Under the pieces are notes generated by a model. That model was not told the origin of the DNA and did not search any database. It was given only the letters and a program-made list of their open reading frames with translations. A DNA stretch of 64,000 nucleotides. Origin: Burkholderiales bacterium (GTDB taxonomy: Bacteria > Pseudomonadota > Gammaproteobacteria > Burkholderiales > Burkholderiaceae_C). The translations under genes and the position numbers were made by a program. This document shows positions 1 to 64,000 of this stretch, piece after piece; position 1 is the stretch's first letter, and every line of letters starts with the position of its first letter. The stretch spans positions 5,888-69,887 of the forward strand of contig JBBQZG010000002.1 of the NCBI GenBank assembly GCA_038207945.1, read 5' to 3'.

Positions 1-445
1 ATTCACGTTTGTCGGTGAGGGTGACCAAGACCTCATCCGCACCGTCAACCACATGGGCATTGGTCATGATCATGCCGTCAGACGTCAAGATAAAGCCGGA
101 ACCCACACCACGCGGCTGATCTTCATCCTGCGGCTGGCCATGGTTGGGCAGTGGCGACTGGCGCGGTCCGTTGGGCATGTTCGGAATGGGCAAACCGAAA
201 CGTTTGAAAAATTCAAGCATATTCTGGTCCATGCCGCCACCTTCACCCTGGCGCGCACTGGCTTTCTCAAGTGTACGAATATTCACCACAGAGGGGCCCA
301 CTTGCTCGACCAAATCCGTGAAATCCGGCAACGCCCGCACCTGGGCGACGGCGGTCGCCACGGGCAAAGCAACGGTTGACGCCGTCGCCACCAACACACC
401 ACTGAGCGCGTAAGAACACAAGCTCTTCCAATTGAATCGCATCAT
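1..445 (-). CDS. DegP/DegQ (MucD) family serine endoprotease, N-terminal part (runs off window)
   Basis: Manual translation from ATG 445: signal peptide then LPDFTDLVEQVGPSVVNIRT, typical of HtrA proteases; lies downstream of rseB as in the rpoE-rseAB-mucD operon. Confidence 0.9.
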   Translation of the reverse strand, partial: MMRFNWKSLCSYALSGVLVATASTVALPVATAVAQVRALPDFTDLVEQVGPSVVNIRTLEKASARQGEGGGMDQNMLEFFKRFGLPIPNMPNGPRQSPLPNHGQPQDEDQPRGVGSGFILTSDGMIMTNAHVVDGADEVLVTLTDKRE

Positions 446-485
446 TTTTCGCCTTTAAAAAACAAACAGACAAACACGCCAAAAC

Positions 486-1502
486 TCATTTTTTTCTTTC
501 CAGACTCTGAGCAAATTTTTGCAAGGTTTGTTGCGGCACCTCACCCACCACCGTGATCCACCAGTCGCCCAAACGGCGCATATGCATGTGCGTGGCACCC
601 ATGGCAAACTGTTCATGAGTCCGGGGTTTGCGGTGGGTTGCTGTGTCCAATGCCTCAATAAAGATTGACACGGAAGCCAGGCCGTCTGAAAACACACATT
701 GCAGCGGGCCGCGGCTGACAATCGACCCGCCATCTTGTCGCCTTTGGCAACTCAGGGGCTTAAACCCGGGCACCGTTGCCTTCAATTGCCATCCCTCTTG
801 GTCTGCGGCCGTGGCAATAAGTTCCGGCTTCTTGACAAGATAGCCTTCCGTGTTGTCCATCATGGCGCTAAGTTTGGCCCAGCTGATAGGCTGCGCCATT
901 CGCAATTCAGTGAAAACCGCCTGCTCCAGTACCAACTGCAACGGGTCAAGTGTTTGCAGCTTGACCACCAGACCTGTTGTCTTCTCTGTCCATATCCGAT
1001 ATCCAAAACGCCAGCCATCCCGCGGCACAAGCTGGACCACGTCAGCCGGAAACCCCGCCACCTGGTCATGACCCATGGACTTCAGTTGGTAAAACTGCGC
1101 AATCGATGGGTCAGCACGGCTCAGTACGTCGGAAAAAATACCCAGTGATTCACGCTTTTCAACAATGGCCGTGCTGCTAGCCGGCAAATAAGTGACCACC
1201 TGGTCATTGCGACGGTAGGTAGACCGGGGCACGCCCGTCAGTGCCTCGACCCGCTCCATCTGTTGCTCACCGTCGTGCACATGCCAAATGCGTGCGGACG
1301 ACATGTAGTTCCCCGTGGTCACGACGAACGTGCCCACATAAGCCCGCTTACGCGCCACCTCGTGCAAACGCATCAGCCATTGGTCAACGCTTTGCGGACC
1401 CGCAGCGGCAACCAGGCTGACGCCAAGGGTCGGCGCCGCCACTTGTGCCTGCGCCAAGCCCATCCACACCCACGCCACCAGCCAAACTGCTTGACGCTTC
1501 AA
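486..1502 (-). CDS. rseB: RseB/MucB sigma-E regulatory periplasmic protein
   Basis: Signal peptide; PRDGWRFGYRIW, FSDGLASVSIFIE and VVGEVP motifs; operon context. Confidence 0.92.
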   Translation of the reverse strand: MKRQAVWLVAWVWMGLAQAQVAAPTLGVSLVAAAGPQSVDQWLMRLHEVARKRAYVGTFVVTTGNYMSSARIWHVHDGEQQMERVEALTGVPRSTYRRNDQVVTYLPASSTAIVEKRESLGIFSDVLSRADPSIAQFYQLKSMGHDQVAGFPADVVQLVPRDGWRFGYRIWTEKTTGLVVKLQTLDPLQLVLEQAVFTELRMAQPISWAKLSAMMDNTEGYLVKKPELIATAADQEGWQLKATVPGFKPLSCQRRQDGGSIVSRGPLQCVFSDGLASVSIFIEALDTATHRKPRTHEQFAMGATHMHMRRLGDWWITVVGEVPQQTLQKFAQSLERKK

Positions 1503-2182
1503 CGCGGACCCGCTTCAAATGTGGCATTGCGCAAAAATCCAGCCGGCATCTGCAGCGCCGAAGTGCCACCAAACTGGCGATGCGCCGCCAAGAGCGCATC
1601 AAGCTGCGGGTCACGAATTATCACCGGCGCCTCGGAAGACATGGCCAACGCCGAGGTGCCGTCGCTGCGAATCAACGCCTGTCCGGCTGTGGCGGGGCTC
1701 AGGTCCGCCAAGGCCACAGGCGATGCTGCCGACACTGCTGGCGCTGCATTTTGTTGCGCCAGTTGTGGCACAGCTGATGTATCCGCGAAGTTGGCCCGAT
1801 ACAGCCCTTGCCACGCCAACACACCCACCAACGCGACCGACGCAAGACCAGCAAAGCGTCGCCAGGAGCCATCATTGGCGCTGATCATTTTTGACTGTTT
1901 TTGGCCTTCAGACCTTATCTCTTCAGCATGTATAGCTACCATTTCAATAGCGTCCATCACCATGCGTTGACGCAGCCTCAGTACAAAATCGGCATCGTGT
2001 GCACGCACTTGGCCTTCACTGGAGCGCATCACTTCGCCCAGCAAGTGGTAGGTGTCCCAATTTGAACGTGCCTCACTGCTCGATGCCAGGTCAGCCAGAG
2101 CTTGTACAAACTCGTCACCCTGCAATTGCCCGTCGACCAGCGCGGAAACCAGTTCAGCGCTTTCAATAGATTGATCAACCAT
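1499..2182 (-). CDS. rseA: Anti-sigma-E factor RseA
   Basis: ELVSALVDGQL...WDTYHLLGEVMR N-terminal domain, single TM helix, LLAAHRQF C-terminal motif; between rpoE and rseB. Confidence 0.92.
   Translation of the reverse strand: MVDQSIESAELVSALVDGQLQGDEFVQALADLASSSEARSNWDTYHLLGEVMRSSEGQVRAHDADFVLRLRQRMVMDAIEMVAIHAEEIRSEGQKQSKMISANDGSWRRFAGLASVALVGVLAWQGLYRANFADTSAVPQLAQQNAAPAVSAASPVALADLSPATAGQALIRSDGTSALAMSSEAPVIIRDPQLDALLAAHRQFGGTSALQMPAGFLRNATFEAGPR
1887..1952 (+). repeat. ~65-bp AT-rich dispersed repeat, in-frame copy inside rseA
   Basis: TTTTTGGCCTTCAGACCTTATC...TAGCTACCATTTCAATAGCG aligns with the intergenic copies at 6891 and 46716. Confidence 0.65.
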
Positions 2183-2258
2183 GCGTTACCTTCATTGCAA
2201 TCAGCCCCTCGTAGTGGCTAAAAACCATCTGTGAACTCTTCATGCACCCTGCCATGCG

Positions 2259-2897
2259 CTACCAGCGTTTGCCGGTTTGCTTTTCAAGCATTGGCCGCAC
2301 CTTTGCAGACACAGCCTCGCGCGCCCTGAAAATCCGCGAACGCACCGTGCCCATCGGACACTTCATCAATTCGGCGATGTCTTCATAGCTCATGCCATCT
2401 ATTTCCCGCAACGTCAATGCCTGCTTCAAATCGTCCGGCAAGGCTTCCAGTGCCGCATTGACCGCCAAGGCAATTTCCTTAGCTGCCAATACAGATTCCG
2501 GCGTCTCGTACGTTATTGATTCATTTCTGGGGTAAAAAGTTTCATCTTCATCATCACTGGACGGCATGGCGGCCTGGGTGATGGTGGGATCGCGCTTGAG
2601 TTCCAGTAAAAACTTCTTGGCCGTGTTCACCGCAATGCGGTAAAGCCAGGTGTAAAACTGGGCATCGCCGCGAAACTGGTGCAACGCCCGGTAAGCACGA
2701 ATGAAAGTTTCCTGGGCAATGTCTTCCACCAGGTCCACGTCACGCACCATGCGACCAATCAGCCGCTCAACGCGCCGCTGGTACTTGATCACCAACAACT
2801 CGAACGCAGCTTGATCACCTGCCACTGTGCGCGCCACCAGCAAGGCATCACTGTTGTCAACCGCTGGTGGAGACTTAGGTAGCTCAGGGGGATTCAT
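2259..2897 (-). CDS. rpoE: ECF sigma factor RpoE
   Basis: FELLVIKYQRR, QFYTWLYRIAVN, GTVRSRIFRARE; start taken at ATG 2897. Confidence 0.95.
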   Translation of the reverse strand: MNPPELPKSPPAVDNSDALLVARTVAGDQAAFELLVIKYQRRVERLIGRMVRDVDLVEDIAQETFIRAYRALHQFRGDAQFYTWLYRIAVNTAKKFLLELKRDPTITQAAMPSSDDEDETFYPRNESITYETPESVLAAKEIALAVNAALEALPDDLKQALTLREIDGMSYEDIAELMKCPMGTVRSRIFRAREAVSAKVRPMLEKQTGKRW

Positions 2898-3379
2898 CTC
2901 ACACGCCTTGACGCAACATCTGGAGGACCCAGCGCATCGACCGTGTCGACGCCACTGCTTCTGGCGCGGGCATAGATCGCGCGGCGCAACGCCACCCAAC
3001 GCAGCGGGTTCAACGCCTGGTCCAGCCAAACCCAGGTGACGCGAGCATCTGCCGGGGAACGAAGCCGCAACAACACAAGCTGCTGAAGATCCATCACAAC
3101 CTCAGGCGCAACCATCATTGATTGCGTCTTCACTGCCCAGTACCAGGCAGCACCGTCCCAAGTCAGACTTCCTTTGGGGGTGTGCCACCAATGCCACGCG
3201 GCCATCCATGCCGTCATCAGCCAAAACGCGACCGCCAGCCAGTGGCGCCAACCCAAGGCATCTACCTGCAAGCACCAGATGGACACAACCAAGAATCCAC
3301 ACAGAATCACTGACCCGGTCAACCAAGCTTCAAAACGCGAACGCCCCACCGGAAAACTTACCGCTGGGGCGCTATGCAT
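2894..3379 (-). CDS. Membrane protein, possibly YgfX/CptA-like
   Basis: Two N-terminal TM segments and C-terminal WVALRRAI motif; 4-bp overlap with rpoE start. Confidence 0.6.
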   Translation of the reverse strand: MHSAPAVSFPVGRSRFEAWLTGSVILCGFLVVSIWCLQVDALGWRHWLAVAFWLMTAWMAAWHWWHTPKGSLTWDGAAWYWAVKTQSMMVAPEVVMDLQQLVLLRLRSPADARVTWVWLDQALNPLRWVALRRAIYARARSSGVDTVDALGPPDVASRRVR

Positions 3380-3424
3380 GGCAAAAAGCTGTGACTGAAA
3401 CTGTCGGTATGCAGCGGGGAGAGG

Positions 3425-4672
3425 TCAAGGTGCGCGTTTGAACACAAGTGACCCGTTGGTGCCACCAAAACCAAAGTTGTTTTTGACAGCCACGTCCATC
3501 TTCATGTCTCGTGCCGTATTGGCACAGTAGTCCAGGTCACATTCGGCATCCTGATTAAAGATATTGGTGGTTGGCGGACTCTTCTGGTGGTGCAGCGCCA
3601 ACACGGTTATCACCGACTCCAGGCCCCCCGCGCCACCCAACAAATGACCGGTCATCGACTTGGTAGAGTTCACCACCACTTTTTTAGCGTGGTCGCCGAG
3701 CGCCGCCTTGATGGCATTGGACTCGTTGATGTCACCCAGCGGGGTGGATGTGCCATGCGCATTGACATAGTTCACCTGATCGGCGTTGACGCCTGCATTG
3801 CGCAAGGCACTGACGATGGCACGGCGCGGGCCATCCAGGTTAGGCGCAGTCATGTGGCCAGCGTCTGCGCTCATGCCAAAACCTGCCAACTCGGCATAAA
3901 TTTTTGCACCACGCGCCTTGGCGTGTTCATATTCCTCAAGCACCATCACACCAGCGCCCTCGCCCAGCACAAAACCGTCGCGGTCTTTGTCCCATGGGCG
4001 GGAAGCAGTCGTGGGGTCATCATTGCGGGTGCTGAGGGCGCGCATGGAAGCAAAACCACCGACACCCAGCACCGACACAGACGCTTCTGATCCACCAGCA
4101 ACCACCACGTCGGCATCACCGTATTCGATCATGCGCCCAGCCTGGCCAATGCAGTGCAAGCCAGTGGTGCAGGCGGTTACGATGGCCAAGTTCGGGCCTT
4201 TGAAACCAAATCGAATCGACACATGGCCAGCGATCATGTTGATGATCGTCGACGGCACGAAAAAGGGCGAAATGCGACGCGCACCACGTTCTAAAAACTC
4301 AGTGTGCACGCTTTCAATCATCGGCAAACCGCCAATACCGGAACCGATCACACAGCCAATGCGCGTGGCCAGTTCTTCGCTCAGGGCAGCGCCCGTGGGA
4401 AGACCAGAATCCACCACAGCCTGAGCAGCCGCTGCAACACCGTAGTGGATAAAGGTGTCCATGGTGCGCGCCTCTTTGCCACTCATGTAGGACTCGATGT
4501 CAAAGCCCTTGACTTCAGCTGCAATTTTGCAATTGAAGGTGGACGCATCAAACTTGGTGATCAGGCCGACGCCCGACTGGCCGGCGAGCAAATTTGCCCA
4601 AGCGGTGTCGACCGTATTGCCCACGGGACTGACACAACCTAAACCGGTAACAACGACACGACGACGGGACAT
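3425..4672 (-). CDS. fabF: 3-oxoacyl-ACP synthase II
   Basis: [32 protein letters not shown]. Confidence 0.97.
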
Positions 4673-4823
4673 AGGGATCAACAGTCAGTGGTTTGTCAGA
4701 AATAGACTACGCTCAAAATTGAGCGTAGCTGAGAATTTGGTTAGTCAGCGAAGGCGAACTGCTGAAGGGCAGAACGACCTGCTGACACGCACAGCTCTCA
4801 CGAGGAGAACCGTGAGTGAAGGC

Positions 4824-5099
<276 letters not shown>

Positions 5100-5173
5100 T
5101 TAGCCGGGCTTGAAAGCTGTGCCTCAAGCTGGCCACGAACTCGAAAGATTACTCTGTTTATATACGATGACGC

Positions 5174-5920
5174 TTACATGTACATGCCACCATTGACATG
5201 CAGCTCCTGCCCCGTCACGTAAGCCGCCTGGGGTGAGGCAAGGTAGGCTACGGCGTGCGCAATGTCAGAGGGCTTACCCAAATGTCCAAGCGGAATTTGC
5301 GACAACAATCCTTTTTGTTGCTCATCGGACAGCTGCGCAGTCATGTCAGTTTCAATGAAACCAGGTGCGACACAATTCACAGTGATGTTGCGCGAGCCCA
5401 ACTCACGGGACAGCGCGCGGGTCATGCCCGCCACCCCCGCCTTGGCGGCAGCGTAGTTGGCCTGTCCCGGGTTACCAGAGGCGCCCACCACCGAAGTGAT
5501 GCTGATGATGCGGCCATAACGCTGCTTCATCATGGTGCGCATCACAGCGCGGCTCATGCGAAACACCGCCTTCAGGTTGGTGTCAAGCACGGCATCCCAC
5601 TCATCGTCTTTCATGCGCATGGCGAGGTTGTCACGCGTGATACCTGCGTTGTTTACCAAAATTTGCAGGCCACCGTGTTCTTTGACCACGCTGTCGATCA
5701 ACGCATCCACCCCAGCCGCATCGTTGACGTTGAGCGTTTTACCGCTGCAGCCAGGGTAAGCTGAGAGCGCTTCCGACACCTTGATGGCGCCATCTTCCGT
5801 GGTGGCGGTGCCAATGACCTTCAAGCCACGCTTGGCAAGCTCCAACGCAATGGCCGCACCAATGCCGCGAGAGGCCCCAGTGACCAAGGCGACCTGGCCT
5901 TCAAATTTGATCTCATTCAT
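5174..5920 (-). CDS. fabG: 3-oxoacyl-ACP reductase
   Basis: TGASRGIG, NNAGITRD, YAAAK. Confidence 0.97.
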   Translation of the reverse strand: MNEIKFEGQVALVTGASRGIGAAIALELAKRGLKVIGTATTEDGAIKVSEALSAYPGCSGKTLNVNDAAGVDALIDSVVKEHGGLQILVNNAGITRDNLAMRMKDDEWDAVLDTNLKAVFRMSRAVMRTMMKQRYGRIISITSVVGASGNPGQANYAAAKAGVAGMTRALSRELGSRNITVNCVAPGFIETDMTAQLSDEQQKGLLSQIPLGHLGKPSDIAHAVAYLASPQAAYVTGQELHVNGGMYM

Positions 5921-5924
5921 GAAC

Positions 5925-6881
5925 TTATGCTTCCAGAACACATGTTTTAACTTCAGCCAGGCTGGCGGTATCCAACAACGCCATGCCTTGCATCTCCGGG
6001 TTGATACGTTTGGTCATGCCAGCAAGGACTTTGCCCGGGCCACATTCCACCAAAGTCGTCAAACCTCGCGCACCCAGGGCCTGCACACATTCCACCCAGC
6101 GCACCGGTCCGAAAGCCTGCCGATACAGCGCGTCACGGATCCTGTCGGGGTCAGACTCAACCGCCACATCAATGTTGTTGACCACCGGGATTTGAGGCAC
6201 TGCAAACGCCGTGGCTTGCAGCTTTTCCAAGAGCTTAAGAGCGGCAGGCTTCATCAAGCTGGAGTGAAATGGCGCCGACACCGGCAATGGCAAGGCCCGT
6301 TTGGCTCCCAGTAATTTCAGCGCCACACAAGCCTGCTCGACGGCTGCCTTGGACCCGGCGATCACCGTCTGCCCAGGGTCATTGAAGTTCACCGCTTCCA
6401 CAATCTCACTTGAACCCTGACCGTAAGTCGCCGTCACTTCAGCACAACCTGCAATCACTTTGGCCGCATCGAGTCCCAAAATCGCGGCCATGGCCCCTTG
6501 CCCCACCGGCACCGCTTCCTGCATCGCCTGCGCCCGAAAACGCACCAACGGTGCCGCTTGGGACAGGGTGAGCACTTCAGAAGCAACCAAGGCAGCGTAC
6601 TCACCCAGCGAATGTCCAGCCACGGCCTGTGGCGCCAGGCCAACCTCAGCCATCCAGACCCGATAAGCCGCGACCCCTGCGACCAACATCACAGGCTGGG
6701 TGTTGGTGGTGAGTGCCAGCGCCTCCTTGGGCCCGTCTTTGATCAGGCGACCAATGTCTTCACCCAGCGCGTCGGATGCCTCGGCGACCGCCTGGCGAAC
6801 TTGCACATGCTCACCCCAGCCATCCAGCATGCCAACCGACTGTGAACCTTGACCCGGAAAAACAAAAGCGAACGGTTTCAT
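5925..6881 (-). CDS. fabD: Malonyl-CoA:ACP transacylase
   Basis: FPGQGSQ, GHSLGE, SAPFHS. Confidence 0.97.
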   Translation of the reverse strand: MKPFAFVFPGQGSQSVGMLDGWGEHVQVRQAVAEASDALGEDIGRLIKDGPKEALALTTNTQPVMLVAGVAAYRVWMAEVGLAPQAVAGHSLGEYAALVASEVLTLSQAAPLVRFRAQAMQEAVPVGQGAMAAILGLDAAKVIAGCAEVTATYGQGSSEIVEAVNFNDPGQTVIAGSKAAVEQACVALKLLGAKRALPLPVSAPFHSSLMKPAALKLLEKLQATAFAVPQIPVVNNIDVAVESDPDRIRDALYRQAFGPVRWVECVQALGARGLTTLVECGPGKVLAGMTKRINPEMQGMALLDTASLAEVKTCVLEA

Positions 6882-6890
6882 GATTTTAAT

Positions 6891-6956
6891 AAATTTATAA
6901 GAAATCAGGCTCTAGCCCTTATATCCATTACGCAAGAAGCTATAAATTAAGCAGCA
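6891..6956 (+). repeat. ~65-bp AT-rich dispersed repeat between fabH and fabD, overlapping the fabH stop
   Basis: AAATTTATAAGAAATCAGGCTCTAGCCCTTATATCCATTACGCAAGAAGCTATAAATTAAGCAGCA; close to copy 46716-46781. Confidence 0.8.
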
Positions 6957-7917
6957 CTGCACCCCAGGTAAAACCACCACCCACAGCCTCGAGCAAAAGC
7001 GTTTGCCCGGGTTTCACCTGCCCGCTGCGCACCGCGGTGTCCAGCGCCAAGGGAATCGATGCCGCAGAAGTGTTGCCATGCTGGTCAACGGTCACAACCA
7101 CTTTATCCATAGACAATTTGAGTTTGCGTGCAGTGCTCTGCATGATGCGAATGTTGGCTTGGTGCGGAATCAGCCAATCCACGTCAGCTTCTGTTTTACC
7201 AGCCTTGGTAAGCACGGCCCGAGCTGCTTCATCGAGCACCCCCACGGCCAGTTTGAACACGGCCTGACCATCCATGCGGAGCAACGGATCGCCGAGCACC
7301 TGACCGCCGCACACATGGCCCGGCACACACAGAATGTCGGAGTAGCCGCCATCCGCGTGGATGTCTGTGGCCAGAATGCCGGGCGTGTCAGACGCCTCCA
7401 GCACCACAGCACCGGCGCCATCGCCAAACAGCACGCAGGTGGTGCGATCCTTGAAATCCAGAATACGCGAAAACACCTCGGCACCGACCACCAAAGCTTT
7501 TTTGGCAGTGCCTGACCGGATCAGTGAATCTGCCAAAGTCAGCGCGTAAATGAAGCCGCTGCAGACCGCTTGCACATCAAATGCCGGCCCGCCCTTGACC
7601 CCCAACTTGCTCTGCAAAATACAGGCGGTAGAGGGAAACACCATGTCTGGCGTGGAGGTTGCCACAATGATCAAGTCAATGTCCTTGGCATCGACGCCTG
7701 CAGCTTGCAACGCACCAAGCGAAGCCTGCAACGCCAGGTCGCTGCTATTGACACCCGCGTCCACGAAGTGTCGTGCACGAATGCCAGTGCGCTCCACAAT
7801 CCATTCATCGCTTGACTCTACGCCCTGAATGGCGAGTTCAGCCACCAAATCGGCATTGGTCAAACGGCGCGGCGGCAAATAGCTGCCAGTACCAGTGATA
7901 CGAGAGTAAGTTTTCAT
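6940..7917 (-). CDS. fabH: 3-oxoacyl-ACP synthase III
   Basis: [23 protein letters not shown]. Confidence 0.97.
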
Positions 7918-7920
7918 GGT

Positions 7921-8970
7921 TTAGACGGGCAGAACCGACTCCGGCGTGGCTGGCACGGGAGCGCCCTCAAAAAGAGGGGCCGCGTGCGCAATCCTGACCC
8001 GAACCCTGTCCAGTAAATTATTGCGGGCTGCATCATACGCCCGGCCTAAGGCGTACCCAAAAGCCAACTCGTCCGCCGAGCCATGGCTTTTGAACACCAG
8101 GCCACGCAGGCCCAGCAATGCACCGCCGTTGTAACGACGATGATCCATACGTTTTTTAAGCGCAGATATCACCGGGTAAGCAGTTAATGCAGCAATTTTG
8201 GTAAAGATGTTGCGTGAAAACTCTCTTTTCAGAAAATCGACAATCATTCCTGCCAAACCTTCACTGGCCTTCAGCGCCACATTGCCGACAAACCCGTCAC
8301 ACACCACGATGTCGGCAGTGCCTTTGAAAATGTCGTTGCCTTCAACATTGCCGTAAAAATTCAAATCGCCAGCTTTAGAAGCCGTTCGCAGCAATTCGCC
8401 CGCTTTTTTGATGACTTCATTGCCTTTGATCGCCTCTTCACCAATATTGAGCAGGCCCACCGTGGGATTTTCTTCGCCACTGAGAACGGATACCAACGCT
8501 GAGCCCATGACTGCAAACTGCAGCAAATGCTCAGCCGAGCAATCCACATTGGCCCCCATGTCCAGCACCGTGGTGGCCAGCCCTTTGGCATTTGGGATTT
8601 GTCCAGCAATCGCTGGCCGGTCGATACCATCAAGCGTTTTAAGAAGATAACGCGAAATCGCCATCAAAGCACCAGTGTTACCCGCAGATACTGCAGCCTG
8701 TGCGGCACCCTCTTTTACTTGCATGATCGCAATCCGCATCGACGAGTCTTTTTTGCGGCGCAGGGCCACTTCCAGCGGATCGTCCATGGCAACCACCTCA
8801 CTCGCCAGCAGCACCGTGGCGCGAACGTGTGCATAGCCTTTCATGCTTTGTGGCAAACCTACCAAAATCAGTTGCACATCGGCATGCTGATCCAGAAAAC
8901 GTGTACAAGCAGGCAATGTGACACGGGGCCCGTGGTCACCGCCCATGCAGTCAACAGCAATAGTGATCAT
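7921..8970 (-). CDS. plsX: Phosphate acyltransferase PlsX
   Basis: [26 protein letters not shown]. Confidence 0.96.
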
Positions 8971-9046
8971 GAATAACAGGTTGCCCAACAAACAACAATG
9001 ACGAGTTCAAATACGCTCGACTTTAGAAATCGAAGCCACAAAAGCA

Positions 9047-9083
9047 AAGGCCCGGGGCTACACGCGTGGTAGCCCCGGGCCTT
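9047..9083 (-). terminator. Intrinsic terminator after rpmF
   Basis: 15-bp stem AAGGCCCGGGGCTAC/GTAGCCCCGGGCCTT followed by a T-rich tract on the minus strand. Confidence 0.7.
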
Positions 9084-9098
9084 GGGTGTCTAGCTTAA

Positions 9099-9281
9099 TT
9101 AGGCTTCAGACTTGTTCTTGAGCACCTGACGGCCACGGTAAAAACCGTTCGGGCTGATGTGATGGCGCAGGTGCGTCTCACCTGTGGTGGATTCCACAGC
9201 AATGCCGGGAACAACCAAAGCGTTGTGTGAGCGGTGCATACCGCGCTTCGAAGGGGACTTTTTGTTTTGTTGGACGGCCAT
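9099..9281 (-). CDS. rpmF: 50S ribosomal protein L32
   Basis: [19 protein letters not shown]. Confidence 0.97.
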
Positions 9282-9402
9282 GTTCCGCTCCTTAAGGCTA
9301 TGCGCTGCAGGAAATCGCAGCAACTAGTGATTGTTAAACAGCGCACAGCAGCCATGCGCAAAAGCTGCAGAGTATAACCCAAGACAGCCGGACTTCAAAG
9401 AG

Positions 9403-9948
9403 TCAACGCTTACGCGAGTCCTTCAGACCGACCAACACCGCAAACGGGTTGGGCTTGACAGGGGCGTCTTCAAAGTCAGCGTCTGTGGCCATCAGCTTGA
9501 TGGCCACCGGGCAGGTTTCATGGCGTGGCACCACTGGCAAATCCATCAACACCTCGTCTTCGATCAAGCTCATGAGGTCAAAGTCATGGCTCAGCACCAG
9601 CACATCTTCGGATGACTCGTCGTCCTCAAGCTCAGCCTGCGCTTCACTATCCACAAACCTGAAAGACCGATTGATCTCCACCGGCACATCCACAGCACCC
9701 AGGCAACGTTGGCAAGTCAAGGGCAAAGTCACACTGGCCGTCAAATGCAACCACACCTGCAGTTGACCCGTAGGGCCGGACTCGAGTTCGCCGCGCACTG
9801 ACCAGTTCAACGCATTTTGAGCGCCTAGCCCTTGCGTTTCCTGCATCAATCGCTCGTAATTTGATAGTAAATCTTGTCCGGAAAGATGCATGGCTAATTG
9901 CCCAGCCTGCTTCACATCCAGTTTCGGGGGGGATACGTGTTCACTCAT
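9403..9948 (-). CDS. yceD: YceD/DUF177 family protein
   Basis: LTCQRCL, LIEDEVLMDLP, NPFAVL; upstream of rpmF. Confidence 0.9.
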   Translation of the reverse strand: MSEHVSPPKLDVKQAGQLAMHLSGQDLLSNYERLMQETQGLGAQNALNWSVRGELESGPTGQLQVWLHLTASVTLPLTCQRCLGAVDVPVEINRSFRFVDSEAQAELEDDESSEDVLVLSHDFDLMSLIEDEVLMDLPVVPRHETCPVAIKLMATDADFEDAPVKPNPFAVLVGLKDSRKR

Positions 9949-9973
9949 GGGTGCAGTGTAAGAGAATCACGCC

Positions 9974-10567
9974 ATGACTGAATTCCCCCAACGCCAGCTG
10001 ATTCTGGCCTCCACCTCTGTTTATCGCCGCCAATTGCTGGATCGGCTGCGCCTGCCGTTCACCGTGATCGCGTCCAACGTTGATGAAGTTGCGCAGCCGA
10101 ACGAGCCCCCGGGGCAGCTGGCCTGCAGGCTGGCGCGGACCAAAGCACAAGTGGTCGCCACACAGCACCCCGACAGCGTGGTCATCGGTTCAGATCAGGT
10201 GGCAGACTTGAATGGTGAAGCGCTGGGAAAGCCTGAAACACATGCGCGAGCTGTGGCCCAACTGCAGCGCATGCGTGGGCAAACCGTGATTTTCCAGACC
10301 GCAGTGGCTGTCGTCTGCCAGGCCACGGGGTTTGCAAAAACCGAGTTGGCGCAGGTCAAGGTTCAATTCAAGCACCTGACAGACGCGCAGATCGAGCGCT
10401 ACCTGCTGGCGGAGCAGCCCTACGACTGTGCAGGCAGCGCCAAAAGTGAAGGTCTGGGCATTGCCTTGCTTGCACGCATTGACAACGACGACCCGACTGC
10501 CCTGGTCGGTCTGCCTTTGATTCGCACCTGCCAATTGCTGGAAGCCGCAGGGATTGAAGTGCTATGA
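9974..10567 (+). CDS. Maf family nucleotide pyrophosphatase (YceF-like)
   Basis: LILASTSVYRRQLL, IGSDQV, CAGSAKSEGLG. Confidence 0.93.
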   Translation: MTEFPQRQLILASTSVYRRQLLDRLRLPFTVIASNVDEVAQPNEPPGQLACRLARTKAQVVATQHPDSVVIGSDQVADLNGEALGKPETHARAVAQLQRMRGQTVIFQTAVAVVCQATGFAKTELAQVKVQFKHLTDAQIERYLLAEQPYDCAGSAKSEGLGIALLARIDNDDPTALVGLPLIRTCQLLEAAGIEVL

Positions 10568-11346
10568 CGACGCCACACACTACCGCACAAACCAAAGGCC
10601 AGCTTTATCTGGTACCTGCACCGCTTGACTTTGGCTGTGCGCAAACCCCTGATTTGCGTGCCACCATGCCTATGGGCACGATCACGGTCGTCGCAAATCT
10701 GACCCACTGGATTTGTGAAAACGCCAAGTCAGCCCGCGCTTACCTCAAACGCGTCAACGATATCACTCCGCTGTGCCAACCCATTCAAGCGCTGTCGCTG
10801 GTGGAGTTGCCACGCGAAGTGCACAAAAAGGGAGACCAAAACGGCACGTTTGACGCTCGCGCCCTGCTTAAACCTGCGCTGGAGGGGCACCACATTGGCT
10901 TGGTCAGTGAAGCCGGCATGCCCGCAATTGCCGATCCGGGCTCATCAGTGGTTCGCGCGGCCCATGAACTGGGCATTAAGGTTGTGCCCTTGGTGGGCCC
11001 GGTGTCTTTGCTATTGGCACTGGCCGCAAGCGGGCTCAATGGACAAAACTTTGCGTTTGTCGGCTATTTGCCGCAAGACCCACAGGAGCGCATTGGGCGC
11101 ATTCGTGAATTGGAGGCACTGGCCCTGAAAACTGGGCAAACCCAGTTGTTCATTGAAACCCCTTACCGCAACCTGGCCATGTACCAAGCCCTGCTGAACA
11201 CCCTGCAGCACACCACCCGCCTGGCCATCAGCTGCGGGCTGACGCTGGACAACGCCCGCATCGCCAGCGACTGCATCAAGGAATGGAAGCAGAAACCAGT
11301 GCTGCTGGACAACGCCACGCCCGCTGTATTTGCCATTGGGCGCTAA
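10564..11346 (+). CDS. Tetrapyrrole-methylase-family (RsmI-like) SAM-dependent methyltransferase
   Basis: LYLVPAPL, SEAGMPAIADPG, FIETPYRN. Confidence 0.88.
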   Translation: MTTPHTTAQTKGQLYLVPAPLDFGCAQTPDLRATMPMGTITVVANLTHWICENAKSARAYLKRVNDITPLCQPIQALSLVELPREVHKKGDQNGTFDARALLKPALEGHHIGLVSEAGMPAIADPGSSVVRAAHELGIKVVPLVGPVSLLLALAASGLNGQNFAFVGYLPQDPQERIGRIRELEALALKTGQTQLFIETPYRNLAMYQALLNTLQHTTRLAISCGLTLDNARIASDCIKEWKQKPVLLDNATPAVFAIGR

Positions 11347-11403
11347 ACCCGCCGGGCAACCCGACACCGCATCAGAGGTGGTGCCTGGTCTGCGCCAGGC
11401 AGA

Positions 11404-12459
11404 TCAACGCAAGGCGGATGACTTGAACGCCTGAAGGGCACCAGACCCGATCGCGACACCAAAACGCTTGACCAGACGCTCTGCCACGTTGTCACGCCGG
11501 GTGTAGTCGATGATTTCTTCGGCCTTGACCACCTCACGGGCAACAAAATCAAGGCTGCCCAACTGGTCGGCCAAACCCAGCTCAATGGCCTGCTGACCAC
11601 TCCAAAACAGGCCGCTGAAAGTCTCAGGGGTCTCTTTCAGACGCTGTCCGCGGCCAGCCTTGACCGCCGAAATGAACTGCTGATGAATCTGGTTGAGCAT
11701 GGTCTGGGCATAAGCCCGCTGCGTGTCGGTTTGCGGGCTGAACGGGTCCAAAAACCCCTTGTTGGCACCGGCCGTCATCAGGCGACGCTCTACACCGAGC
11801 TTATCCATCAGCCCGGTAAAACCAAACCCGTCCATCAAGACCCCGATGCTGCCCACAATGCTGGCCTTATCGACAAAAATCTGGTCTGCAGAGACCGCAA
11901 TGTAGTACGCCGCCGAGGCAGCTGACTCTTCCACCACCGCGTACACCGGCTTTTTGTGCAAGACCTTGAGGCGCCTGATTTCGTCGTTGATGATGCCCGC
12001 CTGCACCGGACTGCCGCCCGGTGAATTGATCAGCAACACCACAGCTTGGGCACCTGCGTCATCAAAAGCAGCGCGCAAAGACGACACAATCAACTCAGCA
12101 CTGGCTTCGGCACCGGAAGCAATTTCACCCTTGATTTCGATCACAGCGGTGTGAGGTGTGGTCACGTCTTGCCCTGCGCCACCCTGACTGAAACCCAGCC
12201 AGGCCACCGTCACAAAAAACAGCAACCAGGCCACACGCACAAAAGTGCGCCAGCGCCGCGCCAGTTGCTGCTCGCGCAAACTGGCAAAGACAAGTTTTTC
12301 CAATGTGGCGCGCTCCCACCCCTGGGACGCCAAAGTGTCGCCATCCGCTATATTTTTTGTAGTGTTAGACGCTTTTATATCGTGGGATGCAGCCTGATTT
12401 TCTTTAATATCAGGGGCCATAGGCGTTGCCTCGGTGCCAGGCGTGACGGGATCATTCAT
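11404..12459 (-). CDS. S49 family signal peptide peptidase (SppA-like)
   Basis: INSPGGSP, ASAAYYIA, VGSIGV. Confidence 0.92.
   Translation of the reverse strand: MNDPVTPGTEATPMAPDIKENQAASHDIKASNTTKNIADGDTLASQGWERATLEKLVFASLREQQLARRWRTFVRVAWLLFFVTVAWLGFSQGGAGQDVTTPHTAVIEIKGEIASGAEASAELIVSSLRAAFDDAGAQAVVLLINSPGGSPVQAGIINDEIRRLKVLHKKPVYAVVEESAASAAYYIAVSADQIFVDKASIVGSIGVLMDGFGFTGLMDKLGVERRLMTAGANKGFLDPFSPQTDTQRAYAQTMLNQIHQQFISAVKAGRGQRLKETPETFSGLFWSGQQAIELGLADQLGSLDFVAREVVKAEEIIDYTRRDNVAERLVKRFGVAIGSGALQAFKSSALR
12346..12411 (-). repeat. ~65-bp AT-rich repeat, in-frame copy in the S49 peptidase N-terminus
   Basis: Minus strand GATATTAAAGAAAATCAGGCTGCATCCC...CACTACAAAAAATATAGCG, encoding DIKENQAASHDIKASNTTKNIA. 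Confidence 0.7.
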
Positions 12460-12823
12460 GTGGAATTGCCGGTTGAAGTTTTTCTGAAGTATGCCAGTGC
12501 ACGATACCGTCAGTCTCTGAAAGCTCAATTTTGACCAATCCTCCGCGGCACGGCCCCATACGGCAATGGCCACTCTGTGGCGCATACATGGCACCGTGGG
12601 TGGCACACATCAGCCAATGACCCGTGGTGTCAAAAAACTCGTTGGGCTGGTAGTCCATTTCCATCGGTACATGGCTACAGCGATTTAAATAAGCATAAAC
12701 CCGGCCCTGGTAGCGCACGGCAAAGGCGGCATTGCTCTGTCCAAAATACAGCACATCAAACGGCACGGCGTAACTGCTGTCCGCCAGGTCTTGGGAGTGA
12801 CAAAGAAACACGGGCTCCGACAT
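12452..12823 (-). CDS. Rieske 2Fe-2S ferredoxin
   Basis: NRCSH...CATHGA. Confidence 0.9.
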   Translation of the reverse strand: MSEPVFLCHSQDLADSSYAVPFDVLYFGQSNAAFAVRYQGRVYAYLNRCSHVPMEMDYQPNEFFDTTGHWLMCATHGAMYAPQSGHCRMGPCRGGLVKIELSETDGIVHWHTSEKLQPAIPHE

Positions 12824-12832
12824 GCCTTGGCC

Positions 12833-13492
12833 TCAGCCATTCACACGCAACCAGCCATGCAATTGGGGCACGTCATGCGCGACATAGATCGGACTGAGTT
12901 CGTGAAATGCCAGGGGGTCATGCGCACCATAACTGACGCCCACACTGGCACAACCAGCGTTCAGCGCCATTTGCAGGTCGTGCGTGGTGTCTCCAATCAT
13001 CAGCGTGCGGTCGGGTGGCACATCAAATTCTTCCATCAGTTCACGCAGCATCAGGGGATCGGGCTTTCCTGCCGTCTGATCAGCTGTGCGCGATGCGTTG
13101 AAGGCACCGGCAAGAGTCACCGTGCTCAGGGCCTCATCCAGGCCACGGCGGCTTTTGCCAGTGGCCACAGTCAACACATGCCCCCTGGATTTCAGATCGG
13201 CCAGCATGTCTAACACACCGGCAAACAGGCTTATTTCATGCTGGATCAAAAAATAGTGGTGGCGGTAGCGATCCCCCAGCAAGGGGTAACGCTCTTTCGG
13301 CACGTCTGGGGCCGCATGGGCCAGTGCCTGCATCAGGCCCATGCCAATGACAAACGATGCCGCTTCATGCGTTGGCATTTTCCCGCCCACATCGACCACA
13401 GCCGCCTGAATACAGCGGGCGATGATGGCCGTGGAATCGAACAGGGTGCCATCCCAGTCAAAGGCGATGAGATCAAAACGACGTTGTGTCAT
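12833..13492 (-). CDS. HAD-IA hydrolase (phosphoglycolate phosphatase-like)
   Basis: FDWDGTL, KPDP, MIGDT. Confidence 0.9.
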   Translation of the reverse strand: MTQRRFDLIAFDWDGTLFDSTAIIARCIQAAVVDVGGKMPTHEAASFVIGMGLMQALAHAAPDVPKERYPLLGDRYRHHYFLIQHEISLFAGVLDMLADLKSRGHVLTVATGKSRRGLDEALSTVTLAGAFNASRTADQTAGKPDPLMLRELMEEFDVPPDRTLMIGDTTHDLQMALNAGCASVGVSYGAHDPLAFHELSPIYVAHDVPQLHGWLRVNG

Positions 13493-14526
13493 GAATTTGG
13501 GCGCGCAGGCGCTTGCTGTGAAGAAAATTGGGCCAACTCAGGCGGTAACTCTGCCAGCAATTCCAGGCGCTCACCGCTTGCGGGGTGATTGAACTGCAAA
13601 CGCCAGGCATGCAAAAACATCCGTTTGAGCCCGAGCATGGCGTCGGCACGCGCCAATACTTTGTTGAGTTCGAAATCACCGTATTTATCGTCACCCAAAA
13701 TCGGAAAGCCTTCGCTGGCCAGATGCACACGAATCTGGTGCGTGCGGCCGGTTTTGATGGTGACTTCCAGCAAGCTTGTCCCCTGCAGGGCTTCACGCAC
13801 CCGTACCAAGGTCACAGAAGGCATACCGTCAGGGTCATCGCGCGACACCACTTTGACGCGGCGCTCACCTGCCTGGGCATCTTTTCCATCCAATAAATAT
13901 TTGTGCAGCGGCTTGTCCAGGACCTTGAGCTTGGCAGGCCATTGACCGCGCACCATGGCCAGATAGGTTTTACCGGTTTGACGTTCCCGAAACTGGTCTT
14001 GTAAATTTTTCAGGGCGCTGCGCTTTTTGGCCACCAGCAAAATGCCGCTGGTCTCACGGTCAAGACGGTGCACCAGTTCGAGAAACTTGGCTTGTGGCCG
14101 CGCCATGCGCAACTGCTCAATCACGCCAAAGCTCACGCCTGATCCGCCATGCACCGCCACGCCAGCTGGTTTATTGATCACCAGCAAGTGCTCATCTTCG
14201 AGCAGGACGGCAAAGTCACGCGCAGGCACACCGCGTGCCACACCATCAGCCATGGCTTGCGCTTTTTCTGCCATCCGCTCTGACACGCGAACCGGTGGTA
14301 CACGCACCAGATCGCCATCGTTCAAGCGGGCGTCGGCACCCACCCGGCCTTTGTTCACGCGCACTTCACCGCTGCGGATCATGCGGTAAATGTGCGTCTT
14401 CGGGACACCTTTCAGGTGACGCATCAAAAAGTTATCAACTCGTTGGCCCGCGCTGTTTTCATCCACCAACACGGTTTTGACTTCTGGCTTTAGGGTCGAG
14501 GGTTTGGCCTCTATAATGTGTTTCAC
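13489..14526 (-). CDS. rluC: 23S rRNA pseudouridine synthase RluC
   Basis: S4 domain, HRLDRETSG, TGRTHQIRVH; divergent from rne. Confidence 0.92.
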   Translation of the reverse strand: MKHIIEAKPSTLKPEVKTVLVDENSAGQRVDNFLMRHLKGVPKTHIYRMIRSGEVRVNKGRVGADARLNDGDLVRVPPVRVSERMAEKAQAMADGVARGVPARDFAVLLEDEHLLVINKPAGVAVHGGSGVSFGVIEQLRMARPQAKFLELVHRLDRETSGILLVAKKRSALKNLQDQFRERQTGKTYLAMVRGQWPAKLKVLDKPLHKYLLDGKDAQAGERRVKVVSRDDPDGMPSVTLVRVREALQGTSLLEVTIKTGRTHQIRVHLASEGFPILGDDKYGDFELNKVLARADAMLGLKRMFLHAWRLQFNHPASGERLELLAELPPELAQFSSQQAPARPNS

Positions 14527-15048
14527 TAGCGGTACGCTGTAAGTGGTTGATTTAACTGATGGTTAATTCTTTATGTCGGTGAAGTTTAGTTCACGTGCCA
14601 TTTACCCCGCCAGTAAAGTCGATACCGCCTGACACGCCAGCCGCAAATGCGCAACCCAATGTTGCGCATGGCGGCCCGGGTGACAGGTCAAAACGGCGCC
14701 TTGAAACCCAGAATCGGAATACCCAAAATTTGCAGCCCTTGGCTGTGAATGGAATGAAGCGATATGTTTGTGTTGATGTCCCTGATGTGTAAATGCCTGC
14801 AGCGCGCAAACGTGCTGTGGAGCTGCACGCATCAGCCATCTGCGCCCTTCCAAGGGGCGCACCATGCTGTTAGATCAATAGCAAACTCTTTCCCAAACCC
14901 CGTCGCTCCCCTCCACGCGCCCATACCCAGATTCATTGTGTGAGTTTGGGTTCTTCGGCTTTTCCTCCTTGTTTCAAAGCGTCAGTTTGTGTGTCATAGG
15001 AGCCCGATGAGGCTTTCGGTTGATATTTGAATTGAAGGAACGCCACCC

Positions 15049-18000
15049 ATGAAACGGATGCTGATCAACGCGACGCAGGCTGAAGAACGCCGCCTCGCCA
15101 TTGTCGACGGACAAAAACTGCTCGACTATGAAATCGAAATTGAAGGGCGCGAGCAGCGCAAGGGCAATATTTACAAGGCCGTGGTCACACGCGTCGAGCC
15201 CTCTTTGGAGGCCTGTTTTGTAGATTACGGCGAGGAACGCCACGGCTTTCTGCCGTTCAAGGAAATCTCGCGGCAGTATTTCCAGCCGGGCGTTGCTGTC
15301 AGCCAGGCACGCATTCAGGATGCCATCAGGGAAGGCCAGGAGCTGCTGGTTCAAGTCGAGAAAGAAGAGCGCGGCAACAAGGGTGCTGCGCTGACAACTT
15401 TTGTGTCACTGGCTGGCCGTTACGTGGTCTTGATGCCCAATAACCCACGTGGTGGTGGCGTGTCGCGCCGCATTGAAGGCGAAGACCGTGCCGAACTCAA
15501 AGAGGCACTGGACCAGCTCGAATACCCCAACGGCATGAGCATCATCGCCCGTACCGCAGGCATCGGCCGCGCTGCGCCAGAGTTGCAATGGGACCTGAAT
15601 TACTTGCTGAAACTGTGGGGCGCCATTGACGGTGCAGCCAAGGGCGGCAAGGGCGCGTTCCTGATTTATCAGGAATCGTCGCTGGTGATCCGCGCGATCC
15701 GCGATTACTTCAACCACGATATTGGTGACATCCTGATCGACACCGATGACGTGTACGAACAGGCGCAACAGTTCATGGCTCATGTCATGCCTGAGCATGC
15801 GGCGCGCGTCAAACGCTACCGCGACGATGCACCCCTGTTTTCTCGTTTCCAGATCGAACACCAAATCGAATCTGCCTACGCACGCACTGTACAACTGCCA
15901 AGCGGTGGCGCCATTGTGATTGACCACACCGAGGCCCTGGTCAGCGTGGACGTGAACTCAGCACGTGCCATCAAGGGCGGCGACATCGAAGAAACCGCCA
16001 CCCGCACCAACCTGGAAGCCGCGGAAGAAGTAGCGCGCCAAGCACGCCTGCGCGATCTGGGTGGCTTGATCGTCATCGACTTCATTGACATGGAAGAAAG
16101 TCGCAACCGACGCGACGTGGAAAACCGCCTGCGCGATGCCTTGCGCCAGGACCGGGCCCGCGTGCAATTTGGCACCATCAGCAAATTTGGCCTGATGGAA
16201 ATGAGCCGCCAACGGCTGCGCCCAGCATTGTCTGAGGGTGCATCCATTCCCTGCCCGCGTTGCGGTGGCTCGGGTCATATCCGCGACACGGAATCCAGCG
16301 CACTGCAAATTCTCCGCATCATCCAGGAAGAGTCTCTCAAAGACAGCACCGCCTCGGTGCTGTGTCAGGTACCCGTTGAAGTGGCCTCCTTTTTGCTGAA
16401 TGAAAAACGCACTGAAATCGCCAAGATCGAGCTCAAACAGCGTATCAACGTGATCATGGTGCCCAACAAGTCGCTTGAGACACCCAACTACCGCCTGGAA
16501 CGCCTGAAACACGACGACCCGCGTCTGGACAACATCGAAGCCAGCTACAAAATGGCCGATGAAATCGAAGAAGCAATTTCGGTGACACGCCGCTCGCAAG
16601 AGCCCACCAACCGTCAGACGCCCGTGATCAAAGGCGTGTTGCCCGATGCGCCTGCGCCAATCGTGCCACCCAAACCTGAAGCTGTACCTGTGCCACAGGC
16701 CGTGCAGCCCCACGCCAAACCCATTGCTGCGCCAGCTGTCGTTGAAAAAGGTTTCTTTGGCTGGATCAAGAACCTGTTTGCAGCAGAGCCCGCACCCGTG
16801 CCCACACCTCCTCAAGCAGCGACTGTGGAGCCATCCAAGGAAGACAAACGCCCTCCTCGCGATGGCGGCCGACCCAACCGGGACAATGCCCGCCGGGGCG
16901 AACCGCGTGGCGATGGACGCTCTGACAGGGGCCCTCGCCCTGATGGGCGCGCACCGCGTGGCGAAGGTCCGGTTGAAGGCCGTGGTGACGGTCGAGGCGG
17001 CAACCGCGGTGGTAACCGTGGTGGTAACCGTGCTGAACGCGGCGACCGGCCAGAACGTGGCAACGGCCCACGTGAGCGTCTTGACGTGCAAGCCAATGGC
17101 CTCGCAGCCGAGGGCAACACCAACGTCAATGTTGACGCACAGCCAGGCAACATGACTGACGCAGGCCGCACTGAGCAACGCCCGGAGCGCACCAGCCGCA
17201 ATGCTGAACGAGGTGAGCGTGGTAACCGTCCGGAACGCAGCGAACGTCGCCCACGGACCCCACGTCAAGAAGATGACGTGACGTCCAGCCCGGAACAAGC
17301 CAGCGTCAGTCTGGCCGATGCCGATGCACCCCAGGTGACCACTGAAACCGGTGAGGCCAGCGCACCCAGTGACACCCGCACCGATGGTTCACCAAGAGAA
17401 AAGCGACCACGTGACCGCTACGGCCGCGAACGCAGGCCGCGCGGTGACCGCGTCGAGCGCAGTGACCCTGCAGACGTGCAAACCGCCTTGGCACTTGAAG
17501 ACGCACCACAAGACGAGGCTGCACCGCGCAAGTCGTACTTTACGCAGACTGCTGGTGGCGCCGCAACCGCACCAGTCACTTCTGCGGCGGCACCACAAAA
17601 CCCCGTGGAAGCACCCACCCCGGCCAATGAAGTTGCAATGGCGGCGGCAATGCCCCAGGCAATTGATCAGCCAAGCCTTGTCGAAGCTGTCGCTGCGATA
17701 ACCAGCCACACCAGCCAGGTGGGCGTCACTGCAAAACCCGTTGCCAGTGCCCCAGCGCCGGTGGTTGCAAAGCCTCCAGTAGCAACTGTTGCCACCGTGG
17801 GCATGCCCAAAGTGCAACCATTCGCCTTGCCGTTAGGCGAACTGGCTCAGGTCGCTGAGCAGTCTGGTCTGAACTGGGTGAACTCGGATGCAGCCAAGGT
17901 GGCTGCGGTACAAGCAGCGATCGCGGCCGAACTCAAGCCGATGCATGCACCACGCGAACGCCTGCCCGTGGCTCGTCTTGATGACCGGCCTTTGGTGCTG

Positions 18001-18063
18001 GTGGAAACTCGCCGTGACCTGCGCAACATGACGCTGCCATTTGAAAACACCGAGCAGGTTTAA
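15049..18063 (+). CDS. rne: Ribonuclease E
   Basis: [32 protein letters not shown] zinc link, [10 protein letters not shown] membrane anchor, Arg-rich disordered C-terminus. Confidence 0.97.
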
Positions 18064-18090
18064 CCTTCACGGCTGATTCATTTCTCCAGC

Positions 18091-18118
18091 AAAAAGGGCA
18101 CCGATGGTGCCCTTTTTT
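18091..18118. terminator. Bidirectional intrinsic terminator
   Basis: AAAAAGGGCACC-GAT-GGTGCCCTTTTTT between convergent rne and the GGDEF gene. Confidence 0.85.
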
Positions 18119-18134
18119 GTGTCTCGGTATGAGA

Positions 18135-19199
18135 TCAGGCCACGCTGGCTTCTTCATCCATTGCAGGCGCACCAAAAAAACCGCGGCGCGCCAAACCAGG
18201 GTAGCTGCAGGCTTTGTTGCCACCGCTGCGACGGGCAAAACCTACCGCCTTTTCTGTTTTCTCAAGACCACTGCCTGGTGAGTCGTCTTCCAGCACCGTG
18301 GTGAAGCCACAACTCACCGTGACCCGTCCAACCTTGGAAAAATTGTAGTTTTCAACATTGGCACGAAACCGCTCGAACGCCCCCAACACCAAGGCTTCGT
18401 CCGGGCAATGCAACAACACACCAAAATGGTCATGGCTGAACCGGTAAAGTCGATCGTAGGTGCGAAACGTGTTGCTCAAAATACGGGCCACACGCGACAA
18501 GACGTCTTCTGCGGCAGCACGCCCATGGTTTTCGGAGATCAAGCCAAAATTATCAATTTTGGCCGAGCCCAACCAATAGTTGGCAGGCACACGGTGGCGA
18601 CGCTCCTGGTCAACTGGCGTGTCACCGTCCGGTTCGCTCATGGCCTCTTCAAGGTCTTCCAGCACCGCACTATAAAACGCATCGTCAAGCGATTTGCGGT
18701 TGAGCAAGCCGGTCATGGCATCGCGGTCACTGTATTCCAGCAGGCTGTACATGTTGCGGTAAATACGCCGCAAGTTGTCCACCATTTGCAAATTCTCAGC
18801 GTTCAACGCCCCTTCAGAATGCAGCTCCAAAATCCCCTGGTTGTCGTCACGCAGTTGCGAAAACAAAGGCAGCATGTTGATCCTTGGGCCATCCGGTCCG
18901 GCCCAGGCGATTTCGACACGATCGCGCAATTGCAAGCATTTCAAACGGTCTGGCGCATCTTCAAGTTTGACCAACGACAGGAAATCAACCCGTAGCGGAT
19001 CAATCACCCGACCACCTCCTTTGGCATCCAGTCGGGCCACCTCCAGCCAGCGGCCCTCGCCTTCCTCGCGCGCCACCCGGGCAATCACAATGCGGTCCAC
19101 CGGCAACAAGTCGAGCAATGCCTTGGAGAGGGTAAGTTCCAACAGGTCGCGATCACGGTGATCTGTCAGCCTGACGATGTGTTCGATGTATGTACTCAT
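18135..19199 (-). CDS. Degenerate GGDEF-domain protein
   Basis: DAMTGLLNR, IDNF...HG; RTYD I-site; SHDHF in place of GGEEF. Confidence 0.85.
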   Translation of the reverse strand: MSTYIEHIVRLTDHRDRDLLELTLSKALLDLLPVDRIVIARVAREEGEGRWLEVARLDAKGGGRVIDPLRVDFLSLVKLEDAPDRLKCLQLRDRVEIAWAGPDGPRINMLPLFSQLRDDNQGILELHSEGALNAENLQMVDNLRRIYRNMYSLLEYSDRDAMTGLLNRKSLDDAFYSAVLEDLEEAMSEPDGDTPVDQERRHRVPANYWLGSAKIDNFGLISENHGRAAAEDVLSRVARILSNTFRTYDRLYRFSHDHFGVLLHCPDEALVLGAFERFRANVENYNFSKVGRVTVSCGFTTVLEDDSPGSGLEKTEKAVGFARRSGGNKACSYPGLARRGFFGAPAMDEEASVA

Positions 19200-19276
19200 G
19201 GTCAAATCATAGACGTGAAATGTTGATTCGTCTCGTCAATCAGAAACCAGTTGCCCAGGCGCCGCTGGGCACCCAG

Positions 19277-20572
19277 TCAAGTTTTGCGCCGCAGCCTGAC
19301 TTGCGCTGCACTGCGCCAGGCCGCCGCAGCTTCAGCCTCATCACCCTGGCGTTGTGCCAATTCTGCCAACACCTGCCAAGCCCGAGTCTGTAGCCCAGCG
19401 TCCTCCAGCCTGGGCAGCGCCAGCCGAATCAGTTGGTGTGCCTTGCCCCAAAGCTGCAGATGCAAACACGCCACGCCCGACAGGTACTGCAATATGGCGT
19501 CGCCAGGGTAGGTCATTTGTGCCTGCTCGATGCGCGTCAGCCATTGGGTATCAATTGCATCCTCAGTGGCAGAAAATCCGTTTTCCATCACGCGTACCAG
19601 CATAATTTTCTGATCTTGCGACAAACTCTCAGGTGAATTGACCAGGCGTAACCATACCGGAAGCAACCATTCAAATGCCATTTTTGCAGGGCCACCCAGT
19701 CGCAACCAACGGCCAGCCGCCGCACAGGCGACCTCAGGCAGGCTTTGCTCATTGGGTTCTAACTTTCGCCAAACCACCTGCAGTTGGTCGAGATCGTAAG
19801 CACTTTGGATCCATTCCTGCGCCAATGAACGCAGCAAACTCCTGGCAGAAATCTCTGAAAAAGCCCGGTGCTTGGCCAGTAAACGCGCCGTTTCCAGTGC
19901 CAAACCTGACTTGCCGGCCATTCGGGCCACCTGCAGGCGCAAACGCAGCGCCACTGTGCGCCTGGCCACCCCTGAGGGCAACTGATCGAGCCAGGCAAGC
20001 GCAACCGCAGCGTCATGGTCTTCCAACGACCAACGCACCGCGCGCAACAGCAACCCATCGCGTGTGCCACTGACATCGCTCACGCTTGTCTGCGTGAACG
20101 CCTGCTGGAAATGGTGTTCGCGGGCCAGACGGTCCTGCAATGACTGTGAACTCTCTGCCGCAAGCAGATTCGCCAGCACGCGCAAGCGCGTGGCGTCGGT
20201 CCAGACCTCGCCGCTCTGCGTCAAAGCGGCTTCACGTGCCAACGCCGTTTGCGCTGCTTTTCTGGCCCGCAGAAAACGACCGGCCAGCAGGTGCGAGAGT
20301 GCCTCCAGCATGGCCGAGTGCATGGCGCGTTCTTGATGGCGTATGCGCCAGGAGCGTGCTTGTCCAGGCAAGGCAAACAGCGCCGACAGCGCCTTGAGCG
20401 CCATATGCATCAATGCAAATAGCAAGCCCAGCAAGAGCACCACCATGTTGAGTGACAAATCCACCCGGTGCGGTGGCCAGAATACCGTGATGGTGCCGGC
20501 ATTGCTGCTGGCAAACAACGCAAGCGCGACCGCCACCCCAAACAAGCCCAAAAACCACAAGGCGACACGCAT
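19277..20572 (-). CDS. hemY: HemY-like heme biosynthesis-associated TPR membrane protein
   Basis: N-terminal TMs with RVDLSLN, LWGKA C-terminal motif; hemCDXY operon. Confidence 0.88.
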   Translation of the reverse strand: MRVALWFLGLFGVAVALALFASSNAGTITVFWPPHRVDLSLNMVVLLLGLLFALMHMALKALSALFALPGQARSWRIRHQERAMHSAMLEALSHLLAGRFLRARKAAQTALAREAALTQSGEVWTDATRLRVLANLLAAESSQSLQDRLAREHHFQQAFTQTSVSDVSGTRDGLLLRAVRWSLEDHDAAVALAWLDQLPSGVARRTVALRLRLQVARMAGKSGLALETARLLAKHRAFSEISARSLLRSLAQEWIQSAYDLDQLQVVWRKLEPNEQSLPEVACAAAGRWLRLGGPAKMAFEWLLPVWLRLVNSPESLSQDQKIMLVRVMENGFSATEDAIDTQWLTRIEQAQMTYPGDAILQYLSGVACLHLQLWGKAHQLIRLALPRLEDAGLQTRAWQVLAELAQRQGDEAEAAAAWRSAAQVRLRRKT

Positions 20573-20574
20573 AG

Positions 20575-21639
20575 TCAGCGCCCTGCAGCTGCCGTGGCCA
20601 GCACGGCCAAGCTGTCGTCTACGCGCGGGATTTGCAGCGTACGCATCTGCGATTGCACCTGCTGCAGCAATGCGGCGGTGGTCTGGGTCTTGCGGGCGCC
20701 TGAGTCAAAATATTTCTTAAGCATATTTTCAGCATCTGACAAGTCAGAGCGCGCAGATTCAATTTGGCGGGCCAGCAAGCCCAGACGGGCATTGAGCAAT
20801 TTCAGCTTGAGATTTTCACGCAGAAAAAAAGCTTGCTCAGGGGACAACAGCGCCGCCTCCGGTGATTCAATGCGGCTTACCCTGACCAGGTTACGAGCCT
20901 CACCCAGCAACAATTGCAGACCGTTTTGCCACCAACTTGCAGTGGTGACAACTGGGGGTTGCACCCCCTTGGGTGAAGTGCGTGGTGCGGCCACCGCATT
21001 GGCCAGCTCCAACTCATCCGCAAGATGCACCAGTTCATCAAGTTTGATGAGCATGGTGGGTGTGTCGCTCACCGCAGAAGACTTGACGCGTTCAATGTCG
21101 CGGGCAATGGCTCGCTGCAACAACGCCAGTCTCGGCTGGGCTGCACGAACAATGCGCTGATCGGCACTCTTGAGTGCTGCCAACAACGGCTCCACGCTGC
21201 CAGTTAACTGCGCTTGCTGCTGTGCCAGGCGCAAGGCGGCGTCAATGTCCACCACCAGGTTTTCATCACGGGAGCGCGAGAGACTTTGCATCAACTCGTC
21301 CAGCTGGCTGCGCTGCAGCGCGACTTCACTCAGGCGCGAGTCCAGCACAGCCGCACGCGCTGCGGCTTCCTGCGCCAATGACACCGCCTGTTTGGCCAGC
21401 GCCCGCGCCTCAAGGGATTGCGACTGCGCTTCTGCACTCTGGCGTGCCAACTGCTCCTGCATACCCGTGACTTTCTGCCACAGCAAACCCACAGTCAGCA
21501 ACGCCAAGACCGCCACCAAGCCAAGCGCAATAACGGCCTTATTCGACGCCGACGCGCCTGCCACCACCTGGGCTGCAGGTGGCGCCTGCGCCTCTACGGC
21601 GGCGGTGTTAGGAGTGTCAGTGGCAAGCTCAGGGTTCAT
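20575..21639 (-). CDS. hemX: HemX family protein
   Basis: TM plus coiled coil, LLSPEQAFFLRENLKLKLLNARL. Confidence 0.9.
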   Translation of the reverse strand: MNPELATDTPNTAAVEAQAPPAAQVVAGASASNKAVIALGLVAVLALLTVGLLWQKVTGMQEQLARQSAEAQSQSLEARALAKQAVSLAQEAAARAAVLDSRLSEVALQRSQLDELMQSLSRSRDENLVVDIDAALRLAQQQAQLTGSVEPLLAALKSADQRIVRAAQPRLALLQRAIARDIERVKSSAVSDTPTMLIKLDELVHLADELELANAVAAPRTSPKGVQPPVVTTASWWQNGLQLLLGEARNLVRVSRIESPEAALLSPEQAFFLRENLKLKLLNARLGLLARQIESARSDLSDAENMLKKYFDSGARKTQTTAALLQQVQSQMRTLQIPRVDDSLAVLATAAAGR

Positions 21640-22445
21640 GCCAGCGATTCTATCGATGCCAATACATCAGCGAATACGGGACGCGCCTGTACCACCACAC
21701 CAAACCCCGTGGCACGGGCCGCTGCTGCAATTCTGGGGTGCGTCGCCACCGCACGGGCAGCAGACCAGTCTTGATGCGGCAACAGGTGTTGCAAATGACC
21801 CAGTGCTTCGGCGCTACTGAACAGCCAGACCGACCGGTCCGTGGCACCCACCACAGCGACCTCACGCTGCGCCGCGGCCCAAATGGGTGCGCCGCGCTGG
21901 TAAGCCACTACAAAATCAACCTGTGCACCCGCATCAAGCAGGTGCTGCGCCAGCCAGTCACGCCCTACACCGGCGTCGTTCTCAACGGTCACGGAGCCAT
22001 CTGCCGCCATGCTGTTGCCGCGCACGATCAACACTTTGTCACCGGACTGCACTTGGGTATGGACCAGCTGCCAGAGTGACTCGGAGTCGAACTGACCCGC
22101 CTGCTCCGACGGGGTGTCAATTTGTGACACGCCCACACCGTTGTCAAGCAGGGCATTGGAGGTTCCTGGGCCGGTCGCCCATGCTCTTATTTTTATAGTT
22201 GACTGCGCATGTTTATCAAGCGCTAGGGCCGGATTTTCCTTATAAAAAAAATCGACGGCATGGCGGCTGACAAACATCACCGCGAGGTAGCCTGGCAACT
22301 GCTGCCAGGCCGCCCGCACCGCGAAGGTATCTGCCAGGCGGCGCACCTCAATCAGCGGCAGCGCCAGAGCGTCATGACCCTGCGCGTTGAGCAAATCCAC
22401 CCAGGCTTGTGCCTGGGGCTGCACCCGGGTCACGATGATGCGCAT
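21636..22445 (-). CDS. hemD: Uroporphyrinogen-III synthase
   Basis: IIVTRVQPQ, LPLIEV, GRDWL, VVAYQR, FSSAEA. Confidence 0.9.
   Translation of the reverse strand: MRIIVTRVQPQAQAWVDLLNAQGHDALALPLIEVRRLADTFAVRAAWQQLPGYLAVMFVSRHAVDFFYKENPALALDKHAQSTIKIRAWATGPGTSNALLDNGVGVSQIDTPSEQAGQFDSESLWQLVHTQVQSGDKVLIVRGNSMAADGSVTVENDAGVGRDWLAQHLLDAGAQVDFVVAYQRGAPIWAAAQREVAVVGATDRSVWLFSSAEALGHLQHLLPHQDWSAARAVATHPRIAAAARATGFGVVVQARPVFADVLASIESLA
22182..22247 (-). repeat. ~65-bp AT-rich repeat, in-frame copy in hemD
   Basis: Minus strand TTTTATAAGGAAAATCCGGCCCTAGCGCTTGATAAACATGCGCAGTCAACTATAAAAATAAGAGCA, encoding FYKENPALALDKHAQSTIKIRA. Confidence 0.78.
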
Positions 22446-22447
22446 GC

Positions 22448-23410
22448 TCAACCCAGTGGATTCACACCCGGCGCGAGGTGCGCCAGCGTGCCACCTTGCG
22501 CCAGCACTAGGCGTTGCAGCAACTGGGCTACCTGCTGCCCCAGATCGGCTGCACTGGCCAGATCGCTGACCTGACCGCTCAGGCTCACGCGCACCAAGGG
22601 CAAACGCCCCTCGGTGTCACCCCAGGCGGCATCGATCGTCAAGCGGTCTTGCACCAATGTGGCGTAGGCCGCCAGCGGCATGGAACAGCTACCGCCCATG
22701 GCACGACTCACCGCTCGTTCTGCCGCCACGGCCAGCCAGCTGGTGTGGTGCACCAGGGGCGCCAATGCCTCGATCACATCGGTACGGTCAGCGCGCACCT
22801 CAATACCGAGCGCGCCCTGGCCTGCAGCAGGCAGCATCACCGACGGCTCAAACGCTGCGCGGATACGACTCTGCAACCCCAGGCGCTTCAAACCAGCGGC
22901 TGCCAGCACGATCGCGTCATACAGGCCATCGTCGAGCTTGCGCAGGCGGGTGTCGAGGTTACCGCGCAGGGGCTCGATCTTCAGGTCAGGCCGCAGAGCG
23001 CGCAGCAAGGCCATGCGGCGCAGGCTGGACGTGCCCACCACCGCGCCTTGGGGTAAAACATCCAGACTCTCAAAGCGGTTGGAAACAAAGGCATCACGCG
23101 GGTCCTCGCGCGCCATCACGCAGGCCAGGCTGAAGCCTTGCGGCAATTCCATCGGCACATCTTTCAATGAATGCACGGCCAGGTCAGCGCGGCCTTCCTC
23201 CAGCGCCACCTCAAGCTCTTTGACAAATAGGCCTTTTCCACCCACCTGACTGAGGGCACGGTCCAGAATCTGGTCGCCCATGGTCGTCATGCCCAACAAC
23301 TTGACCTCATGGCCCATGCCGCCCAGCAGGGCTTGCACATGCTCGGCTTGCCACATGGCCAAACGGCTTTCGCGGGTTGCAATGGTGAAATGACCTTGAA
23401 TTTGACGCAT
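22448..23410 (-). CDS. hemC: Porphobilinogen deaminase
   Basis: [38 protein letters not shown]. Confidence 0.97.
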
Positions 23411-23513
23411 ATTGACCGGCTCAAAGCCGTAACCTCTTTGTAATCTTGACTGAATCGAGAATGCTAGCATGGCTTTTGCTTAGTAAATTAGCCCATTGAC
23501 TCCGAGAACTGCC

Positions 23514-26363
23514 ATGACCAAGCCCACCTCTGCACCGCAAAAAAGCACGCTACTCAACACCGAGCGCCCGTTGGTCGAAGACATTCGCCTGCTGGGGCGC
23601 ATTTTGGGCGATGTGATTCGGGAGCAGGAAGGCGACGATGCCTTTGCGCTGATTGAGCAGATCCGCCTGCTTTCGGTGAGCTTTCGTCGCCATGCCGACC
23701 CGGTGGCAGACCGCACGTTGACCAAACTGCTGAAATCGCTCAGCGGCGATCAAACCGTCAGTGTGGTGCGGGCGTTCACCTATTTCAGCCACCTGTCCAA
23801 CCTGGCCGAAGACCGCCACCACATTCGCCGCAACGCCATTCACGCGCGCGCCGGCCACAGCCGCCCGGGCAGCATCAACACGACGCTGCAACGCCTGCAC
23901 AGCAAAGGCATCACGCCGCAAGCCATCAGCAACATGCTGGCGCACAGTTTTGTGTCACCCGTGCTGACAGCGCACCCGACGGAGGTGCAACGCAAGAGCA
24001 TTTTGGATGCCGAGCGCGCCATTGCCCAGTTGCTCACCGCGCGCGACGACATCCTGGCCCAGTCAGCAGCCAACAAAACGGCGCACGATGCCCTGACCCC
24101 GCGCGAACTGCTCCAAAACGAAGCCCAGCTGCGCGCACGCGTGCTGCAGTTGTGGCACACCCGCTTGCTGCGCTTTTCCAAGCTCACAGTGGCAGACGAA
24201 GTAGAAAACGCACTAAGCTATTACGAATCCACCTTTTTGCGCGAAATTCCCAAGCTCTACGCCAGCCTGGAGCTGGCTTTGGGTCCGCACCCGGTTCACA
24301 GCTTTCTGCGCATGGGCCAATGGATTGGCGGCGACCGCGATGGCAACCCCAACGTCAACGCCAAAACCCTCACCCATGCGTTGCGCCGCCAGAGCGACAT
24401 GGCTTTGCGACATTACCTGACGGAAGTGCACTACCTGGGCGGTGAGTTGTCCCTGTCGGCCATGCTGGTGGACTTCCCTGCCGAAATGCAGGCACTGGCC
24501 AACCACTCGCCCGACGCCAACGAACACCGCAAGGATGAGCCCTACCGGCGCGCCCTGATCGGTGTCTATGCCCGCCTGGCTGCGACCTTGAAAGCGCTCA
24601 GCGGGGGCGAGGCCGCACGCCACGCCGTGCCACCTCAAAACCCTTACCTCACACCCGAGGAGTTGTTGAGCGATCTGCGTGTGATCGAGTCATCCTTGCT
24701 GACCCAGAACGCCCAAGCCCTGGTGACACAGCGCCTGCAACCGCTGATCCGCGCGGTAGAAGTCTTTGGTTTTCATCTGGCCACGGTTGACCTGCGCCAA
24801 AGCTCGGACCAGCATGAGGTGGTGCTGGCCGAACTGCTGGCGACCGCCCGCATCACCCCACATTACGCCCAGCTGGATGAAACCCGCAAACGCGAACTGC
24901 TGATGCGGCTGCTGTGCGACGCCCGCCCGTTGCGCGTGATGGGTCATGAGTACAGCGCGCACGCGTTAAGCGAGATCGGCATTTTCGAGGCTGCCAAACA
25001 GATGCGCATGCACTTTGGTTCCCAGGCCATTCGCCACTACATCATCAGCCACACCGAAACTGTGAGCGACTTGCTTGAGGTCATGCTGCTGCAAAAAGAA
25101 GTCGGCCTGATGCGCGGCACGCTTGACACCCAAACCACCTGCGACCTGATCGTGGTGCCGCTGTTTGAGACCATTGAAGACTTGCGCAACGCCTCCGGCA
25201 TCATGCGCGAGTTTTACGCCCTGCCCGGCGTGCTGGCGATGGTGCAAGGTGGCGCAAAAGACCAATACGGCGAGCAGGACATCATGCTGGGCTACTCCGA
25301 CAGCAACAAGGACGGCGGCATCTTCACCAGCAACTGGGAGCTGTACCGGGCTGAAATTGCACTGGTTGACATCTTTGACAGCATCAACCAGACCACAGGC
25401 ACCGACCCGATTCAAATCCGCATGTTCCATGGCCGCGGCGGCACGGTGGGGCGTGGCGGCGGCCCCAGCTTTGAGGCCATTCTGGCGCAACCCCCCGGCA
25501 CCGTGCGCGGCCAGATTCGTCTGACCGAACAAGGCGAGGTGATTGGCTCGAAATACGCCAACCCCGAGATTGGCCGGCGCAACCTGGAAACGCTGGTGGC
25601 AGCCACATTGGAAGCCACGCTCCTGCACCCGACCCAGTCGGCCCAACCCGCCTTTCTGGAAAGTGCCGCAGAGCTGTCGTTGGCCAGCATGGCGGCTTAC
25701 CGCAAGCTGGTGTACGAGACACCGGGGTTCACCGAGTACTTTTTTGATGCCACGCCGATCCGGGAAATTGCCGAACTCAACATTGGTTCACGCCCGGCGT
25801 CGCGCAAAGCCACGCAAAAAATTGAAGACCTGCGCGCGATCCCGTGGGGTTTCAGCTGGGGTCAATGTCGCCTGACGCTGCCAGGCTGGTTTGGCTTTGG
25901 CACCGCCGTGGAAGCCTTCCTGAATCCGCCAGAGGCCACGCCCAAGCTCACCAAGCAACGCCTGGCCTTGCTGCGACAAATGCAAAAGCAGTGGCCGTTT
26001 TTCATCTCGCTGCTGTCCAACATGGACATGGTGATGGCCAAAAGTGACCTGGCGCTGGCCTCGCGCTACGCTGAACTGGTGGATGACAAACGCCTGCGCA
26101 AGAAAATCTTCGGTGCCATCGAGCTGGAATGGCACCGCACGGCGCATGCGCTGGAACTCATCACCGGCGACAAGCAACGCCTGGCCAACAACGCCGCGCT
26201 GCAACGCTCCATTCGCCATCGCTTTCCTTACATTGACCCCTTGCACCACCTGCAAGTGGAACTGGTCCGCCGCTACCGCGCCGGGCAAACCGATGAACGA
26301 CTCAAGCGCGGCATTCACATCTCGATCAACGGCATTGCAGCGGGTTTGCGCAACACGGGCTAA
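23514..26363 (+). CDS. ppc: Phosphoenolpyruvate carboxylase
   Basis: [38 protein letters not shown]. Confidence 0.98.
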
Positions 26364-26375
26364 GGTCCAAGGCGC

Positions 26376-27119
26376 TCACACCTTGCGCACCAACCCCCGG
26401 ACTGCGGCAAGTTGACGGCGCGAGACAAACAGCACCTCCTCCACGCCGTCAAGACGTACCGCCCAGCCTTCCCCTTCTTCAGGGTCATGGTGCTGCTCCA
26501 GCGCACGCACCGCACGCCGGGCCACCAGCGCATTGCGGTGAATGCGCAGGAAACGGCTTGCGTGGCGGCTTTCCAGCTCCGAGAGTGAGCCTTCAAGGAT
26601 GTAGCTGCGACCGGCCGTTCGCACGGTGATGTATTTCAACTCGGCCTTCAGGTACAGCACTTGCGCCAGCGGCACACGCAAGGTACGGCCTCGCTCCTGG
26701 ATCACCAGAACTTCTTGGGACAAATCGACTTCTAGCCCCTTATTTATATGCGTATACCGCTCTATTTTTTGTAGCGTTGATTGCAGCCGTTCAAGCCGTA
26801 CCGGTTTGGTCAGGTAGTCCAGCGCGTCCAGCTCGAACGCGTTGACCGCATGTTCGGCGTGGGCGGTGATGAACACCACCGCCACCGGGCACGGCATGGT
26901 ACGCAGGGTTTTCGCCAGCGCCAGCCCGTCCATGCCGGGCATGTGAATGTCTGCCAACACCGCATCCACCGCATGGTGCTGCAAAAATTCCACGGCCTGC
27001 ACGGCATTGGCAGCTTCACCGACCACACTGGCCGCAGGCCCGGTGCAGTCGGCCAGCAAGCTGCAAATGCGTTGACGCGCCAAGGTTTCGTCATCCACCA
27101 CCAGCACTCTGACGGTCAT
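26376..27119 (-). CDS. LytTR response regulator (AlgR-like)
   Basis: REC domain, FLRIHRNALV, VSRR; next to argH and hemC as for AlgZR. Confidence 0.92.
   Translation of the reverse strand: MTVRVLVVDDETLARQRICSLLADCTGPAASVVGEAANAVQAVEFLQHHAVDAVLADIHMPGMDGLALAKTLRTMPCPVAVVFITAHAEHAVNAFELDALDYLTKPVRLERLQSTLQKIERYTHINKGLEVDLSQEVLVIQERGRTLRVPLAQVLYLKAELKYITVRTAGRSYILEGSLSELESRHASRFLRIHRNALVARRAVRALEQHHDPEEGEGWAVRLDGVEEVLFVSRRQLAAVRGLVRKV
26715..26776 (+). repeat. ~65-bp AT-rich repeat, in-frame copy in the REC-LytTR linker
   Basis: AAATCGACTTCTAGCCCCTTATTTATATGCGTATACCGCTCTATTTTTTGTAGCG; encodes TLQKIERYTHINKGLEVDLSQ on the minus strand. Confidence 0.72.
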
Positions 27120-27138
27120 CGCACCACCTCTTTGTGTG

Positions 27139-28182
27139 TCATGCGGGCACCTCCATCCGGACCTGGAACACGCCGTCTTTCAAGCCACTTTGAAACTGTG
27201 CCTGCACGTCGTGCAACAAAACCAGGCGCTCCCGCACGTTGTCGAGCGCCAGCCCGCAGCCACGCGCGCTTTCCGCCGCTGGTGTGGTGTTGCTCACCTT
27301 AATCACCACGCGCGAACCCCGGCGCTGGGTGCTGACCTTGATGTCGGCGCCGCTGGTGCTGGGCTCCACGCCATGCTTGACGGCGTTTTCCACCAGCGGT
27401 TGCAATAACAGGGGCGGTAACCGGGCAGCGCTGGCGCGCTCGTCCAGCGCCCACTCCACCCGAATACGCTCACCAAAACGCACTTGTTCAATCGCCAGAT
27501 AGGCCTGTGCCAGCGCAATCTCATCGGCCAGCGTGACGGATTCGCCATGCGACATCAAGGCGGCACGAAACAGGTCGCTCAGGTCTTCCAGCAGGCGTTC
27601 CGCCTTGCGCGGTTCGGCCCGCACCAGTGAAATGGCGCTGTTCAAAGTGTTGAACAAAAAATGAGGCCGGATGCGCGCCTGCAATTCCGCCAGACGCGCC
27701 GCCGTGGCCGCTGGCGCCCGGCCCTTGGCGCGCAGAACCAGCGCCGCCACCAAAGCGGCGGACAGAAGCGCGCCAGCAAACGCGCTGGCCCACCAAGGTG
27801 CAGGTTCCAGCAAGCCCACCAAGGCCAGCACGCCACACCCATAAAGCCCCGCCAACGCCCCCAGTGCGATGCCAGCAGTTTGCTGCAACGACGGGCTCAG
27901 GCGCGCCAGGCCTCTTTTCAGGCTGCACGCCACAATCAGCCACAGCAGCGTGGCCGGCAAGGCACCACCGGTGATCAAGGAGAGCCGCGTCAACCACGCC
28001 AGCGGGGAGTCTGCGCCAAACATGGCCGCCACCGCCATCACCGTCTGTACAAACAGCACCGCACGCAACACCACGCCCACATGGCAGGCATCAAACACCA
28101 GCGCCGGTGGCCGCAGCGCGGCATCTTCAAGCGGCTGCGGGGTGGTGTCATGGAAGACCGATAAAATTTGGGTATCTTTCAT
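27139..28182 (-). CDS. LytS-type sensor histidine kinase (AlgZ/FimS-like)
   Basis: QARIRPHFLFNTLN, LQPLVENAVKHG. Confidence 0.92.
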   Translation of the reverse strand: MKDTQILSVFHDTTPQPLEDAALRPPALVFDACHVGVVLRAVLFVQTVMAVAAMFGADSPLAWLTRLSLITGGALPATLLWLIVACSLKRGLARLSPSLQQTAGIALGALAGLYGCGVLALVGLLEPAPWWASAFAGALLSAALVAALVLRAKGRAPAATAARLAELQARIRPHFLFNTLNSAISLVRAEPRKAERLLEDLSDLFRAALMSHGESVTLADEIALAQAYLAIEQVRFGERIRVEWALDERASAARLPPLLLQPLVENAVKHGVEPSTSGADIKVSTQRRGSRVVIKVSNTTPAAESARGCGLALDNVRERLVLLHDVQAQFQSGLKDGVFQVRMEVPA

Positions 28183-28273
28183 TCATCTGCCTGGTTCGTG
28201 ACTTGTTTTAGTCAGATTGGCAATTATTGATGATTCTCGGGCGCGCAAGCCCCTCACCTACCCGTACGCTGTG

Positions 28274-29725
28274 ATGAGCCAAAACCAATTCGACAAAAAA
28301 TCCAAAGCCTGGTCGGCACTATTTTCCGAGCCCATGAGCGATCTGGTCAAGCGCTACACCTCCAGTGTGTTTTTTGACAAGCGCCTGTGGCAGGCTGACA
28401 TTGCAGGCTCGCTGGCCCACGCGGCCATGCTGTCAGCGCAAGGCATCATCAGTGCACAGGATCTGGTCGACATTGAGCGTGGCATGGCGCAAATCGTCCA
28501 GGAGATCGCGTCTGGCGCGTTCGAGTGGAAGCTCGACCTGGAAGATGTGCACCTGAACATTGAAGCCCGTCTAACCCAACTCATTGGCGATGCGGGCAAG
28601 CGTCTGCACACTGGCCGCTCACGCAACGACCAGGTGGCCACCGATGTGCGGCTGTGGCTGCGCAGCGAAATCGACCTGATCAACGCGCTGCTGGTTGACC
28701 TGCAAAAGTCACTGATTGACGTTGCCGAGCAACATGTAGACGTGATCCTGCCCGGCTTCACCCACCTGCAAGTGGCGCAACCGGTGAGCTTTGGCCACCA
28801 CATGCTGGCCTACGTGGAAATGTTCAGCCGTGACGCTGAGCGCATGGCCGAGGTGCGTTGCCGCGTCAACCGCCTGCCGCTGGGTGCGGCTGCGCTGGCG
28901 GGCACCAGCTACCCGCTGGACCGCGAACGTGTGGCCAACGCCTTGGGCATGGTCAACGCCCTGGGTCAGCCGCAGGTCTGCCAGAACTCACTCGATGCCG
29001 TGAGCGACCGCGACTTTGCCATTGAGTTCACCGCCGCCGCCAGCCTGTGCATGGTGCACATCAGCCGCCTGAGTGAAGAACTGGTGCTGTGGATGAGCCA
29101 GAACTTTGGCTTCATCAAAATTGCCGACCGCTTCACCACCGGCAGCTCCATCATGCCGCAGAAGAAAAACCCTGATGTGCCTGAGCTGGCACGCGGCAAA
29201 ACCGGCCGTGTGGTGGGCCACCTGATGGGTTTGATCACCCTCATGAAAGGTCAGCCGCTGGCCTACAACAAAGACAATCAGGAAGACAAGGAGCCGCTGT
29301 TTGACACCGTGGACACACTCAAAGACACGCTGCGCATCTTCAGTGAAATGATCGGTGGCCAGACCAACCCGGAAAACGGCCAAAAGGAAGGTGGCATCAC
29401 GGTAAATGCCCAGGCCATGGAGCAGGCGGCATTGAAAGGCTATGCCACTGCCACCGACCTGGCCGACTACCTGGTCAAAAAAGGCCTGCCGTTTCGCGAC
29501 GCCCATGAAACCGTGGCCCATGCAGTCAAGGCGGCCATCACGCACCAGGTGGATTTGTCCGAATTGCCGCTGGCGGTGTTACAGGACTTCAATGCGTCGA
29601 TTGAGAAAGACGTGTTTGACTGTTTGAGCCTGCGCGGCTCGCTCAACGCCCGCGACATTTTGGGTGGTACCGCGCCCAAGCAGGTGCGCGCGCAAATCGC
29701 CCGGCACCGTGCCCGGCTGGTGTAA
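28274..29725 (+). CDS. argH: Argininosuccinate lyase
   Basis: [22 protein letters not shown]. Confidence 0.98.
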
Positions 29726-29743
29726 TTCACAACCCACACCATC

Positions 29744-30409
29744 ATGACCACATCCTCTTTGCACACCTGGGTTGTTGCGGCAATATTCACGTTCTCGGCA
29801 TCGGCCGGGTTAGCGCAATCCGCCCAAGCTCGCGCCAGCGCCAACACCGATTTGTCAGCCCGCCTTGCCCAGGCCCAAGCCAATCCGCAACTGGCGACCG
29901 AATTGCTGGTGAAAGGCCGCCGGGCTGCAGCCGTGTGCGCCAATTGCCATGGTGAGGGCGGCAACAGTGTCAAGCCTGATTTCCCCAACCTGGCAGGGCA
30001 AAACTCGACCTATTTGCTGGAGCAAATGCGCCAGTTTGCCGATGGCCGACGTCGCTATGAGTTCATGGAAGGCATGATCAAAAGCATGACCAGCGATGAG
30101 AAAGTGGGTGTGGTGCTGTTTTACGCCTCGCAACCCGTCGCGACCCTGCCGTCCACCAACCCGGCATTGGCGGCCAAAGGCAAACAACACTTTGACAAAA
30201 TTTGCTTTCGCTGCCATGGCCAGGACGGCCACGGCAACGACACCTATGCCCGCATTGCGGGTCAGCAAAGCGCCTACCTGACCCTCACCCTCAAGCGTTA
30301 TCGCGGCGGCCAAGGCCCGCGCAACAACCCTTTGATGACTGACAACACACGCCACATGACCGACGCTGACATTGATGCCGTGGTCGCCTACGTGACCTCC
30401 CTGAAATAA
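29744..30409 (+). CDS. Dihaem cytochrome c4-type protein
   Basis: Signal peptide, CANCH and CFRCH, PNLAGQ. Confidence 0.9.
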   Translation: MTTSSLHTWVVAAIFTFSASAGLAQSAQARASANTDLSARLAQAQANPQLATELLVKGRRAAAVCANCHGEGGNSVKPDFPNLAGQNSTYLLEQMRQFADGRRRYEFMEGMIKSMTSDEKVGVVLFYASQPVATLPSTNPALAAKGKQHFDKICFRCHGQDGHGNDTYARIAGQQSAYLTLTLKRYRGGQGPRNNPLMTDNTRHMTDADIDAVVAYVTSLK

Positions 30410-30430
30410 CTTTTAAACAAACCAACTCCC

Positions 30431-30952
30431 ATGACCGATTCCACTCAAGCCACGCCCGAAGTCATCCCCCCCTACACCACTGGCTGGCGTCTTACCGCCA
30501 TCATCCTGATGGTCGTTGTGGCCGTCGGTGCGGCCACGGGCGTGGGCATGTATGAAATGTTCAATGCACAAATGACGCACCTGCAAGCCAAGCTCAAAAA
30601 CGTGCCACAAACCAAGTACGTTGCGGTATTGGTGGACAGTCAACAAGCCCCTGGCATGCTTGTCACATTCGATCCGCAAGACGGCCAACTGATGCTGCAA
30701 CGCCTCACCGACATTAAAGAGGGACAAAACGACAGCATGCAGTTGTGGGACAACAGCGACAGCGCCAAGCCGGTGTCGTTGGGTGTTCTGACACCCAAAA
30801 TCAGAACAGCACAACTTCCCATGACGGAAAAAAGTCTGTCAAAAGTGACTCAATTGGCCATCAGTGTGGAAAACCGTGGCGGTGCAGAAGCGGGTAAGCC
30901 GCCGCTGCTGCCCTACCTGTACGCAGGTGCTCTGGTGCAAAAAGCACTTTAA
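30431..30952 (+). CDS. RskA-like (anti-sigma-K) C-terminal domain membrane protein
   Basis: One TM; MQLW, PVSLGVL and LAISVENRGG resemble the RskA extracytoplasmic domain. Confidence 0.7.
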   Translation: MTDSTQATPEVIPPYTTGWRLTAIILMVVVAVGAATGVGMYEMFNAQMTHLQAKLKNVPQTKYVAVLVDSQQAPGMLVTFDPQDGQLMLQRLTDIKEGQNDSMQLWDNSDSAKPVSLGVLTPKIRTAQLPMTEKSLSKVTQLAISVENRGGAEAGKPPLLPYLYAGALVQKAL

Positions 30953-31023
30953 AAATCGGCTTTAGCGGCCCGGCAGTTGCAGTTGGGCAATAAAGCGATG
31001 GCGCCGCGACACCGGCCAAGGGT

Positions 31024-32127
31024 TCAATTCACCACGAGTTTGGCATCCGGTTGTGGTGCGGCCATGTGACCGATCTCTGCAACAGCGTCAAAACCAAACT
31101 GCCTGAACACCGCCATTACCTTGTCAACCTCTGACGGCGCACAGCTCACCAGCAGGCCGCCGCTGGTTTGCGGATCAGTCAACAGGGCCTGGTCGACCGA
31201 CGAAAAACCGGCTGGCAGACGCACCTCATGACCATAAGCAGCCCAGTTTCGGCCGGATGCACCGGTGATGCAACCCTGCTCTGCCAGCGCCCGCACGCCA
31301 CTCAAAAACGGCACGCTTTGCCAATCAATCTTCACCGTGCAGCTGGCGCCGCGCGCCATCTCCAGGGCGTGTCCGGCCAACGCAAAACCGGTCACATCGG
31401 TCATGGCATGCACACCGTCCAACGCCGCCAACGCAGGGCCAGGGGTGTTGAGCTGGGTAGTGACTTGCATCATCTGCGCGTAAGCTGCCGCATCGAGCTT
31501 GTCTTTCTTCAGCGCAGCCGACATCACGCCCACACCCAGGGGTTTTCCCAGAATCAGGCGGTCACCCACCTGTGCGCTGGCGTTGCGCTTGACCCGGCCA
31601 GGGTGCATCAGGCCAAGTGCCACCAGGCCATAAATCGGCTCGACCGAATCAATGGTGTGGCCCCCGGCAATCGGGATACCCGCAGCTCGGCAAACACTGG
31701 CACCACCGTCCAGAATCTTGCCAATGGTTTCCACCGACAACACAGCTATCGGCATGCCCACCAGAGCCAGCGCCATGATGGGCGTGCCGCCCATGGCATA
31801 CACATCACTGATGGCATTGGTGGCAGCAATGCGGCCAAAGTCAAACGGGTCGTCCACGATGGGCATGAAAAAGTCGGTGGTGGCAATCAGGGCCTGCTCA
31901 TCGTTGAGCTGGTAGACCGCTGCGTCGTCTGACGTTTCAATTCCCACCAAAAGCGCCTTGGGCAGTGGCATACCGCTGCTGCCTTTGAGAATACTTGACA
32001 GCACACCGGGGGCGATCTTGCAGCCGCAGCCCCCGCCGTGCGACAGGCTGGTCAGACGCGGCTCGGTGCGCGCGGGTGGGACGATGGCATCGGTGGCTTG
32101 GAAGCCTTGATTCGTGGGCGTGGTCAT
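31024..32127 (-). CDS. selD: Selenide, water dikinase (selenophosphate synthetase), Cys-type
   Basis: SHGGGCGCKI, DDAAVY, TTDFF, DPQTSGGLL. Confidence 0.96.
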   Translation of the reverse strand: MTTPTNQGFQATDAIVPPARTEPRLTSLSHGGGCGCKIAPGVLSSILKGSSGMPLPKALLVGIETSDDAAVYQLNDEQALIATTDFFMPIVDDPFDFGRIAATNAISDVYAMGGTPIMALALVGMPIAVLSVETIGKILDGGASVCRAAGIPIAGGHTIDSVEPIYGLVALGLMHPGRVKRNASAQVGDRLILGKPLGVGVMSAALKKDKLDAAAYAQMMQVTTQLNTPGPALAALDGVHAMTDVTGFALAGHALEMARGASCTVKIDWQSVPFLSGVRALAEQGCITGASGRNWAAYGHEVRLPAGFSSVDQALLTDPQTSGGLLVSCAPSEVDKVMAVFRQFGFDAVAEIGHMAAPQPDAKLVVN

Positions 32128-32275
32128 TTGAATGGTCAAAAATCTGTCAAAACTGCATTATCTGGTGCAGCACAGACAATCCATGCGACGCGAGCCGGCG
32201 CGTGACCCAAGCGCTTGACACTTGACCCTGGTGCCCGGTGCCGCCATACTCCCGACCACCTCATATGGGACCCCC

Positions 32276-33202
32276 ATGACCGACCAGCCTGCACTTGACA
32301 CCACCCCAACCGCCGCCGCTGCACCAACGCCCAGTTACCTGAGTGCACCACTGCCCCACATTGGTGCATGGACCCAGTATTTTCTGAATGCAGAAATTCC
32401 CGTGCTGGGCGCCACAGCGCAAGCCCTGGAAGAATTGCGTGCCAAAGAAGACGATGTGGACGCCAACATGCTGACCGCCGTCATTCAAGTCGACCCTCTG
32501 ATGACGCTCAAACTGCTGTCGCGCATGGCCAGCATGCGCCGCCCCGGCAGCAACACCGAGACAGAATCCATCACCACCGCGCTGGTGCTAATGGGTATTT
32601 CACCGTTTTTCCGGCATTTTGGCCCACAGCGCACGGTAGAAGACTGGTTGGTCGACCAGCCACAAGCGCGACAAGGGCTACACGAACTGCTGATTCGGGC
32701 CGAGCGCGGCGGGCAGTTTGCCCTGGGCTTTGCCGTGCACCGGGCTGACACCGACGCCACCATCATTCACCAGGCAGCTTTTTTGCATGACTTTGCCGAA
32801 ATGCTGATGTGGATCCATGCGCCAACACTGATAGTCAAAATTCGGGACGCGCAAGCGGCCGACAGCACCTTGCGCTCAAGCGCCATTCAGCGCGAGGTGC
32901 TGGGGGTGGAGATCAGTGACTTGCGCCAGTCACTCATGAAACTGTGGCGTTTGCCCGAATTGCTGGTCAGCATCAGCGATGAGCGGCATGCTGAACGCGC
33001 CAACGTGCAATGCGTGGTGCTGGCTGTACGACTGGCGCGCCACACTGCCAACGGTTGGGACAACGCAGCCCTGCCCGACGACTATGAAGACATTGCGAAA
33101 CTGCTCAACGCCTCAGTCAGGGTCACGCCATCGTTTTTGCACAAAATAGACCACCCGATTCTGGAGGCCGCCACGCTGGGCGGCAACGCCAAGCCCGACT
33201 GA
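32276..33202 (+). CDS. HDOD domain protein
   Basis: IPVL, DPLMTLKLL, AFLHDFAE, WRLPE. Confidence 0.85.
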   Translation: MTDQPALDTTPTAAAAPTPSYLSAPLPHIGAWTQYFLNAEIPVLGATAQALEELRAKEDDVDANMLTAVIQVDPLMTLKLLSRMASMRRPGSNTETESITTALVLMGISPFFRHFGPQRTVEDWLVDQPQARQGLHELLIRAERGGQFALGFAVHRADTDATIIHQAAFLHDFAEMLMWIHAPTLIVKIRDAQAADSTLRSSAIQREVLGVEISDLRQSLMKLWRLPELLVSISDERHAERANVQCVVLAVRLARHTANGWDNAALPDDYEDIAKLLNASVRVTPSFLHKIDHPILEAATLGGNAKPD

Positions 33203-33261
33203 ATGCTGGCCAAGTGTCTGGTGGCTTCTGCCCAGTCCATTGCAGTGATTGAACTTTTCAA

Positions 33262-33288
33262 TTGGCACTCACTCATACAGAGTGCTAA
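33262..33288 (+). promoter_or_regulatory. CIRCE operator (HrcA site) upstream of rpoH
   Basis: TTGGCACTC-N9-GAGTGCTAA, one mismatch to TTAGCACTC-N9-GAGTGCTAA. Confidence 0.88.
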
Positions 33289-33319
33289 TATTCAATATCA
33301 CGCAACAAGGAGTTCTGGC

Positions 33320-34261
33320 ATGACTGTTCAAACTGGAGTTTCCGGCACCGCCCTCACCATGGCGAATCCATGGGCGATGGTGCCTGCGCTGGGCCATCTG
33401 GGAGCCTATATTTCGGCCGTGAACCGTATGCCCATGCTCACCCTGGAAGAAGAGCAGTTGGCAGCGCGTAAATTGCGTGCAGACAATGATGTCGAAGCCG
33501 CAGGGCGGCTGGTGCTGTCGCATTTGCGGCTGGTGGTGTCGATTTCCCGCCAATACCTGGGCTACGGGCTGCCGCATGGCGACCTGATCCAGGAAGGCAA
33601 TGTGGGCTTGATGAAGGCAGTGAAGCGGTTCGACCCCGATCAGGGTGTGCGACTGGTGAGCTACGCCATGCACTGGATCAAGGCCGAGATCCACGAGTAC
33701 ATCCTGAAAAACTGGCGCATGGTCAAGGTTGCCACCACCAAGGCGCAGCGCAAGCTGTTTTTCAACCTGCGCTCGATGAAGCAGCGTTTTCGCAGTGCCG
33801 ACGCCATGGCAGATCTGGATTCGCACCGCGACACACTCAATGAGAGCCAGATTGATGCCATGGCTGCCGAGTTGAATGTCAAGCGCGAGGAAGTCATTGA
33901 AATGGAAGCCCGCCTCTCGGGGGGTGATGTGCTGCTCGACCCGACCGCATCCGACGATGGCGAAGACGCCTTTGGTCCGATCGCCTACCTGACCGATGCA
34001 GCCCATGAGCCCCTCGCCATGCTGGAAGCCCACCACCGTGACGTGCTCGCCAGCGATGGCATCGCGCTGGCGCTTGACACGCTTGACCCACGCAGCCGCC
34101 ATATTGTGGAAGAACGCTGGCTTAAGGTGAACGATGACAACTCAGGCGGCATGACCTTGCACGACTTGGCCGCGGTCTATGGCGTCAGCGCCGAGCGCAT
34201 TCGCCAGATCGAAGTGGCGGCCATGAAAAAGATGAAGAAGGCGCTGGTTGAGTTTGCCTGA
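33320..34261 (+). CDS. rpoH: Heat-shock sigma factor RpoH
   Basis: DLIQEGNVGLMKAV, RpoH box QRKLFFNLR, VSAERIRQIE; AGGAG RBS. Confidence 0.97.
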   Translation: MTVQTGVSGTALTMANPWAMVPALGHLGAYISAVNRMPMLTLEEEQLAARKLRADNDVEAAGRLVLSHLRLVVSISRQYLGYGLPHGDLIQEGNVGLMKAVKRFDPDQGVRLVSYAMHWIKAEIHEYILKNWRMVKVATTKAQRKLFFNLRSMKQRFRSADAMADLDSHRDTLNESQIDAMAAELNVKREEVIEMEARLSGGDVLLDPTASDDGEDAFGPIAYLTDAAHEPLAMLEAHHRDVLASDGIALALDTLDPRSRHIVEERWLKVNDDNSGGMTLHDLAAVYGVSAERIRQIEVAAMKKMKKALVEFA

Positions 34262-34367
34262 ACCTGGCTGACACAGTCGGCGTATGCTGCGCCACAATGC
34301 CCCTGACCGCCCCGGCCTCAAGGGCATTTTTACAAGAGCACACCAAGCGCCGTCAGCAGATCAAGTT

Positions 34368-34431
34368 TGCTGCATTTTTGATAGCTGCTTGCGCAATACC
34401 CACAATGGCTACAAGCCAAAATCGCTTAAAA
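34368..34431 (-). repeat. ~65-bp AT-rich repeat, intergenic copy
   Basis: Minus strand TTTTAAGCGATTTTGGCTTGTAGCCATTGTGGGTATTGCGCAAGCAGCTATCAAAAATGCAGCA. Confidence 0.75.
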
Positions 34432-34459
34432 GCTTCAGATTGACCCTACAAGCCCCTGT

Positions 34460-34900
34460 GCACCATCGTGGGCTTCCCTGGTGGTTCATCGCCTGACCTC
34501 AACCCGCGCACACTGGCAGAGCACCTGCCCAAAGCGTTGGGCCAGCCCGTGATTGTTAAAAACAAGGTGGGTGCGGGCGGCAACATCGCCGCCGACGATG
34601 TTGCCAAGGCCACACACAACCACACCATCGGCCTGATGATCAACGGTAACCTCACCACCGCCAAGTTGCTCAACCCAAAACTGGCTTGCGACCCGCTCAA
34701 AGACTTGACGCCAGGCAGCTTGATCGGTGTCTCGCCACTGGTGCTGATGGCCCCTTAAACTGCAGCAGACACCCCTGCCCAAGCCTTTTTGGTCGCCAGC
34801 AGGCACATGTCCCCTACCCCGGTCACGCTCAGGTGGCCACGGCCGTGGTTGGTGGCCAGTTGCCGCTGTCCATGTTACCCCCCCCGCGCTCGCCATGGCC
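34460..34900 (+). pseudogene. Degraded Bug/TctC tripartite tricarboxylate transporter substrate-binding protein
   Basis: VGFPGGSSPDL...LGQPVIVKNKVGAGGNIAA ends at a stop at 34758; later HVPYPG...VVGGQL fragment lies in another frame; no signal peptide. Confidence 0.8.
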
Positions 34901-34976
34901 CAAGCCAACTGCATACAGACAGATGCCGCCCTGTTTGGCGGCATCATCAAAACGCTGCGGGCGACTAACCCGTAAC

Positions 34977-35043
34977 TTTTTTATTGGCTTTCGCACCCTA
35001 AGCGCTTATATCCATTTGTTTTGATGCTATGTTTTAATTAGCA
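34977..35043 (+). repeat. ~65-bp AT-rich repeat, diverged intergenic copy
   Basis: ...CTAAGCGCTTATATCCATTTG...GCTATGTTTTAATTAGCA; shares CTTATATCCATT with copy 6891. Confidence 0.65.
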
Positions 35044-35123
35044 TTAAAGTGCTTTGCGCACGCCGCAGGAAGTGGGTACAGCCAGCCGACACATTCACCT
35101 GAACGGCCTCGGGTAACCTGCGC

Positions 35124-35471
35124 TTATTCTTGCGCGGCGCGAATCGTGTCGCGCCCGTTGCGGTCCTTGACACGACCGAGGTCGGCATCCAGCGCGCGGA
35201 TGAGTTTGTCAACGGCGGAGATGAAGGCACCAGCCATCTTGTCGGCATCGGCGGTCACGGTGACGGGTTGCCGACTGACCACGCGGGCCTCCAGGCGACA
35301 ACGTTTGTCGTTGACACCAGATTTGGAGCTGTCCAGGTCAGTCAAAAAGACTTCCAGACGGGTGATGTTCTCTTTAAACCTGGCCAGACGGCTGCTGGAT
35401 TCGTCCTGCACCCATTGGGCCAGGGACTCGCCACCCTGGATGTGGTCGTCGGTATTTACTTGTACTTGCAT
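35124..35471 (-). CDS. HPF/RaiA (sigma54 modulation, S30EA) family protein
   Basis: MQVQVNTD, ITRLEVFLTD, DKRCRLEAR. Confidence 0.85.
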   Translation of the reverse strand: MQVQVNTDDHIQGGESLAQWVQDESSSRLARFKENITRLEVFLTDLDSSKSGVNDKRCRLEARVVSRQPVTVTADADKMAGAFISAVDKLIRALDADLGRVKDRNGRDTIRAAQE

Positions 35472-35620
35472 GTTGTCTTTCCTTAGTTTTGTCCGGCGCG
35501 CTGGCCGGTGCGTTTGGTCAATGAACCTGACACCGTCACTTTACCTCATGCCCGTCCCAATGGGCACCGAAGCCTGCAGGGTTTACACACCCATCACAAG
35601 GCATCGGCGAAGCAATCCAT

Positions 35621-36232
35621 TTAGGGTGCAGCTGGCAGCAGTTGCCTCACATCCGCTGCCGTCAGCTCTGGTTTCGTGCCATAGCGGGTGAACAGACGCA
35701 GCCTGCCGGTGGTGTCATACACATAGCTGCCTGCCGTGTGGTCAATGGTGTAGCTGGTGGGCGTGGGGCCGTCAACTTTCTTGTAGTACACCTTGTAGTC
35801 TTTGGCCAGTGCGGCAGTTTTTTCTGGCGTGGTGTAAAGCGCCAAAAAACTTGGATCAAAAGCGGCCATATATTCCTTGAGCATCTCGGGCTTGTCACGC
35901 TCGGGATCGACCGAGACAAACAGGCCCTGAACGCGATCACCATCTTTGCCCAGCAGTTTTTTGATCTCGGCCATCTCGGCCATGGAGGTCGGACAGACGT
36001 CAGGGCATTGGGTGTAGCCAAAGAACACCATGACCACTTTGCCCCGAAAATCCTTGAGCGTTCGGGCTTGGCCATTGTGGTCAGTCAAGGCAAAGTCTTT
36101 GGCGTAATCGGCGCCAGTGATGTCAATCGCGGTGAATTTCTGAGCATCTGGTGAACATGCAGTAAACAGGACTGCAGCCGCCATCGCTATTGTGCAAGTT
36201 GCTATTGATTTAAGAGCGTTTCGTTTGTTCAT
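35621..36232 (-). CDS. SCO1/SenC copper chaperone lipoprotein
   Basis: Lipobox FTAC, FGYTQCPDVCP, SVDPERD, IDH. Confidence 0.93.
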   Translation of the reverse strand: MNKRNALKSIATCTIAMAAAVLFTACSPDAQKFTAIDITGADYAKDFALTDHNGQARTLKDFRGKVVMVFFGYTQCPDVCPTSMAEMAEIKKLLGKDGDRVQGLFVSVDPERDKPEMLKEYMAAFDPSFLALYTTPEKTAALAKDYKVYYKKVDGPTPTSYTIDHTAGSYVYDTTGRLRLFTRYGTKPELTAADVRQLLPAAP

Positions 36233-36270
36233 GGGTCAATCATAAACCTGGCCTGCCCAACGCCAGACGG

Positions 36271-37170
36271 TCACACATAGTGGTCAATCAGCAGCGCGGC
36301 AAACAGCAGGCTCAAATGGATCAACGAAAAGCGAAAAGTTTTGCGTGCCAACAGGTCAGAGTATTCACGCCAGAGCCAGTAACCATGCAGGCAAAAGCCG
36401 GCATTCAACACCACAGCAGCCGCCAGATACAGCCACGAACTCATGCCGTAAATGAACGGCAACAGGCACGCTGCAAACAGGATGAAGGTATAGAGCAGCA
36501 CCATCAAGCGGGTGAACTCATTGCCATGGGTCACCGGCAGCATGGGCAGGCCGGATTTGCGGTAGTCTTCCACCCGGTAAAGCGCCAGCGCCCAGAAGTG
36601 CGGCGGTGTCCACAGGAAGATGATCAAAAACAGAATCAGGGCTTCCGGCCCCACGTTGCCCGCCATGGCAGCCCAGCCCAGCACCGGCGGCATGGCACCC
36701 GAGGCGCCACCGATGACAATATTCTGCGGCGTCAGGGGTTTCAAAATCAGGGTGTAAATCACCGCGTAACCGATGAAAGTGGCAAAGGTCAGCCACATGG
36801 TGAGCGGGTTCACGGCAAAGTACAGCAGCGCTGAACCAGCGGCGCACAAGGTGGCTGAAAACAACAGCGTTTGGCGGTCGCCCAATTCGCCTTTGGCGGT
36901 GGGCCGCCAGGCGGTACGCTTCATTTTGGCGTCAATGCTTTTTTCGATGATGCAATTGAACGCGGCGGCAGCACCAGCGACCAGCCAGATCCCCACGCAC
37001 GCCATGGCAGCCACAACGACCTCCTGCCACGACGGCACGCCAGGCACCGCCAGCACCATGCCAATCAAAGCGCAAAACACAATCAACTGAATCACACGCG
37101 GTTTGGTCAGCGCGTAATACTGGGAAAAGGCTGACATGGTGGCCGGTCGAGCAAGGGTACTCACGCACAT
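36271..37170 (-). CDS. cyoE: Protoheme IX farnesyltransferase (heme o synthase)
   Basis: [28 protein letters not shown]. Confidence 0.95.
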
Positions 37171-38363
37171 CTTTCAGGTTCAGGGTGCGCTGAGGTCAGC
37201 GCCTGGCGCGTCCCATGTTTGGCGGTCACTTCGTTGGACACCACCGACGACGCGTTGGCCAGGATCCAGGTTAACGTCAGCACCAGCGCAGCTGCTCCCC
37301 CGGTGTGCAACAGCGCAGCCAACAGCGGCCAGTCCAGGACCACATTGCTCAAGCCCGTGGCCAGTTGCAGGCCCACCAGCACCGCCAGCATCCGGCTATG
37401 ACCGCGCCAGCCCGCATGGCGATTGAGTTGCCACGCCAGCAGTGCAAGCACCGTCAGCACTAGGTAGGCCATCAGCCGATGCACATAGTGAATCGCGGTC
37501 AACGCGGCAAAGCTGATGGGTTCACCCCCTGATGTCATACCCAAATGCCGCCACAACTCAAAGCCCTGTGCAAAGTTCATCTCAGGCCACCAACGGTTTT
37601 GACACAGCGGGAAGTCGCTGCACGCCAGCACGGCGTAATTGGTGCTGACCCAGCCGCCCAGCAAAATCTGCACCCCAAGCAGTGCAGCAACGACACTGGT
37701 CCATCGTCGCAGTGAAACTGACAGGGGACGCCGCACTGGCATGGCGCCGCCGCGCACCGCCTGCACACATAACAAAACCAGCAGCACCAGCGCACCGGCA
37801 AGATGCAGCGTGACAATGGCGGGAAACAATTTCATGGTCACCGTCAAGGCCCCAAATGCACCTTGTACACAGACCCAGACCAGAGTGGCGGTGGCCCACC
37901 AAGGCGACAGGTCCGACAGGGCTTGCGGTTGGTGCAGGCGGACTTTTGCACGCCAGGCCAGCCAGCTTGTCACCGTCATCGCCACAATCAACGCCCCGAC
38001 ACCCGTGGCCAGATAACGGTGAACCATCTCGATCCAGGCTTTGGCTTGTGTCACCGGACCGGTCGGCATGGCGGCTTGTGCGGCAGCAATGGCGTGGTTG
38101 GCGCCCAGCGGTGAGGTGTTGCCATAACAACCCGGCCAGTCCGGGCAACCCAGGCCCGAATCGGTGAGCCGGGTAAAGGCGCCAAACAGTACCAGATCAA
38201 ACGTCAGAAACAGGGTAAACAGCCGCAACGCCTGCGCCCGTTGCAGCGGCGCGCTGTGACGCGTGCGCCAGAACACCCAAGCCAACGGTCCCAATGCCAG
38301 CAGTGCACCCACGCCCATCAGGCTGGCCAGTGGCGTCAGGTCGTAAAGGGGTTGAGCGTTCAT
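37161..38363 (-). CDS. ctaA: Heme A synthase COX15/CtaA
   Basis: [32 protein letters not shown]. Confidence 0.93.
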
Positions 38364-38374
38364 CGGGGTGTGCC

Positions 38375-39052
38375 TCAGCGCCCGGCCGGGTCCCAGGCCA
38401 GGGAAGCGCGCAGCAAGCGCTCCATGTCGCGCTTGGCCTTGGCTGCCGCTGCACTGTCCAGGCGCGAAGGAAACCGCATCATGGTGTTGCCCATCGGGTC
38501 CACCACATAAATGAAGTCTTGCTGGGCTTGACCGACAGGCGCAGGGAGCCAGGTGTTGAGCGTGTCTGCGTCCACCCGCAGTACCGTGGCACTGTCGTGC
38601 TTCAGGCTGGCGGCAAGTTTGGGGTCCACAGCAGCTTGGTCGTTGATCAGCCAGAGCCAGTCCATGCGGTCCATGTCTTTGCCCAGCATCAGACGAAACT
38701 GGCGCAAGACGGTGAGTTGTTTCTGACAGTCTTGCACACAAGCCCCCCCATCCACCTTGACCAGCAGCCACTGCGCTTTAAGGGAAGGCAACGGCACCTT
38801 GGCGCCATCCAGGCCACTGGCCTGTGCTTGCGGCACCGGACGCACCGGGGTAATCAGTTCCCCAAAACCGGCCTCCCCTTGCGGGCGCACCACGTAAAAC
38901 ACAAAGTAGGCTACCAGCACGGGCAGCGAGCACGCCAGCAGGATCGCCAACAGTTTCAAGCGCCCACTCAACACGGAACCAGCGGCTTCTCCGGGCTTGG
39001 GCAAAGAATGCACAGCCAGCCCCAACGTCTCATCTGTCCGTGGATGACTCAT
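38375..39052 (-). CDS. Conserved cox-cluster membrane protein (thioredoxin/SCO-like fold)
   Basis: GRLKLL TM, CVQDC, YVVDPMGNTMMRFP; between SURF1 and ctaA. Confidence 0.8.
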   Translation of the reverse strand: MSHPRTDETLGLAVHSLPKPGEAAGSVLSGRLKLLAILLACSLPVLVAYFVFYVVRPQGEAGFGELITPVRPVPQAQASGLDGAKVPLPSLKAQWLLVKVDGGACVQDCQKQLTVLRQFRLMLGKDMDRMDWLWLINDQAAVDPKLAASLKHDSATVLRVDADTLNTWLPAPVGQAQQDFIYVVDPMGNTMMRFPSRLDSAAAAKAKRDMERLLRASLAWDPAGR

Positions 39053-39759
39053 GAACCTTCACACTTGCGCAAACTGGCAAACAGATAAAACAACAGCAAC
39101 GCAGCTGCCATGCCAAACCATTGAAATGCGTAGCCGCGATGCATGCCCACACGATCTTCAGACGGTGCCCAGTGGCGCACCAACGTGTCGGAGGCATCGC
39201 CGCCGGTTTGCTGCAACACCACCGGTTGCAGAGGGTGACCAATCATCTTCTCGAACCGGGGCATGTCCACCCGCGACCACAGTTCGACCTGCACTTCGGG
39301 GTGGTCAGGCATCAAAAAGAATTTTTTGGTGGATGGCACCGTGGCCAGGCCAACAATCTGAACACGTCCTTCAGGTGTGGCAACCACAGGCAACACTGCG
39401 CGACCCTGGCTCCAGCCAACCCAGCCACGGTTCACAAGAATTCGGGTGTCACTGCCTTCAATGTGCAGCGGGGTAATGACGTGCACCCCAGGCTGACCAT
39501 TTTCTTGCCGGTTGTCCAGAAAAACCTGGTGTTGTGCCTCAAAAGTACCTGCTACTGCCAACGGCACGTCCTGCACAGCCTGTGGGTCGAGCAACTGGCC
39601 GGTAACCACCGTTGGGCCAAGCTGACCGCGAAGCGCGCGCTGAGAAAGCTCGGCAGCCAGGCGATCGCCCTTACCGCTTTGCCACAAGCCGAGGTAAATG
39701 AACATCACCATACCCAGCAACATGGCCAGGGTGGGAATCAACCGAATTTGAAAACGCAT
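39049..39759 (-). CDS. SURF1/Shy1 cytochrome oxidase assembly protein
   Basis: LGLWQ, LVNRGWV, HRGYAFQWF. Confidence 0.92.
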   Translation of the reverse strand: MRFQIRLIPTLAMLLGMVMFIYLGLWQSGKGDRLAAELSQRALRGQLGPTVVTGQLLDPQAVQDVPLAVAGTFEAQHQVFLDNRQENGQPGVHVITPLHIEGSDTRILVNRGWVGWSQGRAVLPVVATPEGRVQIVGLATVPSTKKFFLMPDHPEVQVELWSRVDMPRFEKMIGHPLQPVVLQQTGGDASDTLVRHWAPSEDRVGMHRGYAFQWFGMAAALLLFYLFASLRKCEGS

Positions 39760-39819
39760 GGGGTGCACGAGCCGATGGTAAGTGAGCATAATGCAGCGAA
39801 ACTTTTCAGAAAACCTGCA

Positions 39820-40026
39820 ATGCTGGCAAAAATTTTAATTCTGACGACTTTGGCACTGGTTTTGGTAAGCCTATTCAGTGCGCTTGCCATGCTGTTCAAG
39901 AGCGACGACCCCTCCAAGCGCAAACTGGTGGTGCAAGCCCTGACCGTGCGCATCAGTTTGTCGATTGGGTTGTTTATCGCCCTGCTGGCCAGCTTCTACT
40001 TTGGCCTGATCCCTGGCCGGGGGTGA
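39820..40026 (+). CDS. Twin transmembrane helix small protein (DUF2909-like)
   Basis: SLFSALAML...ALTVRISLSIGLF; usual opposite-strand position between coxC and SURF1. Confidence 0.8.
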   Translation: MLAKILILTTLALVLVSLFSALAMLFKSDDPSKRKLVVQALTVRISLSIGLFIALLASFYFGLIPGRG

Positions 40027-40095
40027 AAATACCGGGACAAGTCAAAGCATGAGCGGCGGAGTGAAGGACAGTCGCCCGGATTCAGGCGACGTCGG

Positions 40096-40959
40096 TTAAA
40101 GAATGTAAACAAACACAAACAAAATCAGCCAGACCACGTCCACAAAGTGCCAGTACCAGGCCACTGCTTCAAACGCAAAATGGTTGTGCTCTGAAAAATG
40201 CCCCTTCATGCTGCGCCCCAACATGACCATCAACATGATGGTACCCAGCGTGACGTGCAAGCCGTGGAATCCAGTCAGGATGTAAAAAGTGGCACCGTAA
40301 ACACCAGCGCCCAAGGTCAGGCCCAGTTCCGCGTAAGCGTGTGCGTATTCGTACACCTGGAAACCCATGAAGGTCATACCCAGTGCCACCGTCAGGGCCA
40401 AACCCCAATTCAACTGGCTGCGCTTGCCTTTGATCAGACCCCAATGGGCCCAGGTCAGGGTCGCCCCCGATGTCAACAGCAGCATGGTGTTGATCGCTGG
40501 AATACCCCAGGCATGCATCGGCGTGAAGGCGTCACCCATGGGCCCAGCACTTGGCCACGCACTGGTGAATTTCTCATAGGGTGTGAATATGGCCTCGTAG
40601 CCACCTAACTCGGGCAGTGAAATCTGGCGAATGTAATACAGAGCACCAAAAAAACAGGCAAAAAACATCACCTCAGAAAAGATGAACCACACCATGCCAA
40701 TGCGGTACGACCGGTCTTCCCATGCCGTGTAGGCACCACGCATGTTCTCACTGATCAAATCGCCAAACCAGCCCACCACCACATAGGTGATGAATCCAGC
40801 ACCCAGCAACATGCTCCAGAGGCCCTCTGGCGTACCGTTGATGCGGAAGATAAAGCCCAGCGCCAACATGAAAATACCCACCGACAAATACGTGGAGTAG
40901 TGGCTGGCCGCAGGCACAAAGTAGTGTCCGCGCGCAGCAGTTTGGGTTGCGTGAGTCAT
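40096..40959 (-). CDS. coxC: Cytochrome c oxidase subunit III
   Basis: FIFSEVMFF, TGFHGLHV, WYWHFVDVVW. Confidence 0.95.
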   Translation of the reverse strand: MTHATQTAARGHYFVPAASHYSTYLSVGIFMLALGFIFRINGTPEGLWSMLLGAGFITYVVVGWFGDLISENMRGAYTAWEDRSYRIGMVWFIFSEVMFFACFFGALYYIRQISLPELGGYEAIFTPYEKFTSAWPSAGPMGDAFTPMHAWGIPAINTMLLLTSGATLTWAHWGLIKGKRSQLNWGLALTVALGMTFMGFQVYEYAHAYAELGLTLGAGVYGATFYILTGFHGLHVTLGTIMLMVMLGRSMKGHFSEHNHFAFEAVAWYWHFVDVVWLILFVFVYIL

Positions 40960-40974
40960 TTTTTTCCTTAAAGG

Positions 40975-41547
40975 TCAGCTTTTCGCCTTGATGGCTTCAA
41001 AAAAAGCGTAGGAGAGGGTCACCGTGCCCAAGTCACGGTCCAGCTTGGGGTTAACCACAAACACAACCGGCATCACACGGGTCTCGCCAGGCTGAAAGGT
41101 TTGCTGGCTAAAACAAAAACATTCCAGCTTTTCAAAATGCGCTGCCGCAACAGCGGGCGTCACGCTGGGAACCGCCTGTCCGACAAAGACCTGATTGGAG
41201 GTGTTTGTCACGGTGTAATTCATGCGCGAAATCGCACCTGGATGGATGCGGATAGAAAACTGGTCAGGCTTGAACGTCAATCCGACACCTGGCATGGAAT
41301 GGCTTAAAAACTCCACATTGACAGACCGGGACAAATCAACCTGGGTGTTTTGGTCTGCCAGCATGGCCACTTTGTTGGTTTTGCCATTGAGACCGGTGAG
41401 TTCACAAAACACGTTATACATTGGCACCATGGCAAAGCCAAAGCCAACAAAAAAAAGTGCCACAAACCCCAGCTTGACCGCCATGCGCAGGTTGCTGCGC
41501 TGGCGCTCAGCCGCCGTGGTGTTGGTCAAAACGGGCGATATTTCCAT
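40975..41547 (-). CDS. ctaG: Cytochrome c oxidase assembly protein CtaG/Cox11
   Basis: VPMYNVFCELTG, KLECFCF; start may instead be TTG 41529. Confidence 0.92.
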   Translation of the reverse strand: MEISPVLTNTTAAERQRSNLRMAVKLGFVALFFVGFGFAMVPMYNVFCELTGLNGKTNKVAMLADQNTQVDLSRSVNVEFLSHSMPGVGLTFKPDQFSIRIHPGAISRMNYTVTNTSNQVFVGQAVPSVTPAVAAAHFEKLECFCFSQQTFQPGETRVMPVVFVVNPKLDRDLGTVTLSYAFFEAIKAKS

Positions 41548-41672
41548 ATAGAACCTAAAAAGACCGCCAACACAATGACCCCAAATACATAACCCAAGCG
41601 CTTGTTGCTGCGCTTGCGCTTGTCCCACTCCTGCGCGTCAAAACCATTTTTTTGCGTTTCAGGCAATTTCAT
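41526..41672 (-). CDS. 48-aa cytochrome oxidase small assembly protein
   Basis: Manual translation MKLPETQKNGFDAQEWDKRKRSNKRLGYVFGVIVLAVFLGSIWKYRPF; basic NxRLG motif plus one TM, between coxA and ctaG. Confidence 0.72.
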   Translation of the reverse strand: MKLPETQKNGFDAQEWDKRKRSNKRLGYVFGVIVLAVFLGSIWKYRPF

Positions 41673-41692
41673 GAGCGTCTCAATCAGGTGGC

Positions 41693-43297
41693 TCATTTGA
41701 TGACAGGAGGGGTCTCAAAGGTGTGGTACGGGGCAGGCGAAGGCACGGTCCATTCAAGACCTTCAGCGCCTTCCCAAGCCTTGTCACCCGCTTTTTCACC
41801 ACCTTTGATGGTCTTGTAAACGTTGTAAACAAAGATCAGGTGAGATGCCCCCAAGATGAATGCGCCGGTACTGGAGATCATATTCCACTCGGTGAACATC
41901 ACCGGGTAGTCAGGAATACGGCGTGGCATACCAGCCAGACCGACAAAAAACTGGGGAATGAAAGTGATGTTGAAACCCACCACAGCAACCCAGAAATGCC
42001 ACTTGCCCAGCGTTTCATTGAGCATGTGGCCAGTCCATTTGGGTAACCAGTAATACACCGCCGCCATCGCACCCATCACCGCAGACGGGTAAAACGCGTA
42101 GTGAAAGTGCGCCACCAGAAAGTAGGCGTTGTGGTACTGCGGATCAGCGGCAGCGTCCGATAACGCCAGACCAGTCAAGCCACCCCAGCCAAACAGCACC
42201 AAAAAACCCAGGGCAAACAGCATGGGCGTCTCGAACGACATCGAACCCTGCCAGATCGTGGCGATCCAGCAGAAGAACAGCACTGCCAGCGGGAACGAGA
42301 TCGCCATAGTGATGTACATGAAGTAGATCTGGCTGCCCAGCGACATGCCACTGGTGAACATGTGATGCGCCCACACCACCAGGCCCAGGCCAGCAATCGC
42401 CCAGAAGGAATACACCTGTGCCTTGTAGCCATAAATGGGCTTGCGGGCAAACGCCGAAAACACATGGGGCAGTGCGCCGGCAATTGGCAGCAGCAGCACG
42501 TACACCTCAGGGTGACCCATGAACCAGAAAATGTGCTGCCACAACACGGGGTCACCACCGCCAGCGGCGTTGAAGAAGTGGGTGCCAAAGTGGCGGTCCA
42601 TCAGCACCATGGTCACGCCACCGGCAAACACCGGCATGATGGTGATCAGCAACACGGCTGTCATCAGGAAACCATGTGCAAACAACGGCATTTTCATCAG
42701 CGTCATGCCCGGGGCGCGCATGTTCAAGATGGTCACAATGACGTTTATGGAGCCCAAAATGGAAGACACACCCAGCATGTGAATGGCAAAAATGGCAAAG
42801 TCCATACCCCAGCCGCTCTGAATGGACAGGGGCGCGTACAGCGTCCAACCCGTGTCCACAGCGCCAGGCCCAACGCCCATGATCCCCAGGAAAAACGGCA
42901 GTGTCAGCATGATGGCAGCAGGCGGCAAAATCCAGAAACCCCAGTTGTTCAACCGCGGCAAGGCCATGTCAGGCGCGCCGATCATCATGGGCAACATGTA
43001 GTTGGCCAAACCGGTGGCCACTGGCATGGCAAAACCAAACACCATGATCAACCCATGCAGCGTGATGAGTTGGTTGAACAACTCGGGCTGCACAAACTGC
43101 AATCCAGGCTGAAACAGCTCAAGGCGCACCACCAAAATCATGGCACCACCGACAAACAGCATGGTAAAACCAAAAATCAGGTACATGATTCCGATGTCTT
43201 TGTGGTTGGTGGTTTCCAACCAGCGGAGAAATCCGCCCTTGTAATGCCCGTCGTGTGAATCACCCACCGGCAAGCCATGTGCCATATCGTGTGCCAT
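41693..43297 (-). CDS. coxA: Heme-copper oxidase subunit I, A1-type, K-channel residues absent
   Basis: TNHKDIG, LHG, PDMALPRLNN, GHPEVY, WAHHM, HFHY, MPRR; PLAVL where PTGVK is canonical. Confidence 0.95.
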   Translation of the reverse strand: MAHDMAHGLPVGDSHDGHYKGGFLRWLETTNHKDIGIMYLIFGFTMLFVGGAMILVVRLELFQPGLQFVQPELFNQLITLHGLIMVFGFAMPVATGLANYMLPMMIGAPDMALPRLNNWGFWILPPAAIMLTLPFFLGIMGVGPGAVDTGWTLYAPLSIQSGWGMDFAIFAIHMLGVSSILGSINVIVTILNMRAPGMTLMKMPLFAHGFLMTAVLLITIMPVFAGGVTMVLMDRHFGTHFFNAAGGGDPVLWQHIFWFMGHPEVYVLLLPIAGALPHVFSAFARKPIYGYKAQVYSFWAIAGLGLVVWAHHMFTSGMSLGSQIYFMYITMAISFPLAVLFFCWIATIWQGSMSFETPMLFALGFLVLFGWGGLTGLALSDAAADPQYHNAYFLVAHFHYAFYPSAVMGAMAAVYYWLPKWTGHMLNETLGKWHFWVAVVGFNITFIPQFFVGLAGMPRRIPDYPVMFTEWNMISSTGAFILGASHLIFVYNVYKTIKGGEKAGDKAWEGAEGLEWTVPSPAPYHTFETPPVIK

Positions 43298-43341
43298 TGC
43301 CAACTCCTTCTACTGAATTTCTGAAATTTGATGCGTCGTGA

Positions 43342-44202
43342 TCACTGTGCCTTGGCGACCACCGCTTGGGTGACTGGCTCAACGGCTGCCGTAGGCACTG
43401 CTGGGGTTGCAGCGGCTTTTTTGCTGGCCAACCATTTGGTGAATTCTTCCTGACTCACCACGTTAACCACCACTGGCATGAAACCGTGCTCCTTGCCGCA
43501 CAATTCAGAGCACTGGCCGCGGTAAGTGCCCGTTTTTTCAACTGTGGCCCAAAACTCGCGCAGGAAGCCCGGCACCGCGTCACGTTTAACACCAAAAGCC
43601 GGCACCCACCAGCTATGGATCACGTCGTTCGACGTGGTAATGAAACGAATCTTTTTCCCCACCGGCAGCACCAGCGGGTTGTCCACTTCCAGCAGGTAGT
43701 GCTCACCTTTGGCGGCGCCAGCATCGATCTGGTCACGTGGTGTGCTCAGCCGGCTGGTGAAGCTGACACCTTCAGCTGGAAAGTCGTATTGCCACAGCCA
43801 CTGGCTGCCCGTGACCTTGACCACCAGTTCTGCATCGGTCTTGGTGTCTTCATACATCACAACGGCATGGTAGGCCGGGATGCCAAACACCACGTAATCA
43901 ATGAATGCCAGCACAAAAAAAGGTGATAGCACCCACAGCCACTGCTTGCGATTGCCTGGCCCGCTGTAAGCGGCGGCCTTGTACCCGGCACCCTTGCGGT
44001 GCGTACGAAACGAGTAGATCAATGCGCCAAGCACCAGGAAGAACATGATCAAAATCACGACCATCACCAGGTTGTGCATGTGCAGCGTCTCCCGTGCAAT
44101 CGGCGTCACGGGCTCAGGAAAATTAAATGCATAACCAGCCAACGCTGCAGCCGAGCCTAACACCAGCCAAATGCCCAAGCCAAACTTGTACATGCTACGC
44201 AT
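43342..44202 (-). CDS. coxB: Cytochrome c oxidase subunit II (CuA), no fused cytochrome c
   Basis: GSQWLW, DVIHSWWVP, CSELCGKEHGFM. Confidence 0.95.
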   Translation of the reverse strand: MRSMYKFGLGIWLVLGSAAALAGYAFNFPEPVTPIARETLHMHNLVMVVILIMFFLVLGALIYSFRTHRKGAGYKAAAYSGPGNRKQWLWVLSPFFVLAFIDYVVFGIPAYHAVVMYEDTKTDAELVVKVTGSQWLWQYDFPAEGVSFTSRLSTPRDQIDAGAAKGEHYLLEVDNPLVLPVGKKIRFITTSNDVIHSWWVPAFGVKRDAVPGFLREFWATVEKTGTYRGQCSELCGKEHGFMPVVVNVVSQEEFTKWLASKKAAATPAVPTAAVEPVTQAVVAKAQ

Positions 44203-44252
44203 AAATCGCTGTCCTTCTGATGGGGGAAAGTGGTCAACGATTGACTCACTGT

Positions 44253-44266
44253 TTGATATTTATCAA
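44253..44266. promoter_or_regulatory. FNR-family binding site upstream of coxB
   Basis: Perfect TTGAT-ATTT-ATCAA, 3 nt downstream of a minus-strand TAGAAT (44275-44270). Confidence 0.8.
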
Positions 44267-44357
44267 CCAATTCTAATGGATCATCGTCCACGAATCGGCT
44301 AAAAACTACACGGGAAAACCCCATGCTCCCCTCTGAACCACACAGGCGAATCAGGCG

Positions 44358-44585
44358 TCATGGGGTCCAAAAAATGCGCGCGGTGGGCCACACCAGCAGC
44401 AGCACAATCACCACCGGCGCGATCGTCCAGGCGATTTCAACCGCAAGCGAGCTGTGAAAATTGACGCGCTCTGGCGTCTCACCCCGGTGGTGCCGCCAGG
44501 CAGCCCAAAGCAAGGCGGCAAACGAGACCATAAAAATCAGCAGGCAGGCCACCATCAGCGCCCAGCGAAAACCAAACTCAGTCAT
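44358..44585 (-). CDS. Stand-alone cytochrome c oxidase subunit II transmembrane-domain protein (75 aa)
   Basis: Two TMs with FHSSLAVEIAWTIAP; GGGAGG RBS; start overlaps the end of the upstream gene. Confidence 0.78.
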   Translation of the reverse strand: MTEFGFRWALMVACLLIFMVSFAALLWAAWRHHRGETPERVNFHSSLAVEIAWTIAPVVIVLLLVWPTARIFWTP

Positions 44586-45489
44586 CCTTGCCTCCCTTGG
44601 GTGCAGATGTTGCACCCATCGCTTTGCTGCGAACCAGCGCAGCACGCATCTCAGCCAAAGAGATTTCACTCTGGGCACGGACCGTCAAGCGTGGCGCAGG
44701 CTTGAACGCATGGCCGTAGACCACCTCAAAGGTCAGCTGCAAAGGCTGTTTGGCCACAGCCGCCAGCAACTCTGCGTGCCAGCGTCGCCCGCGTAATGCA
44801 GGGAAGCGCTCCACGTGCAAATTGCGCCCCAGGCCACGCAACTCTTGCAGCAGCCGCTCCGGACTGTCAAACGTGAGTGTGATGCGCTCCATGTCCATCA
44901 CGGGCTCGGCAAAGCCGGCGCCCACCAGCATGTCACCCCAGTCGTGCATGTCGGTGAATTCATGGCTGGGAGTGGGCCAACCCAGAGAGCGGTAAAGCGC
45001 GCGCAACTCTTGCAGCGTGTCCGGCCCCAGGCAGGAAAACATCAAGAATCCATCCACCTGCAGCGCGCGCTGCCACTGTGCCATCAGCGTTTGCGGGTCA
45101 GCCGCCATGTGCAGACTCATGTTGGCCCAAAGCATCTGTGCTGGCTGCGTCACCTGGGTGCTGACCTGCGCCCGTTGCTGCAGCCAACGCTGGGTTGTCC
45201 ACCAAGGTTGCGCCAGAATGCGTTTGACATGTTGCGCCCGCGCCGGCGTGGTCTCCAGCACGGTGCAAGTGGCCTTCGGGTAACGTTCGGCCAGCAAGCC
45301 ATGCGCCTGCAAGCCGCCGTTGAGTGGCGCCCAATGCAGCCAACTGTCGGGTTGTTGCTTGATCCAATCCAGGCGCTCTTGCATCCGCTTCGCCACTTCT
45401 TCATGCAGCCAGGGCGACGCGCTCGTGGGCATCTCGAACCAGCGGCGGGCCGCCTGGGGGTCAATGGTGGGTGGGTGAAGATTGGCCAT
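44578..45489 (-). CDS. BioC-like SAM-dependent methyltransferase
   Basis: LHEEVAKRMQERL, FSCLGPDTL, DMHDWGDML, TFEVVYGHA; divergent from comF. Confidence 0.85.
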   Translation of the reverse strand: MANLHPPTIDPQAARRWFEMPTSASPWLHEEVAKRMQERLDWIKQQPDSWLHWAPLNGGLQAHGLLAERYPKATCTVLETTPARAQHVKRILAQPWWTTQRWLQQRAQVSTQVTQPAQMLWANMSLHMAADPQTLMAQWQRALQVDGFLMFSCLGPDTLQELRALYRSLGWPTPSHEFTDMHDWGDMLVGAGFAEPVMDMERITLTFDSPERLLQELRGLGRNLHVERFPALRGRRWHAELLAAVAKQPLQLTFEVVYGHAFKPAPRLTVRAQSEISLAEMRAALVRSKAMGATSAPKGGKDD

Positions 45490-45523
45490 GGCAGGATTTG
45501 TTTTGCCGCGAGTATATTGAGTC

Positions 45524-46219
45524 ATGTTTGTCAACTTGTTCTCAGGGCTGATTGCCGCGCTGCCCAGCCAGTGCCGGGTGTGCCACCGCTGGCCCACACA
45601 AGCCGTGTGTGAAGACTGCGTGGGGCAATTCGCCCAGCCGCAGCAACGTTGCAAAACGTGTGCCCTGCCCTTGCCACACGGTATGCCGCAATGTGGCGCC
45701 TGCCTGAAAAACCCACCCCCGCTGGACCTTTGTCTGGCCGCCGCCGCTTATGCCTACCCATGGTCGGATCTGATTGCCGACTTCAAATTTCATGACCAGT
45801 GTGGCCTGGTGCGCAGTTTTGCCACCCTGATGCAGGCCACACCCTGGGTCGAACCCACGCTGGACGCCGCTGATGTCGTGCTGCCCATGCCGCTCTCCCC
45901 GCAACGGCTGGCAGAACGCGGCTACAACCAAGCGCTGCTGCTGGCACGCGCGATGAACGCCAGCAAGACGCGCGCCGATGTGCTGTTGCGCATTCAGAAT
46001 ACACCCGCACAACACACGCTCAAGCGCCAACAACGTCTGAGCGCGCTGGACCAGGCCTTTGCAGTTGATCCCTTGCTGGCCCACCTTGTCAAAAGTGCCC
46101 GCGTGGTGCTGGTGGATGACGTGATGACCACCGGCGCCTCGCTTTATGCGGCGGCACGGGTGCTGCGCGCTGCGGGGGCCAGCCACATCTCAGGCTTGGT
46201 CTTTGCGCGGACTGAATGA
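45524..46219 (+). CDS. comF: ComF family phosphoribosyltransferase-like protein
   Basis: Cys-rich N-terminus, RGYNQA, LVDDVMTTGAS. Confidence 0.9.
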   Translation: MFVNLFSGLIAALPSQCRVCHRWPTQAVCEDCVGQFAQPQQRCKTCALPLPHGMPQCGACLKNPPPLDLCLAAAAYAYPWSDLIADFKFHDQCGLVRSFATLMQATPWVEPTLDAADVVLPMPLSPQRLAERGYNQALLLARAMNASKTRADVLLRIQNTPAQHTLKRQQRLSALDQAFAVDPLLAHLVKSARVVLVDDVMTTGASLYAAARVLRAAGASHISGLVFARTE

Positions 46220-46242
46220 GTGTGGTGGGCGACAATTGAGCC

Positions 46243-46725
46243 ATGTTTCATATTGTTCTGGTTGCGCCCGAAATCCCCCCCAACACCGGCAACGTCATCC
46301 GTCTGGCGGCCAACACTGGTTGCACCTTGCACCTGGTGGAACCACTGGGTTTTTCCATGGAAGACAAGCACATGCGCCGTGCCGGGCTGGACTACCACGA
46401 GTACGCCACCGTCACGCGCCACGCCGACTGGCAGGCGTTTCTGGATGCTGAGCAGCCCGCGCCAGCGCACCTGTTTGCCATGACCACCCGCGGCAGCCAA
46501 AGTGTGTTTGATGCACACTTTACAGTGGGCGACTACCTGGTGTTTGGCTCGGAAACCAAGGGGCTGAGTGAGGCCGTGCGCCAGTCTTTTGTGCCGGGGC
46601 AAGCCATCAAACTGCCGATGCTGGCTGGCCAGCGCAGCTTGAATCTGTCGAACGCCGTGGCGGTGACGGTGTTTGAAGCCTGGCGGCAAAACGGCTTTGC
46701 CACACCTCTCTCAAAAAATTTATAA
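46243..46725 (+). CDS. trmL: tRNA (cytidine/uridine-34-2'-O)-methyltransferase
   Basis: PEIPPNTGNVIRL, RRAGLDYH, FGSETKGL, RSLNLSN. Confidence 0.95.
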   Translation: MFHIVLVAPEIPPNTGNVIRLAANTGCTLHLVEPLGFSMEDKHMRRAGLDYHEYATVTRHADWQAFLDAEQPAPAHLFAMTTRGSQSVFDAHFTVGDYLVFGSETKGLSEAVRQSFVPGQAIKLPMLAGQRSLNLSNAVAVTVFEAWRQNGFATPLSKNL

Positions 46726-46781
46726 GAAATTAGCCTATAGCCCATATTTATAAAGCGCTAGTAGCTATATAAATAATAGCA
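46716..46781 (+). repeat. ~65-bp AT-rich repeat, overlapping the trmL stop
   Basis: AAATTTATAAGAAATTAGCCTATAGCCCATATTTATAAAGCGCTAGTAGCTATATAAATAATAGCA. Confidence 0.82.
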
Positions 46782-46782
46782 C

Positions 46783-47550
46783 TTACCATACCGCGTCCGA
46801 CAGCAGTTTGACCCCGGTCAGGAACATACCGGCGTACAAAAAACGGTAAAACAGCAGCTGGCTGATGCGCCGCGCCAACCGCACACCGACCCACACACCA
46901 ACCGGCGCAATCGGCAACAGCACCATGGACGTTGCAAAGTTGCGCCAGTCCAGCAGACCCAGCCAGGCATAGGGCAGCCACTTGGCCAGATTGATGACAA
47001 AAAAGAAAAACGCCATGGTGGCGGTGAAGCGGATCGGAGACAGCCGCAGCGGGATCATGTAAGCGTTGACTGGCGGGCCGCCAGCATGGGCGATGAAGCT
47101 GGTAAAGCCCGAGGTGGCCGTCAGAATCGCGCCCAGCCAACGCGGCGGTGGCGGGCTGTCCGCCTTGGGCGGAAACAGCAGGCGCTGCGCCAGAAACAGC
47201 AAGGTAAAGCCTCCCACAATGCCGGCCACCGTGTGGGCGTTGAGCAGCTTGAACAACAGCGCGCCAACCACAATACCCACCAGACCCCACGGAATCAGGA
47301 ATTTGAGCAGCTTCAGGTCAAAGTCTTTGCGAAACGCCGCCATGCCCAGTACATCCATCAGCAGCAGCACCGGCATCAAAATAGCCGCCGCCTGCGGCAC
47401 ACTCACCGCCAGCGCCATCATCGGCACCGCCAGTGACCCAAAACCGGCGCCAAAACCGCTTTTGCTCACCCCCAGCAGCAGCACAGCAGGCACAGTGGCT
47501 AGGTAAAAGTAAGGGTCGGTGATGAAGGGATAAGTTTCGGGCAAGGCCAT
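46783..47550 (-). CDS. TauE/SafE (sulfite exporter) family membrane protein
   Basis: GVSKSGFGAG, HAGGPP, multiple TMs. Confidence 0.88.
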   Translation of the reverse strand: MALPETYPFITDPYFYLATVPAVLLLGVSKSGFGAGFGSLAVPMMALAVSVPQAAAILMPVLLLMDVLGMAAFRKDFDLKLLKFLIPWGLVGIVVGALLFKLLNAHTVAGIVGGFTLLFLAQRLLFPPKADSPPPPRWLGAILTATSGFTSFIAHAGGPPVNAYMIPLRLSPIRFTATMAFFFFVINLAKWLPYAWLGLLDWRNFATSMVLLPIAPVGVWVGVRLARRISQLLFYRFLYAGMFLTGVKLLSDAVW

Positions 47551-47568
47551 AGCGCGACAATTTGAAAA

Positions 47569-48237
47569 ATGAACACTGCCCACAGTGACAGCCTCCAACG
47601 TTGGGGAGAAAGCCTGCGTTTTGCCATCGAATTGGCGGGCACAGCAGCGTTTGCATTGTCGGGGGTTTTGGTGGGAGCGCAAAAGCTCCTGGATGCTGTA
47701 GGGGTCTGCGTGGTGGGCTTTCTGGCGGCCTTTGGCGGCGGCACGCTGCGCGACTTGTTGCTTGATCAGCGGCCCTTTTTCTGGGTTCGCCACGTGGACA
47801 TGTTGTGAGGCGTGCTTGCCCTGTGTTTGCTGGCCATGTTGTTCCTGCGCAGTCAGCACTTTGACCTGACCCGCAAAGCCATTGAGTGGCCTGATGCGCT
47901 GGGCCTGGGGCTGTTTACTGCGACCGGCGTGCACCAGGCGCTGCTGAGCCAGATGCCCGTGCTGGTGGCGGTGCTGGTGGCGGTGCTGATGGGTGTGATC
48001 ACTGGCGTGTTTGGCGGCGTGCTGCGCGACATTGTGTGCAATGAGATTCCAACCGCGTTCAGCGACCACCGACCCTATGCGGTATGTGCATTTGCCGGTG
48101 GCTTTGCGTATGTGGGCCTATGGCAACTGGATGCGCCAGGCTGGCTGTTGTTGATATCGTGCATCGTCATCACCGCAGGTTTGCGCGGCATGGCCGTCTG
48201 GCGCAACTGGAATTTGCCCGCCTGGCGGGTCGACTAG
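47569..48237 (+). pseudogene. Trimeric intracellular cation channel (UPF0126) family gene with in-frame TGA
   Basis: GTAAFALSG, FGGGTLRD, DALGLGLF, FGGVLRD; TGA at 47806-47808 splits a single reading frame. Confidence 0.8.
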
Positions 48238-48265
48238 GCCTTAGCACGCGACAATTCGCCCCACC

Positions 48266-48700
48266 ATGTTCAACCCCACACAAGCCGATGTACGCCGATT
48301 CTTCTGCGCTGTTCACGCCAAAGCCCGTGCAGGGCAATCGATGGAAGCGATAGAAACCATCGCAAGTCTATGGATTGACGAACACCCCGAATACCACGCC
48401 GAACTGGCAGATATGGATGCCGCCCTGGCCGCCATGGGCCAAGTCGAAGAAGGCAAGACCAACGGTTTTCTGCATTTGTCCATGCACTTGTCCATCAGCG
48501 AGCAGTGCAGCATTGACCAGCCGCGCGGCATTCGCCAAGCCGTGGAATTGCTCACCCACCGCCGCGATTCATTGCATGAAGCGCACCACGCGGCCATGGA
48601 CTGCCTGGGGCAAATGATCTGGGACAGCCAGCGTGCCGGGCGTCCGCCTGACGGTGAAGCCTATGTGGCCTGCGTGCAGCGCCACGCCACACGAGACTGA
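48266..48700 (+). CDS. DUF1841 family protein
   Basis: DVRRFF, EHPEYH, FLHLSMHLSISEQ, IDQP. Confidence 0.85.
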   Translation: MFNPTQADVRRFFCAVHAKARAGQSMEAIETIASLWIDEHPEYHAELADMDAALAAMGQVEEGKTNGFLHLSMHLSISEQCSIDQPRGIRQAVELLTHRRDSLHEAHHAAMDCLGQMIWDSQRAGRPPDGEAYVACVQRHATRD

Positions 48701-48706
48701 ACGTAT

Positions 48707-49366
48707 TTATTTCAGGCGGTCGCGCTGAATTGTTTGCATTTCACTGGGCAAACCACCCACGTAATCGGCAAGCACCTTCAATTCCGAATTGGAGAACTGC
48801 TTGGCGATGCCGCCCATGATGGCGTTGCTGCGACCAATCATGGGTTTGTCGTTGATTTTGTAGGACCGCAGGGCCACAAACAAATAGTCGCTGTGCTGGC
48901 CGGCAATCTTGGGGTAGGCGGGGTCAATCGGCTTGCTCAAATTTGCCCCATGGCATGAGGCACACCCCCCCTTGATGACAAGCTCTGCCGCTTTTGCCGA
49001 ACCTTCGGCAGCCGCCGCAGGCAATGTGGCACCGGTGCCGCTACCTGAATAGAAGGCAGCCAGGTCAGCAATGTCCTGCTCGCTCAAACTGGAGGCCAGC
49101 GTGCGCATGGAAGGGTGCTTGCGTTCGCCGGTTTTGTAGGCATGCAGTGCCGCCCGAATGTACCCGTCGCCCTGACCGTAAATTTTGGGTACCTGATGCA
49201 CCTCAGGAAAGCTGATGTGGTAGCCTTTGATGCCGTGACAGCCGACACACAGCGCATTTTTTTGAGACCCTGCCGCGGCATCGCCCTTGATACCTTGCGC
49301 GTAGGCGGCCGCGGTGGTCGCACAAGCGACAAGCAGAGACGACACGGTTAACAGAATTTTTTTCAT
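48707..49366 (-). CDS. Dihaem cytochrome c4
   Basis: Signal peptide, CVGCH and CASCH, PKIAGQ. Confidence 0.92.
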   Translation of the reverse strand: MKKILLTVSSLLVACATTAAAYAQGIKGDAAAGSQKNALCVGCHGIKGYHISFPEVHQVPKIYGQGDGYIRAALHAYKTGERKHPSMRTLASSLSEQDIADLAAFYSGSGTGATLPAAAAEGSAKAAELVIKGGCASCHGANLSKPIDPAYPKIAGQHSDYLFVALRSYKINDKPMIGRSNAIMGGIAKQFSNSELKVLADYVGGLPSEMQTIQRDRLK

Positions 49367-49401
49367 TTTGCTAAGACAATCCGTAGAAGGGCTTGTTTGA
49401 A

Positions 49402-49415
49402 TTGATAAATATCAA
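49402..49415. promoter_or_regulatory. FNR-family binding site upstream of cytochrome c4
   Basis: Perfect TTGAT-AAAT-ATCAA, 3 nt downstream of a minus-strand TATAAT (49424-49419). Confidence 0.8.
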
Positions 49416-49534
49416 ACAATTATAGGGAGCCAGCCCGTGCTCACGCTATGGCGTAAACCCGATATTGATGTGAGTGACACCCCGATAAACGCCACTCTAT
49501 GGCATCCAGACCACCCTTCCCTGACGCACACACC

Positions 49535-50389
49535 ATGAAATTCCAAGGTACCCAAAACTACGTTGCCACCGCTGACCTGATGCTCTCGGTCAACGCCGCC
49601 ATCACCCTGCAGCGCCCGCTGCTGGTCAAGGGTGAGCCCGGCACCGGCAAGACCATGTTGGCCGAAGAAGTGGCCACGGCACTGAACCTGCCACTGCTGC
49701 AATGGCACATCAAAAGCACCACCAAGGCGCAACAAGGTTTGTACGAATACGACGCGGTGAGCCGCCTGCGCGATTCGCAACTCTCCAACCTGGACGGTGG
49801 TGAGCGCGTGCGCGACATCCACAACTACATCGTCAAAGGCGTGTTGTGGCAAGCATTTACGGCAGAGCAGCCGGTGGCGCTGCTGATTGACGAGATCGAC
49901 AAGGCCGACATTGAATTTCCCAACGACTTGCTGCGCGAAATCGACCGCATGGAGTTTTACTGCTACGAGACCCGAGAGCTGGTCCGCGCCAAACACCGAC
50001 CGCTGGTGTTCATCACCTCCAACAACGAAAAAGAGCTGCCCGATGCCTTTTTGCGCCGCTGCTTCTTTCACTACATCAAGTTTCCTGACGCCGCCACCAT
50101 GAAGCAGATTGTGGATGTGCACTTTCCCGGCCTGAAAGCTGAATTGCTCAGCGCCGCCATGAAGACCTTTTTTGACGTGCGCAACCTGCCAGGGCTGAAA
50201 AAGAAACCCTCCACCAGCGAATTTCTGGACTGGCTCAAACTGCTGATGGCGCAAGACATTCCCTTGTCAGCCTTGCAAACGCAAGACGACAAGGTAGCGG
50301 TGCCGCCGCTGGTGGGTGCGCTGCTGAAAAATGAGCAGGACGTGACGCTTTTTGAGAAGCTGGTGTTCATGCAAAGCCGCAACCGCTGA
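49535..50389 (+). CDS. MoxR-family AAA+ ATPase
   Basis: GEPGTGKT, LLIDEIDKAD, LPDAFLRRC. Confidence 0.93.
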   Translation: MKFQGTQNYVATADLMLSVNAAITLQRPLLVKGEPGTGKTMLAEEVATALNLPLLQWHIKSTTKAQQGLYEYDAVSRLRDSQLSNLDGGERVRDIHNYIVKGVLWQAFTAEQPVALLIDEIDKADIEFPNDLLREIDRMEFYCYETRELVRAKHRPLVFITSNNEKELPDAFLRRCFFHYIKFPDAATMKQIVDVHFPGLKAELLSAAMKTFFDVRNLPGLKKKPSTSEFLDWLKLLMAQDIPLSALQTQDDKVAVPPLVGALLKNEQDVTLFEKLVFMQSRNR

Positions 50390-50447
50390 GCTTTGGTGGA
50401 CTATTCTGGACGGACTGGCGTTCCTGGGCGCATTTTGGAGAAACTGA

Positions 50448-51041
50448 ATGGCTTTTGTTGAACCTGTCATCTTGACCGCGCGCGGCATCTGCCTGGTGCC
50501 CTTGTCCCTTGACCACGAAGCTGGCCTGCGCGCCGCTGCGGCTGATGGTGAGCTGTGGCGTATTCGCGTGACCTCGGTGCCTGAGCCGGAGAACTCCCGC
50601 AAGTACATTGACGACGCGTTGACCATGCGCGAGGCGGGCAACCGCTTTGCGTTTGCCGTCACTGAAACCGACACCGGCAACGTGCTGGGCTGCACTAGCT
50701 TTCACGACATCGTGCCTGCCGTCAAACGCGTCGAAATTGGTTGGACCTGGTATGCCAAAAGCGCTCAACGCAGTCACGTCAACACCACCTGCAAGCTGCT
50801 GATGCTGACCCATGCATTCGAGGCGCTGGGCTGCCACGTGGTGGGCTGGCGCACCGACAACTTCAACTTTGCGTCGCAAACTGCCATTGAGCGTCTGGGC
50901 GCGAAAAAAGACGGCGTGATTCGCGGCCATGCGCTGCGGCGCGACGGCACCATCCGCGACACCGTGATGTACAGCATGCGTAACGGCGAATGGCCGGAAG
51001 TCAAGGCGCAGTTGCTTTACCTGCTGAACAAACCCCGTTGA
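50448..51041 (+). CDS. GNAT (RimJ/RimL-type) acetyltransferase
   Basis: VEIGWTW, KLLMLTHAFE, SQTAIERLGA, RDTVMYS. Confidence 0.9.
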   Translation: MAFVEPVILTARGICLVPLSLDHEAGLRAAAADGELWRIRVTSVPEPENSRKYIDDALTMREAGNRFAFAVTETDTGNVLGCTSFHDIVPAVKRVEIGWTWYAKSAQRSHVNTTCKLLMLTHAFEALGCHVVGWRTDNFNFASQTAIERLGAKKDGVIRGHALRRDGTIRDTVMYSMRNGEWPEVKAQLLYLLNKPR

Positions 51042-51267
51042 CTGCCCCGAACGCGGCGAGCAGCGTGCGTTGGGTAGCTGATGTAGCGTGGACTTGGGGT
51101 TTTGCCAAATCAAGGAGGAGGCTTTGGGCCAGCCCAAAGCCGGGGGACACTCGCGTCGTCAGGTACACGACGTGCGCTGCGGGTTTAAATCCACTGCAAG
51201 GGCATGACAAAATCAGCCATTCATGTAAACCATATACAATTCGTATATTGCATTTTGGGAGCACACC

Positions 51268-51498
51268 ATGACCGTGACCACCGCCGCCGTTTTCATGTCG
51301 GGCAACAGCCAGGCCGTGCGTTTGCCCAAGGCGTTTCAGTTGCATTCCAAGCGCGTCACCATCGAGCGCCGGGGCGATGAAATCGTGTTGCGTGAAGCGC
51401 CTCAAACGATGAAAGAGTTTCTGGACAAGTTGCCCATCATCGAAGACTGGCCTGACATCGGTGACGAAGGCCCGGCGGAGCCTGTGGCAGCTTGGTGA
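51268..51498 (+). CDS. vapB: VapB antitoxin (AbrB-type)
   Basis: VFMSGNSQAVRLPKAF. Confidence 0.9.
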   Translation: MTVTTAAVFMSGNSQAVRLPKAFQLHSKRVTIERRGDEIVLREAPQTMKEFLDKLPIIEDWPDIGDEGPAEPVAAW

Positions 51499-51917
51499 CG
51501 GACATGACGAGCGCCACTGACCGTTATCTACTTGACACCAACATCTGGAGCGCGTTGATTCGTCGCTCCAACGCGGGACTGGTCAAACGCTTTGAAGCAC
51601 TGGAACGTAGCCGCCTTGCCCTGTCACCGATTGTTTTGGGTGAGCTGCAGGTGGGCTACTACAAAGGTGACCGCACGCCCAAGCGACTGGCGGTGATCGA
51701 GGCCATTCGTTCCAGCTCTGAGTTACTGAGCATCAACAGTCGCATTGCTGACACCTACGCGCAACTTCGCTCGCAGCTGGAACTGGCCGGTACCCCCATC
51801 GGGCCCAACGACACCTGGATCGCCGCCGAAGCCCTGCACCACAAACTGGTGCTGGTCACAGACAACACCAGCGAGTTCTCCCGCGTGCCCGGCCTCAAGG
51901 TCGAGAACTGGCTTTGA
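51495..51917 (+). CDS. vapC: VapC PIN-domain toxin
   Basis: YLLDTN, GEL, IGPNDTWIAA, LVTDN..EFSRV..LKVENW. Confidence 0.93.
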   Translation: MTDMTSATDRYLLDTNIWSALIRRSNAGLVKRFEALERSRLALSPIVLGELQVGYYKGDRTPKRLAVIEAIRSSSELLSINSRIADTYAQLRSQLELAGTPIGPNDTWIAAEALHHKLVLVTDNTSEFSRVPGLKVENWL

Positions 51918-51932
51918 ACCTGGACCCGTCCC

Positions 51933-53147
51933 ATGCTGATCGACTTCTTCTACACCCTGCGCGCCGCCAAGCTGCCGGTGTCCGTCAAGGAATTCCTAAC
52001 CCTGCTGGAGGCTTTGAAGCTCGGTGTGGTCGGGCCCAAAACGGCTCAATCTGATGACGATGCCGAGGCCGCCAGCGGCTACAAGATCGAGGACTTTTAC
52101 TACCTGAGCCGCGCCACGCTGGTTAAGGACGAAAAGCATTACGACAAGTTCGATAAGGCTTTTTCAGCCTACTTCAAGGGCATTGAACTGGTGACCGACT
52201 TCACCAAAGACATCCCGCTGGACTGGCTCAAGAAAACGCTGGAGCTCAACCTCAGCCCCGAAGAAAAAGCCGCAATTGAAAAAATGGGCTGGGACGAGCT
52301 CATGGACACGCTCAGAAAGCGCCTCGAAGAACAAAAGGAACGCCACGAAGGCGGCAGCAAGTGGATTGGCACCGGCGGCACCAGCCCGTTTGGCCATGGC
52401 GGCTACAACCCGCAGGGCATCCGCATCGGTGGTGCCGGTAAAAACAAAAGCGCGGTCAAGGTGTGGGAACAGCGCGCCTACAAAGACTACGACGACACCC
52501 AGGAGCTCGGCACGCGCAACATCAAGGTGGCGCTGCGCCGCCTGCGCAAATTTGCCCGCGAAGGGAGCGTTGAAGAACTGGACTTGCCCGACACCATCCG
52601 CGCCACCGCCGCCAATGCCGGGTATCTGGACATCAAGATGATTCCCGAGCGGCACAACAACGTCAAAGTGCTGCTGTTGATGGACGTGGGTGGCACCATG
52701 GACGAACACATCACCCGTGTCGAAGAGATGTTTTCTGCCGCCAAGGCCGAATTCAAACACCTGGAGTTTTATTACTTTCACAACTGCGTGTACGACTTCA
52801 TGTGGAAGAACAACCGGCGCCGTTATGCCGAAAAGTTCCCCACCTGGGACATCATCCGCAAGTACAACAAAGACTACAAATTGATCTTCATCGGCGACGC
52901 CACCATGAGCCCCTATGAAATTTTGCAGCCTGGCGGCAGCGTGGAATACAGCAACGAAGAAGCCGGTGTGGCGTGGCTTGGGCGGCTCACCAGCGCTTTC
53001 CCCAGATTCGCCTGGATCAACCCTGAGCCGCAGGGCGTGTGGCAATACCGCCAGAGCATCAGCATCGTGCAGCAGCTCATGAGTGGGCGCATGTTCCCGC
53101 TGACGCTCAAAGGGCTGGAAGACACCATGAGGCTCTTGAGCAAATGA
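51933..53147 (+). CDS. VWA-domain protein (CoxE-like), MoxR partner
   Basis: MDVGGTM MIDAS-like motif, YFHNC, GDATMSP, WINP. Confidence 0.88.
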   Translation: MLIDFFYTLRAAKLPVSVKEFLTLLEALKLGVVGPKTAQSDDDAEAASGYKIEDFYYLSRATLVKDEKHYDKFDKAFSAYFKGIELVTDFTKDIPLDWLKKTLELNLSPEEKAAIEKMGWDELMDTLRKRLEEQKERHEGGSKWIGTGGTSPFGHGGYNPQGIRIGGAGKNKSAVKVWEQRAYKDYDDTQELGTRNIKVALRRLRKFAREGSVEELDLPDTIRATAANAGYLDIKMIPERHNNVKVLLLMDVGGTMDEHITRVEEMFSAAKAEFKHLEFYYFHNCVYDFMWKNNRRRYAEKFPTWDIIRKYNKDYKLIFIGDATMSPYEILQPGGSVEYSNEEAGVAWLGRLTSAFPRFAWINPEPQGVWQYRQSISIVQQLMSGRMFPLTLKGLEDTMRLLSK

Positions 53148-55027
53148 GGCCAATTTATCTGCTGGTCTGCTTGCTGCTTGCGCTGCCTGTGACCGCAACG
53201 GCGCAAACCCAGAGCAATGGCAGCGAACCATCCATCGATACGGGCACGCCATCGATGGCTTTGCCTGACGGCGATGCAACGCCAGTGACCACGGCGGCGC
53301 CAGCCAGTTCCGCCTTTGTGGTCCATATCGAAGCCCCCGATGACATCAAACTGCTCCTCACGCGCCATTTGGAACTGCAGCGTTACCGCGAACTCACCGA
53401 CCTCAGTGAGGACGAATTGGACCGACTGCTGAGCTTGGCCGAGCAAGATGCCCGCAAACTCGTCGGCACCCTGGGCTATTTTTCGCCCGCCATCACCCTC
53501 GCACGCCAGCCGGCCAACGCGGGCACGCCCTGGCCGGTGGTCAACATCACGGTGCTGCCAGGTGTGGCCACCCGCGTGACCCAGGTCGACATCGAATTCG
53601 CGGGCGCCATTGCCAATGATGCCGCAGCCGCGGCGCAGCGCGAGCAGATCCTTGCCAGTTGGCCATTGCGCGCTGGCAACCGCTTCACACAAGCGGCGTG
53701 GGACGCGGCCAAACTGCAAGCCTTGCGCCAGCTCACCACACTGCGTTACCCGACCGGGCGTGTTAGCCACACGCTGGCCGACATTGACCCTGACACCCAC
53801 CAGGCGCGCCTAGCACTCACACTGGACTCGGGCCCGGCTTACCGCCTGGGCGCCCTGAGCATCGAAGGTTTGTCACGCTATGACGCCGAGCTGGTGCAGC
53901 GTCTTGCCCGCATCAGTCCCGGCGCAGACTACAGCCAGGCCGAGCTGGTGGCCGCCCAGCAGCGACTGTCAGACAGCGGCTTCTTTGAATCGGTGTTCAT
54001 CACGATCGACACCGCCCACCCCGATGCGGCTCAGGTGCTGGTGAAGCTGCGCGAGGCACGCCTGCAAAAAATTGTGGTCGGCGTGGGCGCCAGCACCGAC
54101 CGCGGGCCGCGCCTCTCGCTCGAACACACCCACAACAAGGTGCCGGGCATTGGCTGGCATGCCCTGAGCAAGCTGCAGCTTGAACGCGACAACCGTGCCA
54201 TTGGCACGGAGCTGACCGCACCGCCCGACCTGGCCAACTGGCGTTGGGCGGTCTCGGGGCTGCTGCAAAACCAGTTGCTGGGCACCCGGAACGTCACCAG
54301 CCAGCAGTTGCGCGGCGGGCGCAAACAAAGCAACGAACGCATCGACCGCAACCTGTATGTGCAATACGACCGCGCCGAATCGGTGGACACCGACACCACG
54401 GATCCAGTGATTGCCCAATCCATCAGCGCCAACTACGCCTTTGCCGTGCGCTACTACGACAGCCTGCCGTTCCCGTCAAGCGGCTGGGGCTGGGGCGCAG
54501 AAGTGGGCGGCGGCACCACGCTGGGCAATGACCCCCAGGCGTACACCCGGCTGCTGACGCGCTGGCAAGGCTTTTTGGGACTGGGCCGTGGCGGTAGCAC
54601 ACAAGCCGGTGCCGGTCGCCTTGCCATGCGCGCATCGGCTGGCGCAATCATGGCCAAAGACAGCAGCGGCCTGCCCAGCACCCAGTTGTTTTTGGCAGGA
54701 GGTGACAACAGCGTGCGCGGCTACGGCCTGCACGACATTGGCGTCACGCTGGCAGACGGCAGCGTCACCGCCGGGCGTTACCTGGCCACGGGCAGCATCG
54801 AGTGGCAGCGTCCGATTCGCATCAACGGCAACTTGAGCGATTGGGAAAGCACCGTGTTTGTGGATGCGGGTGCGGTGGCTAACCGGCCCGCCGATCTCAC
54901 GCCCAAGGTGGGCGTGGGGGTGGGCGCGCGCTGGAAGAGCCCGGTGGGGCCGCTGCAAATTGACCTGGCCTACGGTGTCGATGTGCAGCGCCTTCGCCTG
55001 CACATGAACCTGGGCTTTACCTTCTGA
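53144..55027 (+). CDS. tamA: Translocation and assembly module TamA
   Basis: Signal peptide, POTRA region, GGDNSVRGY, SPVGPLQIDLAYG, terminal Phe. Confidence 0.9.
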   Translation: MRPIYLLVCLLLALPVTATAQTQSNGSEPSIDTGTPSMALPDGDATPVTTAAPASSAFVVHIEAPDDIKLLLTRHLELQRYRELTDLSEDELDRLLSLAEQDARKLVGTLGYFSPAITLARQPANAGTPWPVVNITVLPGVATRVTQVDIEFAGAIANDAAAAAQREQILASWPLRAGNRFTQAAWDAAKLQALRQLTTLRYPTGRVSHTLADIDPDTHQARLALTLDSGPAYRLGALSIEGLSRYDAELVQRLARISPGADYSQAELVAAQQRLSDSGFFESVFITIDTAHPDAAQVLVKLREARLQKIVVGVGASTDRGPRLSLEHTHNKVPGIGWHALSKLQLERDNRAIGTELTAPPDLANWRWAVSGLLQNQLLGTRNVTSQQLRGGRKQSNERIDRNLYVQYDRAESVDTDTTDPVIAQSISANYAFAVRYYDSLPFPSSGWGWGAEVGGGTTLGNDPQAYTRLLTRWQGFLGLGRGGSTQAGAGRLAMRASAGAIMAKDSSGLPSTQLFLAGGDNSVRGYGLHDIGVTLADGSVTAGRYLATGSIEWQRPIRINGNLSDWESTVFVDAGAVANRPADLTPKVGVGVGARWKSPVGPLQIDLAYGVDVQRLRLHMNLGFTF

Positions 55028-58000
55028 TGAACGCCCTGCGACTGAGCCTGAAACTGCTGGCCGCCACCCTCGTCACGGTGCTGGCACTTGCTGGCGCCCT
55101 TTGGCTGTGGAGCGGTTCTGAGAGCTCGCTGGCCACCTTGCTGACACGGCTGCAGCGGTTTTTGCCGGCCGATCAAACGCTGGAAGCGAAAGACGTTCGG
55201 GGCTCGTTGCAAGGTGGTGGACACATCGGCTGGCTGCGCTGGAGCCGCGGCGAGCTCAGTGTTGAGGCCCAAGACATTGGCGTGGCCTGGACGCTTGGCC
55301 CGCTTTTCAACAAGCAACTCCGGCTCAGTGCGCTCACCGTTGCGTCGCTCAAAATTGATGACCAGCGCACAAACGACAGCAACACGCCGCCCACGCCACC
55401 GACCGACTTGAGGCTACCGATCACCCTCGATGTGCCGTTCAAGGTGGCCTCCGTCACTTGGACAGGTGCCACCACGCTGCAGGCCACCGAGCTCAGTGGT
55501 CAATATATTTTTGATAGCTACTCACACAAGATCGACAAGGGCCAGGTGCGTATTTCATCAGGAACCTACCAACTGGGTGGCGAGCTGCAGGCCAGCGCCC
55601 CGATGGCGCTTTCCCTGCAGGCCAACGGGCAGGTGGCCACCACCGTACCGTCCAGTCAGACGCCTTTAACGGTGGCCGCCACCGCCAAGCTCACAGGCGA
55701 ACTCAGCGGGGCACAAGCCGTGCTGGCGCTGCAAGCCACCTTGACGCCAGAGCTGCCTGCCGGACCAACAACGTCCCGCGAGACCCAGGCCGAGGCCATG
55801 CAAGCCACCTTGTCCGCCCGCCTGCAGCCCTGGCAAGCGCAACCCGTGACACTGGCCAACGCCCAGTGGCAAGCCCTGAACCTGGCCGCGCTGTGGCCAC
55901 AGGCGCCGCAGACCCTGCTCACCGGCGAGGCCAGCGTAACGCCTGCGGGTGACGCCTGGCAGGCCAAGGTCAGCCTGACCAACGCCCTGCCCGGCCCATG
56001 GAACCAGCAGCGTCTGCCGCTGAACACGCTGCAGGCCGATGTGGCCTACGACCAAAACCAATGGCTGCTGCGGTCCGGGCGGGCCACGGGCGCTGGCGGC
56101 AGCGTCACGGGGGCCGGCCAATTCAATGCAGGCCTGTGGCAAGGCAGCGCCAGCCTGCAAGGCCTGAACCCGGCCGCCATCGACACGCGTCTGGCCAGTG
56201 GCGCCCTGGGCGGCAAGCTTCAAGCCGAGCAAGCCACCAATGGCATCAGCTTTTCCGCACAGCTTCAGGCTGATCCCGCCAAGCTCAAACCCGCCAAAGC
56301 CACGCCCTTGCCAGACAGCCTGCAAGCCCTGAAATTGCAGAGCCTGCAAGCCACGGGCCTGTGGGCCGACCCGCTGCTGACCCTGAGCGCCCTGCGCCTT
56401 GACGCGCAAGATGCCCAACTGGAGGGCAAGCTTGCCTACCAGACCATCACCCAGGCCACGCAAGGCCAATTGGCGCTCACACTGCCCGGAGCGCACGGCA
56501 CGCTCGACGGTCATCTGGCAAGTGACAAAGGCCAAGGCAGCCTGGCCGTAGATGTAACAGATGCTGCACTTGTCACCCGCTGGCTCACGCGCTGGCCGGT
56601 TGTGGCCAACGCCTTACAAGGCACGCGCTTGATGGGTGCAGCGCAGCTTCAAGCCAACTGGCAAGGCGGCTGGCAGCAACAAGGCAAAGCCTTACGGCTG
56701 GACGCCAAATTGCGCGCCCCGCAGCTGAACTGGCGCAACAACCCGGCCACCCAACCCGATGCGCCACAAGACGGCCAGTTGCGAGACGCTCAGATCGACC
56801 TGAGCGGCAGCTTGGCTGACCTCAAGCTCAGCACTCAAGGCCAGGCTGGCATCGGCACCCGGCAAGTTCACTGGCAGGCCCAGGCCAGCGGCGGGCAGCA
56901 CACCGCCCAACACTGGCAAGGCAGCTTGAACGCCCTCACCTTGCGCACACAGAACGCAGCGCGGCCTGGCCTGTGGACATTCACCACAGGCAGTACGGGC
57001 AGCAAGAATGCCGACACGGGCAACAGTGGCAGCGCGGGTGATGCGGCCAGCAAAGCCGGCCCTACCAGCCAAGCCATCACGCTGGACTGGCTGCAAAGCG
57101 GCGCTGCCCAAACACTTTCCGTGGGCAGCGGCACGGCACAACTTACCGGCCCCCTGCCGGGCACGGCGCGCTTGAGCTGGCAGCCCGCCCAATGGTCGCC
57201 ACAACAGCTGCCAGTGGGCCGGCAAGCCACCACCCAAGCACGTTGGCAAAGCCAGGGCACCCTCAGCCAGCTGCCGCTGGCCTGGCTCGATGCCGTCAGC
57301 GACAAAAGCATGGCCGACCTGGGGCTGAGCAGTGACCTGATCCTGGCGGGCAGTTGGGACGCCAAATACACCGACATGCTGCACCTGAGCGCCATGCTGG
57401 AACGCAGTTCGGGCGACCTGCGCCTGAGCACGGACGCCAGCCAAAAGCAGATCTTGCCCGCCGGCATGCAGGAAGCCCGGCTCAACATCAACCTCGACGG
57501 TGAGCAGCTCTCAAGCAGCCTGCGCTGGGACAGCGCGCGCGCCGGCAAGGCGCTGCTGGCCTTCAGCACCCAGCTTCAGGCGTCTCAGGGTTGGGCTTGG
57601 GCTGCCGATGCGCCGCTGGGTGGCAGCCTGCAAATGCAGTTGCCGCCGGTGGATGCCTGGTCTGCACTGGCGCCACCGGGTTGGCGCTTGCGTGGCACGC
57701 TGGATGCCGATGCCACGCTCACCGGCACACGCAAGTCGCCGCAGTGGCGCGGCACGCTGCAAGCCAAAGACCTGGCGGTGCGCTCGGTGGCCGACGGCAT
57801 TGATTTCCAGCAAGGCAGCCTGACCGCCCGGCTGGAAGGCCAACAGCTCAACATCGAAGACTTCACGCTATATGGCCCAACTGGCGCTGCGGGCGGCATG
57901 GTCAAAATCACCGGCATGGCCCGCTGGTTGCCTGCTGGCAAACCTGACCAACCGATGGCGCAGCGTGTGCAAATCTCACTTGCAGCCAACGCCCGGGCGT

Positions 58001-58974
58001 TGCGCTTGAGCACCCGTTCTGACCGCCGCATCACCGTTTCGGGCCAACTGTCGGCGCAACTCAACGACACCCTGCTCACCCTGCGCGGCAAGGTCAGCGC
58101 CGACCAGGCCTTGCTCACGCTGCCCAGTCAAAGTGTGCCCGTGCTGGGCGACGACGTGGTGGTGCGGCCATCTGCCGCACAAGCAGAACAAGAGGCGTTG
58201 ACCCCACCCAAGCCGTCTGCCAAGGCCGCCGCACCTGACGCTGCCCAGCGCCCTGCCAGCACCATCACCCATGACATCTTGGTCACGCTCGACTTGGGCC
58301 CGAGCTTTCAGGTGCGCGGGCGTGGCCTCGAAACCCGGTTGTCAGGCGAGCTTGAATTGCGCGCGGTGGGCACGGCCAAGCCCACGTTGACCGGCACCGT
58401 GCGCACCGTGCGCGGCACCTACCAGGCTTACGGCCAGCGCCTGGACATCGAGCAAGGTCTGCTGCGCTTTTATGGCCCGGTGGACAACCCGGCACTCGAC
58501 ATCCTGGCGATTCGCCCCAAAATCAGCCAGCGCGTGGGCGTGCAGGTGCTGGGCACCGCCTTGTCACCGATCGTGCGCCTGTACGCCGAACCTGAATTGC
58601 CTGAGGCAGAAAAACTCGCCTGGCTGGTGCTGGGCCGCTCCGCCAGTGGCAGCGGTGGCGAAGCCGCCTTGCTGCAGCAGGCGGCACTGGCCTTGCTCGG
58701 CGGCAGCGGCCAAGGGCCAACGGCCAGCCTGACCCAAGCGCTCGGCCTGGACGAACTGAGTTTTAAAGGCAGCTCGGGCGAGACCACCAGCGGTGCCACC
58801 GTGACCCTAGGCAAGCGCCTGGGCAATGATTTTTATGTGGCTTACGAGAGCGGTCTGGCGGGCACCATGGGCGTCTTTACCATTTTTTACGACCTCTCTA
58901 AGCGGCTGACACTGCGTGCACAAACCGGCGAACAAAGCGCCATCGATCTGATCTGGACCCACCGCTACGACTGA
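55027..58974 (+). CDS. tamB: Translocation and assembly module TamB
   Basis: N-terminal TM, 1315 aa, DUF490-like YGQRL...NPALDILA C-terminus. Confidence 0.9.
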   Translation: MNALRLSLKLLAATLVTVLALAGALWLWSGSESSLATLLTRLQRFLPADQTLEAKDVRGSLQGGGHIGWLRWSRGELSVEAQDIGVAWTLGPLFNKQLRLSALTVASLKIDDQRTNDSNTPPTPPTDLRLPITLDVPFKVASVTWTGATTLQATELSGQYIFDSYSHKIDKGQVRISSGTYQLGGELQASAPMALSLQANGQVATTVPSSQTPLTVAATAKLTGELSGAQAVLALQATLTPELPAGPTTSRETQAEAMQATLSARLQPWQAQPVTLANAQWQALNLAALWPQAPQTLLTGEASVTPAGDAWQAKVSLTNALPGPWNQQRLPLNTLQADVAYDQNQWLLRSGRATGAGGSVTGAGQFNAGLWQGSASLQGLNPAAIDTRLASGALGGKLQAEQATNGISFSAQLQADPAKLKPAKATPLPDSLQALKLQSLQATGLWADPLLTLSALRLDAQDAQLEGKLAYQTITQATQGQLALTLPGAHGTLDGHLASDKGQGSLAVDVTDAALVTRWLTRWPVVANALQGTRLMGAAQLQANWQGGWQQQGKALRLDAKLRAPQLNWRNNPATQPDAPQDGQLRDAQIDLSGSLADLKLSTQGQAGIGTRQVHWQAQASGGQHTAQHWQGSLNALTLRTQNAARPGLWTFTTGSTGSKNADTGNSGSAGDAASKAGPTSQAITLDWLQSGAAQTLSVGSGTAQLTGPLPGTARLSWQPAQWSPQQLPVGRQATTQARWQSQGTLSQLPLAWLDAVSDKSMADLGLSSDLILAGSWDAKYTDMLHLSAMLERSSGDLRLSTDASQKQILPAGMQEARLNINLDGEQLSSSLRWDSARAGKALLAFSTQLQASQGWAWAADAPLGGSLQMQLPPVDAWSALAPPGWRLRGTLDADATLTGTRKSPQWRGTLQAKDLAVRSVADGIDFQQGSLTARLEGQQLNIEDFTLYGPTGAAGGMVKITGMARWLPAGKPDQPMAQRVQISLAANARALRLSTRSDRRITVSGQLSAQLNDTLLTLRGKVSADQALLTLPSQSVPVLGDDVVVRPSAAQAEQEALTPPKPSAKAAAPDAAQRPASTITHDILVTLDLGPSFQVRGRGLETRLSGELELRAVGTAKPTLTGTVRTVRGTYQAYGQRLDIEQGLLRFYGPVDNPALDILAIRPKISQRVGVQVLGTALSPIVRLYAEPELPEAEKLAWLVLGRSASGSGGEAALLQQAALALLGGSGQGPTASLTQALGLDELSFKGSSGETTSGATVTLGKRLGNDFYVAYESGLAGTMGVFTIFYDLSKRLTLRAQTGEQSAIDLIWTHRYD
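55501..55560 (-). repeat. AT-rich repeat, in-frame copy in tamB
   Basis: Minus strand GAAATACGCACCTGGCCCTTGTCGATCTTGTGTGAGTAGCTATCAAAAATATATTG; shares GTGAGTAGCTAT with copy 63654. Confidence 0.62.
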
Positions 58975-59030
58975 AAAGCAGGGATTTTTGTCGCCTGACT
59001 TCCCGCATGCCCGGCGCTGTGCGCAATCCC

Positions 59031-59096
59031 TTATCCATAAGAAAGTGACCTGTAGCCATTGTATTTATTGCGTAATTAGCTATTAATATAAGAGCA
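59031..59096 (+). repeat. ~65-bp AT-rich repeat, intergenic copy
   Basis: ATAAGAAAGTGACCTGTAGCCATTGTATTTATTGCGTAATTAGCTATTAATATAAGAGCA. Confidence 0.78.
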
Positions 59097-59141
59097 TTTC
59101 AGAACAACCCCAACGAATCAGAGGGTTTGACAGTCATTCAC

Positions 59142-59156
59142 TAGACGACTGGTCTA
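59142..59156. promoter_or_regulatory. NemR-type operator 1
   Basis: Palindrome TAGAC-GACTG-GTCTA upstream of the TetR gene. Confidence 0.8.
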
Positions 59157-59174
59157 CTTTGATACAATCCGTCC

Positions 59175-59795
59175 ATGCTCATCGAACAATCATCCGCCAG
59201 AGACCACATCCTCGATTGCGGGGAGCGCCTGATTGCGAGCAAAGGTTTTGTCGGTGTAGGCCTGGCTGAAATACTCTCTGTGGCTGGCGTGCCCAAGGGC
59301 TCGTTCTACCACTACTTCAGCTCCAAGGAGCGTTTTGGAGAGGTGCTCCTGACCCGTTATATCCATGCCTACTTGGCCCGACTTGACGGCCTGCTAAAAC
59401 CTGACGGCACGACGGCCCGGCAACGCCTGATGGCATATTGGTCCTACTGGAACATCAGCCAATGCGACATTTCTGCCGCAGGTTGCGACAACGCCAGCGC
59501 CGGCAGCAAGTGCCTGATCGTCAAACTCAGCGCTGAGGTGGCCGATATTTCCGAGGCCATGCGCCGGACCTTGCGCGACGGCACTGACCAAGTGGTGCAG
59601 CGCATTGCCCAGTGTCTGGAGGATGCCAGGGCCGATGGGTCCGTGCCGCGGTCATTGGTGGCCGAGTCAACCGCATTGACCCTGTATGAACTCTGGCTGG
59701 GAGCCAGCCTGCTGGCCAAATTGCGCCGCGATGGCTCACCCTTTGTGCACGCCTTGGCCAGCACCGAGCAATGGCTGGGCTCGCCGGCCCATTAG
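59175..59795 (+). CDS. nemR: TetR family regulator, NemR-like
   Basis: KGFVGVGLAEIL..AGVPKGSFYHYF.SKE.FG, CLIVKLSAEVAD, LWLGASL. Confidence 0.85.
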   Translation: MLIEQSSARDHILDCGERLIASKGFVGVGLAEILSVAGVPKGSFYHYFSSKERFGEVLLTRYIHAYLARLDGLLKPDGTTARQRLMAYWSYWNISQCDISAAGCDNASAGSKCLIVKLSAEVADISEAMRRTLRDGTDQVVQRIAQCLEDARADGSVPRSLVAESTALTLYELWLGASLLAKLRRDGSPFVHALASTEQWLGSPAH

Positions 59796-59832
59796 CGCCC
59801 GCGGCTTGCCTCCGTTTTTTTTCCAAAATTGC

Positions 59833-59847
59833 TAGACGACCGGTCTA
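59833..59847. promoter_or_regulatory. NemR-type operator 2
   Basis: TAGAC-GACCG-GTCTA upstream of yqhD; 14 of 15 identical to operator 1. Confidence 0.8.
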
Positions 59848-59888
59848 CTTTCATCTTTCATCAACCCATTGCACCCACTCCAATTGCC

Positions 59889-61049
59889 ATGAATAATTTT
59901 GATTTCTACAACCCCACCCACATCGCCTTCGGCAAAGACCGCATCGGCGACCTGTCCAGCCTGGTGCCCGCAGCGGCCAAAGTCCTGATTCTTGTTGGCG
60001 GCGCCAGTGCCGAAAAAACCGGCACCCTGGCGGAGGTGCGTCAGGCCTTGGGCGCACGCACCCACAGCACCTTCAGCGGCATTGAGCCCAACCCGAGTTT
60101 TGACACTGCCATGAAAGCCGTGCAGATGGTGCGTGCGCAAGGCTTTGACTTTCTGCTGGCGGTCGGCGGCGGCTCGGTCATTGATGCCACCAAATTCATC
60201 GCTGCGGCCGTGCCGTTTGAAGGCGACGCCTGGGACATCCTGCGCAAAGGTGGGCGCAACATCGCTCAAGCCCTGCCATTCGGTGTCGTGCTGACCCTGC
60301 CTGCCACCGGCTCAGAAATGAACAACGGCGCGGTCATTACCCGGCATGACATCGGCGCCAAACTGCCGTTTCGCAGCCCTCAGTTGTTTGCCAAATTTGC
60401 CGTGCTGGACCCCACCAAAACCTACACCCTGCCCACCCGGCAACTGGCCAACGGCGTGGTGGACGCCTTTGTGCACACCATGGAGCAATACCTCACCTAC
60501 CCGGCCAACGCGCCGGTGCAAGACCGCTTTGCCGAAGGGCTATTGCAGACACTGGTTGAAATTGGCCCACGCCTGCTCACCTCCACCGAACCAGACTACG
60601 ACGACCGCGCCAGCCTGACGTGGGCGGCCACGCTGGCATTGAATGGCCTGATTGGCGCCGGTGTGCCGCAAGACTGGGCCACCCACATGGTTGGCCACGA
60701 ACTGACGGCGCAGTACAACATCGACCATGCCCGCACGCTGGCGATTGTGCTGCCCGCCATGTTGCAAGAAAGGCGCACGCAAAAACACGCCAAACTGTTG
60801 CAGTACGGCCAACGGGTGTGGGGCATCAACACCGGCAGTGATGAGCAGCGCATCACCGCCGCCATTGACGCCACCCGTGACTTCTTCGAGCGCATGGGTC
60901 TGCCCACCCGTCTGAGCGCCTATGAACTGGGCGTTGAGGCCATCGACCTGGTGCTCAAACAACTCGAAGCCCATGGCATGACCGCGCTGGGCGAACACAA
61001 TGACGTGACCCCGGCGGTCAGCCGCCGTGTGCTGGAAGCCGCGCTCTGA
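59889..61049 (+). CDS. yqhD: NADPH-dependent aldehyde reductase (iron-ADH family, YqhD-like)
   Basis: MNNFDFYNPTHIAFG, GIEPNP, GGGSVID, QDWATHMVGHE, DHARTLA. Confidence 0.9.
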   Translation: MNNFDFYNPTHIAFGKDRIGDLSSLVPAAAKVLILVGGASAEKTGTLAEVRQALGARTHSTFSGIEPNPSFDTAMKAVQMVRAQGFDFLLAVGGGSVIDATKFIAAAVPFEGDAWDILRKGGRNIAQALPFGVVLTLPATGSEMNNGAVITRHDIGAKLPFRSPQLFAKFAVLDPTKTYTLPTRQLANGVVDAFVHTMEQYLTYPANAPVQDRFAEGLLQTLVEIGPRLLTSTEPDYDDRASLTWAATLALNGLIGAGVPQDWATHMVGHELTAQYNIDHARTLAIVLPAMLQERRTQKHAKLLQYGQRVWGINTGSDEQRITAAIDATRDFFERMGLPTRLSAYELGVEAIDLVLKQLEAHGMTALGEHNDVTPAVSRRVLEAAL

Positions 61050-61091
61050 CGCCCCATTTTCTTTCCACTTTTTTAACTGACTGGACTCCAC

Positions 61092-61772
61092 ATGAAAAAA
61101 ATACTGATGGTTTTGACCTCACATGACCAACTCGGCAACACCGGCGCCAAAACCGGTTTTTGGCTGGAGGAATTTGCTGCGCCCTATTACGTGTTCAAGG
61201 ATGTGGGTGCCGACATCATTCTGGCATCCCCGTTGGGTGGCCAGCCGCCGCTGGACCCCAAAAGCGATGACCCGGCCTCGCAAACCGAGGCCACCCACCG
61301 CTTCAAGGCTGACCCGGCCGCACAGGCGCAGCTGGCAGGCACTCACAAGCTGGCCGGGCTGTCGGCACAAGACTTCGATGCCGTGTTCTACCCCGGCGGC
61401 CATGGCCCCTTGTGGGATTTGGCCGAAGACGCATCGTCGATCACCCTGATTGAACGCATGCTGGCGGCGGGCAAACCGGTGGCAGCGGTGTGCCATGCCC
61501 CTGCGGTGCTGCGCCACCCGAAAGGCGTCGATGGCAAGTCTGTGGTGCATGGCAAGTCCGTGACCGGCTTCACCAACAGCGAAGAAGCGGCGGTGGGTTT
61601 GACCCAGGTGGTGCCATTTTTGGTGGAGGACATGTTGACCCAAAATGGCGGCGTTTACGCCAAGGGCGCAGACTGGCAGCCTTATGTGGTCGTTGATGGG
61701 CACCTGATCACGGGCCAGAATCCGGCCTCGTCAGAACCGGCAGCCAAGGCCCTGTGGCTGGCGTTGGCGTGA
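61092..61772 (+). CDS. DJ-1/PfpI (Hsp31-like) type 1 glutamine amidotransferase-domain protein
   Basis: TGFWLEE, PGGHGP, VCHAP, ITGQNPAS. Confidence 0.9.
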   Translation: MKKILMVLTSHDQLGNTGAKTGFWLEEFAAPYYVFKDVGADIILASPLGGQPPLDPKSDDPASQTEATHRFKADPAAQAQLAGTHKLAGLSAQDFDAVFYPGGHGPLWDLAEDASSITLIERMLAAGKPVAAVCHAPAVLRHPKGVDGKSVVHGKSVTGFTNSEEAAVGLTQVVPFLVEDMLTQNGGVYAKGADWQPYVVVDGHLITGQNPASSEPAAKALWLALA

Positions 61773-61774
61773 AC

Positions 61775-61839
61775 ATTCAAGACTAAATTGGCTTGAAGCC
61801 CTTTATTTACGTGCACAACCAGCTATTGATTGCATAGTA
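61775..61839 (+). repeat. ~65-bp AT-rich repeat, intergenic copy
   Basis: AAATTGGCTTGAAGCCCTTTATTTACGTGCACAACCAGCTATTGATTGCATAGTA. Confidence 0.72.
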
Positions 61840-61935
61840 AATCAGGGGCTGTGCGGCCACACCACACGCCCAAGCAGCTGACATTTCGGCAGAGCCCGCA
61901 AGCAGCATACCGCCAGCCAATAGAATCACCGTCTC

Positions 61936-62010
61936 CCCGCTGTAGTTCAATGGATAGAACGAGTGCCTCCTAAGTGCTAGATACAGGTTCGATTCCTGTC
62001 AGCGGGACCA
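61936..62010 (+). tRNA. tRNA-Arg(CCT)
   Basis: Acceptor stem CCCGCTG/CAGCGGG, anticodon loop CTCCTAA, T-loop TTCGATT, encoded CCA; TAGAAT upstream. Confidence 0.95.
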
Positions 62011-62085
62011 ATGCATGTTCGCCCGCAATAAACCTGCTTGCGCCGCTCGGTTCAATTGAAAAATGAAGGCTGATACGCCTCAAAA

Positions 62086-62394
62086 CTAGCAGGATTTTTT
62101 GTGCACTGAGGCATAGGGATCCATAAATTCCAAATGCCCTTCTGGCGGCTCCAGCGGCGTTTGCAATGTGCTTGCAAACATGACCTCATCGGAAAATTGG
62201 CTGTCCTGAAAGGCCACAGAATCCTCCCACAGCGCCCAAGCCGCATCATCGTTGACTTCGATCACTTCAACCGCAGGCATAGAAGGCGCCACCTGATCCT
62301 GGGCTTGGCTCAGTGCCACTGAACCGTCTTGCATTTGCCGACTTTCGGCAAAGTCATCCAAGGGCTCTTTGGCTGGGCCGAGGGGATTGAACAT
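62086..62394 (-). CDS. Acidic hypothetical protein
   Basis: 102-aa ORF with GGAG RBS and EVIEVNDDAAWALWEDSV motif. Confidence 0.6.
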   Translation of the reverse strand: MFNPLGPAKEPLDDFAESRQMQDGSVALSQAQDQVAPSMPAVEVIEVNDDAAWALWEDSVAFQDSQFSDEVMFASTLQTPLEPPEGHLEFMDPYASVHKKSC

Positions 62395-62599
62395 GGGTGC
62401 TCCGCAAGTGTGATGTGATGCCGGGAACAGGATTTGCATCCACCCTGCATCACACCAATGTCATATTTTGCCCCCTAAACCCTCGCCAACAACGTTTCAC
62501 AGTTTTTGAGTTGTCTCACACTGTTGTCATTTCGTTGCATGGCAGTTTACGTGATGGGCTTGCGCTGCGGACAAGCGCTGCGAAATGAATTCAACCCAC

Positions 62600-63637
62600 T
62601 CAAACGTAGCGCTTGGCCATGGTCTCCAGTGACACCGGCTTGATCTTGCTGCCCATGCCAGCGCAGCCAAAGGCTTCAAAACGCGCCTTGACAATGCCGC
62701 GTGCCGCGTTTTTGGCAGCCACCAGCGCCTTGCGTGGGTCAAATTCGCTGGGCTGCTGGGCAAAAATCTGCCGCATGGCGCCGGTCATGGCGAGGCGGAT
62801 GTCAGTGTCGATGTTGATCTTGCGCACACCGCTTTGAATACCGCGCTGGATTTCCTCCACCGGCACACCATAGGTTTCCTTGATGTCGCCACCAAACTGA
62901 CGAATGATCGCCAACCACTCTTGTGGCACGCTGCTTGAGCCGTGCATCACCAGATGGGTGTTGGGAATTTGCGCGTGGATGGCGGCAATGCGGTCAATCG
63001 CCAGAATGTCACCTGTGGGCTTGCGGGTGAACTTGTAGGCGCCGTGGCTGGTGCCAATGGCAATGGCCAGGGCGTCGACACCGGTTTTTTCGACAAAATC
63101 TTTGGCCTGCACCGGGTCGGTCAGCATCTGGTCATGGCTGAGTTTGCCTTCGGCACCAATGCCGTCCTCTTCACCTGCGTCGCCGGTTTCCAGGCTGCCC
63201 AGGCAACCCAACTCGCCTTCAACTGACACACCAATCGGGTGCGACATCTGGCATACCAGTCGGGTGATGTCGACGTTGTACTCGTAGCTGGAAGGCGTCT
63301 TGCCGTCGCTCATGAGTGAGCCGTCCATCATCACACTGGTAAAGCCTGAGCGAATCGACTGCTGGCACACCGCGGCTGAAGTGCCGTGGTCTTGGTGCAC
63401 CACCACCGGAATGTCAGGGTGCGACTCCACGGCGGCCAGCATCATGTGGCGCAGGTAGGCCTCACCAGCATATTTGCGGGCACCGGCCGAGGCTTGCAAA
63501 ATGACCGGGCTGTTGGTCTCCTGCGCGGCCTCCATGATGGCGATGATTTGCTCAAGGTTGTTGACATTGAACGCGGGCACGCCATAGTTGTTTTCTGCAG
63601 CGTGGTCAAGCATTTGACGAAGGGAAACAAAGGCCAT
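62600..63637 (-). CDS. fba: Fructose-bisphosphate aldolase class II
   Basis: [36 protein letters not shown]. Confidence 0.97.
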
Positions 63638-63653
63638 GATGATCTCCTGGTGG

Positions 63654-63717
63654 TTTTAAGAAAAAAGAGGCTCCAGCCCACGCAAATCATGCGTGAGTAG
63701 CTATAAATTTAATACTG
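63654..63717 (+). repeat. ~65-bp AT-rich repeat, intergenic pgk-fba copy
   Basis: TTTTAAGAAAAAAGAGGCTCCAGCCCACGCAAATCATGCGTGAGTAGCTATAAATTTAATAC. Confidence 0.72.
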
Positions 63718-63761
63718 AATATGGGTTGCCAGTGCCGGTCAACCCAACAGAAGACCTTGAC

Positions 63762-64000
63762 TTAGCCCGCTGCGCGCTTTTGCAGAATCTCAAAGGCGGG
63801 CAGGGTTTTGCCTTCCAGCACTTCCAGAAATGCGCCGCCGCCGGTCGAGATGTAGCCGATGTCTTTTTCAATGCCGTACTTGGCAATGGCTGCCAGCGTG
63901 TCGCCGCCACCTGCAATGCTGAAGGCGCTGGACTCGGCAATCGCATGCGCAATCACCTTGGTGCCGTTCTCAAACGCCGCAAACTCAAACACCCCCACCG
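63762..64000 (-). CDS. pgk: Phosphoglycerate kinase, C-terminal part
   Basis: [21 protein letters not shown]. Confidence 0.97.

Follow-up and report, generated by a model that had tools for sequence, protein, structure and literature searches.

The window, i.e., the whole 64,000-nucleotide stretch of Burkholderiales DNA that was analyzed, encodes an aa3-type cytochrome c oxidase. Genes for CtaA, CtaB, CtaG, Surf1, a Sco-type protein and subunit III adjoin coxA and coxB, giving the full assembly cluster noted originally:

35621..36232, minus strand: Sco-type copper chaperone, with a CxxxC motif seen in its sequence (profiles match the thioredoxin fold only)
36271..37170, minus strand: ctaB, heme O synthase (profile match)
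37161..38354, minus strand: ctaA, heme A synthase, start approximate (profile match)
38375..39052, minus strand: PA0111-like thioredoxin-fold protein (match below cut-off)
39049..39789, minus strand: SURF1 (profile match)
39826..40026, plus strand: DUF2909 twin-helix small protein (profile match)
40096..40959, minus strand: coxC, subunit III (profile match)
40975..41547, minus strand: ctaG/cox11, CuB assembly (profile match)
41526..41696, minus strand: 56-residue small membrane ORF without a Pfam or NCBIfam match, which accompanies the K-less module in Comamonadaceae
41693..43297, minus strand: coxA, subunit I, 534 residues, A1-derived, K362, T359 and S299 lost (profile and structure matches)
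43342..44202, minus strand: coxB, CuA subunit II, 286 residues, Gln at the E101 position and a five-residue insertion in helix 2 with an invariant Asp102

An altered heme A synthase was considered and not seen, as the Glu and His motifs of ctaA are intact. CoxB exceeds the cut-off of its profile (TIGR02866, 172.3 against 147.7), and CoxA falls below that of the CtaD/CoxA equivalog TIGR02891 (658.3 bits against 670.75). The AlphaFold model of CoxA (pLDDT 73.8, under 50 for residues 381-392) superimposes on the A-family structure 2gsm_A with a Z score of 43.5 and an rmsd of 2.5 Å over 489 residues.

We aligned CoxA with the Rhodobacter sphaeroides (1m56) and Paracoccus denitrificans (1ar1) subunits using HMMER; the alignment is gap-free over residues 173-481, and R. 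sphaeroides numbers, used below unless stated otherwise, equal CoxA numbers plus 22. The residues said to be intact were located individually. The six His ligands of heme a, heme a3 and CuB (CoxA 81, 262, 311, 312, 397 and 399) are all present, as are E264 (E286), D110 (D132), N99, N117 and N185, and the R459/R460 pair. Y266 is the Tyr288 of the HPEVY motif, the cross-link itself not being readable from sequence. The CuA ligands of CoxB (H196, C231, E233, C235, H239 and M242) are retained. In contrast, where A1 enzymes have K362, T359, S299 and S365 in subunit I and E101 in subunit II, the window enzyme has Leu, Leu, Pro, Cys and Gln. Codon checks verified the three subunit I replacements that had been predicted, and no Lys or Thr has shifted into helix VIII of CoxA, as checked in the sequence beside the structure match. 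Further changes, absent from the original observation, came to light: S365C, M316Q, A356S, D412N, H472F and a new Asp403 in CoxA, and a new Asp in CoxB:

42289-42287, minus strand: L337 (T359), codon CTG
42280-42278, minus strand: L340 (K362), codon CTG
42467..42469, minus strand: P277 (S299), by codon check
42269..42271, minus strand: C343 (S/N365)
42416..42418, minus strand: Q294 (M316)
42296..42298, minus strand: S334 (A356)
42155..42157, minus strand: D381 (position 403), new Asp at the periplasmic end of helix IX
42128..42130, minus strand: N390, Mg ligand D412 lost (alignment and codon check)
43942..43944, minus strand: CoxB Q87 (E101 position), anchored on the Trp and Pro that follow
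43897..43899, minus strand: CoxB D102

At the Mg/Mn site, D412, which 8% of canonical rows also lack, is replaced by Asn, and H411 and subunit II E254 are retained.

The pattern extends well beyond this genome: Lys362 is absent from 108 of the best 120 homologue clusters. These K-less enzymes, found in Rhodoferax, Methylophilaceae, Rhodocyclaceae and some Gallionellaceae, form one side of a branch with a support of 99 in a tree built after removal of the K-region columns, and they share about 60% identity with canonical beta/gamma copies. Their dN/dS is 0.041, versus 0.043 for canonical copies, and lies between 0.03 and 0.10 across three families. The gene is retained even in genomes of 1.2 to 1.6 Mb. 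Gene decay with relaxed selection, or an error in the local sequence, has nothing in its favor except the loss of textbook residues, and this explanation is so improbable in view of the breadth of the pattern and the low dN/dS that it can be set aside. On these comparisons, the K-less oxidase is an intact, selected lineage, in keeping with the distinct subtype proposed originally. The K362M enzymes of Thiodiazotropha (L070-L072) are not members, since they lack Gln316, Cys365 and Asp403 and branch apart.

The active site and the D channel are preserved throughout the lineage. Among 93 non-redundant K-less subunits I, the six His, D132, N121, N139, N207 and E286 are each present in 100% and Tyr288 in 99%. 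Position 359 is Leu, Val or Ile in 99% of the lineage, and 362 is likewise hydrophobic in nearly all members, with Met in five natural clusters. The replacement of subunit II Glu101 by Gln holds for the window but is not a lineage-wide trait: the position is Gln in 58% of 86 K-less subunits II and Glu in 42%. A His equivalent to H96 is missing from K-less subunits II, and the subgroup that includes the window has neither E101 nor H96. The cytoplasmic entry of the K channel is thus eroded.

These losses are accompanied by near-invariant gains in both subunits. Asp403 occurs in all 93 subunits I; the position is hydrophobic among the residues listed for 66 canonical beta/gamma copies, and of 94 distant representatives that bear the Lys, one has Asp there. 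Gln316 is present in 99%, and Cys365 and Ser356 in 100% of the 93, with Ser356 in 14% of canonical enzymes. In subunit II, Asp102 lies within the helix 2 insertion in 86/86 sequences, and 2 of 78 canonical proteins have an acid in that stretch; in the predicted structure of CoxB, it sits in a continuous helix (85-119, pLDDT about 80-87). Other K-less lineages have also gained acids in helix VIII (16/40, versus 0/94 Lys-bearing enzymes) and Ser or Thr at 356 (24/40 versus 2/94).

The gains suggest a rebuilt proton route rather than the "D-channel-only" oxidase that had been put forward. An O2 reductase whose D channel carries every proton, chemical or pumped, with the new residues being structural or redox-tuning, is possible but somewhat unlikely. 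It fits the full conservation of the D channel, the hydrophobic residues at 359 and 362, and the location of some helix II changes (query positions 78 and 94) near that channel. However, the named D-channel residues are unchanged, and the invariant gains are concentrated near the former K region and at the subunit I/II interface. Moreover, in the canonical enzyme the chemical proton of the reductive phase cannot use the D channel, according to an excerpt of PMC10341450, and the K362M mutation in R. sphaeroides abolishes oxidase turnover while peroxidase activity is kept (PMC7601700, in excerpt). It follows from the latter that some compensation is needed in the K-less lineage.

Compensation might come from a lysine-free channel entered from the cytoplasm, comprising Cys365, His/Gln300, Gln316, Ser319 and Ser356 and resembling the "KC" channel of C-family oxidases. 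Positions 300, 316, 319 and 365 are KC-channel columns in Table 3 of PMC8239418. A channel of this type would have polar residues at 300, 312, 316, 319, 327, 359 and 365; in the lineage, 300, 316, 365 and often 319 are polar, and 312 is Gly. In the canonical channel, M316 faces K362 (PMC9687966, in excerpt), and Gln316 and Cys365 are nearly invariant here. The retention of E101 in 42% of subunits II and the presence of Gln316, Ser319 and Cys365 at C-family-type channel positions favor a route from the inside. Nevertheless, position 359, common to the K and KC channels in the same table, is hydrophobic, position 319 is Ala in 35% of the lineage, the window's own subgroup has lost both E101 and H96, and Cys is the sole ionizable residue along the path. 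We therefore regard such a channel as rather unlikely.

We tentatively favor an O2 reductase in which a replacement route, using the two new invariant Asp residues at the subunit I/II interface, would bring reductive-phase protons to Tyr288. Electrons would flow from cytochrome c through CuA and heme a to heme a3/CuB, the D channel would keep its usual part in pumping and in the oxidative phase, and the protons normally supplied by Lys362 would instead travel through Asp403 of subunit I, Asp102 of subunit II and Ser356. The proximity of the two Asp to each other and to Ser356 and Tyr288 is deduced from helix register and the known structure. The aspartates could also be structural, or bind metal in place of the lost D412. 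The predicted location of both is the membrane's periplasmic half, so that the reductive-phase protons may come from outside. Less charge would then be moved per electron, and turnover against a high proton motive force would be easier. That chemical protons are taken up in part from the periplasm through this inter-subunit pair, with D-channel pumping kept and yield traded for turnover, is a speculative extension, and an improbable one on present evidence.

The surroundings of the operon bear on its function. Upstream of coxB are three features:

44253..44266, no strand: perfect FNR-type palindrome
44270..44275, minus strand: -10-like hexamer, conserved, with its end 3 nt ahead of the FNR box
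44358..44585, minus strand: 75-residue stand-alone COX2 transmembrane hairpin with H96/E101-like residues kept

Of 27 distinct K-less loci in Comamonadaceae, 23 have the FNR box, and in 22 of these the hexamer stands just ahead of it. Among 19 canonical locus rows, none has the box at up to one mismatch, and most loci of Methylophilaceae or Rhodocyclaceae showed no such box. The box overlies the predicted start site, and the coxB promoter looks FNR-repressed. The 81 Rhodoferax genomes, classed by identity, include 19 with the K-less module, 50 with the canonical form and none with both, and the two have the same flanking genes. As read from these genomes, the K-less module has replaced the native oxidase in place; later, a Lys-bearing module returned to the locus in one genome (G201). 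The hairpin, which is under purifying selection, is likely a relic of the displaced native coxB. A role as donor of E101 in trans is not favored, because it also adjoins modules that carry both the Lys and a Glu of their own (G201 and G206) and none was found near K-less operons outside Comamonadaceae.

A high-oxygen O2 reductase would fit the in-place replacement of a native oxidase and the conserved FNR box, and the retained Tyr288 and canonical-like dN/dS point to O2 as well. O2 is thus very probably the substrate, and the enzyme likely works under well-aerated conditions. The alternative of a specialized H2O2 reductase or NO-handling enzyme, also raised originally, is weak and quite improbable. 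The peroxidase activity of K362M is in its favor, as is the lack of a convincing genome relying on the K-less enzyme as sole oxidase among 80, a lack that also weighs against the favored reading; a canonical A1 enzyme stands alongside it in some genomes (G123, G182 and G297). In these 80 genomes, ccoN scored over the cut-off in 74, a divergent C-family enzyme was found in 5, and ccoG at a contig start in 1. The last, G171, yielded no ccoN, ccoO, bd or AOX and has a second heme-copper oxidase without the active-site Tyr, but its cbb3 is probably unassembled given the position of ccoG; G258, another candidate, has ccoG. Pairing with cbb3 is no sign of dependence, as it is equally common beside canonical A1 (67/80 controls). 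Zoogloea ramigera NBRC 15342, Dechloromonas sp. H13 and Methylophilus sp. QUAN, all cultured, have the K-less enzyme as the only A-family oxidase found. Heme-copper NO reductases carry Glu, Asn, Gln or Asp as a ligand; the window enzyme keeps Tyr288 and the three CuB His, and lacks a NOR-type ligand. Such NO reductases are without the Tyr (PMC11214002). The two-way swap at the locus and the predicted FNR repression also argue against this role.

The window enzyme resembles canonical A1 aa3 oxidases (R. sphaeroides 1M56/2GSM and P. denitrificans 1AR1) in fold, in about 47% identity, and in its active site, subunit III and CtaA/CtaB/CtaG/Surf1/Sco cluster, but not in its K-channel residues, D412, the E101 replaced in most members or the lineage-specific gains. 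The K362M mutant (3OM3) likewise has a non-ionizable residue at 362; unlike this inactive mutant, the natural lineage is strongly selected and has many linked gains. A channel lysine is likewise absent from the O2-reducing B-family ba3 and C-family cbb3 enzymes, but these have no D channel and retain Thr/Ser at 359, whereas the window enzyme has kept the D channel and E286. Ser356 presumably corresponds to S309 of ba3. The K-analogue channel of ba3 has Tyr, Thr and Ser/Thr at 299, 362 and 359 (PMC8239418, Table 3), where the window has Pro, Leu and Leu. The K-less A2 type of acidophilic iron oxidizers has lost the CuA Glu; E286 and the CuA Glu233 are present here.

K-loss in A-family oxidases is recurrent and already cataloged in other lineages. 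The K-less A1/A2 enzymes of Degli Esposti et al. (bioRxiv 2020.03.01.968255; PMC8239418, Table 3) include those of Acidithiobacillus, Thioclava, CyoCAB, Elusimicrobia, Methylacidiphilum and Halobacteriovorax. They similarly replace Lys354 (P. denitrificans numbering), and often subunit II Glu78, while the D channel stays, but the majority belong to A2 or branch deeply, with Thr/Ser retained at 351. That table contains no Lys-less beta/gamma "subtype ab" enzyme and none with both Pro291 and Leu351. Closer is coxBA11C of Ferrigenium straubiae, an A-family operon with the same gene order, located beside cbb3, in which K-channel residues are absent from subunits I and II (bioRxiv 10.64898/2026.01.22.701106). 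Under the anoxic and microoxic growth studied there, it was the least expressed heme-copper oxidase, a point against the favored reading; section 6.6 of the preprint treats this one genome in passing and contains no clade, compensating residues or biochemistry. The operon probably belongs to the same lineage, because the three K-less A1 copies in 81 Gallionellaceae genomes all bear its signature. Expression data for Accumulibacter UW-LDO-IC (PMC6446978) fall outside the K-less lineage, since the ctaD primer, translated by hand, is of the canonical helix VI type. The ctaD of Accumulibacter UW-1 groups with Dechloromonas and is up in the aerobic phase (PMC6446978). We found no biochemical study of the K-less lineage in the literature outside subscription journals.

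The need of A-family oxidases for two proton channels has long been a puzzle, and model enzymes deprived of Lys362 are inactive. The natural lineage described here lives without that residue, has exchanged positions with the canonical oxidase at a single locus and is present in cultured strains, and its five invariant gains are direct targets for mutagenesis. To our knowledge, O2-reducing heme-copper oxidases draw every substrate proton from inside, a rule that periplasmic uptake, if true, would break. The finding is relevant, too, to the energy yields assumed for methylotrophs and sludge bacteria, in which "aa3" is taken as a standard full pump.

The K-less oxidase cluster of the window comprises the following genes:

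43342–44202, minus strand: coxB (CuA subunit II)
41693–43297, minus strand: coxA (subunit I)
after coxA, in order: a 56-aa ORF, ctaG, coxC, a DUF2909 gene, SURF1, a PA0111-like gene, ctaA, ctaB and sco

R. sphaeroides numbers were derived by adding 22 to the CoxA numbers, based on a gap-free alignment of residues 173 to 481 to solved structures. The original prediction that T359 and K362 are both Leu was confirmed at the very codons it named, as was its call of Pro at S299, and subunit II alignment likewise placed Gln at position E101. Alignment and codon check also agreed with it that every His ligand, E286, Y288, D132 and the CuA ligands are kept. The predicted subunit I model fits A-family structures (Z 43.5, rmsd 2.5 Å, 489 residues), and the nearest named records are Rhodoferax MAGs (94 to 96%). 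In addition to this enzyme, the source genome (87% complete) encodes a cbb3 oxidase, a bd oxidase and a divergent enzyme of the C family; no second A-family enzyme was found in this 87% complete assembly. Elsewhere in the window, reading of the sequence points to a PIN-domain (VapC-like) ORF inserted between acetyltransferase and VWA genes (51492–51917, plus strand).

Lys362 is absent from 108 of the 120 best homologue clusters listed, replaced by Leu in 103 and Met in 5. Named K-less members include Rhodoferax, Ca. Aalborgicola, Methylophilus, Methylotenera, Ca. Methylopumilus, Dechloromonas, Azonexus, Zoogloea, Ca. Accumulibacter, Gallionella and Nitrosomonadales MAGs. A quick, unrooted IQ-TREE analysis of 46 rows was run with the columns of helix VI-VII and of helix VIII removed, and with near-duplicates and six cluster sequences that are likely chimeric or mixed taken out. 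In it, the 21 K-less rows fell together on one side of a branch with an SH-aLRT of 99. Four cluster sequences in which K-less stretches alternate with canonical ones (P0032, P0083, P0085 and P0096) are probably assembly chimeras and were excluded from residue counts and tree. Thiodiazotropha K362M enzymes formed a separate branch of this tree; in Thiodiazotropha-type symbionts (L070–L072) a natural K362M/T359V A1 enzyme is devoid of the K-less lineage signature, and its K362M likely represents a separate loss. Four deep-branching members (L032, L033, L272 and L273) have lost Lys362 but kept Thr359, making them candidate intermediates.

Median pairwise dN/dS values (Nei-Gojobori, only pairs with dS of 0.1 to 1.5) for coxA were 0.041 for 21 K-less versus 0.043 for 16 canonical Rhodoferax, 0.030 versus 0.019 in Methylophilaceae, and 0.105 in high-GC Rhodocyclaceae. 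The cluster counts, the supported branch and the Rhodoferax ratios thus uphold the view of a distinct type rather than decay. The K-less oxidase is real and conserved and, judged by its K-channel residues, falls outside the canonical A1 members.

Across 93 K-less and 66 canonical non-redundant subunit I sequences, the D channel, E286, the His ligands and W172 are retained in 100%. The K-less enzymes have lost K362, T359 (surviving in 1 of 93), S299 (Pro in 90%), N/S365, D412 and H472, and have gained Ser356, Cys365 and Asp403 (100% each) and Gln316 (99%). Helix 2 of their subunit II is five residues longer than its canonical counterpart and contains an Asp in 86 of 86 sequences, whereas just 2 of 78 canonical sequences have an acid in that stretch. 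The same 86 sequences have gained His41 (88%) and His112 (95%), and carry Gln (58%) or Glu (42%) at position E101. The predicted CoxB model places Asp102 inside a continuous helix; Asp403 sits where helix IX ends on the periplasmic side, in a stretch of low model confidence. Judging from helix register and general oxidase structure, Asp403 of subunit I and Asp102 of subunit II would face each other at the subunit I/II interface, above Ser356.

In canonical enzymes the chemical protons of the reductive phase come via the K channel, according to PMC10341450 and PMC8509429, and in the K362M mutant the oxidase activity is blocked while peroxidase activity is kept (PMC7601700). Specialization of the K-less enzyme for peroxide or NO, one alternative of the original prediction, appears highly improbable. 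Its role is most probably O2 reduction, and it very likely works like canonical A1 enzymes despite K-channel loss. We tentatively favor a replacement proton route via Asp403, Asp102 of subunit II and Ser356, a path that would probably face the periplasm. It has two close rivals: supply by the invariant D channel only, the other alternative originally raised, is somewhat unlikely, and a lysine-free inside route through the gained Cys365 and Gln316 is unlikely.

Among 81 same-genus genomes, typed by identity with residues inspected only at fetched loci, 19 have the K-less type, 50 the canonical type, 1 a bo3-like enzyme only and 11 none; no genome of the 81 has both K-less and canonical types. 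The coxB-to-SURF1 block shows 32 to 59% identity between K-less and canonical Rhodoferax loci, versus 61 to 89% for the flanking bioC, ctaA, ctaB, sco and rpoH at the same location. A tree built from CtaA+CtaB gathers the K-less Rhodoferax into a single group (99), within which falls G201, a Rhodoferax genome whose module at the shared locus is foreign, Lys-bearing and nested among K-less relatives. Taken together, these data read as a single in-place replacement by the K-less module, followed by a swap back in G201. Foreign Lys-bearing cox modules were observed at L171, L172 and L191 (Rhodoferax G201 and G206).

The window also contains a fragment related to subunit II:

44358–44585, minus strand: 75-aa stand-alone COX2 transmembrane hairpin ORF, overlapping the bioC-like stop codon

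Eighteen of the 19 same-genus genomes with the K-less type carry the hairpin, as do G201 and G206, and it is split in two pieces in G203, in which no A1 enzyme was found; no separate hairpin gene was found in the remaining canonical same-genus genomes. Its presence tracks oxidase replacement at the coxB locus. The H96-like and E101-like residues are each retained in 67 of 68 homologues, with a dN/dS of 0.20. The ORF is likely a relic of the displaced native coxB, kept with some present role.

Comparison with the FNR consensus identified two perfect boxes:

44253–44266: FNR-type palindrome upstream of coxB, one of 19 perfect ones in the genome
49402–49415: second FNR-type box, 36 nt upstream of the diheme cytochrome c gene
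48707–49366, minus strand: diheme cytochrome c gene, whose product is a possible electron donor

Of 27 distinct K-less loci from Comamonadaceae, which are kin and do not count independently, 23 have a box with at most two mismatches; a TAnAAT hexamer lies immediately upstream in 22 of the 23. None of 19 canonical locus rows has a box at one mismatch or fewer, and K-less loci outside Comamonadaceae mostly have none. With an operator covering the predicted start site, the K-less oxidase may be repressed at low O2. FNR repression is proposed for the Accumulibacter aa3 enzyme in a passage of PMC6446978.

Several results weigh against this functional reading: the scarcity of FNR boxes outside Comamonadaceae, the low expression in F. 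straubiae described below, and the distribution of HCOs among genomes. A set of 80 genomes was chosen as K-less, in part by score class. In 74 of them ccoN scores above cut-off, and another five encode a divergent C-family enzyme that has the helix VII Tyr, together with AOX in three; ccoN was not found in the last, methylotroph MAG G171, probably because of an assembly gap. Since ccoN was also found in 67 of 80 controls (74 with canonical A1, 6 with no A1), cbb3 pairing is not specific to K-less genomes. In 21 of 121 Methylophilaceae genomes the sole HCO is a canonical-scoring A1 (all 12 inspected carry Lys, and most of the 21 belong to one streamlined group); 6 have only a cbb3-scoring HCO, and none has a K-less copy as its only HCO. 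G123, G182 and G297 each carry both a K-less and a canonical copy.

The divergent C-family oxidase (L113 on contig C116 of G000, and L206–L210; 550 to 560 aa) retains the helix VII Tyr, and has CcoO-like and monoheme partners; in five Methylophilaceae genomes no other C-family enzyme was found. In many Methylophilaceae (e.g., L195 and L068), ccoN lies about 7 kb from the K-less cox cluster on the same contig. An HCO on contig C56 of G171 (L224) has Asn instead of the Tyr and a small CuA-type partner; by this motif, it presumably resembles sNOR. The only HCOs of Methylophilus sp. QUAN are a K-less A1 enzyme and cbb3, and cytochrome aa3 was reportedly seen in Methylophilus methylotrophus in physiological work of the 1980s.

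K-less A-family enzymes were already catalogued by Degli Esposti et al., as parts of their reports state (bioRxiv 2020.03.01.968255; PMC8239418); the lineage of the window is absent from the whole of supplementary Table 3 of PMC8239418. A section of the F. straubiae preprint notes a K-less coxBA11C operon, which probably belongs to this lineage and is described there as having the lowest expression of the HCOs in anoxic and microoxic cultures. Of 150 distant representatives, 134 have intact His sites, 40 of them without Lys and 94 with Lys. Two of the 40 carry Asp403. One distant K-less lineage (P0230 and P0244) combines Asp403 with Ser356 and Glu353, an apparent convergence of Asp403 with the K-less lineage of the window. 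A helix VIII acid is present in 16 of the 40 representatives without Lys versus 0 of the 94 with Lys, and Ser/Thr356 in 24 versus 2. Read from sequence, these counts indicate that K-channel loss recurs in the A family, often together with new polar residues.
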